Source: Fistulifera solaris
Taxonomy: Eukaryota
NCBI GenBank assembly: GCA_030295235.1
Contig: AP026129.1
Location: 868,001 to 932,000, forward strand
DNA length: 64,000 nucleotides
Reading direction: 5' to 3'
Part shown: positions 1 through 64,000 of the stretch, one piece after another
How positions within the stretch are numbered: position 1 is the first letter of the stretch
Layout of the letters: the number at the start of each line of letters is the position of its first letter
Made by a program: the position numbers and the translations under genes
The notes under the pieces: model-generated
Told to the model about the DNA's origin: nothing
Databases searched by the model: none
The model's input: the letters and a program-made list of their open reading frames with translations, nothing else

Positions 1-193
1 CAAGCCACAGAAACAAGGGACAAGTCGTCCGAATCGTATTTGTGGACATTCGTTTATTCGTGTATTCAAGCAACAGTAGTAAAAAAATTAAACTGCAGAC
101 CATGCTGTGAAATTGAGACTGGATTTTAGTATAACAGACTACAAATAAATTCCAAGTACTGTACAAAAGTCCTAATCCCAACGCCCAATTGAT

Positions 194-760
194 CCGAGAC
201 CCGAGACCCGAGATCCAAGATCTTTGTTTCTCCGTTCTCCGTTCTCCGCCCCCGCCCTCCGCCTCCCGCCTCCTATCCCCGATTGTCGATTGTACTCGAG
301 TAAAAGAGTTTCGTATCGGGGCACTGTACAAGTACTTGTATTGTTGCTTAAGAACCATCAAACCTCAAAAAACAAACTAGTACGAACTCGTTAAAATCGG
401 TGGTCGCAGTGGAAGTTAACGTGGGACCGGTAGTCTCTCAACGACGTAGACTGACTTTATCGTAAGTTATGTCATTTACCTCGTAATCTCTTAAGTCGTA
501 CCTTGCTAAGTTGTAAGTTTTCGTGGACGATGTCAAACCGTCAACAAACCTAACCTCTAACCTATAACCGAAAGGAAGAACAAGAGTCAGTTTTGCACTT
601 GGACTTTCGACTTCGACGTGCGGTTCCTACAGCCAACAGTCAACAGTACTAGATCTTCGGACAAATATCATTATCGTGTAACGTGTATCGTGCCTATGAA
701 CGTCTAACATTATAGCGGTCTACTTGTCCGTTGCTATGCGTCTCAAGTCTCAAGTCTCAA
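194..760. repeat. Cluster of unrelated 7-bp tandem micro-repeats
   Basis: CCGAGAC-like x4 (194-221), TTCTCCG x3 (228-248), CTAACCT-like x3 (550-570), CAACAGT x2 (634-647), TATCGTG-like x3 (672-692), GTCTCAA x3 (740-760). Confidence 0.8.
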
Positions 761-893
761 CGCCAGCGCAATACCGTACAAGTACAAGCCATTTATACTC
801 CGCAAAAGTTATCGCCTGACCTCCCGAATGCCGATGGGCTGCTACTTGTAAAATTTCGATCAGATAATCCGCATTTTTAGGACAGAAAGGACA

Positions 894-1917
894 ATGGAGA
901 AGCAAAAATCCGACAAAGCACGAACAAAGACCGGCCCTAAGCGCCCCATGAGCGCCTACAATTTCTTTTCAAAGAAGAAAAGACCAAATGGCTCAACGAA
1001 AACAAAAAAGGGGTAATGGACGACGGGCAGTCCGGAAGCCGATTCAAAGGTGCGTGCGGACGAGTTGCCGAACGCGTTTGGCTGCTCGCATGCGACTAAC
1101 TATTTCGGTTGTTACAGCTATGACAAATGCTGTCAGTAGTAAATGGAAGACATTATCGGAGGAGGAGAAAGCTCCGTTCGTGAAAATGGCCGAAGAAGCG
1201 ATGAAGGAGTACAGAAAGATAAAATCAGCATTCAGCGAGAAGACCCTCGAAGATGCAAAACTTTTGCAATCGACAAGAAAGAGGAAAGCAGAAGCTCAAC
1301 CTGGCAGCCTAGACACAGAAATTCAGCAAAGCCAAAACGCCCAACCGCAGCAAAGGTCCACGTTCTCGGCATCTCAGCACGCCACTTCCCCGTCATTGCC
1401 GCTGGGAATTTCCTCGCTGGGCCTAAACCCGGGTCTGCTACCACAGATTGAGCGTCCAGAGAGCGCCCTGCAGTTTCTTCCGTTTTTCTCCACAACGAAT
1501 CCCCAACAAAGCGATCTATTTTCTAGATTGCGGTTTAGCAACCCGCAAAGTGTAGCCATGCCTCCATTTCTTCCCGTCCCTAGCAACCATCAGCCATCTG
1601 TTGCTCCAACAATGTTACAGGTCCCAGCCAATTCTAGCCAGGCAGCCCTACTGTTACAGCTTAATGCTCTGGAACAACAAACATACAGAAGACAGCTGGT
1701 CGATAACATGCAGCTTTTACAAAATCGTCAAGAACTTGAACTTGCTAATCGATTGAGAGAGAGTAACATGTTGAGACAGCTGCTCGCAAACCGTCCTGCT
1801 GACGCGGAGCTGCTTCCTAGTGGAAGCGCCGTGAGCGTTTTGGAAGAAATCTTGAGAAATAACGCGACCAATTTGCCCAATAACTCTGATATTCCACGAA
1901 ATAGTCGACAACCCTGA
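894..1917 (+). CDS. HMG-box transcription factor with Q/P/L-rich C-terminal region
   Basis: ATG 894 gives PKRPMSAYNFF. Restoring one T in the run near 968 continues as FKEEKTKW...RFK. Intron 1050-1117 (GT..GACTAAC..TACAG) joins to AMTNAVSSKWKTLSEEEKAPFVKMAEE, completing an HMG box. Confidence 0.85.
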
Positions 1918-1974
1918 TATTGTTGAAATAATGGATCCGCATGGGAACAATGATAAGGATAGATATCCATCATA

Positions 1975-2804
1975 TTAGATTTCAAAGAATGTCGACGTAT
2001 CCTCCTCTTCAGTAGAAGTTTTCCCATCCGCGTCTTCTTCGTCATCGGCCAGGCCTCTAGCACCAGCTGCGGCCAATTGGGCAGCGGCATGCAATGCCTC
2101 TTGTGCCGTGGTCACACCCAAGGGATTGTGCACGAGGGCGGCTGAAGCATTCGATTTACCGAACGATTCTGCCGCAGCTACCGCCGCTTCAATCGCTGCT
2201 GGGTCCAGATGCACGGTTGGGTCTTCTTCCTGCTTCATATTTTCCAGCATTTTCTTGTTTTCTCGTCGATACCTCATGCGGCGCCATATATTCTTCCGTA
2301 GCAACCAGTCGTGCCCTTCACGGCCCTTGATATACTTTTGATTGTACTGCCAACGAGGACGAACGCGAATGAGACAATAATAGCTGCACACCGTTACGCA
2401 ACGCACACAGATAACTTGAAATTACCACAAATTCTTCTCCGTCTTTCAATTCCATCCATACTCGATAAGAACGTGTCGCTTCCACAGCTGGTCCATCCAT
2501 TTCACTGGCCACCTGCTCATCGGATTGAGGGTAAGTAGAGACTCGGTGTCTTTTTTTTAGAAGGATTTCGTTTTGCACGAGCTTGTTTCAAGACGGTATG
2601 ATCCCGTATGTTATTTCTACGTGCGATCATGATGCGTCTCATGAGCCGCTCCTCGTCTTCTTCTTGGCCCTTTACAAATTCGCGGCACGCGTATCGCAAG
2701 CGCTGTCCAATTTCAAGCTGCTCCCACTTAATGAACGTTGGAGACTGTCGGATGACATGTTCATCAAAATCGGTGGGCCGAGGGCCCATTCTTGGACCGG
2801 GCAT
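1975..2804 (-). CDS. Hypothetical protein with two copies of a short W/Y/R-rich helical module
   Basis: Starts MPGPRMG at 2804. Frameshift in the T8 run at 2551-2558 and intron 2425-2347 join three track ORFs. [29 protein letters not shown] resembles [27 protein letters not shown]. Confidence 0.7.
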
Positions 2805-3368
2805 GTTTTCAATATACAAGCTCGTGCTAATGTTCGTAAAATAGCTGAGCCAAAGAACCTGCCGTGGATTAAGAGAACGAAAAACGAAGTCAGACGTGGA
2901 ACATGGTGCTGAATTGAGTAACAGCGATAAGGCTTGCAATGTGTGACGAACAGCGCCCTTTTCTCATTACTGTAATTCGATTTATTTTCAAATTTTAAAA
3001 TCGTCAAAAGGTTATCAGTTTGGTTATTAGTCTTACCTCTTATTAGGTTCTTAGTCAATGGGTTTCAGTTTGAGCTTTGCACTGTTTGCAGTTGCGATGT
3101 GGTCACTGGTCACTGCAAATTCGCCGTGCTGCTCTTCTTCCGGGTTACGCTCAACAATCGAAATCGAAAAGAATCCCTGTGCCTGTCGCAGCAGCAATCA
3201 CCAGTACTACGTAGTAATAGAAAAGGTCCTCAGCCTCAGGGCTTTTTCAAGACTCCTCTATTGCATGTTGTTCGTCCTTCGTATTAGGTATCTCAACGTA
3301 ATTGTCAAGTGTAACTTATTAATTAGTAAATCAAAATGAAAATGTACCTATTTCATTTATCTTGTATT

Positions 3369-4526
3369 TCAAAACCCGCAATCATCAATGAATTCATGCA
3401 ATTCATGATCAATACCGGATCGGGTGTTGCACTGCATGCCGATATCTAAGCTGATAATGTGATGAAGCCATACGTGAGGTAGGTACAATACTTGACCCGC
3501 TTTCAACACAACCTCGTGACTCTGCGCCTGCAGATACTCCGGATACTCTTCTACATTGGGATCGCCCCAGTCAATTGTAGAATGATGAGCCAATGGATGG
3601 TCTGAAAATACCAATGTGGATCTTTTGGGGAAGTAAGCCTCGACTTAGCTTTTCGCAGCCAATTTGCAAATGTCATTCAAACAAGCTTTGTTGGTCGATG
3701 CGTTTCATTGGCCTCTTGGATTGATTGAAGCTTCGAAGACTTCAGGTGACGGGGTGGTGCGTGACAAAGAAAGTTGTTGGTCAAGCTGAGTTCGGTTTGA
3801 TGCGGTACATCACCCAACAAGCGATTCATGTGACGAGGAATGCTCCATCGTGCGACTGTTTTAAAAACAGCCGGATCATTTTCGACGATGAAAGGGAGAC
3901 GGGCGTCTCGGTACGCGATGGCCTTGCTACAATCACCCTGCTAATCAAAAATGCAGAGAGAATTGTGATTTAAAAACACTTGATTTCCCTCTTTATCAAC
4001 GAAAGATGGCGGATCGATATCGTTTGCTGGGGATTTATATAATATTACAGTAGTTTCCCAAGTGAACGAATAGCCAGGTGGTGGATTATCAGGACAGTTT
4101 TAAACATTGTAATTTGCACCGTCGTATGCTTTGAAATCTCTCTTTAACTTCCATATGTCTTTTAGTTCCTCTTCAAGGTTCAAGAGTCTTCGAGATACTC
4201 ATTGACATCTTTTCGCAAATGCGCGTAGGTGTTTGACAAATCACCGACATGCTCGGAAGCATCCGGTATCTTGTAAATTGGGTTCCATGGCAGTGTGTCA
4301 TCATCCAGGTGATCATTCGGAGAAGGGGACTTGTGCGCGATTGCAAAGTGCGAAGACCCTTGTAGAGTCCGAGTCCAGCTACCAAGAACAATATCCGGCT
4401 CGATCCTGACTTATTGCGCTATTTGATGACTTTAATGAATCGCGTCCTGCGTCTCCTCTTATCGTTATCGTAGACGCCCTCTGAAGAGTCGCTAGTTTCA
4501 TATTTCGCGCCAACAAGTCGTTGCAT
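3369..4526 (-). pseudogene. Decayed paralog of the type II membrane JmjC/cupin gene at 12873-14362
   Basis: Collinear similarity by eye: LPWNPIYKIPD vs LPWNRIYRIPD, LPFIVENDP vs LPFIVINDP, MQCNTRSG..DCGF. In-frame stops near 4100, 3942 and 3678, frameshifts, and a jump from PHWYF directly to DHPLAHHSTIDW. Confidence 0.85.
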
Positions 4527-4996
4527 GGTGAGCTGGTTTAATGTGCTGGCGATCTAGTTATTGGATGTACCGTGATTGTGGCGATTTCAAGCGATCTCAA
4601 TTATCCGCTGAGATGAAGTGTTCGTGTGTTGTTCCAGTTGTGTGAGGAATGAGATTGCCGATGCCGAAAATCGGATGACACCACTGTCCACGTCACAACG
4701 GCCCTAAGTAACCCCAATAGTCCTTAATTTCAAACTATAAAGCTTGATTACTTAGAGCGTTAAGGGTATGACAGATAGGCAAAAGCCTCTAAATATGTTT
4801 TTGGCTTCTATGACCACAATCCAACGGATATCGCTTCGAGCCGTTGTTCATTAGATCGGACTTTTCGATTTTGACGATCGTATCTTCCCACCGGAAACGT
4901 TCACTTTTTTAATCGATTTCCAATTTCCAACTGGATACCGATTTCACTTTATAGATCATAAAAATAGACCAGATCAACCTACATTCAACGTTTGCT

Positions 4997-5839
4997 ATGA
5001 CTGAATCAACGAAAGATTGGAAGAAGATCCTCAGCAGCCCATGGCCTCTCATCGGAACTTGGTGGGTCGCCGGCATCCTCTCCATCCTCATTCCGTTCTT
5101 TGTTTGGAGGAGTGAGAAGCAAGCCTTCTACTCCACTTATGGACAGGCGATCGAGTATGAAAACGAACAACGTGCATATCAAGAGGCCCAAAATGCAAAT
5201 CAGCAGAACCAGAACGACGATTATCAAGAGATGCAGAGTTGGAACTGCGGCTGGTGGCAGTTCCGATGCCGCAACAACCGTTACACTTACATGAAGGCCT
5301 ACGGTGATAATGGCAACGGTGAACGCATGGGTGTCTACACTCCTAGCTGGTACAATTACTTGGGCGGCAAGTATGATGATATTGCGAGTCGTGACCGTGA
5401 AGCCCTGGGGATGGATTCGTCGGTTGAAAACTCCGAAGCCCTCCGCTTTGTCTACACGTGGTCAGTTCTCCTTTTCGTGGCAATTTTGGGTTACGGAAGT
5501 TACGTCTTTTACAAACGCCAACCTCTTTTGACGTTGAATGTTATGATGGGTCTGGTTTGGCAGTACGCATTGCTTGTAATGATTTTAATGCCTCAAGGTA
5601 TTATCAGTACCGAAGAAAGAGACTTGGAGCGCAATGTCTACGGATGGTACGGACAGATGGGCGTTCTTATGGTCTACTTCAGCTCAGCACAGTTGGTCTT
5701 CTGCCCCTGTATGGTATTGATGACCTGGATCAAGTGCATGCTTGAAAAACGACTTGGAGAAGTCAAGAAAGACGAAGAAGACGATTCCATGAACTACCAC
5801 CCTGCTGTCGACAAACCTTACGTTGGAGTTAGTCCGTAA
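4997..5839 (+). CDS. Multi-pass membrane protein of unknown function (about 4 TM, Y/N/Q-rich loop with CGWWQFRC)
   Basis: Intact 280-aa ORF with hydrophobic segments flanking a polar loop. Confidence 0.75.
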   Translation: MTESTKDWKKILSSPWPLIGTWWVAGILSILIPFFVWRSEKQAFYSTYGQAIEYENEQRAYQEAQNANQQNQNDDYQEMQSWNCGWWQFRCRNNRYTYMKAYGDNGNGERMGVYTPSWYNYLGGKYDDIASRDREALGMDSSVENSEALRFVYTWSVLLFVAILGYGSYVFYKRQPLLTLNVMMGLVWQYALLVMILMPQGIISTEERDLERNVYGWYGQMGVLMVYFSSAQLVFCPCMVLMTWIKCMLEKRLGEVKKDEEDDSMNYHPAVDKPYVGVSP

Positions 5840-6035
5840 GAAGGGCAATCAATGTTTGTGAATTCAACCATTGAATGCAGTTGTAGTAAAACTGGTATTT
5901 GATAAGTCCTGAATGAATGTATTTTTTAAATGAACCAACATGTTTCGTAAACATCAATTTGCATAAAGCTTTATGATGTCGATTCTCGGATCACTATTTC
6001 CTAAAACTAACTGATAAAAGTACGAGAACAATTTC

Positions 6036-7911
6036 TCACTTCCTAGCTTCATCTTTTCGGCTCATTGTCTCTAACATGGCCGCAAAGGCTGCTTCTTCGT
6101 ACAGTTTCGCCGCATCTTTCTGCTGGCCCTCGGGTTCTGGAATACCCATCCAGACTTGGCCAAGCTGCTTAACGGCAGCGGATCTCTGCTTTCTCGTTTC
6201 GGCGTCCACACTTTTATCGAAAAAGACCATTTTGCATGTTTCATGCAGCGTCGCCGTAATGTCCACAACCGTGGTTGTCCACAGAATGCGTAACATGATA
6301 GCATGCGCTTGCTCTTGCAAGGACTTGGCGATTTCCTCCTTTTCCTCATCCGTCTGGGCTGATTGCATCTTTCTCTCAGCTTCCATTTTCATGTGCATCA
6401 TATCAAATCCAGCGCGAAGCTTTTCCAAATCAGTATCCTGGGCAGCCTTTCGCTTCTCAAATGCTGCATTCTGACGGGCAGCCCATTCGCTAAGTTTGGG
6501 CAGTCCATATCCATTCTCGATAGATCCTTCATTCATGGTACCGGCCAAGTTGTAAATCTATACAGAATTTAAAACGTTCCATGAGACAAGAACTCTTGAG
6601 AATATCCAACATTTGCGTCATCTACTATACCTTTCCGATCGTGGTGACAAGCTGATAACCATAGCTTGTTTTCGACAACTCAATGGCCTCATTCTTCCAT
6701 TCGTCTTCAATGACTTCAGTACTGCCTCCGACTTTGCGACTCTCTACCCACTTTTCTACACGAGTAGCGAGCTTGAGAGCCAGACGAACCACACGACGCT
6801 TTTGTAATTTCCGAGCTGTTGTGATGCTAATTTTGTGTGTGTCACCCACGGACGCCGACGTCGCTGTTGCGAACCGTCCAGTGAAATCATGAAATTTGTC
6901 AGAACCAAATAAAAACGCGTACAAAAGAGCAGGATCCATGTTGGACGCATCAGCGCCGGCCAGATCGGTTTTGTCGGCGCTCAGTCCTTGTTTGCCCACC
7001 TTGTCGTACCGTTCTCTCAATGTTTCGTCGCTGAGAACTTGATAGGCTTCGGCGACTTCTTTGAACTTGTCCGCTGCCTCCTTATCATCTGTTCCGACTT
7101 TATCGGGATGGTATTTTCGGGCCAGCAGGTAGTATTGCCGTTTGATGGCTGATGGCGTGGCGTCGACGGGCACCTCGAGAGCATCATAATAACTCATGTC
7201 TTTCACTTGACCTTCGTTCTTTCCTTCACGAATACTGGCATCGAGTTCTTTCTGAAACATTTCCAAGATATCACTATCATCGTCAGGGACGCCTTTCAAT
7301 GTAGAGGCTTCTTCGGCGGGAAGATCTGTCAAAACCCACTTTCCTTCGTGTTCATTCCACCATTTCCCTTGACGAGGCGCCACGATACTTTCTGGAGTGG
7401 CAATAATACCCCGAGCGACCTGCGAAACTGCTGACACCGCTCCTATTGAATTTTGAAAACGTCAGCGAATACTGGAACTAGAATCATAAGCGGCAATAAA
7501 GAAACGTACCTCCAAGCGCCATGGCCGCAGCTCCCACAGCGCCAACTAGGGCACCTCCTGTCACGCCAATTATTCCTCCTAGCAGCCGCAATTTTCACCG
7601 GTACATCGTTTTATAGTCATAGCCGTTTTCAATACCAGGTGGCGTTAGTGGACCGACAAAACGAGCGCAATACTTTTTGGAACGTCTCTCCACTTACCTA
7701 ACAAGCCTCCCTGACGTAAACCGACCGCAAGTCCCATGGTGGGAGCTAGCACTGCGATACCGGCTGCGCCGACGGCGCCTGTCACGATATTCGACGCGCC
7801 AGAGACGACGCCTTCTTTCAAGCCTTTCGGTTGTCGTGCTTGCAAGATGGCCGCGAGTTGCTCGGCGGCCTGCTCGCGCTCGCGTTTGAGTTCTTCGGGA
7901 CTTTTGTTCAT
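6036..7911 (-). CDS. DnaJ protein with C-terminal DnaJ-X domain and N-terminal Gly-rich hydrophobic hairpin (4 exons)
   Basis: J domain YYDALEV...KYHPDK...FKEVAEAYQVLSD. X-domain-like text LQKRRVVRLA and LWTTTVVDITATL. GT-AG introns at about 7697-7579, 7509-7443 and 6630-6559. Confidence 0.9.
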
Positions 7912-8589
7912 GATTGTCGTTCGTACTGATAAAAAACCAATGTGTTAGTCTTTTGTGCTTATTATTGCGAATCCTTTCTATGAAGGAGTCGGACGAAATT
8001 ATTTCGCGCGTTACAATTTTGAGGCATTATCTTCTGGCCTTAGCGCAATTTCCTCTGTTTTTGGGTTCGGGTTGGTGGACTTGACTATCTCGCGCGTAAT
8101 TATGTTGTAGAAGTGACAAATCACATGACTCAGATACAATGCAGTCCCGGAAACCGCTGTACATTTTAATTTTCTGTCAACTTGACAATCACCTTTGCCG
8201 AAAGCTAATCTTTTTTTAGAGAAGAAGAGGCTATTTCTGTTGGTGCTGTCATGATACCTGGTAACTGACTTCGTGGGAAGATGGGATGTGCCCTATAAAT
8301 CTAGCCTGTACCGTTTAGTGTTCACTTCATGTCGCATGACTCACGTTTCACAAATACATGATAACGATAGCGCAGCTACTAGAGTCCCCCCGTATTATTC
8401 ATGAAACCCAAAGAACGGGACGAGGATCGAAAATTCTGATTTATAAATGAATTTGCTCATTTATAACACAGCAAACGAAGATGAGATCCTTGAATACGGA
8501 GCTGAGCGGAAAGCTGAAGCAATCCAAACGCAACATCGATTCTTCAGCGCGAGTTCTATCAATCGAAATCTCCGTATACATTTTCTGTT

Positions 8590-9256
8590 TCAAGTTGATA
8601 GCTCTACGATCTCCTTCACGCTATGATTGTAAGATAAACATTGATGGCTTACTACACATTTCATAAGCAACCTGCAATCGCGAATAAAGCGCCAAATTCG
8701 TGACAATTCGTTCAAGCCTTCACCTTTTTTCTTTTGAGGCAGCGAAGATTGGGGCTCTTCATGTCGTTCTCGAAACACTTTTCCTCGTTTGCGCTCGCTC
8801 TTCTCTTTCGTTAGGTCTTCCATCATTTCTTGCACTCCCCGCACCCGAATTTCTTCCTCTTCACTGAGTGCAACCCCATCTTTGACTTTTTGGGCCAGTT
8901 CCTCCGGTAAAACATCGTATCCCCTTTCTTTTCCTTCCTCATATGAGATGAATTCGTCTTGTTCGACAAAGGAATACAGCGTTTCGACGTCGTCATGTCC
9001 GTAGTGATATACCAAGTGTGCTAAATTGGCGAGCTTCTTTTTTCTTTTTAGCGTCCCCGAACAGATTGTACCAGTAAATGTCACGTACTGGTTTGGGAGG
9101 TACATCAAAGGGGTTAACAATTAGTATCGGTACAATTTCGTCTTCATCGAATTCACTGGGGCAAAAGCCAATTACCCCAAACATGTCTTTCACGTTGTCG
9201 GGTAGTTCGCTCAGTGTCTTTTCTCGTTCCTTTTCGAACCTATCTTGCTCCGTCAT
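8590..9256 (-). CDS. Hypothetical protein, PWWP-like; frameshifted
   Basis: Two track ORFs join across the A run near 9045: PILIVNPFDVPPKPVRDIYW...HLVYHYG. The true stop may be near 8712 if a second homopolymer indel exists. Confidence 0.6.
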
Positions 9257-9662
9257 AATGACCGTTATTGTGTAGATGGAATATACTTCTCGTCAAATGA
9301 GAAACAGCAGCAACGATTGTTGTTGGTTGTGAAAAAAGCTTTGTTGGATATCAATGTTACCGCATGAAACAAAACATGCAGAGCGCGAGGCTATCATTTT
9401 CTGTTTTTGCCATCTGCGCCTGCGCGGTATCATCATGGTATCTTCTTCCGCGTAGATAGTTAGTACCAGTGTGAGGTGCACGGCCCTAAACAAAGAGTCA
9501 GTTGTCACGCGGTGCGCCTGCACGCAACTTAGCGCCCGCAGCAAGAAACCCGCTTCGATGGACCTATCTCCGTTCATCGCAATATTCCGATGACAATAAA
9601 CCCAGCCATTCTGCAATATATCTTAAAAGATCAAACGTTTTCCTTCTCCAGTAACGAGGATT

Positions 9663-10064
9663 ATGTTCAATCTCGTCAGATCGCTCACGACAGCCGCTTT
9701 CGTGACTCTGAGCAGTCATCCTTCCAACTCCTACTATTCAACGTCGCGTCTTTTTCGAACTACCACCATCATGCCCGCTCTTCCCGACAAAATTACCGTT
9801 CTCGAATATGCTTACGTCCCGGATGTTTTAGAAAAGCGTGGTCCCTTTCGTGCCGAGCATTTGGAATTAGCACAGTCGCTGATTGCGCAAGATCGCTGTC
9901 TCGCCGGTGGGCCGTTCACGGACGGCGGTAATCCACTCGGTGCTTACTTCTGGTTCACCTCGGACGAAGCAGCGCGAGAATTTGTTGCCAAGGATCCGTA
10001 CGTGACCAATGGAATTGTGACGGGACACAAAATCTACGAATGGAGTGTCGTCGTGCAAAAGTAA
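9663..10064 (+). CDS. YCII-related domain protein with N-terminal transit peptide
   Basis: LEKRGPFRAEHL, AGGPF and FVAKDPYVTNGIV are YCII-family motifs. S/T/R-rich leader. Confidence 0.85.
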   Translation: MFNLVRSLTTAAFVTLSSHPSNSYYSTSRLFRTTTIMPALPDKITVLEYAYVPDVLEKRGPFRAEHLELAQSLIAQDRCLAGGPFTDGGNPLGAYFWFTSDEAAREFVAKDPYVTNGIVTGHKIYEWSVVVQK

Positions 10065-10563
10065 ATGTCGAAGAAAGTTGGGAGATGTTTGTTCCCGATG
10101 ATGATTCGCACTTTAACTAATGAAGATTTGTTGATAAAAATCGAACAGCAGCAGCAGCTAAAACGTTTGTGTTAACAAATGAAAATGAAATTCTCTATTT
10201 GCTTTTTTACAAGAAGGTAAAACACCTTGGCTTTCAAGTAGTCTAGATTTCAGAAGTAAATCGTTAAGTGATGCATTGCAAATAAAGTTTACGAGGCATT
10301 TTTGCAATTTAGTGTTGTTCTGTATCGGCTTTTGGATCTGAACCGACTGACTTTGACGCAAGAAGCTCCAAAAGCGAACTTCATATTTTTCCCCTGACTG
10401 AAGTTCAGTCGTGGAAAAAGGTGACCTAAACCCTTTTTTTAAACATGTCCTTGGTACCGGTGCGGTACCATACTCTAGTATAGAGATTTTAACGAGACAA
10501 AAATGAAGAAAGAATGATGCCATTTTTTGCATTTGTGCTGTTTCGCTTGCGTGAGCAATTAGA

Positions 10564-12615
10564 ATGCTGTCATATCGATACATTGTGTGTATTTTCTTCC
10601 TCTCTGTCACGTATAGCCAATCGCTTTCGAATGCTTATAAGAAAGCAGAAATAATCGGTGCCTCTGGTCGCATCGGATCGCAATTCCTGCGTCTGGAAGA
10701 AGAGTCTCAAGCGATTCCACGAGGACTGTGCCCCGGAAGTTGTTCCGCGGAAGGTTCCCCGATCTATATTGCGACACCTTCTAACTGTTGGAATGAATTG
10801 TATCAACTGACACCTCCGCATCGGCGCTCCGATTTAGTCTTTGTCGGAAACGGCTTACCACCGAAAATCGATGATGTTGATAATTTGACACTGGTCGTTC
10901 CTCATTATGGTATCTCGCGACCCGGAGAGAAACCTATTCCAGAATGTGACGAGAATCCTATGCTCCCCACTTACTGCTACGGGAGACACGCGTCTCGTGT
11001 GCAAAAGTTGTTGCAACGCGACGGTATTTCTGTCGAGATCGTCCCTCAATATAGAGATATTCGAAAGATCGCCAAACTAAAATTGCTGTGGGCGACGTGT
11101 ATGTGGCTGCTCTGTCATGACAATGCAGCACCTTTAACTGTGTCACAAGTGCATGAAAGGCGTGCTTTAGACTTGCAGCTGTTGGTCCAAGAGTTGTGGA
11201 TGAATGCATTGAGTGATGATGCAGATGTGGACGTGGATGCCGAACGTACAGTGATTCTCGACTATTTGAAAAAGTACTCGTTTTCTATTGCGACAGCGAT
11301 TCCCAGCAAAGCATTGGCTCTGAAGGAAGTAGAAGACCGGAATGGCTATTTTTGGAGACCCAATTCACAGCCGCTTCATGAACAGCTTCTGAAACGAGTA
11401 GGTGGAGGCCAATTACTTGATCGGGTTCAAAATGCCTTTATAGAAGGTTCAGCCGAACCGCATTCTTTGTGGAATACGATATCGATACCGCATTTGAACA
11501 TGGCCGTATATGGCACTCAACCCGGAACTCCACCACCCCAGTCGGTTCTTATCATCGGTTCAGGTATCATGGGGCGTTCGATAGCTCTCAATCTCGAACG
11601 ACGAGGCATTCGGAACATCACCATGGTCGATCCCAGTCTACCGAATAACACTCAAACCACCAAAGGGTCTTGGGCCTGGATTAATGCAAACCAAAAGCAG
11701 CCAGATCATTATCGTTGGATCAATCAGCTGGGAATGATGGTCTGGCGAAAAGATAAGATTGTGTCTCACTTAGTAGATTGGAAAGGAAGTTTGGTGAAGG
11801 TTTCCTCTCCGCTGGAACCACAATTTCTTTACGGTTATGGCGCAGAAGGACCTTTGTCGATCAATGAGTTGCGACAATTAGAGCCTTCCGGAAATTTTTC
11901 GTCGCCAGGTTGCTACTACTATCATTTTCGAGACGAAGGAAGTGTGGACCCTTCGGCCGCGTGCATGGCTTTGCAAAAGGCTATGCGTCAATCAGAGCTT
12001 CACTATGTCAGCGATACGGTTGTCGAGTATTTGAGGGACACAGAAGGGAGAGCTATCGGAGTCATGTTGGAGAATGGAACGCAGATCAGAGCGGACGTTG
12101 TAGTCGTTGCAGCAGGAACAGGGACTTCGACGCTAGCCAAGATTCCTATGCAGTGTAGCCCAGGGAGGATTGCCTTTGCCAGAAGTACTGGTAATGCGCT
12201 TCGCAAGATAATTGTCGACACCGTGAACGAGTCCCATGTCCTGCAGCGCAGAGATGGGACCATCGTTGCTGGGGGCGGGTATTTACAGGTGGGAGGATCG
12301 TCGGGTCGTACTGATCCAAAGTGGTTTTCGAAGGATGCTAGTTCCGTTGCAGACGCTCTCTTTGAAACTGCCGATCAACTTACGCCTGGGACTCTTTCTG
12401 AACACCTATTTGTGGAAGAAGCCAATCGACCGATTCCCCAAGACGGCTTACCGGTGACAGGATGGGTGGAGCCGGGAGTCTATGTTGCAGTCACTCATTC
12501 CGGTATTACGCTAGCACCATTCTTGTCCGCGTTAGTTGCTATAGAAATAACGGACGGTGCGGAGTTGGCTATTTTGAAGCCATATCGGGCTTTGCGTTTC
12601 CAGCTGAAAGAATAG
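10564..12615 (+). CDS. Fusion of a ketopantoate-reductase-like Rossmann domain and an FAD-dependent (DAO/glycine oxidase family) oxidoreductase, with signal peptide
   Basis: IIGASGRIG and KLKLLWATCMWLL in the N-half. IIGSGIMG, VVVAAG, RPIPQDGLPVTG and THSGITLAP in the C-half. Single uninterrupted 683-aa ORF. Confidence 0.75.
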   Translation: MLSYRYIVCIFFLSVTYSQSLSNAYKKAEIIGASGRIGSQFLRLEEESQAIPRGLCPGSCSAEGSPIYIATPSNCWNELYQLTPPHRRSDLVFVGNGLPPKIDDVDNLTLVVPHYGISRPGEKPIPECDENPMLPTYCYGRHASRVQKLLQRDGISVEIVPQYRDIRKIAKLKLLWATCMWLLCHDNAAPLTVSQVHERRALDLQLLVQELWMNALSDDADVDVDAERTVILDYLKKYSFSIATAIPSKALALKEVEDRNGYFWRPNSQPLHEQLLKRVGGGQLLDRVQNAFIEGSAEPHSLWNTISIPHLNMAVYGTQPGTPPPQSVLIIGSGIMGRSIALNLERRGIRNITMVDPSLPNNTQTTKGSWAWINANQKQPDHYRWINQLGMMVWRKDKIVSHLVDWKGSLVKVSSPLEPQFLYGYGAEGPLSINELRQLEPSGNFSSPGCYYYHFRDEGSVDPSAACMALQKAMRQSELHYVSDTVVEYLRDTEGRAIGVMLENGTQIRADVVVVAAGTGTSTLAKIPMQCSPGRIAFARSTGNALRKIIVDTVNESHVLQRRDGTIVAGGGYLQVGGSSGRTDPKWFSKDASSVADALFETADQLTPGTLSEHLFVEEANRPIPQDGLPVTGWVEPGVYVAVTHSGITLAPFLSALVAIEITDGAELAILKPYRALRFQLKE

Positions 12616-12872
12616 GTCAAATAACTACGTCTTATGTTTGCGGACTGCGCTGCTATTTTTCGGATGAAGATCAAGGGTACGCGCACCTATAGGCTGATGC
12701 GCAGAAGCGTATTCGCTCGAGTTGCGCAAACGCCGCTTCCGAACGCTTTGTGCAGCTGCAAGGCTAGGATCCCCCGTGCTGCCGACTCTTGCTACGAAGC
12801 GATGGTATCTACAAGCATTAGAGAAGATTATTAATTTGTAAATATGAATAAAATAACAAAGAAAAGTATTAA

Positions 12873-14362
12873 CTAGAAGCCACAATCCCGCACAAAATTC
12901 ATCATTTCCGATTCAATCCCGGATCTCGTATTGCATTGCATATTAATTTCCAAACTAACAATATAATGAAACCAGTTGGTCGGCAAGTACAAGACTTGAC
13001 CCGGTTGCAATACCACTTCACTGGATCGAGCTTCTTTGAATTGCGGGAATTCCTCTACATTCGGATTCGACCAATCAATCGCCGAGTGACGTGCCGATGG
13101 ATGACCCTTCGGATACAAGGCCAGATTCGTACATTGATCGGGATGACTGAGAATATACCGCCGACTTCCACTGAAGAGCGCAATCGCATTCCGACTCCCA
13201 TCGAAATGATTTTCCGCAATCACGCCCGGCATACCGAATCGGCAATGAATGCCCTTTTGTTCCCCGGGTTCGACGACATAAAGACTCTTTTTCGGTTGAA
13301 AGAAGGGCAACTCATCAAACAGCGCCTCCGTCGCACCACGATCACACGATCCGTCGTTGCCCATGGCACCACAACCAATGAGTCGAAAGTACCAATGCGG
13401 ATCGTCGCGATCGTGACGGGGCGTTTGGGCGTGATCGTACCATTCAGGATACGACATGCGCATCATTTTGGTGGGCGGTTCCCACCCTTCGGGGATGTTG
13501 GCGTTTTTCTTGTGACGACTGCCTCTTCCGGGTGGAACATAGTACATGAAGTGATTGTTGGCACTGAATTCCGTGCGATGCGGTTCATTGCCCAACATGC
13601 GCGCCATGTAATCTGGTAACGACCATCGCGCCGTGACCTTTTCGACTTGGGGGTCGTTGATGACAATGAATGGCAAGTGCTGATCGCGATACGTTTCAGC
13701 CTTGTGATAATCCTTTGATAATCGAAGACACAGAGTGATTGATGAATGAGTGCATTGTTGTGTTCATCGAGCGGCGGTACTGTGTTATCGGTCGGCCAGG
13801 CGGTGACAATGTCCATAGTTTTCCACGAAAGTGGATATCCCGGTGGAGGTTCTTGGGGGCAGTTGTAGATATCGTAGGAAACTTGATCCGAGTTGGTCAT
13901 TTCCATGGGCTTTGCGACATAATTAAGCTGTCCTATCCTCACATCGGCTAACAAATCATCGAGTTGTTGCTCGACGAGCGGGTCGACTTCTTTTCGTAAC
14001 GACACGTAATGATTTGAGCGGTCTCCTACTACGGACATTGAATCGGGGATGCGGTAAATACGATTCCATGGCAGCGGGTCTAAATCTAATTCAGCTCCTT
14101 CCTCTGTGTGAAAAGCAACGTTCTTCTTGGGCGGAATATCATTTGTTGTTGCATCATAAAAGATGTAATTCCATACGTATGACAGCCCCATCAGCACAGC
14201 CAAGACAATAGCGAAAGAACCGACGAATACTAGCACTGTGTTGACCAACGTCTTCCAGTCGTTTTCAGAGCGCGATCGTTTGCGACGACGTCTGGTGCTA
14301 GAGGAAGCCGTAGTCGCTGGGGCGGAAGTGTCCGCAGAGGTGTGAATTCGTCGGTGCATCAT
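12873..14362 (-). CDS. Type II membrane JmjC/cupin-like Fe(II)/2-oxoglutarate dioxygenase
   Basis: N-terminal TM helix. ENHFDGSRN (HxD) and VVLQPGQVLYLPTNWFHYI (distal His). A one-base indel near 13714 joins the two track ORFs. Confidence 0.85.
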
Positions 14363-14979
14363 CCTTTCGTTGTGTAAAGATGAACTATAATCAATCCTCG
14401 ACAAGGCCTTGCGTGAAATGACGGTCTTTCAAACCTTTGGTGAATCAAGGATTTGAATTGTGAATTGTATTACCTGGTACCGGTACCGCAAATGATTTGA
14501 AATGAAACAAGAATGAATAGTCTCGTCGGATGAAACGACACCTGTGGACGACGAGACAAAAAAGTACACCGTTGTGAACTGCGTGCCAAAAAAATCTAAA
14601 CCCGTGAGAGAAAAAAACATACGTTGAATCTGTACGTTGCAATGCGCGCTAGCTCGAGAAGTCGGTGCATGCGCGGTTCGGATTTTGACAGCGTCTGCTC
14701 GTATGTCCAAATGCGTCTGTACGTCTTCACCCCCTTTCCCGCGTCCATTTTTTGTTTCGCAAAAACGAAAAAATAATACCTGGTACTCTGGGGTACTCCG
14801 TACACTGTATGTGAAGAGACTATTCGCATCACAACATATCGACGACAAACCCCATTAACTCATCGTCTACGATTTTCTATTATTACAATACTATTTATTC
14901 CGCTCTGTACATTTGAACGGAAGTGTGAAACCCAAATCAATTGCTAGCGGCGAATAAACGTTCTTGTCATCCTACAGAA

Positions 14980-15401
14980 ATGTGGTTTTGTCCTGTCGAC
15001 GGAACGTTGTTATTGGTAAGGTTTTGCAAGTCGAACACGCAACGACTGCTGGTCATTTCGATGCTTTGATTAACATTCTAACGATTCTCTACTGTTGGCT
15101 CACTCTCCTCTAGGTCCGGACACAAGAAGACAGAAATTACTTTTATTGCACGACGTGTCCTTACGGATGTCCGATTCAACACAGGCAACAGATTTCGTGT
15201 CTATACACCACCAAGAAAGCCGTCGATGACATACTGGGAGGTTCAGCCGCTTGGGAAAATGTGGATCGGACCATGGCACGGTGTCCGTCCTGTCATCATC
15301 ACGAGGCTTATTTTATGCAAATGCAAATTCGGAGTGCCGATGAACCCATGAGTATTTTTTACAAATGTGTCAAATGTGCGCACCAATGGAATGACAAGTA
15401 A
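14980..15401 (+). CDS. RPC11: RNA polymerase III subunit C11 (RPC10/RPC11)
   Basis: Exon 14980-15015 (MWFCPVDGTLLL), intron 15016-15113, exon 15114-15401 with VDDILGGSAAWENVD and CPSC..AYFMQMQIRSADEPMSIFYKCVKC. Not in the ORF track. Confidence 0.95.
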
Positions 15402-15995
15402 TGAATAGCGTAGCGGCGAATGAGGGAATGTATTTTTGTGCGTTGTGAGGCAACTTGAGCTTGTGTGGTGAGTTACAGAGAACGAGAAAGAAATATTCTG
15501 TTTATCGGAAGGCACTTCAAGTGCTAATGTAGCAACCCAAAAACAACAACAACAACATCATCTTCAACAGAGACATTGAATGGACATAACTTTGTAAAGA
15601 TCTAATACGAATCACTTGCATGGAATGGCTCAGACTATGAGTCTCTCTAGACAGGTCGGAGATAGTCTCGAACATGGGGCCATGACGACTCAATTACTAA
15701 AAACCGATTACGTTTTATACTTTCATTCATTTTTATGACGTGGTTAGCTTTATAGTTGTCTCTATCTTGATGCGGCCTTTGCAACGCGGTCCTCGATTTA
15801 TGATGGTCGAACATGCTTGCGAATCATCTTCCTATCCGGATTACTATAGACCCAAAGTGTAGTCTGTTTTCACCAGGATCGTTGCTCTTCCAAAGCTGTC
15901 TCATTTTCACGTCGGCTTATGTTTTTGATCAACGCCAAAGTTTTATTATTTTCATTCCATTTACTGGTAAATAAATAAATACTATAAAATACGAG

Positions 15996-18902
15996 ATGAC
16001 TGTCAATGATACATCTGCTGAACGCGTCGTCCTGCCGGGATATATCGTTCCTGAACGGTACGTACGAACGCTTGATGAGCGGATGTTGTTTGTCGTTTTG
16101 TTTGTCTTTTTCTCATAACTTATACATCATGCACATTACAATACAGCTACGCTTTGTCGTTGACACCCGATTTGAAAGCCTTTACCTTTAAGGGAAGAGT
16201 TGTCATTGATTTTACGATTGATAGTGACGAACTCGTCAACAGTAACGGACGTCAAATCATCCTGCACGCTCAAGAACTCTTGTTTGAGAGCGCTTCGTAC
16301 ACGCTCGATGATAACAAGGATACGGCGATTGAGGCGGAACAGATCAATGTCAATTTGAAAGAAACGACGGTCACTTTTATTTTTCCGAGTGCCATTCCGG
16401 CCACAGCCAAGAGTTTGCAACTCACCGTGGTTTATCAAGGTTTCTTGAACAACCAAATGGCGGGCTTTTATCGCAGTTCGTACACGAATATGAAGGGCGA
16501 ATCCTGCATCATGGCATCAACGCAATTTGAAGCACTCGATGCTCGTCGCGCCTTTCCGTGTGTCGACGAGCCCGCGCGCAAAGCCGTCTTCCTCGTCTCG
16601 TTGACCATTCCCTCGGAATTGCAGTGCTGTTCGAACATGCCCGAGCGATCCAGCGTCAGTTTGGATCCGCACACGCGGCAAGTCTCGTTCTGGCCGACAC
16701 CGCGCATGTCCACGTATTTGTTGGCTTTTTGCGTGGGTGAATTTGATTTCGTGCAGGCACAAACCGCTTCGGGTGTTTTGATCAAAGTGTACACACCTGT
16801 GGGTAAATCGAAGCAGGGAGAGTTCGCGCTAGATTGTGCGTGCAAATGTCTTGAGCTGTACAATGAATTCTTCAAGGTCCCTTATCCTTTGCCCAAATTG
16901 GATATGATTGCTATTCCCGAGTTTGCAGCGGGAGCGATGGAGTAAGTCCGTTTTCTTCAATTACTCTCACTGCATTTTTGGATACTCTTCCGCTCATCTT
17001 TTTCTCTTGCAGAAATTGGGGACTGGTGACCTATCGTGAAGTTGATTTGTTGATTGATCCAACGCTCGCTAGTTCACAGCAGAAACAGCGCGTCGCGGTA
17101 GTGGTCAACCATGAGTTGGCGCATCAATGGTGAGTGGACACTCGTGTACGGTAGTAAATGCTTCTTGCGTATTTCTAGTCACTAAAGGTCAATAACTTTG
17201 GATGAGCAGGTTCGGTAACCTGGTTACAATGGACTGGTGGTCGGGTTTGTGGTTGAACGAGTCTTTTGCTTCGTGGTGCGAGAATTATGCAACCAACGCA
17301 TTGTATCCCGATTATCACATGTGGGACCAATTTGTCACGGGCCACTTGGCTGCGGCGTTGCGCTTGGATGCCTTGCAGTCGAGTCACCCTATCGATGTCC
17401 CCATTCGACATGCTGAAGAAGTCAATCAAGTGTTTGATGCCATTAGTTATTGCAAGGGCGCAGCGGTGGTCCGCATGATCCAGGCCGTTTTGGGCTTCAG
17501 TGCCTTTCAAGAAGGATTACAGCATTATATGAAAGATTTCGCTTACAAGAACACCAGCTCGACGGATTTGTGGCAGGCGTGGGAGAAAGTGAGTGGCTTG
17601 CCGGTTGGAGAACTCATGGGAAGCTGGACGCATCAGATGGGTTTCCCGTTGCTGAAAGTGATTAAAGAAGAATGGAAGAGTGATTCCGTTACGTTAGAGT
17701 TAGAGCAATCGTGGTTCCTATCGGATGGAACAGTTCCCCCGGAAAAGAAATTGTGGACAATTCCCATCATGACTTGCACTTCTGATGGTCCTCAAGCAGA
17801 CATGACGCTGATGCGGGAGGAGACGGCTTCGGTAACAATTCCTCTTTCAAGTGAGTCGGGATGGGTCAAGTTGAATGCCGGACAGCAGGTCCCCATGCGT
17901 ATTCTTTGGACGTCAGAAATGCTCAAACGCTACCAGGATCCCATTCAAAGCGGTAAAATGAATGCTATGGACCGTGCCGGGTTGGTTACTGATGCTTATG
18001 CTTTGGTCAAAGCCGGTCACATGAAACCAGAGCAACTGATTCAATTGCTTCAATACTACTTGAAAGAAACCGAGTACGTCGTATGGGAAGGTTTGGCCAT
18101 GGTGTTAGGGGGTATTGATTCGATTGTTTTGGAGGACCCAGAGTTGGCGAAGCAGTTCCGAGCATTTGGAAAGCGAATGGTGTTGAATCTGTTGCCGCAC
18201 GTTGGTTGGCAAGCACAAACTGGTGAACCCCATTTGACGACCTTGCTGCGTGGGTTATTGATTGGGCTCTTGAGCGACTTTGCGTTCGATGACGATGGTG
18301 TCGCTGCGGAGGCGAAATCTCGCTTTCAGTCATTCTTGCAGAATCCCAACGACGTCCAAAGCTTGCCCAGTGACATTCGCTCGCAGGTCTTCAAAATAGT
18401 CTTGCAGAATGGCGGTGCCACGGAGTATGAACAAATCAAAGGCTACTACAAAACGGCTTCGGACAACGCGGAACGTAAGCACGTGTTGAACTCCCTTGGT
18501 AGTATTCAGGACAAATCGTTGAAGGTACAAACCATGGAGTGGATGACTTCTGGAGAAATCAAGATTCAAGATTTCTTTTACGGCATGGGATCCGTCGGCC
18601 GTTCCAACAAGATGGGCCGTGAAGTGGCATGGCAATACTTCCAAGACCACTTTGAGAAAATCAAAGGCATGGTCGCCAGCGCGTCTAGTTCTCTCATGGA
18701 CGCCTGCATCGTCATGTGCTGTGGTGGATTCTGCAGTGAACAAAAGGCGAAAGAGATTGAGCAGTTCTTTGAAGCTCATCCCGTGCCCAAAAGCTCACGC
18801 AAAATTGAGCAAACTTTGGAAAACATGCGGGCTAATGCGAATTTTTTGAAGGTTTTGCAGTCAAGCGACCTTTCGAAGGAGTCTTTCTGGTCTAATTTGT
18901 AG
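15996..18902 (+). CDS. M1 family (puromycin-sensitive-like) aminopeptidase with ERAP1-like C-terminal domain
   Basis: [43 protein letters not shown]. Introns 16058-16146, 16942-17012 and 17130-17209. Confidence 0.95.
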
Positions 18903-19043
18903 CTTTTGATGATGAGTGTGCATTCACTAGATGACGGCGCGTGTCGGTGATACCTTACAATTGATAACGTTCGTTTCCTTTGAAATGTCATAGCATTAAT
19001 TTATCTATTTACAAGACCATGGTACATTCAATAGGGTTGGGTC

Positions 19044-19580
19044 TCATTGCGGCTTCTCTAATAGCATCCTTTCCCATTCGGTGAATGTGCGTGTCACAAC
19101 CAATTCCTGTATTTTGAGAGTGTCCGGACACACCTTGAATCGAGTTTGGCCCTCGACTGTCATCGGTTGATAATTCGGCTCTATATCACAGCTCGCGCCA
19201 GACCAAGTTCCGGTCTCATACCAGTGTGCGAATACCCAATTGGTTTGTCTAGAACATTCCGGGCCGTAATGAAATTGAACGACACAATCGGGATGTGCTG
19301 TCACAAATTGCATACATCGGTCGACTAATTGTGTTGCCGGTACAGTACGACGAGACGACTGTAACGCACAAACGTCTCGAATCGTTGCGGAATCGCCGAA
19401 GCAGGAACGGATCATCTCAGGGTCTTTCTCCGTGACACCTCGAAAATAACGCCGCACGGTCGCCTCCATCGCCAGCGCGATTTCGGTCGAAATCATGGGA
19501 GAAGATGACAAGGAGTGGACCCGTGTAGTGAACAGTGCTGTCAAGAGAAACAAACAGTAAGCGGCGAATCGTTTTAACAT
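19044..19580 (-). CDS. SnoaL/NTF2-like domain protein with signal peptide
   Basis: Pattern TVRRYF..IRSCFGDSATIRD..AHPD..FAHWYETGTW..VEGQTRF. Hydrophobic leader. Confidence 0.7.
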   Translation of the reverse strand: MLKRFAAYCLFLLTALFTTRVHSLSSSPMISTEIALAMEATVRRYFRGVTEKDPEMIRSCFGDSATIRDVCALQSSRRTVPATQLVDRCMQFVTAHPDCVVQFHYGPECSRQTNWVFAHWYETGTWSGASCDIEPNYQPMTVEGQTRFKVCPDTLKIQELVVTRTFTEWERMLLEKPQ

Positions 19581-20010
19581 ATTCTATTAAAGACAAGTGC
19601 AAAATATGAAAGATTCTGCACCTCGCCCTCAAAAGATCGAAGTGAAATGAGAAAACCATTTTGTGAGGAACGCCGCGACTGCGAGGGGGGCCGAGGGACG
19701 GACGCGGGGCTCGCAACAACGACAAAGGGCGGCCGAAAATAACTAAAACGCTAGGTCTACTAGCCTTCTACTAAAGAACAATTTTCATCAAGGCAAGTCT
19801 AGATCTTTTAGCATCATTTGCCTTCCCTTCAACAAAGGAGATATACGTTGTGAAACATTTACAAAGTCAAGAAATAGAATAGAACAAGGCTTTTAAAGCG
19901 TTTATCAAAGTCACTTATTAATTCATTTTTATATAAAGCAAAATCATTTGAAATGCACAGATTTGAAAACTATACAGAGTCTTGAGTCGAAGCAAGAGCA
20001 ATCTTCCTTT

Positions 20011-21521
20011 TCACGGATTACTTTCGCCCGAATTAGCCAGAGTCGGCTGCTCATAATGAAACGACGGTTCGACTGAGTTCAGCTCTACTTCCATCGTTTC
20101 CGTGGGCGCAACTCTGTACATGTGACTGTGAAACATGATTTTTTTCAGGGAAACTTTTGTCATCAACATTGCACCTAATGTCATGGCAATCATCACAAAA
20201 CCAAAGGATTGACAAGCCGAACCACACATTTGACTCTCTGGTGTTGTGTGCTCTTCCTCCTTTTGCTGTCCGGCATAGGAATACCATTTTCATCAAGAAC
20301 ACAGCGACTTTCCGCCCATCCAATGCGACGATTCGTTGAATCGAATGAAACATCGTATCCTCTCAAGGAATCCGCTCCCAAAACAGTGCGTTTGGTTTTG
20401 GGGCTTGACAGCTCAAACTTGTTAACGTATTCCCCCGTTTGATCGTTGAACTCCATGTACTGTTGGGGAGTGATCTCAATGAGCACATCCGTTGGGTGGT
20501 CGGGATCGTTCGCGAGCATGGACGAAGGTACTGTGTTTTTCTCCGTACCCGCCAGTTGAATGACGATTGTCGGCAATTTGGCCACTTGATTGTAGGTGAT
20601 GTAACGAGGTTGGTCATTGAAGTCATTACCCGTCAACTCCTTCCAGACGGTGCGAAAAGCAACATTAATCGCCCCCGAAAAGTGAGAGTGAGCAAAACCG
20701 GATTCGATCACCACAGTTCCGTCGTTGAGGGTCACTTCAGCAAGTTTCAAAGTGCGACGCTCGTTTGTCTTGAGATGCAACTTCCGAATGTGAACTGCAT
20801 AATGATGTTCTCCTTCCATCTCAGTATACACCATCGGTGTTGAATGAAATCGACTATCTTTCCCACCGAATATCAGTGCACCTGCTTCGCTGCTGCGTTC
20901 TTGTGCGGATGGACGAAGACAGAGAGAAAATTCTTGTTTCGTTATCTTTCCAGCTTTATAGAGCTGCGCGATGAAGGACTGCGGAGACGCCCGATTCAGT
21001 GATAGTGTACCGTCCGGATACTGAGAGCGAAACCCACCACTGGAGCTCGTTTGACAGGCGAATTCGGTGCGAATGACTGCCGTTTCGGACCCCACAAAGC
21101 AGAAATCGGTGACTTGTCGACCATACCAATGATCATGACGAGAATAATGACGACCCGCGGTACAAAAGGAAGTTCCCGAGCTCTTAGCGCATGTTTCCCC
21201 TTCCCAACAGCTTTCCGGGGACGTACAACGACTTTGTTCGAAGGACATGCTGCCATCCTTGTTAAAAAGAGTGTGCTGGATACCACAATCCGCACAGCCC
21301 GTACAAGGAACGACTGTTGCGGGCGCATCCGTGTTGATCATGACAGTTTGCTTCTGCGGAGGCGTTCCGCAATGTAAATCAACGTAGAACTGAGCATCTC
21401 CTTGATATACTGGTGCTATAATGAGTGCTGACGGCGAATCTGAAAGATTCCGCAACAAAACAGAATGAACTCCGTTCCAGCCGAAAGCTAATAGCACCAC
21501 AAGGAATGTATAAAGATGCAT
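20011..21521 (-). CDS. A1 (pepsin-like) aspartic protease homolog, membrane anchored, catalytic motifs degenerate
   Basis: FYVDLHCGTPPQKQTV, FSLCL, GALIFGG, YDVSFD..RIGWAESRC. INTDA and IESGF replace DTGS and DSGT. An indel near 20260 joins the C-terminal TM segment. Confidence 0.85.
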
Positions 21522-21948
21522 TGTATTCTTTCACGAAGTAACGACAAAAATTTGATACAGATGACTTGAATTCTATGAGGATTGCGGGAAAGGCACTTAC
21601 CTCGTCGCGAGGCAATTCTTTTGATGGAAAAGAACGTAGGTGATTTCCTCCATTATTCTCGTCCTCTTTTGAGAAAGATAGAAAGCGCTATGCACGACGA
21701 CTCGTGATGATGATTCGCGAGGAGGAGGAGGAGTCGTCATGGTTGTCTGAACTGTAAATGCTCGGCTTTCGGTACGACAACAAAAAAATATACATCAGGG
21801 ACTGATAGTGGCCAAAAGAATTAGGCAAAAAGACAAAAAATAATGACGAAAATAAAGCCTTCTATAGAAATCATTCGTTGGCTAGGCGTCGTGTAAAAAT
21901 TAGGTTATGCTTACGAAATTAAGTTCTAGACTGCTTCGTGTACTCAAT

Positions 21949-24900
21949 CTATGTCGACGACTCAGAAGACGAATCATCCGAGTCGGAAGAGTCCGAGGAA
22001 ACCGAGCTGAGACTCGAGGAATCCTCATCGCCGTCTGAAAATCTTTGGCTGCTGGGGCCGAGGACGCGATTTCCCTGCGTACCTTGGGGTCCGTTCGATG
22101 ACAAAGGATGTGTGTCGACAAAGGCATTTGCATCGTCTACTGTGCCAGGTGGCTTACTGGTTTGAAAGCGGGCCCATAAATTTTTGCTCGTTAGCAATGT
22201 TCCAAGGACTTCACCGAAAGCCGTACGGTCCTTAGATGACTTCTCGAAGTTCGGTTGCACACTCTTACTTAGTTCCTTCATTTTGACGCGCGCGTCGTAA
22301 ACCGAAAGCGGTCTGTTTCCTGTTACAATCGACTCGAGACCGGCGCTAACCTTTTGCACAAGGTTGACGGCTTTGTTTAAAGGAGACACACAATCACCAC
22401 TTACCGTGGTGCAGACGCCGTCGCCATCCAAAAGATTTTCAACACTATGATGAATTTCGGATGCCGCGCGAACTACGTCCCAAGGCCAGCCGCAATGAGC
22501 AGCCAGCTCGACTCCATAATCAGCGGATACGTTGCATGCCCCAGGCTGCACCTTGTGAGTGTACCGTATCTCACCAATATCATTCTCTCCGGTCGCTTGT
22601 CCAACGGAGGCGGACAAATGGACATTCTGTACGAGCTGTGGATACGTTTCCGCCATACACGTCAGCTGCGGATAGTGCGAGACGAAGAATGTAATGGATT
22701 GTTTCTTGAGCAAGTATTCGCAGGTGGCCCAAGCGATCGCGACGCCATCTTCATTGCTGGTGGCCCGGCCCAGTTCGTCCACTAGCACCAAAGAGCGAGT
22801 GTTGGAGTTGTTGCAAATAAAGGCGGTCTCTTTCATTTCCTGCATGAAAGTCGATATGTTGTGCTCCTGGTCATCTGTATTCCCAATCCGACAGCAGAGC
22901 TGATCACGAATCGGAACAGAGGCTCTCTCGGCCGGTACGTAACTGCCGCACTGGGCCAGTATAGTAATGATTGCGATCTGTTTCAAATAGGTGCTCTTGC
23001 CGCTGCCGTTTATGCCGGAGATAATCGTGAGCGGTTTGCTGGCGGGGGCATACGTGTCATTTGCAACGAATGCTTTATCTTCACCGGCGACCACAATCGG
23101 AAAGTGTCCATTACGGATGACAAAGGCGTTTGTCGCATCTGAAGATTCATCATCCTCACGAAACCGTTCGAAGACCACGGGCCGAGACCACGGAGTTTTG
23201 ACCAATGTGACATGATCGGCAAAGCTATGACACATATCTAGAAGGGCCACTGCGTCACATAACGCAGCTAGCGGATCGTATCGTGCCCGAGCGTAGTCTA
23301 TCACCTCCTGGATGCGATCGTGTGTCATGAGTAGGAGATCTTGTATGTTATCCGTCGCACGAGCATTTAAACTGGCAATTTCTTCCGTCGTACACGTGAT
23401 AAATCGCCCGGCTTTGGCGGGCTGTAGGAACACCGCTGGAAGATCAGAGCCGATTTCTGCTGGGACGGCAAGAAAGTAGCCACGAACGGACGTGTAACGA
23501 ACCTGCACATGAAAGTTGTATATTTCAGCATATTCATCGGCCTTCTTGTGAATGTCATCAACATTTCTCAAAAAGGTTTGGCGAAGAACGGCCATCAAAT
23601 CAGCCTCGTCACATTTAAGAGCGAAACATTCCTTGTGACGCATGGCATGATTGTTTCGCGTGAAGTGTGTGTGCTCAGTGAAAATAGCATTCACGGCTTG
23701 TAACACTTCATCCAGTTCGGGCTGGCTCACCGTAAACACGACGGCTCTTAAAAGATGAAATCGTTGCACCTCGCCCATTCCTCCCAATCCTACCATCAAA
23801 GTAGAACGATCTGTTCGAATGGTTCTCAAATCATCGTCTTGTTGCTGATCTCGTTCGGTTTCACCGAAACGCCGCACCAGCGTCTCCAAGTGGGAATTCA
23901 AAGCCAAGGCCAAGGAAGGAAGCGACGATAAAGTTGTCTTTATGGAAACCAAAGCAGATATTCCACGGCTAGCTACCTTTCGTCGCTGGACAATATTGAC
24001 AGCAGGATCTTCCTTGATGTCCTTTGGGATAAACGCAATATTTGAGAGCATCTTATCTACGTCGGGCAGAGCGGTTAGGTGATCCATGATCTCAAAGAAG
24101 AAATCTGCATCCCCGAGAAAGATATCAACAAGCTCCAAGCGTGTCTGGATGGTGCCTATACTGCTGCTTGGAGACATAAGATTGCTTCGAAGGAGCCGAC
24201 TACCGACAGTTGTTTTGGTCCTGTCGATACAACCAATCAAAGAGTCAGCAACTTTTGCGGTTTTCGCATTCACAAGTAGCTCAAGTTGTAGAATGGAGGA
24301 CCGATCCACTGTCATACGATGAAGCCCACCAGCGTTCACGGAAAGAAAGAGAGAGTTTCTCGCAAAGAACCACCCAAGTTTGTCTGCGTGTAATGCAAGA
24401 CAGCATGCACCGAAGATAGCAGAATGTATTCCTCAACTATCGTCAGATCGTACGTATCGGCCCGAGACACACGTCGCAAGAGCTCTGCCCCTCTCGTCTG
24501 ATCGAAAAATGAGCGGGAAATGAATTTGACGACGCATCCTTCCCCGTTCTCCGTATGAAAAGTCTCCAATATCTTTCGAGCCAATGGGGAATTAGAACGC
24601 CCTTCATTCAGCAGAATTTCATGCGGTCGAAGAATTTCTAGGCAAGCTAGGGTCTCGGCGTAACTTTGTCCGTTCCCTTGTTTGGTTACATGCAGTTGCG
24701 TAGGACTCGATACATCCAGAGACGCCGCGCAAGTCTCACGTGCCAGATTTTCACTAATGGCGCACACCACATGGGCGGGACTGGATGGACTGTGCCACGA
24801 CGCGTCGTTTGTGGTGGCTGCTTTCGAAAAACGAGACGTCACAGATCGTCGAGAAGCAGGCGCACGCATACCACCAGTTGCGCCGGGTGTCGTAGGGAAT

Positions 24901-25121
24901 AGTCGCGTTTGTGCAAGACCCGGCGTTGCAGATCGACGGGATCCGAATTGGTCCGACGCGTCTTCTGCCGCTTCGTAATGTCGAGTAGCATTCGCAACAG
25001 TATCATCATCTAAGATCGATAGGCCCGTAGGCCCGCTGGACTGTGTAACACGATTCCGCGCACCGCGGTTTGTGGTCAAAGATGACTTCGTCGGGCGCTT
25101 CCGTTTCGCTGACAAGGACAT
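21949..25121 (-). CDS. MSH4: MutS homolog, meiotic MSH4 type
   Basis: GINGSGKSTYLKQIA, STFMQEM, DELGRATS and SHY motifs. Disordered N-terminus with no mismatch-recognition domain, as in MSH4/5. Indel near 24357. Confidence 0.85.
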
Positions 25122-25866
25122 TTATGATGTATTATGAGAATGATTTCAATTGTGTACACAAAACGCAAAGGATCCGAAGATGTATCGTATTGCGCTCCTT
25201 ACATACTCCCGCAGATCAAAAATGGCATTGCTGTGTTGGTTGCAAGTTTTGGGTCCTCAAAATGTCAAAGAGAGCCAGGCAGGCTAAAAATGGCGCGCCA
25301 CAGGTGCAAAAACCCCGCACACGCCGTACTTTTTGTCGAGGAGCAACCCAGAAGTCGTTTCGCGACAGATAAAAAGCAATTTCTTGGTCCTTGAAACATT
25401 TTCATTTAAAAACATGAGTTCACGGCATGCAATGAATTATGTAGTATGTTTCAACATCAAAGCACTTTGCGGATGGTGACGAGCGCACAGCGCACCTGCT
25501 CGGCCGCAACAAAATCTCACACCTGAGGTAGAAGTCTAAAAACGGATACCGGTGCGTAACGCACATATTATAAAGGTGCACAACTCTATGACCACAGGTT
25601 AACGGTTAACGTCATTTTACCTGCCATTTCATTACTACTATCTACCGGGTCTTTTTCGTGGAACTGGTTTCATCTTTGGCGATCGTCGCAAAAAAATGTT
25701 CGCCTTTTTTCTCTCATTTTTTCTCTTGCCCTTGCACCGTATCAGGAAAGTTCGCAAATTGCTCTGCATACCAAAGACAACTGTAAGTCAAAGACCCATT
25801 CCATGTAGAACAAGCTCTTGAATTACTGATAATTCTTGCTGAATCATTCCCTATCAAAGAAGAATC

Positions 25867-27175
25867 ATGACGACGACAAAGGCAACACGAGAAGCGTCAC
25901 GACTTCAAGCTCGAAAGTGGTTCGAGGAGCGGAAAAGTCGCAAGATGAAAGTTTGTGATGAGTCCGCTACTTCGAATGAATCCAAAACAGATGTTCCATT
26001 GACAAAGGCGTCCAAGCGCACGACCCCTTCGCGCAAAAGGAAAGTACACAGACGAACGCCCGTGAATTTCCGAAGCCGAGACGCACGACCCGCTCTACAC
26101 GTGCTACAAAAGAGGATGACTCGGTGGCTTCATCTTCTTCTCAGGGTTCTACCAGCTCACTCCGTAAGCTCATCAAGCGAGTGACTCGGCCCTTGAAAAA
26201 GAACGCCGTAGCGAAGGATACGTCCAGTAAGGGTGACCAAAAGCGACCTCAGCGAAAGTCTTTGTCAGCACCTGCTCCAATCGTTACTTCAGAACGGAGA
26301 GTCACTCGTTCTCGAAAGACAGAAGATGCTGCTGTTGAGGACGTTGCCGACCCTACTCCGTCGAAAATGAGCACCACGAAGAAGTCGAATCGCGCACGTC
26401 AGCCGGTTTCGAAAGTAGAGTTGCAAACAATGCTATCCCCAGCACTGGGGTCGCTTCAGAAAATTGTCTCGCCTACAGACTCTCTGTCTACCACATTTTC
26501 GCATTTGGAAGACATGTCGTTTTCCGGTATCGCTGCTTCAGTGGCTGAATTTGCAGTGGAAGAGATTGCAATCTTTAAATGCGACGAATCTGAGTCTGTC
26601 CATGTTGTGGAAACCGAATCCAGTGTGATGGCGCCTAACTCGATCGACACGCCTGCTTCTTGTATTTCAGTTGATGAAAATGCGAAAAGTTTCGGAGGCA
26701 AAGTCCTCGATGAAAAGAGAACTCATTTCATGAGCTGATTCTTGTTGCTACTGAGGAAGATTCGGTCGACCCTTACACTGGCCAGGAAGAGAACTTGCAG
26801 GTCGAAGCAGGTTACGAGGTCACTGCAGTAACTAAAACGTTTCCTATCGATGTAACCTTGGTGTACGCCGCAGTGATGATCGTCATCGTTATCCTACTGG
26901 TGGCCATGTCCGTCTTTGTCCAATCAAAGACTGTACAAGGCGAGCTTGCTGCCCGTGATGGTTCGATCGAAGATTATATTCGATTCGTTACCAAGAACGA
27001 GGCGAGTCACTTTGCCTTACACTATAGCAAGGAGTTACAAACTATGTTGACGGACAGCTGGCGACGCGATGTATCCATGGCAGCTATTGGAGGTTTTTAC
27101 AGCCTTTCCTTCTTCAAATATCCTAAAATTACATTTGCGGCGAGCGTATTAGCTATGGGCGCGGTCTTTTTGTGA
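25867..27175 (+). CDS. Hypothetical protein with basic disordered N-terminus and C-terminal TM segments
   Basis: Three track ORFs join by single-base indels near 26068 and 26715. Confidence 0.6.
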
Positions 27176-27632
27176 TGAAGTAGAAGAAACCTTTGCTCTG
27201 TGGATCATGTTGTTATCTATGATAATCTTCTACTAAGCCTCAATCCTTTACTTGCGATTTGCTAGAATCCAAAATCAAATAAGCTTCAATGCATGCAGAG
27301 ATTTAACATTTATAGCTATTAAGTCGAGCGTTTGAATCTCTGGCTATAGAGCAAAAACAAGCTGGTACAACTTGAAGTTAAGTCGAGATGCAAGCAGTTT
27401 TGTAGACACACGGTCTGGGGCAGTGCGTAGTGCGTACGATGTCCGCGCTCAATGGAAAGGTGCAAGATACCTTCGCCTCATCTTCGAAAGCAACAAATGG
27501 CGTGCCTTTCATTTTCAATTTCAATATCATCTTGTTGAACCAGTGAAGCCAATTCCAGGTTAAACCAACATATAGCTTACATAGACCTTACGCAGCAAAA
27601 TCTTAACGAGCCACACCGCTTTTTGCACTAGA

Positions 27633-28908
27633 ATGCTACAATCAATTTTTGGCGACAAGCTTATCGACGATGACCGAGAAGCCGTTTTAACGTTTTCATT
27701 GCCGGCCATGGAGGGCACATTCGCCCTTTACCCACCGAAGCTCATCTTTTGGGTACAATTATTGGTTGTAAGTCCTCTTCGACATGAGAGTCGACCGATT
27801 TCAGGATGAATGAGCTTCTCACGCTGGCTTGAAACAGCTGTTCTTCCTACAAACCTTTACGCAAATGTTGTATGCAGCTTTCATTTACAAGTTTATTGTG
27901 AAACAAAGACGCTCGAGCTCCGCTTATTTGCTTGGCTTTGGTCTCGTCATACCGTCCGCTCTTTCTGCGCCTTACCCCATTCTGGAGTATTTTCTCATAC
28001 AAAACAAAACGCTCAAGCTTTCTATGGGTACAATGCCACTCATCGTCGCATTTCGATGCATCGAAGCTATGTATGACACATCTCCCCATTCGGTCGAAGA
28101 AAGCTTATGGAACTATGTGACATACTACACGAGTCTTTCTCATTTTGAATGGGATCCAAAAACGAAAACTCGGCGCCGATGTACAGCATTGGATTTTGGG
28201 GCTATTCTTTGGCGCTTACTATGTCACTTTCATTTGGCCGGCTTGATGCTTTCACTTGCTATGCACTTCAACTATCAACTGCTGCCGACCAAGGTGAATC
28301 TGCACGAGTACAATTTGACTTGGGAACTTTTTTCGCCCGCGCATTTGGTGAATGCTTACATGTTGGCAATCCTGGCGTTCTTTATGCTTGCAGTTGGCTT
28401 TGAAATGGCTTCGTTTGGAGACAATTTGAAAGGTTTTTTGACCAAGCAACCCTTTTATAACCCTCTCTTCACGAGTCGATCACCGAGCGAGTTCTGGGGT
28501 CGAAAATGGAACATGACTATTCATCGATTACTAAAGCATGGAGCCTACATGCCTGCCCGACAATACCTCTCGATGCACTTGTCGTACTTCGTGACGTTTC
28601 TCGCTTCAGGCTTATTACACGATTATAGCTGGACCGTAATGTATTACCAGTATGGCCAGCCACTAGCCTATCATCCGGCGTTCTTTAAAACAACGGCGTT
28701 TTTCCTCTGGAATTACATCCTCATGGCTATTGAGCACGAAACGCAGCATATGTGGGGATTCACGAAGCGGTTGCCGACGATTGTTGTGTCAACACTAGTG
28801 GTCCTGACCGCGCTGCCTTTCTCACATTGGTATACTGGCGATTGGGTGGCCAGCAACTATTTCGCGGAGTTCGCAATGGGATTATGGTTTATCCGTAAGG
28901 TAGCCTAG
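27633..28908 (+). CDS. MBOAT-family (wax synthase-like) O-acyltransferase
   Basis: NPLFTSRSPSEFWGRKWN and TFLASGLLHD (catalytic His). First exon 27633-27767, intron 27768-27837. Confidence 0.9.
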
Positions 28909-29381
28909 ACCAGATCCGCGACTCCTTGGCACAGCTGCTATTTGAGTCTCAGCTTTCAATAACAGAGATCATTAATTGGTGATGTTTTTATCTTATTGCG
29001 TTTATCTTATTTGCTGTATTTACGGATTTAATTGTCATAGTTCACCTTAGCTTATAGGCATTATTTTATTTTCCCCATTTCGAAAGTACCAGCATGCCGG
29101 AGGTGCGCGAACCGTGAACCGCAAATCGCGAACGTTTGCGAGTGAATGTGATGTTATAGGTCCTTGAATGTGATTGGCTGACTGGTGATCCGTTGGATGT
29201 GAAAAAAGTAGTCGGCGGTTAAACACAATATTTTTAGCTCTATGCAATTAATGCCGCGCGTTTCAGCTGTACGATTACTGACTGGATGGATTTTTTCTCA
29301 ACGATTGCGCGCACATTTTCATTATATTATTATTACTGTCGAAAGCCATTAAAGTAATCTATTGACGCCTCGACATCAGCA

Positions 29382-30926
29382 ATGGGGCGTGTAACACGAT
29401 CGAATGGCAAGCTCTACTGGCTGGTTACATCAATTAGCTGTCCGCTGATCATCATTACTGTTTCTTTTTCCGTTCGATATGCTCGCCGACCGACAATTTA
29501 TTCGGAAATTAGTGATGGAGACTCGTTAAGTCCAACCCCACCCAATAATGTTCCAGTGAGCGCACCCTCGAGCGCGGGAGAGACTCAAGCGCCGACTCCG
29601 AAACCGTATCCTTGCTTGACTTCGCAAAGGGAACTATATTATGCAGTGGACCGCTACTGGAGTGATTCCACCCGAGCGATGGTGGAGGGAAAATACGGGC
29701 CCATCGAGAATTGGTGTTTTCCTACGGTGACCAGTCTTTCAAAAGTTTTTGATATGGAGCGCAATCCTGGTCTAATAAAAGGATCGTACGACTTTTTATC
29801 TGAATGGGACATGAGCCTTGTGGAGGATACAACCTATATGTTTCAAGGAAATACACATTTTGACGGAAGGGGATTAGATAACTGGAACGTGTCTAGTGTG
29901 AGAAATATGGCTGGAATGTTTCAGGGTAAGCAGACGTGACTACGAGCAGGCGCTCTTGTGTCTTCCTGTCTCACTTAATTTCCTCCATAATCAATCAATG
30001 AAGGTGCTTCCAATTTCAACGGCAACTTGAGCGATTGGGACGTATCATCTGTGGAAGACATGGCTTCGCTCTTTCAAGGAGCATTGATTTTTGATGGCGA
30101 TATATCGCGATGGATAACTTCACGTGTTACTTCTATGTCACACATGTTTGCAGGGGGAAACGCGGGATCTACTTCGTTTCGTGGGGGTATCGGAAGTTGG
30201 GACGTTTCGCACGTGCGAGATATGTCGTGGATGTTCGCAGGTGCTAGTCGCTTTAACGATGATTTGTCAAAATGGCACACTCGACATGTTACAGATTTTA
30301 GCTGCATGTTTCTAGATGCTTCTTCGTTCGGTAGCGACTTGGAAAAGTGGGAAGTAGCGTCAGCTGAAGATCTTTCTTTCATGTTCGCCAACGCAACTAG
30401 CTTTCAAAGTCACTTATCAAAATGGAAAACGTCCAAGGTTGAAAGTATGAGTGGTATGTTCAGCGGGGCAACGCAGTTCAATGGCGACATATCGGCATGG
30501 GATGTTTCTTCTGTTAAGGACATGTCGAGTATGTTTTCGAAAGCCACTTCTTTTGACGCTGATCTCTCTGAGTGGGAGACATCAAGTGTCACTGCAATGG
30601 AGTTGATGTTTAGCGAAGCAACATCCTTTCGAGGCAGCAGCTTATCGTGGTGGGATGTATCATCCGTTGAGGTTATGGATTGGATGTTTCGGGGTGCTTT
30701 TAGATTCAATGCCAATCTGACGAGATGGGATGTTTCAAATGTTTGGTCTATGGTAGGCATGTTTGAAGGAGCATCTTCATTTTACAATAACCTTTGTCCG
30801 TGGGGTGGTATCCTGAGTCCAAGCGTTCGAATAGATGGGATGTTCACCAGCACATCATGTCCACGCGAAACGGATCCGATTCTGTATGCTGACATTCCCG
30901 GGCCGCTATGCTTTGCTTGCTCATGA
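29382..30926 (+). CDS. DUF285/BspA-like repeat surface protein with N-terminal TM anchor
   Basis: About 12 repeats of 25-26 aa of the form WDVSSVxDMSxMFxGAxxFNxDLS. P/T/S stalk. Intron 29926-30003. Confidence 0.9.
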
Positions 30927-31052
30927 GAACTAGCGCATCTGAAAAAGTTCATTAGCAGAAAGATTGCTAACGAAGTGATAGAGATAGATGAAACAAATTA
31001 TGTTTTACTAGCTGATCGATCATGCAACATCCATAGAAGACTATGCAATGGG

Positions 31053-31697
31053 TTAGAAAGTCCAATAGCTGTCGTTCTCGGCTTTTAGCGCATCAGAGTT
31101 ACAGCTCGATTTCCTTTTAATCAAATTGTGCTCAATGTGTTCGACTGTCAACAGCTGACGAGCTCTCTCGGCATCCAGTATGTCCTTGATTAATCGCTCA
31201 CTGGCTGTTTCATGAAAGTCATTCCAACAATTCTTTTCATTACCTTTTGAGCGCGAAACACCGGAGGAGGTAAGAACTTCGCGCTTTTCTTCGAAACGAT
31301 CGGCACGCTGTGTAAGAAACTCGTGTTCCTTCAGCTTGATTGCCGTTGGCATAGCCCCATAAGCGGTGTTGCCTAATCTCGTTGCGCCACAAGATACCTG
31401 CTCATTCTTTTGCCGCAAGGCTTCGACGACCAGGTTGTTTGTAATGTGCTCCACGGAAAACAGTTGACGAATTCGCTCCTCTCGAACGATGTTTTGTGAT
31501 ACGATCTCCTCCTCCGATTGCGAACGCTGGTTCCAATACTGTGTATCCCTGATATGACTAGGATTCGGTGGTTTTCCAGGCTCGGTTTCACTTCGTCGTC
31601 CTGCAAGAAGATTATATGGAGAAGAACTGATAAATCCTTGGAAAGCTTCGCCGGCTGGGAGAAGATCCGGTTCTTTTGGTTTGCGATTGGGTGGCAT
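31053..31697 (-). CDS. Hypothetical protein with duplicated RQLxxVEHIxxNL motif and xYW motifs
   Basis: 214-aa ORF containing RQLFSVEHITNNLV, RQLLTVEHIEHNLI and a terminal ENDSYWTF. Confidence 0.6.
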   Translation of the reverse strand: MPPNRKPKEPDLLPAGEAFQGFISSSPYNLLAGRRSETEPGKPPNPSHIRDTQYWNQRSQSEEEIVSQNIVREERIRQLFSVEHITNNLVVEALRQKNEQVSCGATRLGNTAYGAMPTAIKLKEHEFLTQRADRFEEKREVLTSSGVSRSKGNEKNCWNDFHETASERLIKDILDAERARQLLTVEHIEHNLIKRKSSCNSDALKAENDSYWTF

Positions 31698-31995
31698 GAG
31701 GTAATGATTGTGGGAAGAGCACTGACTGTGGAAGTTTGGGTATCAGTAAGGCTGCACAATGTGCCGATCGATCTTCCTATTTAGTTTGATCGGTCAACAG
31801 TGAGCGGTGAGCGGGTGTGAAAGTTAATACGTACAGTCTATCTGCTTTGCTTTGGTACCGAAAAGTCTCCATCTCACTTTAACATTCCAAATTTTTCTTT
31901 TACCTTTTGTTGAATGCCGCAAGCCGAACCCCAGGTTTTGTTTGTAAAAATCCGAGGACAGCTTGCAAGTACACATAACACGAGAGAAAAGGCGA

Positions 31996-32299
31996 TACCA
32001 GGTACTTTTAGCATTCAATAAATGCAAAAGAAAAGTTGAAACAAAGAAACAAGTGGTAGACAAACTTCCATGTTCCATGTCATCCAAAGAAGATTCGTCG
32101 TTGACAGCAATGTGTCAGCTGTTTCTTCTGAGATGTGTGAGACGCGATAAGGGATAAGGGATCTTACCTGGTACGAGAAAAACGGCGCAGAAATCGGAGA
32201 CTGGAGAACAGTTCTTTCCGAGCGCAATGCACAAACCGGTACAGCGGTACCGGTACCGTACGTCACCACAACTTGAAATACCACAGACCATACCAGGTA
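31996..32299. promoter_or_regulatory. Cluster of three TACCWGGTA palindromes in a divergent intergenic region
   Basis: Copies at 31996, 32165 and 32291, plus GGTACCGGTACC near 32247. The same motif recurs in other intergenic regions. Confidence 0.5.
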
Positions 32300-32578
32300 G
32301 AAGGTAGACGCCCAGACTTGTACATAAAGTACTCTATGAACTGACACCAACGACTTCGAACTTCGAACACCAGGTGGAGGTCACGGCCACGACCTTGTAA
32401 GTTGCAAGCAAGGCAAAGCTGATGTTTTCTTTCCAAAACCTTTTCGATTGATCAATTCAACAGCTTCTCATCGTCAACTTCTTGAAGACTCTTGTTTCAA
32501 TTAAAATTATCATTACCATTAAGATAACAGGAAAGCCATCGCGTCTCGTTTTAAATAGTGAAGAAGTTTCAAGATATC

Positions 32579-33159
32579 ATGGCACCCAACAAGAAGCACG
32601 CGACGCATCTTTCCCACACTTTGGCGACACTTCGAGTGATACGAGCGAAAAGCACCGATTATCAAACTCCCACTTCAGTTGTCGATAGCGCTTCCTACTG
32701 GGAATGGCCTTCAACAACTTCCATCGATTTCTCTGTTGGGCGTATCGAATCAAATTTGGTTGTCGCTGCTAAACGGCGTTTTGTGTCGTCATTACAACCC
32801 GAAAATGACGATTATTGGGCCGAGAGTGATCAAATTTCTATTCGCAAAGGTGAAAGTCAAATAACTCCGCAAGAGCGAATTAACTCGATTGATTATTGGG
32901 CGGAAGAGTCATACGAACCTACTCGGAGTGATGTTTATTGGAATACTGCGTCTCTTATCACCCACAAGACGATTCGCAATCCACATCTTGTTGAAGCCAA
33001 ATCGGATAATTATTGGCAAGAGAGGGTACATGATCGTAGCAACTCGGACGCATATTGGCAGAAGCTTTGCCGTCTCAGAATTATTGGACGTGGAATGTCG
33101 AGTCCAAAACAGAGAGCGACAACTACTGGGATTGGGCAGCTTTTGTGCCAACTTTCTAA
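32579..33159 (+). CDS. Hypothetical (S/N)DxYW-repeat protein
   Basis: Six YW repeats in the track ORF. Two more (SQNYWTW, SDNYWDW) follow an indel near 33060, ending at TAA 33157-33159. Confidence 0.6.
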
Positions 33160-33589
33160 TAACGAAGCAGACGTCTCACTTCAGCTACAGCTTTCTATGA
33201 ATAGATTATAATAATAAATAAAACAAGCAATTTCTAGAACCTTAGTCGCATCCCTTCTGCTTGGGCTAATGCACGTAAGATCAAGAAGGTTCGAGTTTGT
33301 GTTAATCGTGGTACGTGTAAGATTTATCGGTACTATTGTCAGTCGTGTTTCATCTAGGGGGCCAATCGTTCGAAGTTTTGCTCCTGCCACTCCACTCATA
33401 ATCAGTCTTCGTCCATCACAACTTAAATAAACAATCCGTACTGCCGAAAATGAAGAGCCACGATCACACCACGAGTTACGCTTGCTTGCGCTTTCATCGC
33501 TAGTGTTATTTTGAATACTCATTAAAATGCATCGAGGCGGAAGCTGTAACTATTAAATCAATTTTAGAAGGCTTACGAATATTCAAACG

Positions 33590-33892
33590 ATGAAGAAACA
33601 AGTGACGTTTGTGGAGAGCAGTCGGTGGAGTACATGCTCGGCGGATAATGGCCCTAATCGGCCGCCAAGACGATTTGAGTCAAGCGATGGTGATGATTCA
33701 CTTCTCCACATCGATCAACAACAACAAGAAGAAGAAGAATCATTGCCATCAAGAAATGAGTCTTTCACCGCGCAAAATCTAGAAGTTGATCTAGTAGAGC
33801 CAGATTTTACCCTTCCGAGGATCGTCGCCCAGCGTTTATCTGTAGCTAGGCTTGTCATCCTTTCGTGCCCGGGCAATAAACATTTGAAATAA
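33590..33892 (+). CDS. Small hypothetical protein
   Basis: 100-aa ATG-initiated ORF with KQVTF, SRW and PPRRFES short motifs and a Q/E run. No recognisable family. Confidence 0.4.
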   Translation: MKKQVTFVESSRWSTCSADNGPNRPPRRFESSDGDDSLLHIDQQQQEEEESLPSRNESFTAQNLEVDLVEPDFTLPRIVAQRLSVARLVILSCPGNKHLK

Positions 33893-33923
33893 TGATCGCG
33901 TGCTCAAGTTGAAGATCATCCCA

Positions 33924-34496
33924 CTACATGAACTGCATTGCTTGCCTTGCTCTACATTTCTCCAAATCAATGCCGCTTAAACCATCCATAGCTTCACCGT
34001 TAAGCATTTGATTCATCAAAACAATTATTGCTCCCAGTACGGCTAGCCAAGCCATAACTTCGCAGGCCTGCACGGCTTGTCTCGACGATTCAGGAGCCCA
34101 CGAAGACAACCCTTGCCTGAATACTATACGAAGGAAAATAGACAGCCCTGACACAACGACTACATCCAAATAACAACTTCGTTCCAACCAATCTGGAAGG
34201 TACAGTGGCCCACAACCCGTCTGAAATACCACCCACTCACTCCAGAAAACTCCACTTGACCCGCATAAAGATGTTCCAACAAGAAATCCCGTAAGGATTT
34301 CATCACTAAAAGTCTCTTTTCCATCTTCGTCCGGTTTCAACAACAATCGAGACCGCAATGATTTGGTTTGTCTTGGATAGCACGGTTTCAAATGTGGCAT
34401 GGACCGATAAGACGGTGCTTTGTGATACGGTTTTAGATACGCAGATACTAGAGAAATAGAGACAAGGAAAGAGAATAACAAAAAGACCGAATGCAT
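33924..34496 (-). CDS. Small membrane protein with bipartite (probably plastid) presequence
   Basis: Signal peptide ending VSA-Y, basic transit region, three hydrophobic helices, WSEWVVFQTGCGP motif. Confidence 0.65.
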   Translation of the reverse strand: MHSVFLLFSFLVSISLVSAYLKPYHKAPSYRSMPHLKPCYPRQTKSLRSRLLLKPDEDGKETFSDEILTGFLVGTSLCGSSGVFWSEWVVFQTGCGPLYLPDWLERSCYLDVVVVSGLSIFLRIVFRQGLSSWAPESSRQAVQACEVMAWLAVLGAIIVLMNQMLNGEAMDGLSGIDLEKCRARQAMQFM

Positions 34497-34837
34497 GTTT
34501 GTGTTGGTATCAACAAAATTTTATTTTGTGGCATGTTTTTTACTCCGTACAAAGTACGCGTGTTGGCTTGTTGTAGAGTCACAAGAAGTCAGGACTTGAA
34601 TCTAAGTGCACTCAGCACCCAGTTCATCAAAAAACATGACGACTCATGCGTTTTGTGCAGCAGCTGAAGCCAAGTAAAGACAAGATCCAAACATCAATAT
34701 TAATTGGTTTTTGATGTCTCTTGAGACGAAACAAATGGTCTATGTTAAGCTTAAACATACGACCCTCGTTGTGAACTACTATCGAGCTATGACCCCCTAT
34801 TCCCTGAACCCCATACCCCGTGACTAAGTCTGCATCC

Positions 34838-36100
34838 CTAAATATCAGCTGTACTCATATTCGGAAAGTTATCCGATTCTATTTCTGAAAGAAATCCCCC
34901 GCTTGTTACTTGCGATGGTGCGAAATTGGCTTCACTGGATTGCTGATACAATGCTCTCCAGTCTCCGCCGTTATGCACACGATCTAGCTCTTCACTTAAA
35001 CACGATACCAGGGCATCGCGTTCTAATCTTGAGTTTGTCTGTAAATCCAAACTGCCCGATTGCGTCAGCAAACTAAAGCACAACGTGTCCGCTACGCCGG
35101 TTTGCTTTTGCAGCGCAGCCGTTCGTTTCCCAACATCCACATACACTATGTTGGGCAGCGGAATATTGTGCGGCGCTCCCCGCATCAAAACAATGCTGCT
35201 CATTCCCACCTGATTCGTAATCCGCTTCGGAAACTCCGTTCGCCACTCCAGTTGATCATCGTCTCCATTCAAACGAATCCAAACGCGTTTGGGCTCGCTG
35301 TGAACACCGTGGGCCACCAATCGGACGCCCCGATCCTTTAATCGGCGTCGCGTTTCGTCCATGATAGTCGAGTCCGGAACCTGCATGATGGATGGGTGAC
35401 TTGGAGATGAAATGGTGGAAAGAAACAAGGGCGCGGAGGCTCTGTCTTGTGGCGGCGGCTCCGGAATGTCTTTATATTGACTCGTACGGCTAGGACTTGC
35501 AGCATTCACCGCTTCCTGACGTGCTCGATGATACCCTTGCAGCATCTGCTGCTGTTTGCGTTCCTGATCGAATCGACGTTTTCCTTCTACCTCTTGCAAC
35601 ACGCTGTCAGCCACGCTTGATACGGATACCGAGTCCAAGTTTGCCGTCTGAGTAACACGCCTGAAACGCCTTCGCGAAGCACGACAGTAGGCTTTTCGAG
35701 CCCCTTTTGGAAGAAACAGATAAACAATCCAAGCTCCAAGCGTAAGGCTTAGTGTTGCAACGTAATGTGTAACAAACGAAACAGCCAAGGGACTAGGATG
35801 ATATACAGCTGCTTGAACGACTTGCTGTGATGGAGCTTGTGTCGCACTTGTGTAAGAAACACCATTATTTGTTACCCCATTCGATACCTGACCCGCCGGC
35901 ATTGCAGTCGGAGGCGGGGGTAACGGAGGATGATGTTCTGGTGGGAGATAATGCAAAGGGAGCAACTGAATAATAACAGGAGGTTGATCATTATTTTCAA
36001 CCGGAACAAAATTCCGTGAATTGTAATAACTCGCTCCTCGAATCGACATGGCCCCCGTCTGTTGTTCCCAAGTTGTGACAAATAACAGTTCGAATGACAC
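34838..36100 (-). CDS. Single-TM protein with C-terminal PH-like domain
   Basis: TM helix then PKRVWIRL..LEWR..VDVGKRTAAL..CFSLLTQSGSLDLQTNSRLERDAL (PLC-type PH pattern). The start may be the ATG near 36049. Confidence 0.7.
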   Translation of the reverse strand: MSFELLFVTTWEQQTGAMSIRGASYYNSRNFVPVENNDQPPVIIQLLPLHYLPPEHHPPLPPPPTAMPAGQVSNGVTNNGVSYTSATQAPSQQVVQAAVYHPSPLAVSFVTHYVATLSLTLGAWIVYLFLPKGARKAYCRASRRRFRRVTQTANLDSVSVSSVADSVLQEVEGKRRFDQERKQQQMLQGYHRARQEAVNAASPSRTSQYKDIPEPPPQDRASAPLFLSTISSPSHPSIMQVPDSTIMDETRRRLKDRGVRLVAHGVHSEPKRVWIRLNGDDDQLEWRTEFPKRITNQVGMSSIVLMRGAPHNIPLPNIVYVDVGKRTAALQKQTGVADTLCFSLLTQSGSLDLQTNSRLERDALVSCLSEELDRVHNGGDWRALYQQSSEANFAPSQVTSGGFLSEIESDNFPNMSTADI

Positions 36101-36832
36101 AATTGCTGTGAATGGAGGGAGAATATATCAAACAGCGCGCGTCGTCGTCGCCATGGGAGGCCTCTCGAGCATGCTGGCGGCTGCTTTGTCGAGCCCGTGT
36201 TTGGTCGGCGAGGGAAGGTCAAATTTTTCAACGCACGCTGGCATCGTCTACTTTTTGATATCGCGAGGAAGTGCTCCGCAGGCGCGGAAAATTTCTTTCA
36301 GACTGTTATAAATCCCGAGAACAAGGAAGTCAGTGCCTCCATAGTACACGGTACCGTACCTGGTAGGGGATTCTAAATTGGGTGAATGCGTGTGTGCACG
36401 AAAACTTTATTCAAATCTTTGAAAATCGTTACTATTACTTTAAAGTAGAGACAACAGAACGGAAGTGCCAGCTACTTAGGCGCCAACGTTCCGCAGACGG
36501 GTTCTTCATTTCTTTCCTGCTTCACACAGGTTTAGAGAGTGTTCTGAGAAGAACACGGTCCGTCCATTCTACGGTATAAGGAGCGGACAGCTGACAGAAA
36601 CGTAAGCCATTTGAGAGTAACTTAATTTTGTACACGTTTTTGTCGCAACGGAGATCCGTTCGAAAAAGTGAAAATTGAATTCGGATTCGGATGCAAGAGG
36701 AGCAAAATCTCCCTCCCGTTCAACGCACACCGTATCGCTAAAGATTTGAGAGTCCGACGCACGCGAATGATTTAATCTATAATTTGACTCAATATTATCG
36801 TATATTTAGCCGATAGGTTCTTTATCCGTTGC

Positions 36833-39783
36833 ATGGTATCGAAACAAGGCATCTTTGTGTGGCTTGGGTGCTCGGCACCGGCCTGGGGATGGCCGCAAAA
36901 TCGATTTGTTCGACCGGGAGCGTCCTTCATCGACTCGTCAGCATCACTGCAAGCATTACAATATCGTCAAGGCTCGGTCAGCGAGGATGATTACTCGACC
37001 CCGCAAATCTTATCCCAAACGATCTTGTCCCGAGTGGTTGACACGGCGAATGGAACGGTCGAACACACGGAAATCGTCGCAAACCCGGAAAGTTTGCAGG
37101 TTCATCAGGATCGATCACTGGAAGATTCGATCAAATTAGATGTTTCAATCAAAACGACAAATAATCTACTAGATGAAGAAAGCACAAAAAGCCAGGCGGA
37201 AAAATCTCAATTTGCTTGGGATATCGAGAACAAACTGAAACCAAAGGAAGAACAAGTTGACTCTCAAATGAGTATTAGTGCTCAAAATTTTGCGACGGAA
37301 ATCAAAGGCCACTTTCAACGTGTTGATTGGAAGAAGGAGACCACACAAAGGATTGGTAGTGATGGAGATCTATCCCAGACGGACACTGTACTGGAGTTGG
37401 AGGGGGATGACGAGGCGACTTCATCGACCGACGAAAAAGCTTCACTAGACATACCGCCGTCTTTGCGTGCTAAATTTTTTACTCGTGATATCATGACACG
37501 ATGGTCTGCGGTTAAGTTCGACGATCGTGTCAAGTCAAAGGACAATGTGGTGACAAAGGAAGGCGAGAAGGAGGCGCTGGTCGTCGAACTTTCGAACGAT
37601 AATTTTGTGAAAGACGTTTTGAAACATAAAATGTCTTTGCAAGATGCTTCAAGTGCATCAGAATCCACATCTTTCGATTCTATCAGTGATACAATTTCAG
37701 TCGACTGTATCGAGCGACCGGGAATCCGCCTCGATAACGGAGTGCCGTTTTTCGTCGAAACGAGAGATGAATCCGTCTTCGAGCCGAACGAGCCCGAGGC
37801 GTCAGTGGGAGCAAACAGGTTGGAGATACAGCCTCGTGCTATGGACCAGGAAAGTGGAAGTACTATTTTCGACTGGTCCATTCCGTCAACAACATTTTTG
37901 AGAACTTAAAAGATCAAAGGCAGTTCGAGCTGGTCGGCAACGTCAACAAGGATGCGATTAAAGGAGCAGCGGTGATGGGACTAATGCTTTCTACGGTAGC
38001 ATCAGGTGGTTTGAATTTGATGGTGGGCGGAGCCGCTGCTGCGCTAACGAGCGCCTTGGCACTCACCAAAGGTGTACCTGGTGAGATTGTAAGAGTGACA
38101 GCTGACTCCTTATGGGACGTTGCTGTTTCTACCATGGAAGCCGCAAAAACCCGTCAATCGTCAAGGTTACGGCGTACATCTCACATCGAACAAGATGAAA
38201 GTGCAGGCAAAACTGAATCAGTAACGAAGCAACAGCGATCGCTTGTAAAGCGCAGTGGAACCTCAATCAATTTCAGCAATGAAGAGCCATTCCGAAGAAA
38301 ACTCATGGCTTATAGATTTATGCTGGAGGCAAAGGAAAGACAGAGAGCTATTGCAGCATCTGAAAGAGAAAGGCTTGTGCCCTTCTTTCTAGGCGACGGT
38401 TATTTCGAAGATGTTCCAGGCATCCCATCTCTCAGCTCGGCCTCGCCTTTGTTGGTACCGGTCTCACAAACTAGCTCATCGGGGTCGAAGTCGTTGGACG
38501 AGCGAGTAATGCCGCAAAGAACCATCAACATTCAAGTGGCACTCGAACGTTTAAAAAAACGATTGTCGCTTCAGCGTAAAGCTTTCTCACTCGAAGTGGA
38601 ACTAGACGTCGATGACGACACCATTAAAGGCGCAGCAATATCAGGTCTGATATTGGCGACAATCGGAAGTGGGGGTTTGAATCTGCCGGTAAGTGCGGCT
38701 GTTGCTGTAGCCACGAGCTGCATGGCGATGACAAAAGGAGCGGCTGGTGAGGTGTCAAGAGCAATTGGTGATTACGCATGGGAAGTTGTGCTGTCCGCAA
38801 AGGAAGTGTTGACACCAGAGAGACAACAGATTCTGAGAAAGGATTTCGCAGAAGGTTGGTTACAGTTCGGGTTGACTTTGATGGAAGGCACCGTCTCAGT
38901 GGCTAACACCACTAAAGAGGCTCTTAGTGAGCACGAGAAAAGAATTGCGAAAATTGAATACGAGAGAAGAATGGCGATGCAGAAATTGCGGCGATCAAAG
39001 AGGGAAGAAGTGTTTCACCGAAACATGTTAAAGATGAGATTGTCCTTAGAAAAGGCTGAACGATTACGTGCGGAAGAGACACGGCTTTACGTTGAAGCCA
39101 TTCAACGGATACTGCGAGACCGAAATCAAGTATTGGCTCAAAGACAACTAATGTGTTACAGGTTCGCCTTAGAGGGTGCAGAGCGTGCCAGACGTGCGGA
39201 AGATTCGAGAAAGGCATTACTTTTAGCTGAGCAAATTGAGCGCGAGAATATAAAGATAAACGTGAGGAGAGAGCTAATGGCATACAGACTTAAGCTCGAG
39301 GAGGAACAACGGAAGTCTTTGCAGATGGTAGAAAAAGTAGAGCGAGAACGCATAAGGACACAGTCACGCCAGGCAATAATGTCCCGCAGATTCAAACACG
39401 AATGCGAGCAACGAGAAAAGCGATTCAAAGATATCGCACAGGCCCAGCGCTTGGCAGAAAAAGTTGAACGGGAGAAGAAAATTTTAAAGTCCCGACAAAT
39501 AATGATGTCTTACAGATTTTCCCTCGAAGATAGTCAACGCGCCAAGTCAGGGAAAGAATTACCAATGTCGGAAAATTTGGTTGAAGATGCAGAGCGAGAG
39601 CTAATATGGTGTAGTAATGTATACTATTTGATTCCTGGAAGCTTGCAGAACGTAGGCATCAGCCAGGGATGTGGCTTGATGAGAAAATATCCTGAGTCTG
39701 CATTTGCTGGTCGTTCTTTTGCGCATCGACTGGGATCAGGTCCTCAATATCAGCCATCAGTAAAACCCTTTTTTAAAAGTTAG
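36833..39783 (+). CDS. Large presequence-bearing protein with two Gly/Ala hydrophobic hairpins and helical RxxxMxYRxxLE repeats
   Basis: Two track ORFs join by an indel near 37898. Internal repeats are visible in the translation. Confidence 0.7.
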
Positions 39784-39896
39784 GACAGTTCTGCGTTGCA
39801 CATTTTCCGTCGGTGGATACTATTCACAATCTGCTTTTTTAAAATGAGACGAACGAGCTGCATCTGTATAATTCAAGACATAACTGTATGCCTGGT

Positions 39897-40765
39897 TCAT
39901 TCAGCTTTCTTTCGCACACGAAGTATTTCTCGTATATTCCCCGCCCCGGTATCGAACGATTGTACTACTTCGACCAGGAGTTTATACTTCTCACTCCAAG
40001 CCAGGAAAGCATCTGTTCCACCACCCACTCCAAAGTAAAATCGCTTTGTCGCCACCAATGCGCTCCCCGTATCGCTCAAGTGTCGACTCAGCAACAGCGC
40101 CGTCTCTTCGGCTGCCTGTTCAGAATACAAGGTCTCAGACGCCAAAACAAGATCGACCTGGCTAGGTAGTTGAAGGCTCAACCAATCACCATGACCAAAT
40201 TGAACATGATTGAGAACTGCGCTCACTATAGTGGCTGGATCGTTGGGTTGCTCCATAATACTAGCCGCGTTGAGAATCGAGTTGGGTATGGTTGCTTGCT
40301 GTATAACAAAATCATTGAAATCCGTCAAATACAAATGAAACGGCTCTTGCTTTTGTTGCAACGCCACACGCAATAGATAGCAAGCCGGTAAAGCATGTCC
40401 ACAACCAATTTCGAGCACGGAGGAGTACTTGGGCTGTTCTTTGGCCAAAAGTGCAGCAAATCCATGCTGCATTCCCATACTTTCATTCCCCCTTCGTAGA
40501 CGTTGGGCAACAAGTCTGTCGTTTCCCACACGAGGTTCGTGGATGATAACGTGTTTGCTTTGGTGTCAATGCAGCGCAATGGAAGACTTTGTTGGGGAAG
40601 CTCAAGTTCCACGTACACCATGGCTTGCTGGACGCGGTCCTTCAACACTTGCTCAAGGTCGGTGACCCATTGATGAGGCGGACCGACTTGACGTTGAGAA
40701 GGAGTCGTCAATGTCGTGTTTTTCTTTTCCTGTGGGGCGAAAAAGTCAAACGAAAATGAACTCAT
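39897..40765 (-). CDS. Seven-beta-strand protein methyltransferase, METTL18/Hpm1-like
   Basis: TDLLPNVYEGGMKVWECSMDL, VLEIGCGHALP, LASETLYS, ATKRFYFGVGGG. Indel near 40447. Confidence 0.85.
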
Positions 40766-41332
40766 CGTCTTTCTTTTCCATCATAAGAAGCAACTATTGA
40801 GTGGAAACTGTTATTCTAGTAAAGATGAGGATCTGTCTTTGAATCTATTTTTATCGACCTCACATAAATGGCATCATAAGACTCAAGTCAACACTTTACG
40901 CTATAGTAACCTTCGATGCTATGATTTATATTTTGCCGTAGTACATCTAGCAACGAAGGATTCAATACTAAGCTTTGTCGCTCTTCGAATTATGCATTCT
41001 GTTAACACCATCGCCAAATTGGGTACCTATTTAGAAAGTGCAAGTTCAGGGCGTGGTTTAAGAACTCGTTGAATGAGGGTGGGGAAGAAAAGAAAAGACA
41101 TCCAGTATAATATCAGACGGTCGATCGTGCGCGTCGTAGGTCAATCCATTGATTTGCGTCACAATTGAGACGAAAGATATGAAACCATCCAACGGCGCGA
41201 TGAAACTGTTACTCCGTAACTACAAAGTGACTTCGGATTAAAAGCTTTTCTTACTACTGTGGTTCATTAACTACGGAGTATTCTCTTTGCAAATTTTCTG
41301 CGCAATCATGAAAGGTATGCAAGGAACAAAAC

Positions 41333-42415
41333 CTAAGCCTGAGCAATTTCCGACTTGCTGCCAGCATTGTGGACAAAGCGGAAGTTGCAATCGTGGACGT
41401 TGGCAAAGTTGGCCGATCCGCTGTTTTTCAACTTCTGGCAGAGAGACTTCTCAAAAGCACCATGCATGAACGCCAACTTCTCCTCCGAGACGCCTGCCGC
41501 GAGCGCATCATCATCGTTGGGGCAGAGACGGCAATCGGGCTGTGTAATGGGAGTGACACGAGCGACCAACAATTTGGCTTCACTAACGGCCATGACATCG
41601 TCATCGTTGGGGCACAAACGGCAATCAGGCTGCGCCAAATGGTTCGGCATGTCAATGTCCGCAACGCTGTGGAAGTTTCCGAGTCCGTATCCGACCGATG
41701 CAAAAGCCTCGTTGTACGCCAAGACAACACTCTGATCGACCAACTCCATGTCGCTCTCGGAAAGATTGTGAAGAGTTCCACGGAAGACAACTTGCGCCTC
41801 GGTGCTCTTTTTCAACTTGCCCTGGATCGGCAAACTGACATGGGGCTGACCGGGCATATCCAAGAACGAGAAAGAGCAAGCATGCGCATGCGCAAAGTTG
41901 GCAGAACCCGACTGGCGCAAGAGAGCACAGAACTCGTCTTCGAAGCTGCCATGAAAGGCCTGGAGCTTTTGGGTGCTCTTGAACGCGGCAACGATATCAT
42001 CATCGTTGGGGCACAAGCGGCAGTCCGGCTGCATCCATCCGACCTGAACGTAACCGAGGATCATCTGTCCGTTGGTTTCCTTGAGAGCCATCGTATCGTC
42101 ATCGTTGGGGCAGAGACGGCAGTCTGGTTGATTCAAGCCAACAAAATCGGGCACTGCAGCAGCAGACTCGGCTTTGAAGGTATCCATGGTATATCCGGCC
42201 GCGTCGTAGACTTTGTTGTAGGCGGTCTTGATTGCCTTGCCGATGAGGATCATGTCATCGGACGTGGCTTCGTGCTTCATACCGTGAACCACCACACGGA
42301 CATCGGCACTGTCGGACTTCTTGACACCGAAGAGCTGGTTGGCAGCAGCACGGAGGTTGAAATCAATGGCGCTGCCGAAGAGGAAAGAGGTCAATGCGAG
42401 GGAACTGAACTTCAT
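41333..42415 (-). CDS. Secreted two-domain protein carrying four identical QPDCRLCPNDDD peptides (candidate peptide precursor)
   Basis: Signal peptide MKFSSLALTSFLFGSA. Tandem duplication of a domain of about 150 aa, each copy holding two peptides. Intronless and intact. Confidence 0.85.
   Translation of the reverse strand: MKFSSLALTSFLFGSAIDFNLRAAANQLFGVKKSDSADVRVVVHGMKHEATSDDMILIGKAIKTAYNKVYDAAGYTMDTFKAESAAAVPDFVGLNQPDCRLCPNDDDTMALKETNGQMILGYVQVGWMQPDCRLCPNDDDIVAAFKSTQKLQAFHGSFEDEFCALLRQSGSANFAHAHACSFSFLDMPGQPHVSLPIQGKLKKSTEAQVVFRGTLHNLSESDMELVDQSVVLAYNEAFASVGYGLGNFHSVADIDMPNHLAQPDCRLCPNDDDVMAVSEAKLLVARVTPITQPDCRLCPNDDDALAAGVSEEKLAFMHGAFEKSLCQKLKNSGSANFANVHDCNFRFVHNAGSKSEIAQA
41507..42130 (-). 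repeat. Four dispersed 36-bp repeats encoding QPDCRLCPNDDD
   Basis: Copies at 42095-42130, 41996-42031, 41597-41632 and 41507-41542. All differences between copies are synonymous. Confidence 0.95.
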
Positions 42416-43163
42416 TTTGGGATGAGATTTGGAAAAACTGATGCTGATTTTTTTGGAAGCAAATGCGAATTGTGAGCTCAATTTGACGAGAATCAAATGA
42501 CTTTACGGATGCGCCGATGCCAATTTCGAGTATCTCGGTTCACACATAAAAAGATCCCGTATGATTTGAGTGTAAAAGCTGTACGATCTTTTTGACATTA
42601 GAAAAAAAGTGAGGAAATTTGAATAAACGAATACTAATGAATCAAATTCATTGGACAAAAAGTTGTGAACCTTACGACGTGCTCTAACGTCATCCTCGAT
42701 AACGACCACGGAGTTGACGTTGAACTTGGATTGATGGTCATGTTTACGTAGTAGTTTATTGTTTCGCTTTTATTTGTTCTTCTTTTGTGCATTTAGCTTG
42801 TCCCGAATCAATCATCGAATTTGATTGAACAAAATTTTCGAAAGGCAGAAAGGAATTTATGAATATCGACTAAGGATAGCATTAAGCTTGATAAATGGTA
42901 TTGTGACGCCAAGAGTAGGCCGTAGGCTACCTTTCGACGACTGGAATGACATTAAGCCCCGCTTGGTTTGCTTGATGTTGCCCCGGACTATTATTTTTTT
43001 TTTCGCCGCGACGATGATGCGATGCGGGCATGACAATAATCGTTAACATTCATTTGGCCTTTATTCTATTATTCGAATTCGACCCACGAATGCTCTAATT
43101 ACGAGCGTTTACATAGTCTTACGTCTACCTTACAAAGTAATTGAAGTAACAATCGACGAAAAC

Positions 43164-45252
43164 ATGCTGATACCGCCTCCGACGACAGCCCCCGCGACAC
43201 CATCACGGGTGGCTCGAACTCTCTATCGACATTTACTCAAATGGTGCCGAGCCACCGATCCCGCCCTTCCATTGACACAGTGGCTACCGCCCATTTATTT
43301 ACGAGCACCGGAAGAAGTTGAACCGTATCATCTCGAAATGTTAGCGACAACCGACAACAGCAACGACGCCGCCGTACAATTGGCTCGACAAACACTACCG
43401 CACGCGCAATTTCACAAACATCATTTGGTCGTTCCGATTATGCATTCGGGTGACTTGCGGAATTTCTTTCGCGCTCTCTTTCGCATCAATGCTTATTTAC
43501 CCGTCGAAGGATCGTATCAGAAGAAACGGATCGACAATGCCTTTCAAGCACTGAAATCACTCAATCAATTAACGTCCGAGACGATCGCTCCTTTCGCACA
43601 ACAACGCCGGATCGATCGTACCGGAGTGCAATTTTCGGTCGGACAAGTAGTACGGCATCGCGAAAAGAGATGGCGGGGCGTTGTTGTGGGATGGGAGAAA
43701 GCGAATAGTGCCCCTCTTTCGTCCTTGACGACCAAGCAATACTCGTCCGAGTCGACCGTCACGTATCATGTATTAGTCGATGCCGGAGATGCCCACCAAA
43801 TGAATAGAACCACGAAAGGTATTACCGTTGCATTTCAGCATGAAATAGAACGAGAAACGAATCTCATGTTACAACGGATTCGACACGAAATGGTGGATGA
43901 CATGTTTGATGGATTTGATCAAGGCGCTTTTGTTCCACCTCCCCTTCTGGCGTATACGTATCCGAACGATGAGATTCCTCATCGTCGCTCACATAGTTTG
44001 CCCCGAGATATCGAAGATTTGGCCAAGCAAATGGTGCAGAGCGTCCAAGATTTTGCGAACGAGTTGGAACGAATCATAGAGCAACAGGCTGGCGGTCCTT
44101 TGGATGGCTTGCATTTGACGGCACTGGCCGCCGGCCACGTGGCTCCGACCAAAAATCGAATTGTCGTTTGTGCAACAAGTGATTCAAGAGTCGGTTCATC
44201 CCATTACCATGGTGGCATTGCATGTACGTGATTTGATTGCCTTTGTCGATCAATTGCAAGATGCCTTTACCCATCGGCTACGCCAACATCCGCCGATTCA
44301 TTTCCGTGTGGGCGACGTCATTCGACACAAGGTCTTTGGGTACCGTGGAGTAGTAACGGGGTGGGACGATCGTCCCGTGGTGGATGTTTCGCGGTGGGAT
44401 GGCATTCAAGCGCTGATACAACAAGGGAAAGATCCCAACGAAATGCCATTTTATCATGTGGTGCGGCATACTGAACACCATGAACGCGGTCTGGACACAC
44501 CGGGAGCGGCGATGCGGTATGTTTGTCAAGAAAATTTAGAAGTTTGTTACGAAGTTGCCGATTTGGATGTGGATTTTGAAGATCCGGCGTGGAAGCGAGA
44601 AGGAGACGAGTTTATCCCCCCACCATTGCTGCAATTCAAATACGGACAAGAAACCGATCCTTCGATTGAACGGTGTTTGACGCAAATGATGCAGTTAATC
44701 AATGAATGGCAAAGCGATGCCGTCCGGAACACAGTATCACCCGATTCGGTTGCAAAGAATTTATCGGTTTCGAATTTCATGACATGCTTAAAGTACTGTT
44801 CAAAGTTATCGGATGCCAGCACTCTTCAAGAGGCTATCCGCGAAATCCGACAAGCGAATCCAAACATTGATTTGCGATGGAAACTGGCGGCCGCCTTGGA
44901 TCAAACACTTTCGGGAAAGACAGAGAAGGCTCTTGAATTATTCAAAGCATTAGTGAAAGAGGATCCCCTGTACGTAGAAGCGTGGAACAAACGTGCGACC
45001 TGCGAATTCATGTTAGGAATGTACGACGAAGCCGCTTTATCTTCCCATAAAGTACTCGAACTGGAACCGAAGCATCTACCAGCTTTGAATGGACTTGGTC
45101 TGATACACTTTCAGCGTACGCGATTTGACATGGCTGCTGAATGCTTTTCGCAAAGCATCCAACTCGATCCTTGGTCACCAGTGGCTCCAAAACTATCGAG
45201 ATGCCTTGATATACTGAATAAGGTCCAGCATCACGATGTTCTAGATAGCTGA
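43164..45252 (+). CDS. Protein with two YccV/HspQ-like (hemimethylated DNA-binding) domains and C-terminal TPRs
   Basis: FSVGQVVRHREKRWRGVVVGWE, FRVGDVIRHKVFGYRGVVTGWD..PFYHV..RYVCQENL, and TPR text EAWNKRAT..ALNGLGLIHF. Indel near 44155. Confidence 0.85.
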
Positions 45253-46063
45253 AAGCGTTTGCCACTGCAGTCGCTAGACGCGATGTAGCTCGAATCGAAG
45301 AATGACGTAAGCTGTGTCGTGGATCGTGACTGCAAAATCCAATCGTGAATCCGTAGAATTAACGACGACCGCTCTTGAGGCTACAGGGAGCACAAAGACG
45401 TCAACAATTCGGGACATTCTTCGACGAATAATGATGAAGTGATGAATTTTCAAATGTAAAGAAGCGCTTAAAATCTCTTTCGTGTAGAAACAGTGCTCAT
45501 TGCTTGCTTCAAGAACGACAGCACAAAAGCCGATGACACGGAAGTCGCCAGCATGTTTCGTGACTAAAGACTAAGACTCAGTCGTGGCAAAGTTGAGCCT
45601 ACTTTTGGAACCATAGTGTAGAGAGGATTGTATTATTATTATGCGCAAAATCGCACACACGCAACAAACCAAGTCGAGACGATAAGATTTCTTACTTGTC
45701 ACCTCAAGACTGATCTCATACCTCATTTCGTGCATTACAGACACTGTTAGAATAACTATGAAACGCCAGCAAATCCTGGCAAGGCCTTGGTCTTGGTCGG
45801 GTGCAAGGAAATTTACTGAATATCCGGGTACCCACACTGGCGATAAATTTCCCTACGAGAGCTACCTGAAGGCTACGTATAGGTGAGCAACCCGGTCCGC
45901 CACATGGAAAACGGAAATGGCTGAAAAAGAGAAAACAAGATTGACGCAACATTATATTGTTGACTCCTCTTGCGTCGGGGAGATGATGTGGATGCGGAAG
46001 CGAGTCTTCCATCCACTACGAACTCATTTGTTGACTCACATTTCCCGTCCAGTAGCCACCAGC

Positions 46064-47504
46064 ATGAAAAAACAGAATTTTTATCTTTTAGCGACGTCAA
46101 CTTTGGCCACCCGTTCGTCAGCTCTTCCCTTTCGGGGACGTTCACCCAAAACGGAGGAGAACGGTCAAAAGAACGACGCAGTAAAGCTGTCGAACAATTC
46201 TTTGTTTCGGAAACGCCCGAAGCTTCGGCTGTGCTTCACCAAAGTGTTCACCAAGAAGCGACGGAGATTTTCGACTTTCTGGTCGACACACGACGCACCC
46301 TGCATCGACATCCGGAGCTCATGTACCAAGAAGAAGAAACATCCAAGACTGTTCAACAAATTCTCCGAGAACTTGACATTGAATTTACGACAGGTTGGGC
46401 TGTCAATACCAATCCAGATGTTCATCCGGGTCCGGGCGGCTACGGAGTGGTTGCCGATATTGGAACAGGAACGGAGCCGTGTATCTTGTTACGAGCCGAT
46501 ATGGATGCATTGCCCATTATGGAACAAACAAACGTCGATTTTAAATCGCAATATCCCAACAAGATGCACGCTTGTGGACATGACGGTCATACGACCATGC
46601 TGTTGGGAGCAGCTCGTTTATTGAAAGGAATGGAAAACAGTTTAAATGGCACCGTGCGACTGGTCTTTCAACCTGCTGAAGAAGGCGGGGCCGGAGCCAA
46701 ACGCATGCGTGAAGAAGGAGTGCTAACGCAACAACCGAAACCGGCCTTGGCCATGGGTATGCATGTTTGGCCTACCTTGCCTTCCGGTGTCGTTGCCGCC
46801 CGACCAGGGCCGTTGCTGGCGGCATGTGAACGATTTGAGATCACGTTGCAGGGCGTAGGAGGACATGCTGCCATGCCACATCTCGTAACGGATCCGATTG
46901 TGACGGGGGCGTCTATTATCATGAATTTACAGACCATTGTTTCTCGCAACACCAGTCCACTGGAGGCTGGAGTTTGTAGCATCACAAAGTTCGAGGCCGG
47001 TTCAGCATTTAACATTATTCCTGATTCGGCTATTATTTGGGGAACTATCCGTGCTCTAAGCACAGAAACGTTGTTGGAATTACGCGACAGGGTGCAGCAC
47101 ATCGTGCAATCAACAGCGACAACGTATGGATGCAACGCGACCATCAAATACAGCCCTGACTACTATCCACCAACTGTGAATGATCCTGCTTTATTCGAGT
47201 CCCTTTCGAAAGAAGTAGGTGCACTGGTGTCGGAGGAGGGAAGATTGAGAGAAACGGAGCCCACCATGGGCGCCGAAGATTTTTCATTTTTGCCGAGAGC
47301 ATACCCAGCACCTTTTATCTTCTGGGACAAGGCAGCGGACAAGTGCCACCTACGAACTACGGTTTACATCATCCCCAATTCGCTCTAGATGAATCCGTCC
47401 TTACGAGAGGCGTGGAACTACACGTCAATTGGGCGGTGCACGCTCTCAAGAAGCTGGCCGAGAATGACGAAACGAGTCGGCAAATAAGGACTGGTGAATT
47501 ATAA
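46064..47504 (+). CDS. M20D amidohydrolase (IAA-amino acid hydrolase/ILR1-like)
   Basis: RRTLHRHPEL, LRADMDALP, MHACGHDGH, FQPAEEGG, GGHAAMPH, GAEDFSF. An indel near 47290 restores LHHPQF..TGEL*. The 5' end is uncertain. Confidence 0.9.
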
Positions 47505-47646
47505 CAAGAAAGGTTGTATATTTTCATGAAAGGTCAACAAAAGCATTATTTATTTGTCCATAGCCGGCGCTTTTGTGTGTGTTCTCGACTCATTTCTTAT
47601 TCTCAATGACGTAGAACGGAACGAAGTAAAAAGAATGTACAAGTCT

Positions 47647-49081
47647 CTATCCCTTTTCTACAAATTTATCTTTGATGTGCGCAGCTACATGAAACCCCGA
47701 CAAAGCTGCCGCTTCAAACCCAGGACATCGATTAGAGCAAAAGTCACCGGCATAGTAAAGTCGCAGGTCATCGTCAGCTACAAAGTCTCTCCCACTATCA
47801 GTAACTTCGTGTACCAGTGGTTTATTCAATTTTGCGGCAAACCGATCACCTGCCACGTGATGAATGTCATCGCACAATTCCTCTGCCACCGGCAGGCCTG
47901 ATCCCCAGCGTTGAGCTTGCATGTAGACCACATTTGGCTGTTCAGTGAGAAATGACTGAACAGTTTGAAGGAATGCATTGAACAGAGTGGGTCCAGGAAC
48001 AGTGTTCAAGTAGTCATTTTGTTGGGGTTTGAAGGCACCCGTCTCCCGATCTTGTGTGATTTCTTGAAGAGCGTAGGACGGTGTTGAAATCAATGTCCAG
48101 CATTCGGGTCCATCGGACGAAAACCCTGGCTTTGATTGACTACAGGCGGCAAACCAGAGAGGTGAGGACGGAGAAGCATCGACAAAGGCATCTAGTGGAA
48201 TCAAATGGCGAATAGGCTTCATGAAGTAGGCATCCGGTGAGCGGCGTCATGGACAAAGAAGAACACAAACAAACACGACAAACCTTTTCGAAAGCTATCA
48301 TACACGAGAAAAGAGGCATGCGAACTTTTTTCGGTAGATGTTGAAACAACTCATCGGGTATGCCGGCGCTGGCACGATGCCAATCGCCTGACGCTGAGGA
48401 AATATCTGTGAGAACAACAGCATCATAAACTCCTAGACTCGCCAGATCGGTAGTCGCTTCGTTTGTATCATGATACGCTTGATTTCCTGTAGCTCCGAAC
48501 AATTCCCATTGGTTATCTTTGCGCTTTATTTGACATACACGAGTACCTTTTTCCACTGCGGCTCTTGAAGATTGCAACAAACGGCGAGGCAATTGATGCA
48601 TACCGCCAAGCGCAATATACACAGGACTACTCTCAGAAGCAATTCCGAAGAAATCGAACGCATCGGACTTCCCTGCTGGGAGAAAGCCAAAGGATCCTTC
48701 CCAAGGTGCGACCCAGACGCGTTCGCGCCATTGACTGACGATGCGTTTCATTTCTTCCGAATCGGCCCGGAAAAACTGACAGCCGTGATCAAATTCGTAA
48801 GTCGACTTTGTATTGTGTGACAGAGAGACATCATCTTCGATGATTTGTTTATCAGAAGCTCGAACAGACCGATGAGACGCTCTTCCACCGGGTCCACGTC
48901 GACCTTGATCAAACACGGTGACCTCTGCCTCCGATGCGAGTGCCGCTGCCGCACAGCTACCGGATATGCCACCGCCAACGATGGCAATCTTGGCTGCCAT
49001 TCTGGAAGAATCGGAAACAAGGGCCCTGGCGTGACGGTATCCGAAAAGCATCACTATCAAAGAAGCATGGCGATGCCGCAT
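47647..49081 (-). CDS. Renalase-like FAD/NAD(P)-dependent oxidoreductase
   Basis: IAIVGGGISG, VFDQGRRGPGGR, FDHGCQFF, AQRWGSGLP, AGDFC..EAAALSG. Intron at about 48283-48217. Confidence 0.85.
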
Positions 49082-49674
49082 GCTGTTTGCTGGAAAAATG
49101 AAAGTGGATGAACTTTCTTTTCTTTGTCAAGAGCTCACCGCCTGACCGTCTATCCTTCGCTGGACGGAGGAAGGAGGAAGGAGGAACTTGGAACAGGAAC
49201 GGCTTCCAATGCGTGTTCGGTGCGACAGAGAACATAGAAGAGTTTAACGGTAAAAAACAGCGATTTTTGATGTCACTATAAGAGAACCCAAGTCCGCCAC
49301 GTATGGTGCGACAGTAGATCAATTTGTGCTTAAGTTCGTTTTCATTTTTGTTCAACAGAAATGTGACAGTCATTCGAAGCGAATTCGCAATACTTCAACT
49401 AGAGGGGGCAAGACTTATCACACTACCGATACATGGTACGGGGTACATGGTACAACGTACAACTCGTAGCCACGGTAAAACCTTGCTGCAGCCATTTACG
49501 CACCCTCGCTTCGAATCTCAGAAAAACTCAGATCTGTCGTTCTCCTAGTAAAGTTGGAACAAACAACTACTTCCTTTTTCAAAGTGAAACTTAAAAAAAG
49601 ACCATAAAAAGGCTCCAGATTTCGAAGCGTTAATCCAAGAAAATCGCGTTATTCGTGTTGAGAAAGTTTGCAGT

Positions 49675-52361
49675 ATGAGCCGATTCGTTCGGGGCCTCTT
49701 ACCTGCATGGGTCTACGTCTGCTGCTGGGCAAGAGCAATGGCGTTGAAATGCGAAGTAGATGCCGATTGCGAGTCAGGCATGGCGCCAGGTTCTATCTGC
49801 CGAAAAGACAACACATGCAGCAATCCATTTGAGAGTGGCTGTCTCTATCATAAACTTCCATCCTGGAAGAAGAAACGAGTTTGCAATTCGGAGGACCCTC
49901 CGGACGCGGTCGCGCGAGGAATCTGTCGCATGTCTAGTTTTGATTATATGGAACTTCGAATATTTTCTGAAAATTGGGAATCTGTCTTTTTTGAAGCCTG
50001 GATATTGCAAGTTATTCTCAGCGAGATGTTAGACGTGCCCAGCACCATAGAAACGGGTAGTTACGAGGCTCGACTGAACTTGTATCACCCCGATAGCCCC
50101 TTCGAGTACGGCCCCAGCAATAATTTTGAGGTGCTAAAAACGGAAACATGCTTGGAGATTGTCGTAAGGCTCGCAAAGGCCCCGAAGACTATCAGCCTTG
50201 CGCTCATTTCGTCCCGGAAGTGTGGGATATAAGTTCATTTACCTACATGGAAGATCAGGTTGAAAGTCAAGCAGAGCCTTTGTTAAGTATGGGCATTCTA
50301 GGTCAAGAAGGATGGTTCGTGACGAAGTTTACGGTGGAAGCTGATCCATCGCTTGGTACATATTTGGGATTAGTGGGACAGAACGAAAAACTAGCTGAGA
50401 TGTTCTTGAGACCAACGACATGGAAAGACTATTGCGAAAAGGTATCGCTGAATGGCTGCTCGGTTCCCGATGGTACAGCGCAACGAGCGCCAATAACGGA
50501 CGACGAGGAAGATCGAATGTTTGTCGAAGGCTTGTACACCGGCTTCTTTCGCAAAACCGAGGAAAACGATTGCACCATACCAGGCAAGAATTGCACAGGG
50601 CACATGGCCGACTATCCGTGCTCTTGGTTATCTTTCATGGAATCCCAAGCGTATCACTTTAATATTCCCGTAAGCAGCAGCGGAAACCAAATGGGATCGA
50701 GAGGCTATAGCCACAGTCAGTTAAAAGAAATTTGGCGTGCGGCAAACGCAACCCGGTCGAATTGTATGGCTTATTGGTGGTTTCCTGAAGCCTTGTACCA
50801 CGAATTTAGTGGAACCGACGCCGAGTTTTTCAAAATAACACTACCTCCTGCGACTCGAGAGTGCTATCGTGCTAAGCAACGGCTTGAATTGATGTGTACG
50901 GCAACGAGAGAGGAGAGACTAGGGACTCCCGAATCTGCGTGCGATAATCAGCCCGACTTAATCGACAAGGCAATAGCCAAGTCCCTGCATGATCTTACTT
51001 ACAAGAATAGCTTTGGCGAGAATGAGGCATCTACAAGTCCTGGTTACGAAGTGTTGAAGTTGTTTACAATCGACAACTTCCACTTATCCGACATTTACAG
51101 TTATTGGGAAAAGAAGCCTAGCCCACGTGAGGCTGTTTGCCAGTGGATTGTTGACAACATGGAGTATGTGGAACGCTTTATTCCCCCCTCATATCCTAGA
51201 ACGACTCAAGCGATGAACGAGAAGAACAATCCTCTTCTTTACGCGAGTATCGGTGCCGGGTCATTGGCTACTACTCTTGTGGCTCTGACAGCCACTGTCA
51301 TTTGGCGTAAAAGACGCCAACGACCGGTAGTAGTTGCACAAGTTGAATTCTTGATGTTGGTCTTGTCGGGCGCTGGGATTTTAGCTGTCGGGTCGATTTT
51401 AGCTGGAGCAATGCCGAGTAACAGAAGCTGTGTGGCTGCTTGGTGGTTGATTCTGTTCGGTTACACATTAGAACTGATTCCGTTGATTGTTAAAATGACC
51501 GCTATTCATCGCGTCGTATCGGCCGCTAAACGCTTACGTCGGATTGTACTAAAGCGAACCTCGCTTTTGGGAGCTGTTGGTGCTGTTTGTTTCTTGGTTG
51601 TTATTTATCTTGCAGTTTGGACAATAGTGGACCCGCCTCGTCGAACAGAAGAGCTCTTCCTATCGGAGAGTCGGAATTCTCAAGGATTAGTAATCGTCGA
51701 AACTAGCTACTATTGCAGATCAGGAAATATGGCATGGCCTTACATTGCGACGGGATGGATCGTGATGCTTTTGGTATGGGCATCACTTATCGCATTTCAA
51801 GCGAGGAAGGTGGATAAGGATTTCAATGAGTCTCGGACGTTGGCATTTATGATTTATTCTCATTTCGTTTTCATCACACTCGTCGTCGTGACGTATGGTC
51901 TGTCAGGCGAAGTAAACGAGACGACACTACGACGAATGAGAAGTCTGATTTTAAGCGTCGATACGATGTCTGCTCTTTGTATCTACTTCTTGCCCATTCT
52001 GACCGACGACGGAACTTCCTCAAGACTCGGCAGAGAGGTTTCTGGGTTACACCAGGAAACCAATGGACGGGCTAATGCTTTTGAGAGAATAAGGGGTGCT
52101 CTTGCATCCGGGCTTTCATTAATATCAGCAGTTGAGCAGGTTGATGCAAATGACACTGCGGAGAGTGAACGGGTGGAGGACAAGGAGCAGGGACCACCGC
52201 AGCCGTTTGAACGAATAAGAGGTGCTCTTGCCTCCGGACTTTCATTAATATCGGCAGTTGAAGAGGTTGATAGTAGTGACGCGTTAGACAGTGAACAAGT
52301 AAAGAAGCAAGAAAGGGGCATTATGGAGTCGCCAGCCATCGAACAAGCTACCGAACGATAG
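49675..52361 (+). CDS. Class C (7tm_3, GABA-B-like) GPCR with a large Cys-rich, solute-binding-like ectodomain
   Basis: Signal peptide, long ectodomain, seven hydrophobic helices with AQVEFL, WTIVDPP and FNESRTLAFMIYSHF. Indel near 50143. Confidence 0.85.
52080..52271 (+). repeat. Direct repeat of 66 bp (126-bp period) in the GPCR C-tail
   Basis: FERIRGALASGLSLISAVE(Q/E)VD at 52080-52145 and 52206-52271. Confidence 0.9.
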
Positions 52362-53250
52362 ACCAAGGGCAGACACATGATCAATGACATCATTTTTCTC
52401 TTAGTTGTCTTTGGTAAGCCGCAAGTTGGCATTTCAGTCATATATTGAGTTTTATTCGTTATGCTCGTATGTATATATGTTTGGTGAAGGTCGAAAACAA
52501 CGGACAGCAGGATCTAAGCTCGGCCCGCCTAACTCTGCTCTAAACTCCTTATTTCTTGCTTTACCGTGACCAGAGGTCAGTAGAGTCCGCGACTTTTAAC
52601 CGCGATTGCATTTCAGTTACGGATCCTGATGTCTTGGCGCGAATAATAACAACTTAAACATCCTATCGTTCTCCCAACTTGTTAAGTTACAATTGGATCT
52701 TTTTTGATGCAACTACTACCATCAGTGTAGCCTTTGCAACGCATGCCTTAAATTTGTGGACCGTTCGTTTCCGTATCTACTATAGACCCAAAGTGTTGTC
52801 CGGTTTTTGCCACGACTTCATTTCAGTCATTATTCATGACTTTCCCAGCAGACTCTTTACCTAACTAACCCTCCTAGCCCTCGTGCATCCTGCTATCTGC
52901 AATTGTCTTTGACGTGTTGTATTATCTTTTAGCAGGCTTTGAAACGCACTCCTCGATATCTGATGCCGTATATCCTTGCGAATTGATTGCTTAGGAATTT
53001 ACTATAGATGATTCAAATCTAGGCTACCTTTCTGCACGACTGCAAATTCAGTCATAAGTCATAATGCCTGTCTTGGTTTGGATCCTGTGGGAGTGTGCCG
53101 TAAACAGTAGAAGGGTCACAATGTCACACGAAAAAGTCTCTTTTGAAAATCTTCGCCATGGCAACCTTTGGCATCGAATTCAAGACCAAAAGTCAACAAG
53201 GTATCAATTGCTGGAGAGAGCTAACTGAACATTAAGAACTGCATTACACC

Positions 53251-54219
53251 ATGCCGGAAGGGGAAAAACCAAAAGTTCGGTTGACCGTTGCGGCGCAATG
53301 GGACGACAGTGTCGTTCACTCCAGTGATTACGCCGATCTCCCTCCCGAATGTGGCACCCATGCTCCGCTTCTCATTGCGGCGGCATCGTTCTGTCAACTG
53401 TACGTTGAGAATGCGCTAGCAATGGGCACAACAATCCAGCGGATGCATGTGACTGCCAAATCGAAGTGCAATATGACTCGCTTTTATCGAAAAGCATACG
53501 ATCGTGATTCGTCCGATCCTTGGAAAGAAATGGAACTGAATGCTCAAGTGGAAGCCGACATGCCCGAGGATGATCTACAATGGCACAAGGATGCCATATT
53601 GAAGAAGTACGCGGCACGAGAAGTGAATGATGAGCATTTCACCATCGAAGTCGGCATTCAGGTCGATGATGTGACGGATACTGGTGCCGTCGTTCCCAAA
53701 ATCAAGTCACGCGTGGATTACGACTCTTATGAAGCCATAGCGAATGGCACCGATCCGATTGAAAAAGAACAAAAGGTAGTCTGTTTGTGGGAAGCTACCA
53801 AGCCAGATGTCATTACGACGACGTTCGACGGTGACGTCACGACTGAGCTGAGCAGCCAAGAGAATGTGAACATTGGTGAAACACCGGGTAATCTTCCCAC
53901 ACCTATTTATGCTTACTTGTACGGTATATTGTCGCAATTCATGACTTCCATGGCCATGCGGATGGCGTCTCGCGATATGGGGTTGGAAAAATTCACCGGA
54001 ACCCTTTACACCATTCTCATGAACGGAAATAAGAATTATGATGACGGCCTCGATCCTTTGGTATTTGACATCAATGGAGGCAAAATCAATTTAGATATTG
54101 TGGGCGATGCCTCTGCGGATAAGGTTCGATTTGCGTTCGAGGAAGCTCAGTCTATGACGCCGACGTACTTGGCCGCCAGCGGATGTATTGACACCAATCT
54201 CGAGTTATCAAAATTGTGA
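53251..54219 (+). CDS. Tandem OsmC/Ohr-like fold protein, degenerate
   Basis: Two similar halves (DLPPECGTHAPLLIAAASFC and GETPGNLPTPIYAYLYGILSQF), each followed by a strand and helix pattern like OsmC. The 5' end may extend to ATG 53158. Confidence 0.5.
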   Translation: MPEGEKPKVRLTVAAQWDDSVVHSSDYADLPPECGTHAPLLIAAASFCQLYVENALAMGTTIQRMHVTAKSKCNMTRFYRKAYDRDSSDPWKEMELNAQVEADMPEDDLQWHKDAILKKYAAREVNDEHFTIEVGIQVDDVTDTGAVVPKIKSRVDYDSYEAIANGTDPIEKEQKVVCLWEATKPDVITTTFDGDVTTELSSQENVNIGETPGNLPTPIYAYLYGILSQFMTSMAMRMASRDMGLEKFTGTLYTILMNGNKNYDDGLDPLVFDINGGKINLDIVGDASADKVRFAFEEAQSMTPTYLAASGCIDTNLELSKL

Positions 54220-54662
54220 GACGTTTGTTTGTAAACTTCATGGATGTGTTCTGTGTCCTTTTACAGGAAACACTGGTCCACGTTGTCGTTATCAAAATGC
54301 GTCGAGTGCCGAGCTAGGGTCAAATCTTTTGCTGGATATTGCTCGCGGCTCGCAACTGGTTAAAAGGCGCTAGAAATGTAATGAAATAAATATGAAATTG
54401 TACTTGGAAGTACTTTAGCCACTACTATTAAAAAGTCTAAGCTCTGATGTTGAGGTTTGAAAAGAAGTGAAGCGCGCTGCGAGTGCTACCAGGTACACTG
54501 CGACATGGTCTGGGAATGAAGTTCGAAGACATTTTCAAAATTTGTCAGAAAAGGAATGACCCTAAAACAAGAAAGGTAAGATCAGGAACCAACAAAAGGA
54601 GTCCGATTCAAGCAATATTCAGTTATTGAGCTTTTTTAGAGCTTCGGGTAGAGAGTGGCACA

Positions 54663-56146
54663 ATGGCAGTCCCAAGCTCTGGCTCAATGCAACGGCAATC
54701 GGCTCGTAGAAGGACTTTGAATCGATGTCTGTGTCACATGGGACTTTGGTTGACCTTGATTCTTGCCGTCTATCAAGTTTTATGGAGTCATTATCTTGCC
54801 GGAATAAACGTCCCTGATATTGAATATGACAAGTTGACCGGGGAGAAGCGGATAAGGCGCAGGCCTCATAAACTGTTCAAGCGAGATCATGAAAAGCAGA
54901 TTGATGTGCCGACGTAAGTCATCTTTCCAATGTCGGCATGCGTACCCATTTGTTCGCCCCCCCTTCTACCGTACTCACCTCAATTGTTATTTTCATTCCT
55001 AGATCACCATTTGATGGTATTATGGAGAGCCACCTCAGTCTGATTAACATCAAAACGCCCACCTACGGCTTGAAAACCCAAGGCAGTCAGAAATATGCTG
55101 GGGTCAAAGCGACATTCTGTCATCTTTCTTGGCAACTCCAAGACAAAAACCCAACAAACGTTCCTACCTTCCAACACATACGCGATCTCAGCCCTCTTTG
55201 CTTGGGAACTCGATTTACCGTAGATTTATGGGAGATTACACGGCAGGCGGAGCAGTACGACTTGAGAAATCATACCTTTGTCGCAACCACGCCTCGGGAA
55301 GGACAAGGTCCACATCCACCAACGGCAGTTATCTTTCATCAAAGTCGTTGTGGTTCGACGCTTGTATCCAATATTTTCGCGGCTTTTCGTCCCCAACATA
55401 GCCGTGTTTACGCAGAAGCGCCGGCTCCTATCACTGCCTTACTAGCTTGTGATGATGTAGAATGCGATGAGGAAGCACAGAATGCTTTGATACAAGACGT
55501 CTTTTATATGATGGGGCGATCTCCTGGGCCGACATTACCGCAATATGTCTTTTATAAGTTTCAGGCGATTGGTGCGCAACACATGGCTTTATTCGAACGA
55601 GCCATGCCAAACACACCATGGATGTTTCTTTACCGCGATCCGACGGAGGTAATGGTGTCGCTTTTAAAGAATGTATTAAAAGGCGGAAATCCACTTGGTC
55701 GAAACTACTTACCGCACTGCCTCCGCAATTATGGAACCGCCCATCACCCAGAAGTTTTGACGAGTCTGGTAGAATCCAAGGGGAAACGAGTGGAAGATTT
55801 GACGAAAGAAGAGTATTGTGCGGCTCATTTGGCTACGTTGGGGGATACAGCGTTGCATCAGTATCAGCAGAAAAAAACAAGCAAGCGGTGGCTGATTAAT
55901 TACAGCGACTTGCCTCACGCAATATGGGAAACTGTTTTGCCCAGTATTGTCGGTCCTTTGTCGACGGAACAGCTCGAGGCTATGAGGAATGTTGCGAAGC
56001 TTGAGTCGAGAAATGGTAAAGTATTTCACGAAGATTCCCAAATGAAACAGGGTACCGCGACAGAAGAAATGAAACAGGCCACAAAGTTGTTTATGCAGCC
56101 GATATACGACAGCTTAGAAGCGGTACGCAAGGGAATACAGTTTTGA
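54663..56146 (+). CDS. Type II membrane sulfotransferase-like protein (PAPS-binding motifs)
   Basis: N-terminal TM helix, 5'-PSB-like FHQSRCGSTL and 3'-PB-like FLYRDPTEVMVS. Intron 54914-55002. Confidence 0.8.
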
Positions 56147-56202
56147 ATATGAAGGAAAAGTATTTATGAATTATAGAAATCTTCTCTGTCCAAGTCAGAT
56201 GT

Positions 56203-58189
56203 CTACTTTGCGACGAGTAAGCTCAATAGTAGTGGTTTGGCGAGAAAACCGTATTCTGATCGCTCACCGACATGCTCTCGTTCCGCTTCACGTTCAACGG
56301 CGCTGGCAACGATAGTCAATAATCCAGGATGGCGAGCCATAAAGGGTCTATTGGCGGGTTCAATAGCCAATCTTTCCATTGCTCTAATTGCAGAGTCACG
56401 TGCGCCGACGAGATCCTTCTCTTGGAATCTCGCACACGTCGTGAGAGCATCGAGAATAGCGCTCGTGCACATTTGCCTGCGGTTTTTGTCTTCATTCACG
56501 AGATGCATGATTGTGCGAACAGCATTATCCCGATCGCTCTTGGCTACGGTATCCGACAAACACATATCACATAGAGTATCCAGGACGCCAGGATGATTCA
56601 TCAGCACCTCTCGATTTTCGGGTTCCCTGGCCTTGACTCGTAGAACGGCCGCAACATTATTTTGAGTTTTGCTCAATGATGCCACAACAAGCGCGTTGAG
56701 CAACGCTTCGCGACAGTCCATATGAAAAAGAACACCATTCGCTATTTTGGTGAGTGCTAGAGCAGCTCTTGATTGTACTTCTGAATTTGGATCCTTGTAG
56801 GAGACAATCGCCAATGTGTTTAGAAGCCCTTGATGATTTCCGATGATCTCACAGGTATCTTCGCTGGCAAGGTTTGTCAAGGCGCCCGCCGCCCGACGCA
56901 TTGTCTTTGGATCATTACTGCTGGAAAGAAGTGTTTGTTTCAACGCCTCAAGAACAATACCCTCTTTGAATGATACAATGGGAAGACGATTTTCCTTTGC
57001 ATAGGACAAGTTCTGAATGGCAGTTATGGCAGACTCTCGAGTTGAATTTACTCCTTCAACAAGAATCATTTTCACGAGCGTAACTAACAAAGCATCGTCT
57101 TCCACCATACGTTTCTGATTTCCTGCTGAACTTGCTAGCTCAGCCAACGTAACGGCGGCGTAGTACCGAACTTGATCCGAACTATCGTAGTTGACAGCGC
57201 GAAGTACGCTCCCAACGATTTCTTTGCTGCTGAACACGATTTCTTTGTTGTCATCGCAATTCGCGATATTCGCTATGAATCGCATTCGAAGAACTCGGCA
57301 TTCGGACTGGGACACATTTGATTCGGAGACTAAGGCTGCGCTGATCCCTTTCAGTCGACACAAAGAAGCTCGCAAAAGGCTGCAGCGACCGAGATAGGTA
57401 AAAATACGCCAAATGTTCAATATGCTAACAGCAGCATTCGTCATGATCCCTGACTCGCATCGGCCGAGCAGTCGTAGCAACAACATAAGAAAATTAGCAG
57501 GTAATCGTTCGTAAGCAGCATGTACACACTTCGGAGACCCACGGAATACCATTTCAAGGGCTGAACAAACCATACGGATTTCGTCTTCGCTCGCAGCCAT
57601 GGCTAGCAACTTGGAAAGAGCATGCGCGGCTCCTTGTTCCAGTTCTAAATTGTGCATACCTTCATGATTGTGATCAAACATTTCACATGCCGTCGATATC
57701 GCAGCGATGCGTCGATCATAACCTTGACTGCGAACCAAATCTATGGACATTTACAGACAGCTTGAGACTTAAGAGATTTGTGCAACGAAACTATATTTGA
57801 TCCTTACCTTCGACTACCTTTCGCAATTTCTGTGGGTGATCTTTTGATTTTAGTTGCATAGACGCAGTGGCAACAACAAGTGTTTTCTGCTCTTCGAAGA
57901 ATTTATCGGAATAATCATATTTGCTGTTGTCACTGTTTCCAGTTGTCTTAGGAGATTGCTTGACCGTTTCCGATCCTCTGGGTGTAATTGAACTATATGA
58001 ATCGCGCTCTTCGCGTGCTTTAGTCCTTGATGAAGCAGATCTAGGTACGCCTCCTCCTTGCTGCATCGTTGCCGAGGAACTCGGAGTGTGATTGGTGACA
58101 ATTCTTCGAACGGCACTATCGTAGGATTGCGAGGAAACCAATGAACGATGCCGGTTCAAAGTTGAATGAAGACGCTTATTTGGCGTCAT
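56203..58189 (-). CDS. Armadillo-repeat protein
   Basis: Repeated ARM helices (AITAIQNLS, AAGALTNLA, AIRAMERLA). Intron 57807-57741 joins the two track ORFs. Confidence 0.85.
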
Positions 58190-58727
58190 GGATGTCTCCC
58201 TTTTGAAGTAAATGTTTTTACACAAATGATAGATCAATGGCCCGAGCGTTCATCACTTTGGCAATAGTTTCCTGTGTCTTCGATAACGCCTCGGACGGCG
58301 AATACTTTGCCCGCGCCGACGTGCACTATACACCAGACACTAACTCAACGCATGAGTTCCACCCAAAACAACAACGGTTTAAATGAGAAACCAGAATAGA
58401 GTTAAACAACAAAGATACATAGATCTGGTGCTTTTTTACTTACAGAAGTGGATCCTGTGTAAAATTTAATTACTACTTATTACTATTTGCAATATTGTTT
58501 CTCAAACCGTGATCGGGTACCGGATATGCAGACCAATCAATCGTTCATTTTTTCTTGTCATAGCAAAGAAAGATTCTCCTTTGCACTGAATTGCAGAAGA
58601 CGAGGATGCTACCCGCAACAGCCATCATCAAACTTTAGTAATGAATCGACCAAACTTGTATTAGCGTCCAAATAACGTATTTTAAACGACCTGACTGCTT
58701 GTGCGGCTCTAGCTAGCTCCATTCATT

Positions 58728-60207
58728 TCAGATATTGTCGAGATAAAAGTCCGCATCGTCGCTTTCTTCCTCTGCATTTCCTCCAAAATCATGAACGCAG
58801 ACGAAGTTTTTCATACCGTCGGTTACCAAAAGATTTTCGAGGAGACATAGACTTTTGACTGGGTCATCAAATCCCTCCATGAGAAAGAGCTCTTTCCCAG
58901 ACACTGGATTCCACGCCCGAATAGTGCCATCTACACCACTGGATACAAACTTTGTTGCGTCTATCGCTCTCAAGGAGGAAACAGCTCCGTGATGACCCCG
59001 GAAAACATGCGACTTTTTAGAAAGTCGTTGCGTAGAAAGTTTCGGCCATTGCTCAAGTCTCGGATTATCGTCTACTTTCCTAGGTATTATTTCCCATTGC
59101 TTGATCACTCCATTTTCATCACCAGTGAGTAGTAGATACGTCGGTTGCTCTCTTCCACGTCCCAAGGTCCCTGGACCCCCGCACGAGATACTAGTAAGTG
59201 CACCATTGTCACAGGCAGTCCATTGACCGTGTGGCATCGGGCAGCTATCACCCCCAGTAGCAGCCACTGCTAAAAAGATCCTTTACTTGATAGGCTACAA
59301 CCGTTCCATCTGAGCTGCCCAAATAAATAGAATGGCCGTCCGAATCCGCGCAATGCACCGTCAACCCTCCTTCCAAGACACAATTGTAAACGATATCGCC
59401 CGTTTCAACATTCCAGAAAGAAATGGATCCGTCTCGTGCCGCTGAAAACAAAATGTTTGTTTTCGGTAAAAGCTTCACGGCAACAATATCTGCGGAGTGA
59501 GCACCCTGAAATGTTTTGCACTCTTCTGGACATCGTTCCAAATCGTCATGAAGCAGCCATTGTTGAATGTCCGAACTATCGTTTATCGTGAAGAGATATA
59601 TTTCTTCGTGCTCCAGGATGTGGTTTACTGGGCCAGTGCCAATCGAAAATTGTTGCTGAATCAGGAAGGGTTCTTCGTCAGAGGCTGCCGTTTGACTCAT
59701 TTCGTCGTCACGAAGCAAGGCAGCAGGAGAATCGCCGTTTTGCTCGGATCGAAAGTACGCCCAATATTCTTTTCCCAGTTGAACTTTTAACACACTCCCA
59801 TCCGTTCGTCCCACCCAGATACAGCAACTTTCCTGATCGGATGCGGCAGCGATTGTCGAAATAATGACGTTATCTTCTTGGCTGGAAGTCCCGACGCTTT
59901 CCATTGAGAACCCCCGCACACACCAATTTCCAGTCTTCCAATTTCGCAAGATTCGCGCATCTTTTTGAATTTGCTCTTGCTGCATCGTTTGGACTCGTTG
60001 TTGCAGTGAGTTTGATGACTGTAAACTCAAGGATTCTCCTCCACCTCCAACAATTTGCCCCGCAAAGTCATCAAAGAATATTCGTTCTTCATCGTCGTTG
60101 CTGTCTTGTGAAAACCTTTGCCAGCTGGAAAACCGTCTTGATGCACCAAACAGAGTCCACCCGTGCGTTCCGTGGACGCAGAACAGAAGTATCAGATTTA
60201 AGAACAT
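58728..60207 (-). CDS. WD40-repeat protein with bipartite presequence
   Basis: AHSADI..LFSAARDGSISFWN and GHHGAVSSL..FVSSGVDGTIRAWN. Signal peptide ending THG-W. Indel near 59274. Confidence 0.85.
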
Positions 60208-60806
60208 TTTGATAACAAATAACGCAGCAGGTAAGGCAATTTCAGAAAATATAATCGTCTCATTGAGTATGTGTCGTCGAATGAATCATCGTTTCCCGTT
60301 GTTCTTTTTCGTCGGTTTTCTAACAGAGCCAAGCCTACTTTATAGCCTACACCAAGGCGGAACAGGGATCCGGGACGCCTTGTTCACGAGTCACCAATGA
60401 AATTCATCATTCTCTCAGCGCTGAACTTCCAATTGGCTCTTTTCTGGGTTCAATGTCATGTAATGCGTAGAAATGGTCGTCTCGAGACAGAGTGTTATGC
60501 TATCAACCTAAAAAGATCGCGTATAGGAACGGCGGCGGTTTAAAAGAAAGCTATCCGCTGCTGAAGTTTGGTGGGCGACACTTTTCTTACATACGATGTT
60601 ATGGAAAGAAAGTCTCGATTGTTTAAGTCAAGAATACTGGCGACTGGCGGATCGCGTTGTCTTTCAGTTTGACAAGAACAAGGCTGCATGTTAGATGTTA
60701 GTCATGAGTCATGATTCTTTCGAATCAAGCTGCTGTCTCTAGAGCTTTCGCTCATTTTACTGCTTTGATAAATTTGATAAATTAGGATATTTTAATGCTT
60801 AACCCA

Positions 60807-62527
60807 TTAACAGTGAGCAACATTAATAGGCACTTTCTTCTTCTTGTGTAAATACAATGTAGGTGCAAATGTTTGTTGGTTTAAGCGTACCATGAATCGA
60901 TGTCGAGCGTCTCGATCATCCGACCAGTCCATTGACCCGGCAGTTTGTCCAACCAGTTCAAATTCGTAGCGTTGTGTCAACAAACTCAACACCATTTTAC
61001 TTTCCAGTAGTGCCAAATGCTGTCCCAAGCAATTCCGAGGTCCGGCGATGAAAGGCAAGAACGTGTATGGGTCTCTCTGTGCAACCAGTTGCGCATTAAG
61101 AAAACGTTCGGGATCGAACTTCATGGGCTCGGGCCAAAATTCCGGGTTCCAGTGTACTCCTTGAATGTTGATTAAAATTGAGCTCCCTTTGGGGACATAG
61201 TAACTGTCCATATACAAGTCCTTAACGGTACGACGAGCCACGATGGGGACTACGGAATATTTTCGCAAAGACTCCCGCAGTGTGGCCTCGGAAAAGGTCA
61301 ACTTCGCGAGTGCTTCGGCGTGGGGTAAGTCCTGCGCGGTCGACGTGGCCCAATCCCTTTGCACATCAAAAACAGTGCACGCTTCTTGCAACAAAGGCTC
61401 TACAAGACGATCGGGGTCACCCATGAGTTCATAAAACGCCCAAGTCATCATGGCGGCGCTTGTTTCATGACCCGCTAACATGAAGGTTTTCATTTCATCC
61501 CGAAATTGTGTTACCATGTTTTCGGGTAAAAATTGCGGAATAGGATCACATTCCTTTTCATAGACCTGCAAGACACGATCCAAAACATCCTTTTCTCGCT
61601 CGCTGCTTCCTTCTTTCTCTTCTCGACGCCGTAGCGTCCATCGAGTCCGAATCAAGTGACTGACGTAGGTATTCAGTTTTCGAACATTTCGCTGATACTC
61701 CCACCAAAACGGCAAACCAATCAACCAGGCTCGATACGGATGCCACACGCGCTGATTGGATTCATCAACAATGGGCATGTAGATTCGCGCAAACGTTGAA
61801 TCGCTTTCTTCGGCCGAAAGTGACAAGAAGGCCCCGGATATTACTTGCAGAGTCAAGTGGCGAAGCGATTCTCCCAGTGGTACCGGCTGTTGTGTTTCTA
61901 CGGCGTGATCCATAGTCTTCATCAAATTTTGCAAGGCTTTCAATGTTTGCGCAGGGATTTGTGTCAAAATGTCGGAACGCAACGGTTGACTCATTTTCAA
62001 TCGTTGATGCATCCAAGATTGATCTTCCGACGTGACGATTCCCTGCCCTAGAATGACGAGAAAATGCTTGTACGTGTTGTGAACATCCTTTTGACGTGCG
62101 AAATTTTGCTTTGCAAGACGTATTTGAGCAAGACGGGGTCCGCGATACTAAACATCGTTTTGCCGAGGAGCGTAAAGCATACAATGGGTCCGTAAGCGAG
62201 ATGCCATGTCGTCAGTAAATCCCAAGGCCGATACCGTAGAAAGTTGAGGGCTTGTCCTAGGATGGGATACGCCCGTCCCTGTTTCGGGTGGTGCATGTAG
62301 GGCATACCGTAGATTCGTCCGGTTCTCCGTGACTGTTCGTTCCAGGCGAAAAGAGCCAAAACTCCTCCCAATACAATAGCCGACACGAAGGCAAAGGGAC
62401 GTTCTTGCCATAGGGAATGAAGATGATTCCTTAGGAATGAATAATAAAAAACGAAATAAAGGTGCTTGTTGTCATTGGTAGTCTTCGTTTGATTGGCGAA
62501 AGCGTCGAGCGACGATGTTATTGTCAT
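60807..62527 (-). CDS. Cytochrome P450
   Basis: AGHETSA, ESLR, PERF and FIAGPRNCLG. N-terminal anchor. Indel near 62090. The extreme C-terminus is uncertain because of a possible intron after RFM. Confidence 0.93.
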
Positions 62528-63258
62528 TGCCGCAATGAGAATCACGTTCTTATTTGTAAACACTCTTTCGCGACAGCAAGAAAAGGCAAATTTCTTTGTT
62601 TTAGTCGATGACAAATAAGGGAAAAGTATGAAGTGATAGGAAACAGTATTAGCAAGAAAGGAAAGAGGGTTCGTGTTTTTGCTTATTATCCTTGCATCGT
62701 CCCTTTCTCGCCTCCACCCGATACCAGTACCAGGTAGCGCAAAAATGCGACGAAACATCGGTAGCATTTTTTTGTTGCGTTTTGCGTTTGTCCGACGTTT
62801 CGGGGATGTCTAAGCGGTACTCCGGAGTACTACAGAATGCAAGTGTTTTCTGTCTGATTTTTACCACGATGTTATTTGGATCGAACGATCGATCATCTGT
62901 ATTTTTATGTTGAAACGACATTTGCGTTGAATTGATATGCATAAATCCGTTTTGACTTTTATGCTCTTTCGGTGAGCCCACCCACCGTTTTACAAATTTG
63001 AGTTAGCAAACAACCGAGCATGCCGATTAAGAGGTTTCCGAGTATTCTTGTTGCGACTTGGCCGGAAGCGTTGCCACATCCGGAGGAGACCGAAATTCTG
63101 TCGGTCGTCGTGTACCCGGATTGTATGCGATGGGGGTTACATGTGCGTGTTCACGATCATTTTCGTGTCAAGTGCTGGTGGAAGTAAGTGTAGCATCGTA
63201 GGGAATAGTCGCGGATTACTACATCGCACATCGTTTTTTAGTTGACTAGCTCATCGAT

Positions 63259-64000
63259 GTGTTCCTTCCAAAAGAGTTGTTAACAACCATTTTTTGCATC
63301 TGCAGAACATTTGGTTCCACCTTACCCGAAGATGAGTCGCTTTCGCTCATCGATATATTGCCCCCTTATGTACATCCATCCTTCATGGGAAATCGCATCG
63401 GATCGCAAGCGATTCAAGAATGGTCCTTTGTTCGGCGCATACCGTTCTGGACGGTGTACGTAATGACCGTGGATAAGACAATCGATGCGGCCCCGGTGTT
63501 GCAACATCTTTTTCGGGATGTTCCCTGTCGTTTGTTTGCTGTGCAGCATTCTGATTTCTTTGCGGACCAAGCGGCCGACATTCAAGATGTTCCTATCTCT
63601 CTCGTGTCATCGCTGCAGGCCGTTTTGCGTGATGCCGAACAAGAGGACGGGCCACCGCCATCGATCTTGCTGTTGGATACGAATCAAACGCCTTTGCAAT
63701 ACGCAGCGTGTGATGGAACTCAAGTTCTTGGTTTCGGTACCGGTCCTTCGTGGAACATTCCGCTCTCCGGTCCGCAAGAAATTTTTCGCGCTCCAGAGTC
63801 ACTAAACCCAGCAATCTTCCTGCGTATCAGCAGCTCATCGGGATCGTATACGCGTGGGAACATCAAACGAAACACAAAAAACAGTGCATTTGGATCTATG
63901 GTAGTAATAAGAGCCATGTGGAGCGGATCGAAGGCATTCTCAAACAAGAGTTAGGCAGCAACATGACCATCAGAACCATCCCCGATCTCGTTCATCGGGG
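63259..64000 (+). CDS. Hypothetical protein, probably partial and running off the window
   Basis: 231-aa ORF with coding-like composition. LLLDTNQTPLQYAACDGTQVLGFGTGP weakly recalls type III pantothenate kinase. Boundaries unclear. Confidence 0.4.

Follow-up and report, generated by a model that had tools for sequence, protein, structure and literature searches.

A diatom gene with four identical C-R-L-C-P-N-D cores, a likely precursor of SIP+-type peptides

Why would one protein repeat a short peptide four times, residue for residue, while the codons beneath it drift apart? The question is raised by a gene in the 64-kb stretch of Fistulifera solaris DNA analysed here (the window), which a first-pass annotation had read as a candidate multi-core precursor of a disulfide-ringed peptide, with Pro hydroxylated and Asp sulfated, related to SIP+, the sex-inducing pheromone of Seminavis robusta. 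Our analysis supports that reading, chiefly through an S. robusta family member that carries the core C-A-L-C-P-P-D three times and fits SIP+ in formula and mass. We consider it likely that the window gene encodes a secreted precursor displaying four identical cores, which would be matured to SIP+-type peptides.

The gene and its predicted product

The open reading frame described earlier on the minus strand proved to be uninterrupted (Table 1). An overlapping 337-aa frame on the plus strand (41462-42475) was taken to be a shadow of this conserved gene. Of three sequence runs placed on the window, all of them contigs, X1 extends over genes and intergenic DNA alike and so resembles genomic DNA. 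The predicted protein begins with the hydrophobic stretch MKFSSLALTSFLFGSAI, a putative secretion leader, and a hydrophobic N-terminus is kept both in 26 aligned homologues and in the S. robusta family member Sro1596_g284750. After the leader, the alignment with the 26 homologues reveals a conserved F-N-L-R-A-A-A-N (residues 19-26), at the equivalent position of which Sro1596_g284750 has F-R-A-A-A-A-N; in the AF2 model, pLDDT is below 50 over residues 1-28. The protein is probably secreted. Comparison with domain and structure collections gave little to go by, as the window protein matches no Pfam family at E<=10 and its top score in the ESM Atlas (0.77) is under the useful range.

We also considered plastid or periplastid targeting, which was set aside. 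The diatom plastid motif needs Phe at +1 and a transit region that is poor in acidic residues; the residues that follow the likely leader here read I-D-F-N-L-R, with several Asp in the next 20 positions, and so do not suit it.

Table 1. Positions in the window of the candidate precursor gene and its parts (all on the minus strand; the heptapeptides are predicted).
Feature	Residues	Position	Strand	Remarks
Coding sequence, candidate four-core peptide precursor	1-360	41333..42415	-	single exon, 360 aa + stop
N-terminal hydrophobic leader	~1-17	42365..42415	-	read from sequence; aligned in 26 homologues
Scaffold unit 1	32-189	41849..42322	-	self-alignment; AF2 beta-alpha-beta-beta-alpha-beta
Core cassette 1, QPDCRLCPNDDD	96-107	42095..42130	-	beta2-beta3 hairpin loop, unit 1
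Cassette 1 predicted heptapeptide, CRLCPND	99-105	42101-42121	-	
Core cassette 2	129-140	41996..42031	-	beta3-alpha2 loop, unit 1
Cassette 2 predicted heptapeptide	132-138	42002-42022	-	
Scaffold unit 2	200-352	41360..41818	-	same fold as unit 1 (self-alignment, AF2)
Core cassette 3	262-273	41597..41632	-	beta2-beta3 loop, unit 2
Cassette 3 predicted heptapeptide	265-271	41603-41623	-	
Core cassette 4	292-303	41507..41542	-	beta3-alpha2 loop, unit 2
Cassette 4 predicted heptapeptide	295-301	41513-41533	-	

Four identical cores in a duplicated scaffold

Four copies of QPDCRLCPNDDD lie exactly where they had been reported, and no further copy of the motif is encoded in any of the six frames of the window. 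The codons of the copies do differ, as the first-pass annotation had it: any two copies are distinguished by 4-6 of their 36 bases, every difference being synonymous, with zero amino-acid changes. The four identical cores are thus under purifying selection. Codons differ at 8 of the 24 core positions compared (expectation from the gene's own codon usage, 5.24 of 12) and at 25 of 42 identical residues outside the cores, which shows the copies to be old, yet somewhat less diverged than their surroundings.

The claim that the flanks of the cores are unrelated needs dividing. It stands for the two cores within one unit and fails between units, as the off-diagonal self-alignment reveals that units 1 and 2 are a tandem duplication. 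Of the 158 positions aligned between them 68 are identical, and with the cores set aside 44 of 134 (33%), with a local alignment score of 335 against 32.8 +/- 3.5 in 30 shuffles. Cores 1 and 3, and likewise cores 2 and 4, therefore occupy equivalent places of a duplicated domain. The flanks of the four cores read L-N-Q-P-D / T-M-A, W-M-Q-P-D / I-V-A, L-A-Q-P-D / V-M-A and I-T-Q-P-D / A-L-A.

As modelled by AF2 (mean pLDDT 76.6), the window protein is two homologous ferredoxin-like units; the cores fall in loops modelled with low confidence, the rest of the fold being confident. Strands (E) and helices (H) follow in the order E34-46 H52-73 E75-88 E115-127 H148-167 E178-186 in unit 1, and E205-214 H220-241 E244-256 E279-290 H311-330 E341-349 in unit 2, pLDDT falling below 50 at residues 103-112 in the cassette 1 loop and at residues 261-267 around cassette 3. 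The order of secondary-structure elements is alike in the model of Sro1596_g284750 (mean pLDDT 62.5), where the cores come right after beta3, again in low-confidence loops. Searched against the PDB, Foldseek returned generic tandem ferredoxin-like matches alone (TM<=0.28). The top structural matches in VIA-align were SEA domains, with Z scores (7.8, 6.9 and 6.6) inside the tool's background range; the value of 7.8 is that of 7sa9_A, which superimposes on the window model with an rmsd of 3.4 over 107 residues. A thioredoxin-like oxidoreductase was tried as a candidate and rejected on its different topology and on the placing of the CxxC motifs in loops, and no thioredoxin-family entry is found among the structural matches listed.

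In the homologue alignment a number of scaffold residues are well conserved, namely Y66, N67, H155, R167, S169-G-S171, C163 and C180. This is more than a passive carrier would seem to need, and the intact protein may therefore have a function of its own.

A family of variable cores in raphid pennate diatoms

Homologues of the window protein number 38 at E<=1e-3, and a profile search extended the family to 406 representative relatives (clusters). The named members, among them proteins of Pseudo-nitzschia heimii, Epithemia and Fistulifera, come only from raphid pennate diatoms, and there are many paralogues per genome. Throughout the family a C-x-x-C-P-x-D-D pattern is kept, its variable residues change together inside any one protein, and the number of cassettes varies. 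Homologues keeping the cysteines alone had been named beforehand as a pattern that would speak against a peptide core; P5, D7, D8 and D9 turned out to be conserved as well, Asp standing at position 8 in 268 and at position 9 in 195 of 299 cores. The residue preceding the first Cys is variable, being mostly G, D or Q.

The sharpest regularity concerns the identity of cores within a protein. Two or more CxxC motifs are present in 110 proteins; all heptamers are identical in 52 of these and at least two are identical in 89. Identity at the five non-Cys positions is 0.78 for the 502 pairs of cores from one protein and 0.37 for the 77,313 pairs from different proteins. Some members carry tandem arrays of 15-residue cassettes (six in P0112, seven in P0061, six in P0057); single cores have been lost in the homologues P0017, P0022 and P0034. 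The CxxC is absent from 38 of 183 family proteins, some of the 38 being fragments. The commonest core of the family is that of the window, C-R-L-C-P-N-D, found in 24 proteins that include divergent paralogues, several of them encoded by Fistulifera solaris itself. Such sharing among divergent paralogues is unlike what would be expected of a strictly species-specific sex pheromone.

A profile scan of metagenomes returned eight loci. At four of these (L003, L004, L005 and L007) the reading frame is broken near the cores, perhaps by introns, and at L001 the cores inside one protein are slightly heterogeneous.

The Seminavis robusta relative and SIP+

The S. robusta member of the family, CAB9524856.1 / Sro1596_g284750 (P0068 in our set), was recovered by the profile at E 1.1e-53 and aligns with the window protein by BLASTP at E 7e-17, the alignment covering two units in 374 columns at 23% identity. 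Behind its leader it has three units, and in every one of them a single core stands in the context D-F-S-G-C-A-L-C-P-P-D-D-D-A. The window cores at residues 132 and 295 align with these CALCPPD cores, while the further two are placed by AF2 in the beta2-beta3 loops. Pfam assigns no family to the S. robusta protein at E<=0.001, and in a word-indexed sequence search that protein matched itself alone.

SIP+ is the first sex-inducing pheromone described from a diatom, and its structure is reported to have required hundreds of litres of culture. In review descriptions the compound, whose chemical structure is due to Klapper et al. [quoted passage not shown] CALCPPD with one disulfide, three added oxygens and SO3 computes to C29H45N7O16S3, 843.21 Da, with [M-H]- at 842.20. 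The core of Sro1596_g284750 thus fits the reported composition, tail order, formula and mass of SIP+, and the check suggested in the first-pass annotation, whether an S. robusta homologue spells out the SIP+ residues, comes out positive three times within one protein. With the family's own position frequencies the probability of CALCPPD or CLACPPD is 0.0009 per family heptamer, and neither occurs in any of the other 182 family proteins.

Our literature search found no paper that names Sro1596_g284750 and none that assigns a gene to SIP+; the identifier does not appear in the supplements of two papers on S. robusta sex (PMC8027222, PMC12618581). It is listed once in the supplement of the S. robusta genome paper, as a 'Core' gene, that is, one present in all 49 strains, so any mating-type specificity would have to be transcriptional. 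The group behind the elucidation of SIP+ describes the biosynthesis of pheromones as still open in a 2025 review.

Proposed maturation and alternative explanations

We suggest that the secreted precursor would show its four core cassettes in surface loops of the two ferredoxin-like scaffold domains that stand in tandem. If the S. robusta relative is a guide, oxidation of the C-x-x-C pair would close a small disulfide ring, Pro5 would be hydroxylated, and the acidic tail would undergo beta-hydroxylation and O-sulfation at Asp7 and perhaps at Asn6. For C-R-L-C-P-N-D with the disulfide we compute 817.32 Da, for the form carrying one hydroxyl about 833.32, for that with two extra oxygens 849.31, and with SO3 as well 929.27 ([M-H]- 928.26); reduction by DTT would add 2.016 Da to each. 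The heptapeptide so modified would then be excised, probably by cleavage in the loop followed by exopeptidase trimming to the protected ends, and each protein could yield up to four copies of one SIP+-type extracellular signalling peptide. Secretion, the modifications, the points of cleavage and a role in sexual signalling in F. solaris are what we infer from sequence and model.

The repeated CxxC could instead belong to a protein that works intact, at the cell surface or outside it, its Cys-x-x-Cys and acidic loops binding Ca2+ or another metal or mediating adhesion or matrix contacts; in that event SIP+ would have no relation to it, or would be just a breakdown product, peculiar to one lineage, of a single family member. 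The conserved scaffold with its several invariant polar residues would suit such a protein, as would the highly conserved D-D-D run after the ring, which recalls acidic Ca-binding loops, the abundance of paralogues in each genome, and the extracellular nature of the ferredoxin-like SEA domains that are its best fold likeness (Z 7.8, within the background range). We nevertheless think it unlikely. It leaves unexplained why the ring residues are identical within a protein and different between proteins, why short cassettes form tandem arrays, and how the S. robusta member comes to encode the residues of SIP+ in agreement with its formula; moreover, single cores are lost while the fold stays, which suggests that the protein can do without metal sites built from two CxxC.

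Two further explanations seem to us very improbable. Four CxxC motifs might be the redox-active sites of a secreted factor resembling a thiol-disulfide oxidoreductase, and CxxC followed by Pro is found in some redox proteins; the predicted beta-alpha-beta-beta-alpha-beta fold is not thioredoxin-like, however, the motifs sit in flexible loops of the AF2 model rather than at a helix N-terminus, Pfam offers no match, and many family members have lost CxxC partly or wholly. We give equally little credence to the notion that recent duplication or gene conversion keeps the repeats identical with no selection on the peptide, the S. robusta match being a coincidence. Core codons are indeed somewhat more alike than expected (see the comparison with identical residues outside the cores), and the changes in cassette copy number across the family imply that cassettes do recombine. 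Yet the copies have accumulated 4-6 base differences per pair and not one replacement, in units that are just 33% identical around them, and the chance of a match to SIP+ in the S. robusta core is about one in a thousand per family heptamer (the value of 0.0009 given above).

A possible peptide code in the family and its significance

From the likely precursor in the window one may go on to a broader reading, which we put forward as a tentative and, on balance, rather doubtful one: that the peptide pheromones of diatoms are spelled out in their genomes by the whole family, in which each member would release its own C-x-x-C-x-x-x heptapeptide and SIP+ is the chemically known case. Recognition or self-processing could then fall to the conserved scaffold together with the F-x-L-R-A-A-A leader. 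F. solaris would make a C-R-L-C-P-N-D signal and would have a life-cycle switch under peptide control, perhaps a cryptic sexual one, which a synthetic peptide could trigger.

Diatoms account for about a fifth of global photosynthesis, and their sexual signalling is barely understood. If the family encodes SIP-type peptides, SIP+ would be made on the ribosome and modified post-translationally; our literature search found no report of such a precursor from a diatom. It would in that case be possible to read candidate pheromones off the genomes of other pennate diatoms and to synthesise them, with the members in Pseudo-nitzschia heimii, Epithemia and Fistulifera as examples, and the modifying enzymes and receptors might be found via co-expression. 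This would also provide a practical handle for inducing sex in the breeding of oil-producing strains.

Comparison with known systems

Several identical copies of a short peptide in one protein are also a feature of the yeast alpha-factor precursor (MFalpha1) and of fungal Kex2-processed repeat proteins, which are secreted, as the window protein putatively is. There too the copies agree within a gene and vary between species. In those precursors they are strung on a disordered pro-region; by contrast, the window cores sit in loops of folded domains in the AF2 model, and neither they nor the S. robusta cores have Lys-Arg or other dibasic spacers. The earlier caveat on this point is borne out: no K-R or R-R site flanks the window cores, the S. 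robusta protein likewise lacks them, and inspection of the sequence beside the window cores gave no other recognisable cleavage site.

Closer in architecture are the plant peptides carried within larger folded precursors, such as SFTI-1 in the PawS1 albumin, the cyclotides in their precursors, and the lyciumin cores in BURP-domain proteins. There too a small disulfide or ring peptide comes from a larger folded protein, and multiple cores occur. The window protein differs in that BURP, albumin and cyclotide domains are all missing from it (Pfam gives no match, with BURP absent at E<=10, and at E<=0.001 from Sro1596_g284750), and its predicted ring is a plain CxxC disulfide rather than a head-to-tail or side-chain macrocycle.

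SEA domains (MUC16, TMPRSS6, Gpr126) share the beta-alpha-beta-beta-alpha-beta sandwich, a resemblance alone given Z scores in the background range. They self-cleave in the beta2-beta3 turn, and core cassettes 1 and 3 occupy that loop; the window protein has neither a Pfam SEA match nor a site of the G-S-V-V-V type. Compared with rubredoxins and zinc ribbons, its CxxC knuckles lie in separate low-confidence loops, and no Pfam match links it to them. The likeness to SIP+ extends to the layout of the peptide itself, with a disulfide ring formed by C-x-x-C and, after it, a Pro/Asp tail of three residues, from which the predicted C-R-L-C-P-N-D would depart by Arg for Ala and Asn for the second Pro.

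The window gene and its four cores

The window gene is a single unbroken ORF. A short hydrophobic leader, MKFSSLALTSFLFGSAI, opens its product, which contains four copies of QPDCRLCPNDDD, a motif encoded nowhere else in the 64-kb window in any frame. The four DNA copies differ pairwise at 4–6 of 36 bases, all synonymously. The first-pass annotation had placed these copies exactly, and its multi-copy observation holds apart from one statement, that the flanks of the cores are unrelated: residues 32–189 (unit 1) align with residues 200–352 (unit 2), sharing 68 of 158 positions, 44 of 134 when the cores are left aside, with an off-diagonal self-alignment score of 335 versus 32.8 ± 3.5 in 30 shuffles. 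The protein thus consists of two tandem copies of a unit of ~155 residues, each with two cores. Core codons differ at 8 of 24 compared positions. From the codon usage of the gene itself, 5.24 of 12 would be expected to differ per pair, and where residues beyond the cores are identical, 25 of 42 have different codons. This suggests that the core copies are old yet not fully independent.

An ORF antisense to nearly the whole gene (Table) is treated as a shadow ORF, because the conserved homologues all lie on the minus-strand frame. Just after the leader, the stretch F-N-L-R-A-A-A-N is kept through the alignment (F-R-A-A-A-A-N, aa 22–29, in the Seminavis robusta member) and might serve as a sorting signal or as a recognition element of leader type.

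Coordinates of features in the window
Feature	Position	Strand	Details
Precursor gene	41333–42415	−	360 codons
Post-leader stretch	about 42338–42361	−	aa 19–26 of the precursor
Antisense ORF	41462–42475	+	337 aa
Second version in contigs of sequencing run X1	40300–43400		many substitutions and small indels; ~half depth
DUF285-repeat ORF	30060–30926	+	288 aa; E 3.6e-85
YccV-like hemimethylated-DNA-binding-domain ORF	43164–44231	+	adjacent to and overlapping the next
YccV-like hemimethylated-DNA-binding-domain ORF	44209–45252	+	also with TPR repeats
M20/M25/M40 metallopeptidase	46321–47388	+	E 2.3e-40; dimerisation domain; ~4 kb from precursor
Class-C GPCR seven-transmembrane ORF	50148–52361	+	737 aa; Pfam 7tm_3, E 8.7e-33; ~8 kb from precursor

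A family with cores homogenised within each protein

Pfam has no model for the window protein. A word-indexed search returned 38 relatives at E ≤ 1e-3. When a profile of 26 sequences was run through a full HMMER scan, 406 cluster representatives scored at E ≤ 1e-3, of which 210 reached ≤ 1e-10 and 66 reached ≤ 1e-30. Those that carry a name, a minority of the family, all come from raphid pennate diatoms: several genes of Fistulifera solaris, with identities of up to 90% to the window protein, as well as Mayamaea pseudoterrestris, S. robusta, Epithemia clementina and a transcript that bears the taxid of Pseudo-nitzschia heimii.

At least one CxxC occurs in 145 of 183 family proteins and at least two in 110, counts in which fragments and close relatives of the window protein are included and every CxxC is scored, family-type or not. 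All heptamers are identical in 52 of these 110 proteins and at least two in 89; at the five heptamer positions other than Cys, copies in one protein have an identity of 0.78 (502 pairs) and copies from different proteins 0.37 (77,313 pairs). The two ring residues and positions 5–6 vary between proteins but are homogenised inside each one, as in PDCRFCPPDDD, PDCTLCPPDDD, KCTHCPDD and QCRRCNSDD (four copies each) and FLCRHCPDDD (six). In the full set of 221 CxxC heptamers that are distinct within their protein, P predominates at position 5 (114); position 6 holds P (80), N (49) or D (39), and 153 have D at position 7. For cores picked by a motif pattern fixing D or E at position 7 (n = 299), position 8 is D in 268 and position 9 in 195. 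Cassette number is fluid: cores have been lost in some members (P0017, P0022, P0034); others carry short tandem arrays, including six 15-residue H-L-P-S-C-R-W-C-G-N-D-D-V-L units, or have six to seven cassettes per protein. The heptamer of the window cores, C-R-L-C-P-N-D, is the commonest core (24 proteins) and recurs in divergent paralogues, including several F. solaris genes.

One member of 1185 aa (P0131) has eight units with a 144-residue period, seven of them with an identical G-N-G-V-C-R-R-C-S-P-G-L-T-F core that lacks the acidic tail, and may be a diverged branch with different chemistry. In four metagenomic relatives (L003, L004, L005, L007) the reading frame breaks near the core cassettes, which suggests introns adjoining the cores, in contrast to the intron-free window gene.

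The S. robusta member and SIP+

SIP+, the sex-inducing pheromone of S. robusta, is described as an 843 Da peptide with one sulfated hydroxyaspartate and two hydroxyprolines (PMC12352721). Its formula is given as C29H45N7O16S3; at the N-terminus, two disulfide-bonded Cys close a ring with Ala and Leu inside, and a b4/y3 break divides this ring from two Hyp and sulfooxy-Asp, which make up the C-terminal part (PMC12843257). The sulfated residue is the terminal one at the C-end by a review description, and the reported ion is m/z 842. The S. robusta family member (P0068; CAB9524856.1, Sro1596_g284750; profile E 1.1e-53), annotated only as 'expressed unknown protein', has a leader of the same kind, the post-leader stretch and then three units, each with D-F-S-G-C-A-L-C-P-P-D-D-D-A. 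It matches the window protein over two units (BLASTP E 7e-17), its cores aligning with window cores 2 and 4, and its AlphaFold2 model (mean pLDDT 62.5) places every core directly after beta3, in a weak loop.

The first-pass annotation had read the window gene as a candidate SIP+-like precursor and proposed looking for SIP+ residues in an S. robusta homologue. They are there three times. If C-A-L-C-P-P-D is given one disulfide, three hydroxyl oxygens and one SO3, the calculated formula is exactly C29H45N7O16S3 (843.21 Da, [M−H]− 842.20), with Ala and Leu in the ring matched as composition and not as order. Given the residue frequencies at each position in the family, a family heptamer would read CALCPPD or CLACPPD with a probability of about 0.0009, and neither occurs in the other 182 family proteins. 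The precursor interpretation is thereby supported by an independent chemical match.

Full-text literature searches returned no paper tying SIP+ to a gene; a 2025 review from the group that solved SIP+ names pheromone biosynthesis as an open topic, and Sro1596_g284750 goes unmentioned in the main text of two recent preprints on diatom mating-type genes. The supplement of the S. robusta genome paper lists the gene as 'Core' with the values 0.0008, 0.0213 and 0.038, which, judging from that paper's main text, look like piN, piS and their ratio (genome averages there 0.003, 0.022 and 0.14). In that case all 49 strains carry the gene, under above-average constraint, and any mating-type specificity would then be transcriptional.

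Predicted fold

In an AlphaFold2 model built on a 45-sequence alignment (mean pLDDT 76.6, pTM 0.76), each unit is beta-alpha-beta-beta-alpha-beta (unit 1: E34–46, H52–73, E75–88, E115–127, H148–167, E178–186; unit 2 equivalent), with pLDDT mostly 83–97 in scaffold blocks. All cores sit in weak parts of the model, cores 1 and 3 in the beta2-beta3 hairpin loop (pLDDT < 50 at residues 103–112 and 261–267) and cores 2 and 4 in the beta3-alpha2 loop (blocks of 56–62). Each unit has two more Cys, C163/C180 and C326/C343, which are invariant or almost so and probably form a scaffold disulfide. Foldseek returned only generic tandem ferredoxin-like proteins (TM ≤ 0.28); in a structure search independent of it, extracellular SEA domains ranked first (MUC16 SEA5, Z 7.8; Gpr126, 6.9; TMPRSS6, 6.6), in a range that the tool flags as perhaps reflecting only a common arrangement.

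Genomic neighbourhood

No obvious biosynthetic cluster is apparent among the flanking genes, which comprise a methyltransferase-like gene, the two YccV-like genes, the M20 peptidase, an FAD/NAD-binding oxidoreductase and the class-C receptor. The proximity of a peptide-signal gene to a receptor-type gene may be coincidence. The metallopeptidase belongs to an exopeptidase-type family and might be considered as a trimming enzyme. The YccV-like ORFs could be a tandem pair or parts of a single gene broken by an intron or a frameshift; DUF285, which Pfam describes from Mycoplasma, lies here inside a eukaryote-like window. The second version in run X1 matches what two alleles, or the two subgenomes of a hybrid genome, would produce.

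Proposed processing and pheromone function

By analogy with SIP+, from which all post-translational steps are drawn, the leader would bring the protein into the secretory pathway, and both scaffold domains would fold to present four cassettes in exposed loops. Every CxxC would close into a small disulfide ring, Pro5 would be hydroxylated, and Asp7, perhaps Asn6 too, beta-hydroxylated and sulfated before loop cleavage, yielding C-R-L-C-P-N-D in four copies per protein. Because the residue before Cys1 is variable and D8-D9 strongly conserved among family cores, we infer that modification or C-terminal cutting relies on the acidic follower for recognition. The final ends would be set by exopeptidase trimming, halted at the ring and at the modified Asp.

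We consider it quite probable that the window gene encodes the precursor of a SIP-type secreted peptide, and distinctly less so that this peptide is a sex pheromone in F. solaris. We grade the two in this way because the conservation of the scaffold exceeds what a passive carrier would seem to require, expression is presumed, and we know of no sexual cycle described for Fistulifera; moreover, the recurrence of C-R-L-C-P-N-D across paralogues points less to a strictly species-specific sex pheromone than to an ancestral state or a signal in wide use. This hitherto unassigned gene family is the likely source of diatom SIP-type pheromones. Copies that are identical within a precursor, different between precursors and variable in number are the classical mark of multi-copy peptide precursors such as those of yeast alpha-factor and the fungal repeat precursors.
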